Source of the DNA: Candidatus Fokinia solitaria
GTDB taxonomy: Bacteria; Pseudomonadota; Alphaproteobacteria; Rickettsiales; Midichloriaceae
Assembly: GCF_003072485.1 (NCBI RefSeq)
Contig: NZ_CP025989.1
Location: 750,001-782,000 of the forward strand
Direction of reading: 5' to 3'
DNA: 32,000 nucleotides
Both the position numbers and the translations under genes were made by a program. Position 1 is the first letter of the stretch, and every line of letters starts with the position of its first letter. The notes beneath the pieces were generated by a model, which was not told the DNA's origin, ran no database searches, and saw nothing but the letters and a program-made list of their open reading frames with translations. Of the stretch, positions 1-32,000 are shown piece after piece.

Positions 1-18851: not shown

Positions 18852-19510
18852 GAGAAATAGTATTGGATGTCGAAACTTCAGGTCTAAATCCGGAGAATGG
18901 CGATAAGATAATAGAGATTGCATGCATCGAAGTTTTAGATCGTAAAACTATTGGGCAATCCTTTCATACGTATGTTAATCCTAACGTTACAATATCGGAG
19001 GAAGCTTTTAGAATTCATGGTATTTCAGCCGAATTTCTGAAACAGTACAAGGAATTTTCGAAGATCGCAGACGAATTTTTAGCTTTCATAGAAGATTCCG
19101 TACTAGTAATCCATAATGCAAAATTCGACATCAAATTTTTGAATCATGAACTTGGGCAGATGCCGAATAAAGTGCAATTGTCTTACGACAGAGTAATAGA
19201 CACACTACAAATCGCACGCGCAAAGTACCCCGGGGCGCAAAACTCCTTAGATGCTTTATGTAAAAGATTCTCCATCTCGCTAGATGAAAGAGAAAAGCAT
19301 GGCGCTCTTATAGACGTCACTCTCTTAGCACGTGTTTTTATGAACATGATGGCGCCAACGCAAAATGAAATTTTTCTTACGAGAACAGTGCGTCCGGAAA
19401 CATCTATTGATGCATATAACGTAACAGAAATTGCTCTTTCAGAAGAAGAAAAGCAAAAACATATCGCTTTAATAGAAAAATTGAACTTAAATCTTTGGCA
19501 AATAAAATAA
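18833..19510 (+). CDS. dnaQ: DNA polymerase III epsilon subunit (3'-5' proofreading exonuclease)
   Basis: ExoI IVLDVETSGL, ExoII VIHNAKFDIKFLNHEL and ExoIII HGALIDVTLLARVF. The start is either TTG at 18833 or GTG at 18845, and both overlap the end of the upstream symporter (stop at 18849-18851). Confidence 0.9.
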   Translation: MERIAVREIVLDVETSGLNPENGDKIIEIACIEVLDRKTIGQSFHTYVNPNVTISEEAFRIHGISAEFLKQYKEFSKIADEFLAFIEDSVLVIHNAKFDIKFLNHELGQMPNKVQLSYDRVIDTLQIARAKYPGAQNSLDALCKRFSISLDEREKHGALIDVTLLARVFMNMMAPTQNEIFLTRTVRPETSIDAYNVTEIALSEEEKQKHIALIEKLNLNLWQIK

Positions 19511-19524
19511 TTCTCATACTCAAT

Positions 19525-21294
19525 ATGGAAAACTTTCTATCTTCGTTCAGAAAAAAAATGCAACATCATTGTGTTGATTGTGCAATTATTACAAATAAGA
19601 AGGACGACGTTTTTTCATCCGCACAAAGCTATATCCTACCGTATATTGTTTCTCATACCATAAATTTTCAATCTTCGAATTATATTCTTCTTGTTACACA
19701 GAAAGAACTTATCGTAATGGTAGATGGAAGATATCTATCGTATGCGGAAAAACACTTTCAACATCTATCGCACGTAATAGTACGCAGTATAATGACATCT
19801 TCTCTTTTTGAGACGCTGAATTTATTACTACTTCAAGACCAGGCTATAGTATGGTACGACGATCATAATACTACTATCAATGAACTTTTCTCTTATCAGA
19901 ATTTTTCTAAATTCGAATTTGTAGCAATACCAGATAATGTATTACGCGCCTTTGAACACAGAGATCAATTTAAAAAAGACATACTTTTACTGAATAACAA
20001 AGCAGATATCAGAATTGCACAAATACGAAGCGTGAAAAATGCAAAGCTTATTTCATCTACAGAATCTGTATCATGGCTACTAGGCATTAGAGATACCGAG
20101 AATGGATATAGCATGGCATTAAACGGCATACTGTTAGTAATGCCTGCCGAATATGACAAAAAAGATATCCTCTTTCAAAACAATAATACAACTGACATTT
20201 TCAATATCTTGTATGATATCAAACATATATCAGAGTTACCGCAAAGCATTATCACTTTAGCGGAAAATAATATTAAAATAGAAATAGAATATCGCTCTCT
20301 CTCCACTAACTTGTACAACAAATTCGCCACTATAACACATAACGCCGAATATTCTGAAATCTTTCTCGATACTATCGATGCTTCAAGAAAACTAAAGGCG
20401 ATAAAAACGCAGGAAGAATTAGAAAATATAAAAATAGCACATCAAAATGATGCTATAGCGTTTGACAAGTTTTTCGAGTTTGTCAGCACTTTCAATGGTA
20501 GCAATGCTACTATCGAAGAAGACTTTTCGAACGCTCTTCATAAATACAAATCCGCACAACAACACTACATTAAAGAAAGCTTTTCAACGATCTCAGCACT
20601 TAATGAAAATGCTGCAATGCCTCATTATAATCACAAATTTTCCTCTGATATTTCTCCTTCTAGCACTGCTTATAATAATCAGTATAATCTGTATCTCATA
20701 GATGCAGGCTCTCAATATACGTGCGGCACTACCGATGTAACACGTACTATATTAGTGCAATCTACTAATGGAAAATTCTCTGAAAGCGATTTGATAGAAG
20801 TAAAGAAACATTTCACTCTCGTACTAAAATCTCACATCATGCTTGCAAGCGCTATTTTTCCTAAAGGTACTACTGGCGCGCAGTTAGACTCATTAGCACG
20901 ATATCATGTATGGCAGCAGCATCTTGATTATCAACATTCTACCGGGCATGGCGTTGGCTTCGCTTTAAATGTACACGAAGGGCCGTACTACATATCGTCA
21001 AACTGCAATGAAGCTATTACAGAAAACACAATACTATCGATAGAGCCAGCACTGTACTTTCCGCAAAAGTATGGAATCAGAATAGAGAATCTCTACTATG
21101 TGAAAAAGTGCGCATCTCTATCTACAACTGAAAAGAGCATGCTACAAGAACAGATACATGATTCTTATATGTGTTTTATCCCTCTTACCATAATACCATT
21201 CGATGCGACTCTCATAGAATACTCGATGCTTCATGAAAACGAAATTGCCTGGCTTGAAAGATACAACAAATTCATCAATTTGATGAAAATTTAA
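19525..21294 (+). CDS. pepP: Xaa-Pro aminopeptidase (M24B family)
   Basis: M24 metal ligand blocks YLIDAGSQYTCGTTDVTRT, HSTGHGVGFALNVHEGP, SIEPALY and GIRIENLYYV. The ORF is open from 19495, but the first ATG is at 19525. Confidence 0.85.
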   Translation: MENFLSSFRKKMQHHCVDCAIITNKKDDVFSSAQSYILPYIVSHTINFQSSNYILLVTQKELIVMVDGRYLSYAEKHFQHLSHVIVRSIMTSSLFETLNLLLLQDQAIVWYDDHNTTINELFSYQNFSKFEFVAIPDNVLRAFEHRDQFKKDILLLNNKADIRIAQIRSVKNAKLISSTESVSWLLGIRDTENGYSMALNGILLVMPAEYDKKDILFQNNNTTDIFNILYDIKHISELPQSIITLAENNIKIEIEYRSLSTNLYNKFATITHNAEYSEIFLDTIDASRKLKAIKTQEELENIKIAHQNDAIAFDKFFEFVSTFNGSNATIEEDFSNALHKYKSAQQHYIKESFSTISALNENAAMPHYNHKFSSDISPSSTAYNNQYNLYLIDAGSQYTCGTTDVTRTILVQSTNGKFSESDLIEVKKHFTLVLKSHIMLASAIFPKGTTGAQLDSLARYHVWQQHLDYQHSTGHGVGFALNVHEGPYYISSNCNEAITENTILSIEPALYFPQKYGIRIENLYYVKKCASLSTTEKSMLQEQIHDSYMCFIPLTIIPFDATLIEYSMLHENEIAWLERYNKFINLMKI

Positions 21295-21767
21295 CGTGTT
21301 TTGATGAAAATATTCCTCGCATCTAATATGGCTACTCCATCGCTATCGGTAAATCGATTCAAAACACTTGTATCTATATCGCTTTGGTAATTAGCTGGTC
21401 TTTTATCGATGCTTCTTAGCGCTTCAAAATCAACGCTAATACCGGCAATAACATCTTCGAATCGTTTCAAAGCTGCTAGTGGAATAACTACATGCTCCGT
21501 TAATTCATCAAATGCAGCAGTTACGGAAAGTTTTTCATGAGAGACTTTAAAATCCTTGCATGGCGGCTGTAATGTAACTTGCACTTCATATGGATATCTC
21601 TCTCTCAAAACAGACGATACTACTACACCACGATGATAAGTATCACATGTAAGATGAATGCAAAAATCTAAAGCACTTTCTTTCTCCTCTATCATTCTCA
21701 ATGCATCAGTAATCATAAGCCGTACTATACTCGGATATAACTTACCGTACTCAAGTTTTTTCTTCAT
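21291..21767 (-). CDS. sspB: ClpXP adaptor SspB-like protein (alphaproteobacterial type)
   Basis: FCIHLTCDTYHRGVVVSSVLRERYPYEVQVTLQPPCKDFKV...HVVIPLAALKRFED parallels my recollection of the Caulobacter SspB-alpha core (HHFYITF...LKERFPDEMTIVLQHQFWDLKV...LVVPFAAI). Assigned from memory, without an HMM. Confidence 0.6.
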   Translation of the reverse strand: MKKKLEYGKLYPSIVRLMITDALRMIEEKESALDFCIHLTCDTYHRGVVVSSVLRERYPYEVQVTLQPPCKDFKVSHEKLSVTAAFDELTEHVVIPLAALKRFEDVIAGISVDFEALRSIDKRPANYQSDIDTSVLNRFTDSDGVAILDARNIFIKTR

Positions 21768-21889
21768 TGTCTCTTTTTTTATATAACAAGCTTATCATAA
21801 GCATAAAAATCTCAGCATTGCAATTTCCTCATACATTACCATACTTCGATCGGTACTAAAATTTTAAAGCTGAAGTATTAGTCATCAAA

Positions 21890-22657
21890 ATGTTTTACCC
21901 TCTGCTGAGAATAATACGATTTCTTTCGACTTTCATCAGTCAACCATCGTGCATGTGCTGTAAAACTGAAGTACTAGAGTATGATACTTTATGCGCTGAT
22001 TGTTGGAATAACGTCCATTTTATATGGAATTCACATTGTGAGTATTGCGGAGAGATCACAGAATATAATAGTCCATCTTACTGTTTATGCGAGAAGCAAC
22101 ACTTAAAACAAAATAACAAAGAAGAGGTATTCATTCCATTTGAAGAGTTATATGAAAACAGAGAGAGATATACAGTAATATGCATTACTTTATATACTCA
22201 CGTTGTAATTAATCTGATGATGTCATTTAAGAACAATGCGCAATACTTCATTCATCGCATGCTTTCTAGGATATTTCTCATACATAGAGAAAGATTTGAG
22301 ATGACTTCATTAGTAGTGCCAGTACCGATGCATAGCAGCGCAATTCGTCAGAGAGGATATAATCATGCAGCTGTAATGGCAAAGGATATTAGTTTATCCA
22401 TCAAAAAGCCGTATTTAGCTAATATTCTTATAAAGCAATATAATAAAATACAGAAAAATCTATCAGAAAAAGAGAGAGTGGAAAATGTAAAAAGTGCTTT
22501 CACAATCAACAAGAAGTTATTACATCGCATAAAAAATGAACATGTGCTGTTAATAGATGATGTCATGACAACCGGCGCTACAATGCAACAATGCACAAGC
22601 TTACTATTAAACAATGGCGCATCTTTTGTTACAATTCTGTCGTTTGCTAAAACATAG
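21890..22657 (+). CDS. comF: ComF family protein (phosphoribosyltransferase domain, N-terminal Cys-rich zinc-finger-like region)
   Basis: An N-terminal CMCC...CADCW...CEYCG Cys cluster and a C-terminal PRTase motif VLLIDDVMTTGATM. 255 aa. Confidence 0.8.
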   Translation: MFYPLLRIIRFLSTFISQPSCMCCKTEVLEYDTLCADCWNNVHFIWNSHCEYCGEITEYNSPSYCLCEKQHLKQNNKEEVFIPFEELYENRERYTVICITLYTHVVINLMMSFKNNAQYFIHRMLSRIFLIHRERFEMTSLVVPVPMHSSAIRQRGYNHAAVMAKDISLSIKKPYLANILIKQYNKIQKNLSEKERVENVKSAFTINKKLLHRIKNEHVLLIDDVMTTGATMQQCTSLLLNNGASFVTILSFAKT

Positions 22658-22672
22658 TAATATGATTGTATA

Positions 22673-24064
22673 ATGGATGATACAATTTACGGACTTTCTA
22701 CCCCATTTGGAAAGTCAGGCATTGCTATTATTAGAATTACTGGAGAACGTGCTATCGAAGCAATAAAATTACTTCAATGTACTGTGAGTTCAACTGCTAG
22801 AGTACTTTTTCGAACAAAGCTCTTTTCACAATTTGACGGTGCACAACTCGATGACTGTATGTGCGTGTATTTTTTAGCGCCTAATACATTTACAGGAGAG
22901 GATGTAGTAGAATTTCACGTACATGGCAGTGTAGCGGTTATTAATGGAATTCTTGAAGAATTAGGGAAAATACCCTTTTTAAGAGAAGCTGAAAGAGGCG
23001 AATTCACGAAACGCGCCTTTAAAAACGGTAAAATGTCATTATCGGATGTAGAGGCATTATCCGAGCTTCTGCAAGCAGAAACAAGCATGCAGCGACGTAC
23101 GATACTGGCACAAATGTCAGGTAAATTACATAAGACATATAAACGATGGCGTGCCGCAGTCATAGAGTGTATGTATAAGATGGAAGCACTAATAGATTTT
23201 TCTTCAGAAGAAGTACCGGAAGAAGCGCTAATGTCCGTAGAACATGCAATTTTCAGCTTACGAAATGATATGCAAGCACATTATATGCGTAGTAATGAAT
23301 GTCGTGCTATATTCGAAGGAATAAAAGTAATTGTGATCGGAGTACCGAATGTAGGAAAATCTTCCATCATCAATCTTATTACTGATGAAGATATCGCTAT
23401 AGTTTCTGATATTTCAGGTACAACTAGAGATATCATCTCTGCATCAAAAGAAATTAACGGCATAAAATACACATTTTATGATACAGCAGGACTTAGAGAC
23501 GGAAGCTTGGATATTATCGAAAATCTTGGCATGCATCGAGCAGTAGAGTGCGTAACATCGGCAAACATAGTACTTATCGTCATAGATACAACTGCTGACA
23601 TTACAGACCAATATCAACAAATAGAATCTAAGATATCTTTAGAAAAGATAGAATTTTTACAGAAAGTAGTACTTCTATATAATAAAAGCGACTTATCTTG
23701 TACTCAAGAATACAACACAGATATAATCGAAGCGATAAAAGCACGCGTAAAGAATCATGTGGAAGTGCATGCTATCACGTTTTCTGCTAAAACTGCTACA
23801 AAAGTGCATACATTAGTGAGTCTCCTCGAGAAAACGTACATTGAATACGATGAACTCACTCTTACAAGCAATCTCCGTCAGCTGAATATTATAAAAAACA
23901 CCCTTGCAAAAATAGAAGAATACATAACTCTTCAAAATGCATACCTTGACATCAAGGCACACGTAATAAGAGAGATTGCGCAATCTCTCGCGTTATTAAT
24001 CGGCGAAGTAGACGTAGAGGAAATACTTGACAACATATTCAGCAATTTCTGCATAGGAAAATAA
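22673..24064 (+). CDS. mnmE: tRNA modification GTPase MnmE (TrmE)
   Basis: IYGLSTPFGKSGIAIIRITG, G-domain motifs GVPNVGKSSIINL and DTAGLR, NKSD, and the invariant C-terminal FCIGK. Confidence 0.95.
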   Translation: MDDTIYGLSTPFGKSGIAIIRITGERAIEAIKLLQCTVSSTARVLFRTKLFSQFDGAQLDDCMCVYFLAPNTFTGEDVVEFHVHGSVAVINGILEELGKIPFLREAERGEFTKRAFKNGKMSLSDVEALSELLQAETSMQRRTILAQMSGKLHKTYKRWRAAVIECMYKMEALIDFSSEEVPEEALMSVEHAIFSLRNDMQAHYMRSNECRAIFEGIKVIVIGVPNVGKSSIINLITDEDIAIVSDISGTTRDIISASKEINGIKYTFYDTAGLRDGSLDIIENLGMHRAVECVTSANIVLIVIDTTADITDQYQQIESKISLEKIEFLQKVVLLYNKSDLSCTQEYNTDIIEAIKARVKNHVEVHAITFSAKTATKVHTLVSLLEKTYIEYDELTLTSNLRQLNIIKNTLAKIEEYITLQNAYLDIKAHVIREIAQSLALLIGEVDVEEILDNIFSNFCIGK

Positions 24065-24107
24065 CAGAATAGCGAAAGTCTCATCACTCGCTTCTCTCAG
24101 AAAGCAA

Positions 24108-24710
24108 TTACAAGAGAAGTCCGCTTTTACTTTCCAACACTTTATCTACTATGTTGAATTTCATAGATTCGTCCGCTGACATAAAATTATCTCTTTCCAT
24201 TGCATTGAACAAAACTTTTTCACTATGTCCAGTATGTTTCGCATATAGCTGAATCAAAAGCTTTTTTATTTTTGCCATTTCAGCAGCATGAATCTGTATA
24301 TCTGTAGCTTGTCCTCTATAGCCTCCTAACGGCTGATGTATCATAATTCTTGAATTTTTTAATGCATACCGTTTTCCTGGCGCACCTCCAGCTAATAACA
24401 TCGAACCCATAGAACAAGCTTGCCCTATACATACTGTCATCACATCTGACGTAATGAATTGCATTGTATCATATATAGCCATACCTGCCGTCACTACACC
24501 ACCAGGAGAATTGATATACATCGATATAGGCTTATCAGATGCTTCAGATTCTAAAAACAGCAATTGCGCAACTATAACAGAAGCCATGTGATCTTCAATC
24601 TGCCCGTTTACAAATACTACTCTATCTCTTAGTAATCTTGAGTAAATATCAAAAGCTCTTTCACTTCTGCCTGATTTTTCTATAACGATCGGTACAAGAG
24701 TATTTTCCAT
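24108..24710 (-). CDS. clpP: ATP-dependent Clp protease proteolytic subunit
   Basis: [49 protein letters not shown] (Ser) and IMIHQPLGG (His). 200 aa. Confidence 0.97.
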
Positions 24711-24867
24711 ACTAAATATGCAATTTTCTCAATATCTTAGAGAGTAATCAAAAATACATCACGATACAATACAAAGGAGTATAAATCGCTGTTTAAAGCG
24801 AAAATTTGATACATACTGTCTATGAATAGAGGGGGCAAAACGCTATATAAGACAGAATTATGTAAAA

Positions 24868-25272
24868 CTACTTATTATTATTCGTTCTAAATCTTGGCTT
24901 TCTTCTAGTAAATTCTCCTTCTTTCTTTACAGCGATCTTCGCTTTATCGCGTTGTTCAACTTTCACAGTCTGATCATTCTTGTAAGATTCATCATCAGTA
25001 ATAATATGCGTTACTGACTCTGCAATCGCCCCTACTACAACATCTCTCGCTATTTCAATCATTAAAAACTTCTCTCCCTCTCTTCTCAGAAAAACGCCTC
25101 TAATACCATTTGCAAATATCACACCAGTACCTTGCTTCATTTCATTTACCGCTTTTTGATGTTCTTTTGCCTTCTTCTGTTGCGGTCTCACAATGAACAA
25201 CCAAAACATCAATATTATAATTACCAAAGGGCCGAGATTCACTAAAATCGTCGTCAATTCATTCGATGACAT
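24868..25272 (-). CDS. yajC: Preprotein translocase subunit YajC
   Basis: A single N-terminal TM followed by FIVRPQQKKAKEHQKAVNEMKQGTGVIFANGIRGV. The C-terminal tail is basic and extended. Confidence 0.85.
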   Translation of the reverse strand: MSSNELTTILVNLGPLVIIILMFWLFIVRPQQKKAKEHQKAVNEMKQGTGVIFANGIRGVFLRREGEKFLMIEIARDVVVGAIAESVTHIITDDESYKNDQTVKVEQRDKAKIAVKKEGEFTRRKPRFRTNNNK

Positions 25273-25408
25273 AATCTTATTGCACTTATACTATAAAGCT
25301 TCCATAACTGCGGAAGATTATACCATATTGGTAATTATTGCAATTGTGTTCTGCAAAAGCTAAGTATTACGATATCAGCACTTAGTAAATGTAAACTTCG
25401 AGACTACC

Positions 25409-27901
25409 ATGCTGTTGACATTGAATTGGTTAAAGAAGTATGGAGATCTTCTCGTACAACACGATGAATTAATAGATCGGCTAAGCCGCATCGGATTCGA
25501 GTGTGAAATACGAGAGGAGTATAAAAGATTGTACGATAACTTTGTTGTAGGAGAAGTCATTGAATGCACAAGGCATCACAATGCTGAAAGCTTAGCAATA
25601 TGCTCAGTTCTCACTTCACGAAATGAACCGCCAAAGCAAATCGTTTGCGGCGCAAGTAATGTTAGAAAAGGCAAAGTGATCGTCGCTAAAATAGGCGCAG
25701 TCATCTCCGCTGATTTCACTATTACAGAAAGGGTAATTCGAGGCGTAGAAAGTAGTGGCATGTTATGCAGTATAGAAGAACTCGGTATTCCTCAATTTGC
25801 CTTTGAGACGAAAGTGCAAATGGAAGATAGCATCGATGGTATTGTGATAGTCAATGATCATATTGACATAGGCACACCGCTAGTAAAGTTACTTGATATC
25901 GACGATGTATTGATAGAGATTTCGGTACTGCCAAATAGACGAAGCGATTGTTTGAGTATGATCGGTTTACTAAGAGAGATGAATACTGCAGGATTAATCA
26001 AATTACACGATGAATATCAAAAAGTATCCTCTTATTTTGGAATTGATGACATAGTCGAAGCGAATGAGATATCAAAAATTCACGAAGTCGATAGAGAGAC
26101 GTGCAAAAGTTTTACCGTAATATCATTAAAGAATGGCGTAATACCTCAAGGAAGCTTCAAAATACATGACATAAGATTGCTTATGTTTTGCATGAAAGCA
26201 GCTACTGATAATCCAATCGTCGATGTAGGAAACTTCTTCATGATGGAAAGCGGCATTCCGATACACATGTATGATGCAGCAACAATATCAGGGAAAATTT
26301 CCGTAAAAAAAATCGAAAAGCCTCAAAGATTCAAAGCTTTAAACGGCAAAGAGTACGATGCTATCGACTGCATCATAACGGATGAAAATAAAATTATTGC
26401 ACTTCCTGGCATCATAGGAGTAGATAGTACAAAGGTCACATCTAATACTTGTAATATTCTTGTGGAAATTGCAGAATTTGCACCTTCTGTCGTACAAAAA
26501 ATTGCTAATTCAACAGGTATAACAAGTGACGCATCTTTGCGCTTCATTGGAAAAAAAGCCTGCTATGAATATCAAGATAATGAAGAAAGTGTTTTTCGAA
26601 AATCTGCTATCAATCAGTTTGTAAACTTTCTCAAAAAAGAGTTTCACTTCTCCGTAGAAGGAATGCAAAGCGTAGAATATAAAACGCACGAATCTCCTAA
26701 AAAGACGATCTCATTTTCACTTACAGAGATTGAAAGTATCACGGGAGTAAAATTATCTAAAAAGACAATTTTCGATATTCTTAATCCGCTTGGTTTTCAC
26801 ATAAAAAATGTTAAGGAGGACGAATTTGAACTACTCGTACCGTACTATAGAGTAAGTGATATTTCACATGTTGAGGATGTAGTTGAAGAGATAGTTAGAT
26901 TTCTGAATTTAGATAATATCTCAGGGAAATTCGAAGGTATTAACGTACAATTAACTTCTGAGTATCTCGCTGCAACTACGAATAATAATGAAGAAACAGT
27001 AAGAAAAACATTACTCGCACGCGGTCTGAATGAAGCTATCACGTGGAGCTTTATAAGCAAAGAAATAAGTGAGTTTTTTTATAATAATGATCCACTCGAA
27101 ATACTGAATCCTATTAATAAGGACTTTGCCATAATGCGGCATAATATTCCATCTAGCATGCTGAGCATGATAGTGAAAAATCTTAGCAGAGATAACAAGA
27201 ATATGTCACTCTTCGAAATAGGAAACGTTTTTGAACAAAAACAAGAATGTAAAATGATCAGTGGCATGAGAATTGGCGGTAATTCTCATAGAAAGTATGA
27301 TTTTTTCGATATAAGAGATGATATAATGGCAGTCATCGGTAAATTCATGAATCTTGCGCAGTCCTTATTAAAAGACGGCGATATGCTGCATTATAACTGC
27401 GAGGTACGCAATACAGGCGCGCCACAATACTATCATCCTTACCAAAGCGCAGCGATAGTAAAAGATTCTATCATAATCGGGTACTGCGGTGCATTACATC
27501 CAACGATAGCAGAACAATATGAGATCGATGTCGACATATTTCTATTTGAAATCTTCTACGAAAAATTATGCAATTTGCAAACTAATACTATAAGCGATAA
27601 AAAGAATTTTTCAGAATTTCAGAAAGCAACAAGAGACTTATCTCTTGGAGTTACTTCTATGATAGAATCTGCTTTCGTAGTGCAGAAATTACATTCCTTT
27701 TGTAAGAACTTCAGCATTATCAAGGAGATAAAATTGTTTGACATATATCAATCACAAATGTCGGATATCAAATATTTTGGTATAAAATTTGAATTGCAGA
27801 AAGATGACGGTACACTCTCTACTGAAGAAATTGACTCCGTTCTTGGAGAAATTATCGCCTTTTCAAAAGATCAATTTTCAGCAGAAATAAGAGGATTATA
27901 G
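25409..27901 (+). CDS. pheT: Phenylalanyl-tRNA synthetase beta subunit
   Basis: An MLLTLNWLKKYGDL start, a tRNA-binding domain (VVGEVIECTRHHNAESL...CGASNV), B3/4 and B5 regions, and a C-terminal FDIYQ ferredoxin-fold anticodon-binding block. 830 aa. No pheS is adjacent. Confidence 0.93.
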   Translation: MLLTLNWLKKYGDLLVQHDELIDRLSRIGFECEIREEYKRLYDNFVVGEVIECTRHHNAESLAICSVLTSRNEPPKQIVCGASNVRKGKVIVAKIGAVISADFTITERVIRGVESSGMLCSIEELGIPQFAFETKVQMEDSIDGIVIVNDHIDIGTPLVKLLDIDDVLIEISVLPNRRSDCLSMIGLLREMNTAGLIKLHDEYQKVSSYFGIDDIVEANEISKIHEVDRETCKSFTVISLKNGVIPQGSFKIHDIRLLMFCMKAATDNPIVDVGNFFMMESGIPIHMYDAATISGKISVKKIEKPQRFKALNGKEYDAIDCIITDENKIIALPGIIGVDSTKVTSNTCNILVEIAEFAPSVVQKIANSTGITSDASLRFIGKKACYEYQDNEESVFRKSAINQFVNFLKKEFHFSVEGMQSVEYKTHESPKKTISFSLTEIESITGVKLSKKTIFDILNPLGFHIKNVKEDEFELLVPYYRVSDISHVEDVVEEIVRFLNLDNISGKFEGINVQLTSEYLAATTNNNEETVRKTLLARGLNEAITWSFISKEISEFFYNNDPLEILNPINKDFAIMRHNIPSSMLSMIVKNLSRDNKNMSLFEIGNVFEQKQECKMISGMRIGGNSHRKYDFFDIRDDIMAVIGKFMNLAQSLLKDGDMLHYNCEVRNTGAPQYYHPYQSAAIVKDSIIIGYCGALHPTIAEQYEIDVDIFLFEIFYEKLCNLQTNTISDKKNFSEFQKATRDLSLGVTSMIESAFVVQKLHSFCKNFSIIKEIKLFDIYQSQMSDIKYFGIKFELQKDDGTLSTEEIDSVLGEIIAFSKDQFSAEIRGL

Positions 27902-27959
27902 TAAATAATCAATCACAACTTTACTATGGAATACTACAAGCTAATTTCATGATGTTTTC

Positions 27960-28619
27960 ATGTCAAAAATCAGATCGTCTTCGTCATCTCAGTACGAATA
28001 TATCTCAAAGTTTATTCAAAACGTTTCAGAAGATCATTTCGAGGAAATTAGAAACTCAGCGCCTACTGAACTTCAACATATGCAAATTACAGCCGTAGAA
28101 GGCTCTATACTGCGATGGCTAATCGCAACACAGCAACCAACTTTTGCACTAGAAATTGGCACATTCGTTGGATATTCCACCGCATGGTTAGCAGCAGGTA
28201 TGCAACATGGTAGTACTCTGATTTCCGTGGAAAAATCACATGAGAGACTTGCAATCGCTAAGAATAATCTTGAGAAGTACAATTTTAAGTGCGAGGTAAA
28301 GTTATACCTAAACGATGGTAAATCTAAAGAAGAAAGAGATATCAATCTTCAAAAACTTCTAGCAGAGTTTGGAGTTAATTTCGGCTTTGTATTCTGCGAT
28401 GGTGCTAAATCAGAGTATATGCACTGCTTTCAAACTACGTCGAAATACTTGAAAAAAGGCGGACTATTCGTAGCGGATAATGTTACATCATTTCACTCTA
28501 ACACCTCTAATGTTGGAAATGCTATAGATGCTTTCAACTCACATGTTTGTACTAACGACGCATTCGACACAACTATTATTCCAACTTGTGATGGATTGAT
28601 GATTGCTAGAAAAAAATAA
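27960..28619 (+). CDS. Class I SAM-dependent O-methyltransferase, family 3 (caffeoyl-CoA OMT / YrrM-like)
   Basis: SAM motif ALEIGTFVGYSTAWLA, LISVEKS, FVFCDGAKSEY (the FIDADK-equivalent) and GGLFVADNV (metal and catalytic DN). 219 aa. Confidence 0.85.
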   Translation: MSKIRSSSSSQYEYISKFIQNVSEDHFEEIRNSAPTELQHMQITAVEGSILRWLIATQQPTFALEIGTFVGYSTAWLAAGMQHGSTLISVEKSHERLAIAKNNLEKYNFKCEVKLYLNDGKSKEERDINLQKLLAEFGVNFGFVFCDGAKSEYMHCFQTTSKYLKKGGLFVADNVTSFHSNTSNVGNAIDAFNSHVCTNDAFDTTIIPTCDGLMIARKK

Positions 28620-28623
28620 GCTG

Positions 28624-28642
28624 GTACCACGTGCTACTTTTT
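28624..28642 (+). terminator. Weak hairpin plus T5 after the O-methyltransferase gene
   Basis: gtaccacgtgctac is a near-palindrome (GTAcC/GcTAC stem around ACGT) followed by ttttt. The stem is very short. Confidence 0.2.
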
Positions 28643-28669
28643 GGCAATTAAGAAAATTTTATTTAATAT
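28641..28669 (+). promoter_or_regulatory. Sigma-70-like promoter candidate for the ATPase gene
   Basis: TTGGCA (28641-28646), a 17-nt spacer, then TAATAT (28664-28669), about 65 nt upstream of the ATG at 28736. This is a pattern match only in AT-rich DNA. Confidence 0.3.
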
Positions 28670-28735
28670 GGACACAAATGGAAACATTTCTATACTGAGA
28701 AAGTGCAGCATTTTCCTTCTCATAAATAGCGAAAA

Positions 28736-30838
28736 ATGAGTACTTTCCTCAAAGAACTTAAAATAACAAATTATAAATGCTTCGCGAAAGAGATTTCAAT
28801 CGAGTTTAACGTGCCTAATAATAAAGAAAAAGGCTCCGGACTTACGGTACTTATTGGAAATAACGGCATAGGAAAAACTGCAATACTAGAGGCTATCGAA
28901 TACTTAACATTAAATTACTTCTCCTTGCAGAATAAATTAGATGTCAACGACTTTTCTGATTACAGCAAATCAATTGTGCTTAGAGCTTCTACGAACGAAG
29001 CGAAGGAATACTCAATTGGAATTAGCGCAAGAGACAAGGGCTCTAGAAAAGCATTTACGGCACCATTTATAGTACAGCTAATGTCAGATGAAAAAAAACA
29101 TATGACAAAGGAAGAACAGTTCAACCGAACGGATGAAACTTCGCAATCTGAACTACAAAAAAAAGTGGAAATTTTCTTCTTTAAGCATGATAGAGCGAAA
29201 GAAATATCAAGTACAGGATATAGAACGGCATTTCAGAAAATAACAGATGAACTAAATTGGCGCTTCTTAAGAAATATTAAGCAAAATGGCACTAATGCTG
29301 ACGAACGACATGACAGTACTGCCGACAATGAAGAGACACTTAAAGCTCTAGTAGAAGAATTAAAAGAAACTTTTTCTGGGCATGAAAGGCCTCTAAAAGA
29401 ATTCTTCGAAATATTGGAAAAACGCAAAGAGAATGCCTTTAAAGATGAAAAAGATGAAAAAGGTAAAAAAGGTGAAGAAGATAAAAAAGATGAGAGAGGA
29501 AGGCAATATCAAGCGTACTGTATAAACTTACTGATGATGATAGCATCTGCTGGCGATGATTCGCTACAAAAATGCGTCGCCACTCTCATAAAAAATGATG
29601 GAAGGCAGAGAAAGCTGGCGATAAAAGAAGATCCTGCCGATGATGATTCGCTACAGAAATGCGTCGCCACTCTCACAGGAGATGAGGCGGAAAAAAAGCT
29701 TAAGCTACTGCAGTATGCATTAAAATTTATGAATATTTCGCTATCAGAACGTTACTGCGAGTATGCAGATGAGCTAAAAACGCTACTTTCTGAAGGTAGT
29801 ACTGAAAAGAGCCACATTCAGTTACGCCGCGCATTCGATGAATTGCAGAAGTATTTTCCAAATAATGAAGAAGTCAAAAATATAAATATCTCACCGTTCA
29901 ATCTCTTACAGCCGTTTTCGAATGCATCTATCACATCACGCGCTGAGAAGTCACTATCACAAATAGATATATCAAGCTTAGGATCTGGTATTCAAATGAT
30001 GATTGCGTTGCTTATATTGCGAGAGATTGCAGAAATGTCGCAAAACAACACAGCAAAGAGTACGAAAGAAACAGCACAAACAGAAGAGACAGAACAAACG
30101 CCAGGTCTTATTTACTTAATTGACGAACCAGAACTACATTTACATCCATCAGCACAGAGAAAATTAATGGAATTACTCCTCGAAGAATCAAAGACGAAGC
30201 AGATAATCATCGCAACTCACTCTACAGAGCTAATACATCCGATATTCTGTAAGAAAGAAGAGCCAGAAAAACACCATAACGACACGCCACAAACTGAAGG
30301 TGAAAACAAAAGCGAAAGGCAAAATGCTCCTATAAAACCATACTTCCGCATCTTCAAAAGAGAGTCACAGGAGATAACAGTCACTGCTGATGCAGTAAAG
30401 CTTCTGCTTCCCTTTCCATCACGAGAAGAAATAATTTTCCGCGCATTTGACGTATTTACTACAGATTTTCACAATGAGCTTTACGGCACACTTTATAGTA
30501 AGTTGGAGAAACAATTTTATGACGAGCAGAAGAATAAGAGATTTATTGCAGAGGAATTTGACAAGAAAGTTGCCGAACTTAAAGAGAATCTTAAAGAAGG
30601 AGAGCATATACCATCACCCGCAGAGAAAGAATGGAAAAAGTACAATTCAAAGAAAGGTGAAGTAATAGCAGAAAAAGTAACGATACATACTTACATAAGA
30701 AATTCAATACATCATCCTGAAAATACACTTAATACCCTTTACACAGAAAAAGAATTAAAAGAGTCGATCGAAACACTAATAAAGTTATTAGGAGATTTTC
30801 TCAAGAGAGAATCAAAACACAGAAGATTGAGATATTAG
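28736..30838 (+). CDS. ABC/SMC-like (AAA_15/AAA_21-like) ATPase with a long helical insert and a C-terminal HEPN-like domain; function unknown
   Basis: The N-terminus is LKELKITNYKCF. The ATPase motifs are Walker A GNNGIGKT (aa 41-48), a signature-like LGSGIQ (415-420), Walker B LIYLIDEPE (458-466) and H-loop IIIATHS. About 365 aa of E/K-rich sequence lies between Walker A and the signature. The C-terminal tail contains YIRNSIHHPEN (R655..H660). Confidence 0.8.
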   Translation: MSTFLKELKITNYKCFAKEISIEFNVPNNKEKGSGLTVLIGNNGIGKTAILEAIEYLTLNYFSLQNKLDVNDFSDYSKSIVLRASTNEAKEYSIGISARDKGSRKAFTAPFIVQLMSDEKKHMTKEEQFNRTDETSQSELQKKVEIFFFKHDRAKEISSTGYRTAFQKITDELNWRFLRNIKQNGTNADERHDSTADNEETLKALVEELKETFSGHERPLKEFFEILEKRKENAFKDEKDEKGKKGEEDKKDERGRQYQAYCINLLMMIASAGDDSLQKCVATLIKNDGRQRKLAIKEDPADDDSLQKCVATLTGDEAEKKLKLLQYALKFMNISLSERYCEYADELKTLLSEGSTEKSHIQLRRAFDELQKYFPNNEEVKNINISPFNLLQPFSNASITSRAEKSLSQIDISSLGSGIQMMIALLILREIAEMSQNNTAKSTKETAQTEETEQTPGLIYLIDEPELHLHPSAQRKLMELLLEESKTKQIIIATHSTELIHPIFCKKEEPEKHHNDTPQTEGENKSERQNAPIKPYFRIFKRESQEITVTADAVKLLLPFPSREEIIFRAFDVFTTDFHNELYGTLYSKLEKQFYDEQKNKRFIAEEFDKKVAELKENLKEGEHIPSPAEKEWKKYNSKKGEVIAEKVTIHTYIRNSIHHPENTLNTLYTEKELKESIETLIKLLGDFLKRESKHRRLRY
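29555..29675 (+). repeat. In-frame direct repeat inside the ATPase gene: two 34-bp copies with 1 mismatch, 87-bp period
   Basis: gatgattcgctacaAaaatgcgtcgccactctca (29555-29588) and gatgattcgctacaGaaatgcgtcgccactctca (29642-29675). They encode DDSLQKCVATL twice, 29 aa apart. Confidence 0.9.
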
Positions 30839-30931
30839 ACTTTTTCAAGCGCTTACAAATGTACTTAAAATACACGACGTTCTGCGATAAATGGATCTGC
30901 TTTAATTTGCAAATCTCATTTTCGCAAAAAG

Positions 30932-32000
30932 TCACGCTTCTATCGTGCGAGATAGTCTACTAAGATACTCTCTTAAATACAGTCCAGTAACACTCTCTGG
31001 ATGCTTGCATATATCTTCCGGACGTCCTACACATAGCACTTTACCACCTTTAGGGCCTCCTCCAGGGCCAAAATCTATCACGTAATCAGCCTGTGCCACA
31101 ATACTCATATTATGTTCCACTACAACTACAGTATCGCCTCTATCAACTAATCTGTTAATCGTGGCAATCAACTTTGTAACGTCTTCTGGATGTAATCCTT
31201 TGCTTGGCTCATCCAACAAATATACTGTATGACTTCTAGAGAATTCTTCTCCTCCTTTCTCTAAGCTGAGAGTGGTGATATGTGCTCTTTTAGATAGTTC
31301 TCTAGACAGCTTAACGCGTTGCGCTTCACCACCGGAAAGTGTTGTTGCTGATTGCCCCATCTGCATATATCCTAATCCAACTTCTTGTAGTAAAGATATC
31401 TTTTCTCTTATTGCGGGCACATTTGCGAAAGCTTCCATCGCTTCATCAACAGAAAGTTCTAATATATCTGCTATAGAGTATCCATTCCACTTTATCTGCA
31501 ATGTATCTTGATTGTAGCGTTTTCCTCCACACGCATCACATTGTATATACACATCAGGCAAAAAATACATTTCTACCTTAATCACGCCATCACCTTCGCA
31601 TACCTCGCATCTTCCGCCTTTGATATTAAATGAAAATCTCGCTGCGGTATAACCATTACCGATAGAATCGGGAAGATTCGCGTATAATTCTCTAATTTGT
31701 GTAAACACGTTAATATATGTCGCAGGATTTGAACGTGGCGTTCTACCTATTGGCGACTGATCTATTCTTATTATTTTATCTACATTTTCTACTCCTGTGA
31801 TTTTCTTATATAAACTTGAGTTAGTAAGTACTCCGTTGATTTTATTACTTATTGCTCTATAAAAGAGTTCTACGAAAGTGGACTTACCACTTCCTGAAAC
31901 TCCAGTAATAGCCGTAAGCACTCCACACGGAATATCGATATCGACATCTTTGATGTTGTATGCTGTTGCGCCATAGATAGATAACATATCAGTATTGAGA
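30932..32000 (-). CDS. uvrA: Excinuclease ABC subunit A, C-terminal portion (gene continues beyond the window)
   Basis: GVSGSGKST, zinc finger CEVCEGDG...CDACGGKRY, LSGGEAQRVKL and LYLLDEPSKGLH. The frame stays open upstream of the internal Met at 31987 to the window end. Confidence 0.95.
   Translation of the reverse strand, partial: LNTDMLSIYGATAYNIKDVDIDIPCGVLTAITGVSGSGKSTFVELFYRAISNKINGVLTNSSLYKKITGVENVDKIIRIDQSPIGRTPRSNPATYINVFTQIRELYANLPDSIGNGYTAARFSFNIKGGRCEVCEGDGVIKVEMYFLPDVYIQCDACGGKRYNQDTLQIKWNGYSIADILELSVDEAMEAFANVPAIREKISLLQEVGLGYMQMGQSATTLSGGEAQRVKLSRELSKRAHITTLSLEKGGEEFSRSHTVYLLDEPSKGLHPEDVTKLIATINRLVDRGDTVVVVEHNMSIVAQADYVIDFGPGGGPKGGKVLCVGRPEDICKHPESVTGLYLREYLSRLSRTIEA

What the first reader, a model, noticed from the sequence alone, without database searches (positions are those of the whole stretch)
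28736..30838. Stand-alone ABC/SMC-like ATPase fused to a C-terminal HEPN-like R-x4-H module (PrrC/RloC-like architecture) in an otherwise housekeeping genome segment
Seen in the sequence:
- The ATPase head is complete: Walker A GNNGIGKT, signature-like LGSGIQ, Walker B LIYLIDEPE, and an H-loop ATHS.
- About 365 aa of largely Glu/Lys-rich, helix-prone sequence splits the head between Walker A and the signature motif.
- After a low-complexity linker (aa 505-535) comes a tail of about 165 aa. It ends ...KVTIHTYIRNSIHHPENTLNTLYTEKELKESIETLIKLLGDF, that is R655-N-S-I-H-H660 followed by one more helix.

Established knowledge:
- R-x4-6-H with a polar residue after the Arg, placed at the start of the last helix, is the catalytic signature of HEPN RNases. 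These include Abi proteins, RnlA/LsoA, Csm6/Csx1/Cas13 and the KEN domains of Ire1/RNase L.
- An ABC ATPase followed by a C-terminal HEPN nuclease is the architecture of the anticodon nucleases PrrC and RloC. RloC also has a Rad50-like coiled-coil insert in the ATPase head.

Inference:
- This could be a nucleotide-regulated RNase of a divergent or undescribed subfamily, acting in abortive infection, stress response or as a tRNA nuclease.
- It is notable because every other gene in the window is core metabolism.
- The gene appears to have its own promoter.
- No restriction-modification, Toprim or antitoxin partner is adjacent.
Basis: partly seen in the sequence, partly recalled or inferred. Interest (0 to 1): 0.75.

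Follow-up and report, generated by a model that had tools for sequence, protein, structure and literature searches.

The report
Orphan OLD-type ATPase with nuclease-like tail
This gene of a Paramecium endosymbiont is a very divergent, stand-alone copy of a widespread, unnamed bacterial defence-type protein: an ATP-driven sensor fused to a small domain carrying an RNase-like motif. In other bacteria that protein often sits inside restriction-modification operons, as the tRNA-cutting suicide enzyme PrrC does.

Summary

- **Head:** an OLD/Gabija/Septu-type ABC ATPase (Pfam AAA_15).
- **Tail:** a confidently folding ~125-aa core with no Pfam, NCBIfam or PADLOC family.
- **Family:** the tail defines a large family (1,105 clusters at 50% identity) of ~490-aa proteins. 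H579, E581, R655, H659/H660 and N663 are almost universal in it. The motif is R-[N/H/D]-x-x-H-H, the same spacing as in the IRE1 RNase.
- **Context of relatives:** about a third of 66 relatives lie inside type I restriction-modification operons (M-S-X-R or M-X-S-R). Others lie beside other R-M or defence genes, or alone.
- **The Fokinia copy:** it has no R-M partner and shares its position with F. crypta (pheT, O-methyltransferase, gene, uvrA). It carries ~224 residues of lineage-specific insertions. It keeps only 96 of 140 family-conserved positions but all catalytic-looking ones.
- **HEPN fold:** neither proven nor excluded. Motif, helix placement and one PADLOC hit (CARF-HEPN Csx20, 4.5e-5) favour it. 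Foldseek found no solved HEPN structure.
- **Membership:** it is not a PrrC/RloC family member.

Most likely it is an ATP-regulated RNase of abortive-infection type.

The parts
28669..28696 (+). Sigma-70-like site TGGACA-16-TATACT in the 116-nt gap after the O-methyltransferase gene, about 40 nt before the ATG
   Evidence: Site density in the region is not above shuffled sequence, so this is only a candidate promoter.
28736..30838 (+). Whole ORF, 700 codons plus stop
28736..29290 (+). ABC ATPase N-terminal lobe (aa 1-185), including Walker A GNNGIGKT (aa 41-48, nt 28856-28879)
   Evidence: Pfam AAA_15 at 7e-29. pLDDT above 90 for aa 1-100. K47 (at least 90% conserved) and T48 (invariant) are both kept here.
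29291..29827 (+). Fokinia-specific expansion of the ATPase insert region (aa 186-364). It is absent from at least 90% of homologues and is modelled with low confidence.
29547..29685 (+). Internal duplication: two 52-nt copies, 85% identical, 87 nt apart, encoding DDSLQKCVATL twice
29978..29995 (+). ABC signature-like LGSGIQ (aa 415-420). The family consensus is LGSG[IV]E.
30107..30133 (+). Walker B / D-loop LIYLIDEPE (aa 458-466). D463 and E464 are invariant.
30212..30223 (+). H-loop ATHS (aa 493-496). H495 is at least 90% conserved and S496 invariant.
30251..30340 (+). Fokinia-specific low-complexity linker (aa 506-535)
30401..30835 (+). C-terminal tail (aa 556-700). The conserved core is aa 556-692, about 125 aa in compact homologues. 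Order of elements: short helix, long helix, helix, beta-hairpin, short helix, loop, long helix.
   Evidence: AF2 model with pLDDT 90.9 and pTM 0.85. The tail profile finds 1,105 clusters.
30467..30487 (+). FHNELYG (aa 578-584) at the start of the first long helix. H579, E581 and G584 are invariant.
30698..30724 (+). RNSIHHPEN (aa 655-663): R-phi-x-x-x-H-type motif at the end of the short helix and the start of the loop before the last helix
   Evidence: Human IRE1 carries RNKKHH with the same spacing.

Best explanation
**What it is.** The gene encodes a fast-evolving orphan member of a widespread, uncharacterised family of single-chain defence-type proteins.

**Anatomy.** The N-terminal about 350 core residues are an OLD-type (AAA_15) ABC ATPase head. 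The Toprim nuclease of OLD and GajA is replaced by a ~125-aa alpha+beta domain. That domain has invariant H-x-E on its first long helix and R-[N/H/D]-x-x-H-H-P-E-N at the end of a short helix.

**Proposed mechanism (inferred).** The ATPase is the sensor and switch. Nucleotide-dependent engagement of two heads brings two tails together. The tails then form a HEPN-like, metal-independent RNase site that cuts tRNA or other RNA and stops translation. In relatives embedded in type I R-M operons, the protein would act as a PrrC-like back-up that fires when restriction is disabled.

**The Fokinia copy.** It was acquired before F. solitaria and F. crypta split. It lost any R-M partner and accumulated loop insertions. 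It is still held open and keeps its catalytic-looking residues. It is therefore probably still active, in a role that need not be phage defence.

**Shown:** the anatomy, the conservation and the genomic contexts. **Inferred:** RNase chemistry, dimer activation, the trigger and the substrate.
For: **Head**
- Pfam AAA_15 at 7e-29.
- PADLOC AriA, Old, PtuA and GajA models match the head only.
- Foldseek on the full model returns PtuA, Rad50, SMC, AriA and GajA heads.
- A plasmid member scores 1.3e-50 on the PADLOC Old model, over its ATPase part only.

**Tail**
- Confident independent fold.
- 1,105 clusters in the library, always at the C-terminus of proteins of about 450-520 aa.
- R, HH, H-x-E and N are near-universal. 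The phi position is N 101, H 29, D 2, S 2. From established knowledge, N, H and D are the residues usual at that position in HEPN RNases.
- In the model the motif lies at the end of a helix and the start of the loop before the last helix. A conserved acidic residue sits on an upstream helix. This is how HEPN is described in PMC3710099.
- IRE1 has R-N-K-K-H-H.
- The tail of P0044 matches CARF_HEPN_CSX20 at 4.5e-5 over aa 21-124 against 105 profile positions.

**Context**
- P0096 lies in hsdM-hsdS-X-hsdR in 5 of 5 contigs.
- About 21 of 66 genome loci are embedded in type I R-M, with overlapping stop and start codons.
- Other neighbours include AlwI, Eco57I-like, N6_N4 and C5 methylases, GmrSD, Cas, Fic and RhuM.
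- A copy stands alone between two IS elements on a conjugative plasmid.

**Retention in Fokinia**
- Intact 700- and 769-codon ORFs in the same position in two species.
Against: - Foldseek with the pLDDT-91 tail model finds no HEPN or any other structure in the PDB (best E about 1, TM about 0.2) or in BFVD.
- No Pfam HEPN-clan model reaches significance. One tail scores 0.03 on HEPN_Apea.
- A profile search of PDB sequences finds nothing.
- Only 1 of 47 tails hits a HEPN model in PADLOC.
- hhalign against E. coli RnlA aligns only the motif, at 0.1% probability.
- Two of the putative core helices are short (9-10 residues), unlike a classical four-helix bundle.
- Three His, two Glu and one Asn among the conserved residues would also suit a metal site.
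- The Fokinia proteins have lost 44 and 51 of 140 family-conserved positions. The losses include the WSPSWGEIN motif, the Walker A Glu and the signature Glu.
- No biochemical data exist.
Confidence: 0.5

Rival explanations
1. The tail is a nuclease or hydrolase, but not HEPN. It would be a metal-dependent DNase or phosphodiesterase that replaces the Toprim domain of OLD/GajA and cuts DNA.
For: - The closest ATPase relatives pair with DNases: Toprim in OLD, GajA and AriB, and HNH in PtuB.
- The conserved set H579, E581, H659, H660, E662 and N663 looks like a metal-ligand set.
- A beta-hairpin directly precedes the motif helix.
- No HEPN structure was retrieved.
Against: - The hairpin itself carries almost no conserved residues, unlike His-Me/HNH fingers.
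- R-[N/H/D]-x-x-x-H with exactly those phi residues is the HEPN signature.
- There is one whole-domain hit to a CARF-HEPN model.
- No HNH, Toprim or PD-(D/E)XK model hits the tail.
Confidence: 0.2
2. The tail is not catalytic. It would be a docking or sensing module, for example binding Hsd subunits, DNA ends or a nucleotide. The protein would then modulate restriction or signal to another effector.
For: - Tight translational coupling with hsdS and hsdR in many loci.
- No match to any catalytic fold.
- In some HEPN-like domains the conserved R/H residues bind ligand rather than catalyse (PMC3710099 abstract, seen).
Against: - Many members stand alone, with no R-M genes or any recurrent partner. 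Examples are the Fokinia genes, a plasmid copy between IS elements, and copies next to aconitase, PEP carboxylase or AcrB.
- Invariance of R, H, H, E and N across more than 1,000 clusters is typical of an active site.
Confidence: 0.15
3. In Fokinia specifically the gene is a decaying relic without function, whatever the family does elsewhere.
For: - It keeps only 96 of 140 conserved positions, against at least 116 in every other member.
- About 224 inserted residues, with repeats.
- No partner genes nearby.
Against: - 700- and 769-codon ORFs stay open in a 36% GC genome in two species at only 40% identity to each other.
- Many substitutions are shared by both species, so they are old and have been retained.
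- Walker A K/T, Walker B D-E, the H-loop His and all tail invariants are kept in both.
Confidence: 0.1
4. It is a DNA-repair ATPase (RecF/RecN/SbcC-like) working with the adjacent uvrA.
For: - Convergent neighbour uvrA.
- Weak SMC_N and RecF hits.
- Rad50 and SMC heads appear among the structural neighbours.
Against: - RecF TIGR00611 scores 33 bits against a cutoff of 172, and SMC_N 25 bits against 40.
- The family's contexts are R-M and defence, not repair.
- uvrA adjacency is specific to Fokinia.
Confidence: 0.04

Closest known systems
PrrC anticodon nuclease (E. coli prr locus)
   Same: - A single polypeptide of ABC ATPase followed by a small C-terminal effector domain with conserved Arg and His.
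- Relatives occupy the same slot inside type I R-M operons, between hsdS or hsdM and hsdR.
- Fic and RhuM genes occur nearby, as reported for PrrC/RloC.
   Different: - A different ATPase clade: AAA_15/OLD-like, with no AAA_13 hit.
- A different motif: R-x3-H-H plus an upstream H-x-E, against R-x3-E-x36-52-H.
- The window gene itself has no R-M neighbours.
RloC
   Same: - ABC ATPase plus a C-terminal nuclease-type domain.
- Mostly not linked to R-M.
- An insert splits the ATPase head.
   Different: - No CxxC zinc hook and no long antiparallel coiled coil.
- The Fokinia insert is lineage-specific and of low confidence.
- The catalytic triad differs.
OLD family nucleases, Gabija GajA and PARIS AriA
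   Same: The closest ATPase heads by sequence and structure. UniRef even labels the protein 'Endonuclease GajA'.
   Different: - No Toprim domain and no AriB or GajB partner.
- All PADLOC hits stop at the end of the ATPase.
- The GajA label is therefore a misannotation.
HEPN RNases with an R-N-x-x-H-H motif (IRE1/RNase L KEN domain) and CARF-HEPN Csx20
   Same: - Identical motif spacing.
- One tail matches the Csx20 model over the whole domain.
- The motif position relative to the helices fits the HEPN description.
   Different: - No significant Pfam or Foldseek link.
- The helices flanking the motif are short, and a beta-hairpin precedes it.
ERFG_01251-type ABC-HEPN proteins (Anantharaman et al. 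2013)
   Same: An ABC ATPase fused to a HEPN domain, found sporadically in defence contexts.
   Different: Those proteins carry an N-terminal HEPN/Toprim-NTD1 domain of about 240 aa and a classical MNT-type HEPN domain. Neither is seen here. No direct comparison was possible because no sequences were at hand.

Membership tests
ABC ATPase, OLD/AAA_15 clade | Walker A, signature, Walker B/D-loop and H-loop in ABC order, with a significant AAA_15 match | tested here: met
   AAA_15 at 7.1e-29, 102 bits against a cutoff of 32. Motif positions confirmed. Structural neighbours are PtuA, Rad50, SMC, AriA and GajA heads.
OLD / GajA nucleases | C-terminal Toprim nuclease domain | tested here: not met
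   No Toprim family hits the tail. Old and GajA profiles align only up to the end of the ATPase.
Gabija system | Adjacent GajB (UvrD-like helicase) | tested here: not met
   The window neighbours are an O-methyltransferase and uvrA. A UvrD-type gene follows the family member in only one of 66 loci, L017.
PrrC/RloC anticodon nucleases | PrrC-type ABC ATPase (Pfam AAA_13) | tested here: not met
   AAA_13 is not among the Pfam hits at E up to 1.
PrrC/RloC anticodon nucleases | Catalytic triad Arg-x3-Glu-x36-52-His | tested here: not met
   The triad definition comes from PMC2610378. Here the motif is R655-x3-H659-H660. Compact members end about 30-35 residues after the Arg, with no conserved downstream His.
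PrrC/RloC anticodon nucleases | Embedding in a type I R-M operon (PrrC) | tested here: not met
   Not met for the window gene. Met for about 21 of 66 relatives.
RloC | Rad50-like coiled coil with a CxxC zinc hook in the ATPase insert | tested here: not met
   The insert contains no CxxC (sequence). It is absent from at least 90% of homologues.
HEPN superfamily | Conserved R-x4-6-H motif (R-phi-x-x-x-H, phi = N, H or D) | tested here: met
   R invariant and H660 at least 90% conserved in 113 sequences. The motif is in 134 of 145 representatives, with phi N 101, H 29, D 2, S 2.
HEPN superfamily | [quoted passage not shown] | tested here: inconclusive
   The secondary-structure order of the model fits: helix 650-659, loop, helix 671-699, and invariant E581 on helix 576-597. 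The description is from PMC3710099.
HEPN superfamily | Four-helix up-down bundle similar to solved HEPN structures | tested here: inconclusive
HEPN superfamily | Significant profile match to a curated HEPN family | tested here: inconclusive
   Pfam gives none; HEPN_Apea scores 0.03 for one tail. PADLOC CARF_HEPN_CSX20 scores 4.5e-5 for 1 of 47 tails, over the whole domain.
RecF/RecN/SbcC repair ATPases | End-to-end match above the curated cutoff | tested here: not met
   RecF scores 33 bits against 172, over the N-terminus only. SMC_N scores 25 bits against 40.

The most novel reading that the evidence does not exclude
The family is an undescribed, very widespread second invention of the PrrC strategy. 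An OLD-type ABC ATPase is fused to a new, strongly diverged HEPN-like RNase domain. It guards type I and other R-M systems, and it also works as a mobile single-gene abortive-infection module. An obligate Paramecium endosymbiont with an 837-kb genome has kept an orphan copy since before two of its species split, which would suggest a domesticated role such as stress-triggered control of tRNA or translation.
Probability: 0.35. Interest if true: 0.75.

Novelty: new variant of a known kind. Interest (0 to 1): 0.6.

Why it matters
**For the field**
- ABC-ATPase-plus-effector proteins are among the most abundant anti-phage modules. In the literature read here, the HEPN-coupled ones named are PrrC, RloC and the ERFG_01251 group.
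- A separate, larger family with an OLD-type head, a new effector domain and the same embedding in R-M operons would show that the guard-the-restriction-system logic arose more than once.
- It would also give a compact ~490-aa single-gene system to test.

**For annotation**
- The labels 'Endonuclease GajA' and 'OLD family endonuclease' on these proteins are wrong about the nuclease domain.

**For endosymbiont biology**
- A potentially suicidal nuclease kept in the smallest Rickettsiales genome reported as of January 2018 is unexpected and asks for an explanation.

Tried and rejected
**Searches with the tail that found nothing**
- Foldseek against the PDB and BFVD: nothing significant.
- Tail profile against PDB sequences: only chance hits to antibody and gp41 chains.
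- Pfam scan of 47 tails at E up to 10: no recurrent family.
- The PADLOC PD-Lambda-5_A hit of the Fokinia tail (5e-4) was seen in 1 of 47 members only. I treated it as unreliable.
- hhalign against E. coli RnlA: motif-only alignment at 0.1% probability.

**Labels and readings rejected**
- The GajA and OLD labels were rejected for lack of a Toprim domain.
- The repair-ATPase reading was rejected on scores and context.

**Leads that went nowhere**
- The T4 Rnl2-like RNA ligase near one homologue was looked for in all loci and not found again.
- The ABC ATPase classification paper (Krishnan et al. 2020) could not be read.
- A search for the Campylobacter rlo gene names gave nothing usable.
- Phage genomes hold almost no copies: one weak hit in an 8-kb fragment.
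Full report
**1. The observation**

The window carries an ATG-initiated ORF at 28736-30838 (+) of 700 codons. Its product is identical to a protein of Candidatus Fokinia solitaria that NCBI annotates as hypothetical and UniRef labels 'Endonuclease GajA'. F. solitaria is an obligate endosymbiont of Paramecium. [quoted passage not shown]

- Walker A GNNGIGKT 41-48
- LGSGIQ 415-420
- LIYLIDEPE 458-466
- ATHS 493-496
- RNSIHH 655-660

GC content is the same as in the rest of the window.

The neighbours are pheT and a family-3 O-methyltransferase upstream on the same strand, and uvrA convergent downstream. The 116-nt upstream gap holds one sigma-70-like site (28669-28696). The region has no more such sites than shuffled sequence, so an own promoter is possible but not shown.

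**2. The head**

- Pfam AAA_15 matches residues 5-500 at 7e-29.
- In PADLOC the best hits are AriA, Old, PtuA, NsnB and GajA. All are confined to the ATPase.
- By sequence, the nearest solved structures are retron/Septu PtuA, OLD, GajA and AriA.
- A full-length AlphaFold model has mean pLDDT 72.9: above 90 for the two ATPase lobes and the tail, below 50 for most of 150-400.
- With Foldseek that model retrieves PtuA, Rad50, SMC, AriA and GajA heads.
- RecF and SMC_N score far below their cutoffs.

The head is therefore a complete ABC ATPase of the OLD/Gabija/Septu kind, not a repair ATPase.

**3. A family, and what is specific to Fokinia**

The closest relative is the F. crypta orthologue (769 aa, 40% identity over 54% of the query). 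It lies in the same position: pheT, O-methyltransferase, gene, uvrA. All other relatives are proteins of about 480-520 aa from many phyla. They include Patescibacteria/Saccharibacteria, Actinomycetota, Bacteroidota, Gammaproteobacteria and Campylobacter.

Alignment shows that the Fokinia protein is the ~476-aa core plus about 224 inserted residues. The insertions are at 186-205, 215-232, 245-364, 438-456, 506-535, 621-628 and 693-700. The large insert contains a 52-nt duplication (29547 and 29634) and a 9-nt repeat. It has no CxxC. Its E+K content is no higher than that of the whole protein. It is not a Rad50/RloC-type coiled coil.

Of 140 columns that are at least 90% conserved in the other 111 members, F. 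solitaria keeps 96 and F. crypta 89. Every other member keeps at least 116, with a median of 138. The losses include the Walker A Glu, the signature Glu and the WSPSWGEIN motif of the tail. Many substitutions are shared by the two species. Both species keep Walker A K/T, Walker B D-E, the H-loop His and every tail invariant.

Together with two long open ORFs in a 36% GC genome, this indicates accelerated but continuing selection rather than decay.

**4. The tail**

Modelled alone with 47 homologous tails, residues 546-700 fold with pLDDT 90.9 and pTM 0.85. The order of elements is:
- a short helix
- a long helix that starts with FHNELYG
- a helix
- a beta-hairpin
- a short helix that ends in R655...H660
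- a loop (PEN...)
- a long C-terminal helix

In 113 aligned sequences the invariant tail residues are H579, E581, G584, R655, H659, N663 and S677. H660, P661 and E662 are at least 90% conserved. A profile of the tail finds 1,105 clusters (50% identity) at E up to 1e-3 among 1.84 billion proteins. Every full-length protein among the best 150 carries it at the C-terminus; about a third of those 150 are short fragments. Among those diverse representatives, the residue after the Arg is N in 101, H in 29, D in 2 and S in 2. The residue before the last His is H in 131 of 134.

Evidence for a HEPN RNase domain:
- The motif R-[N/H/D]-x-x-x-H is the HEPN signature (established knowledge).
- The R-N-x-x-H-H variant occurs in human IRE1 as MRNKKHHYRE (checked).
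- The motif's place at the end of a helix and the start of the loop before the last helix fits the HEPN description in PMC3710099. So do the conserved acidic residue on an upstream helix and the insert between.
- One tail (P0044) matches the PADLOC CARF_HEPN_CSX20 model at 4.5e-5, over residues 21-124 against 105 profile positions.

Evidence against:
- Foldseek finds nothing in the PDB (best E about 1) or in BFVD.
- No Pfam HEPN model is significant.
- The tail profile finds no PDB sequence.
- hhalign against RnlA aligns only the motif.
- Two would-be core helices are very short.

I therefore rate HEPN membership as likely but unproven. A distinct, possibly metal-dependent, nuclease fold remains a serious alternative.

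**5. Genomic context of relatives**

P0096 lies in the order hsdM-hsdS-X-hsdR in five of five contigs. It starts 13 nt after hsdS and overlaps hsdR. From my own knowledge, this is the slot prrC occupies in the E. coli prr locus. PMC3710099 confirms that prrC is embedded in an hsdMSR system.

I examined 66 genome loci with a full-length gene:
- About 21 are embedded in type I systems as M-S-X-R or M-X-S-R, often with 4-nt overlaps.
- Pfam scans of the two nearest neighbours on each side are dominated by N6_Mtase, HsdM_N, Methylase_S and the HsdR domains. Other methylases follow (N6_N4, Eco57I, D12, C5, EcoRI), then AlwI, GmrSD, HNH, Cas proteins, BrxC, Abi_C, Fic and RhuM.
- Some copies sit next to plain housekeeping genes such as aconitase, PEP carboxylase and AcrB.

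A 487-aa member also sits alone between two ISNCY transposases on a conjugative Klebsiella plasmid, beside a TIR gene.

There is no recurrent partner gene. The protein is evidently a self-contained module that is often, but not always, nested in R-M systems.

**6. Comparison with known systems**

- **PrrC/RloC.** The protein works like them in architecture and, for relatives, in location. It is not a member. There is no AAA_13 match. The triad R-x3-E-x36-52-H is absent, and there is no zinc hook.
- **OLD/GajA.** It shares their head but has no Toprim domain and no GajB or AriB partner.
- **Curated models.** No PADLOC v2 model covers the tail, and neither the Pfam nor the NCBIfam scan found a family for it.
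- **Literature.** The 2024-2026 papers I read list TOPRIM, HNH, NERD, PIN and, for PrrC and RloC only, HEPN as effectors of defence ABC ATPases. The 2013 HEPN census adds ERFG_01251, which has a different architecture.
- **Limit.** I could not read the ABC ATPase classification of Krishnan et al. 2020. A prior mention of this family there cannot be excluded.

**7. Verdict**

Its specific filing as PrrC/RloC-like holds for logic and context but not for homology.

The most likely mechanism is an ATP-gated, HEPN-like RNase of abortive-infection type (confidence about 0.5). The main alternatives are a non-HEPN nuclease (0.2), a non-catalytic tail (0.15) and, for the Fokinia copy only, loss of function (0.1).

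Novelty: a new variant of a known kind. Interest: 0.6.

Noticed in passing
L001:11142-12155: A T4 Rnl2-like RNA ligase gene (PF09414 + PF18043) lies about 0.4 kb downstream of hsdR in one hsdM-hsdS-X-hsdR locus. RNA ligases are the classic counter to anticodon nucleases. It was not found near any other family member.
   Followed up: partly
L017:8852-13713: In a Saccharimonadales genome the family member is followed directly by a 1116-aa UvrD helicase fused to a PD-(D/E)XK nuclease. This pairing resembles Gabija GajA-GajB.
   Followed up: partly
L088:4394-9064: On a conjugative IncFIB Klebsiella quasipneumoniae plasmid, a 487-aa member sits alone between two ISNCY transposase genes and near a TIR-domain gene. 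This suggests movement as a single-gene cassette.
   Followed up: partly
window 27960-28619: The upstream gene is a 219-aa family-3 O-methyltransferase (Methyltransf_3, 1.4e-20). It is syntenic in F. crypta. Its substrate is unknown, and its adjacency to pheT and to a putative RNA nuclease may be coincidental.
   Followed up: no
window 29441-29493 and 29547-29685: The lineage-specific insert of the ATPase contains a 9-nt repeat (AAAGATGAA, about 6 copies) and a 52-nt duplication spaced 87 nt apart. F. crypta has different repeats at the same place, so this loop is an insertion hot spot.
   Followed up: partly
window 30416-30439 (aa 561-568): Both Fokinia proteins have lost the near-invariant WSPSWGEIN motif of the tail (FPSREEII and YPLSRGAIA). 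They keep H-x-E and R-x3-HH. The role of the lost motif is unknown.
   Followed up: partly
L007:8888-10339: The best tail match in genomes is in an alphaproteobacterial MAG (525-kb contig). There the gene is flanked by a glutamine amidotransferase and an Exo_endo_phos gene. This is another non-R-M, possibly host-associated, context.
   Followed up: no
window 30932-31987: The convergent downstream ORF is the C-terminal part of uvrA. The ORF listing starts it at an internal ATG because the gene runs off the window end.
   Followed up: no
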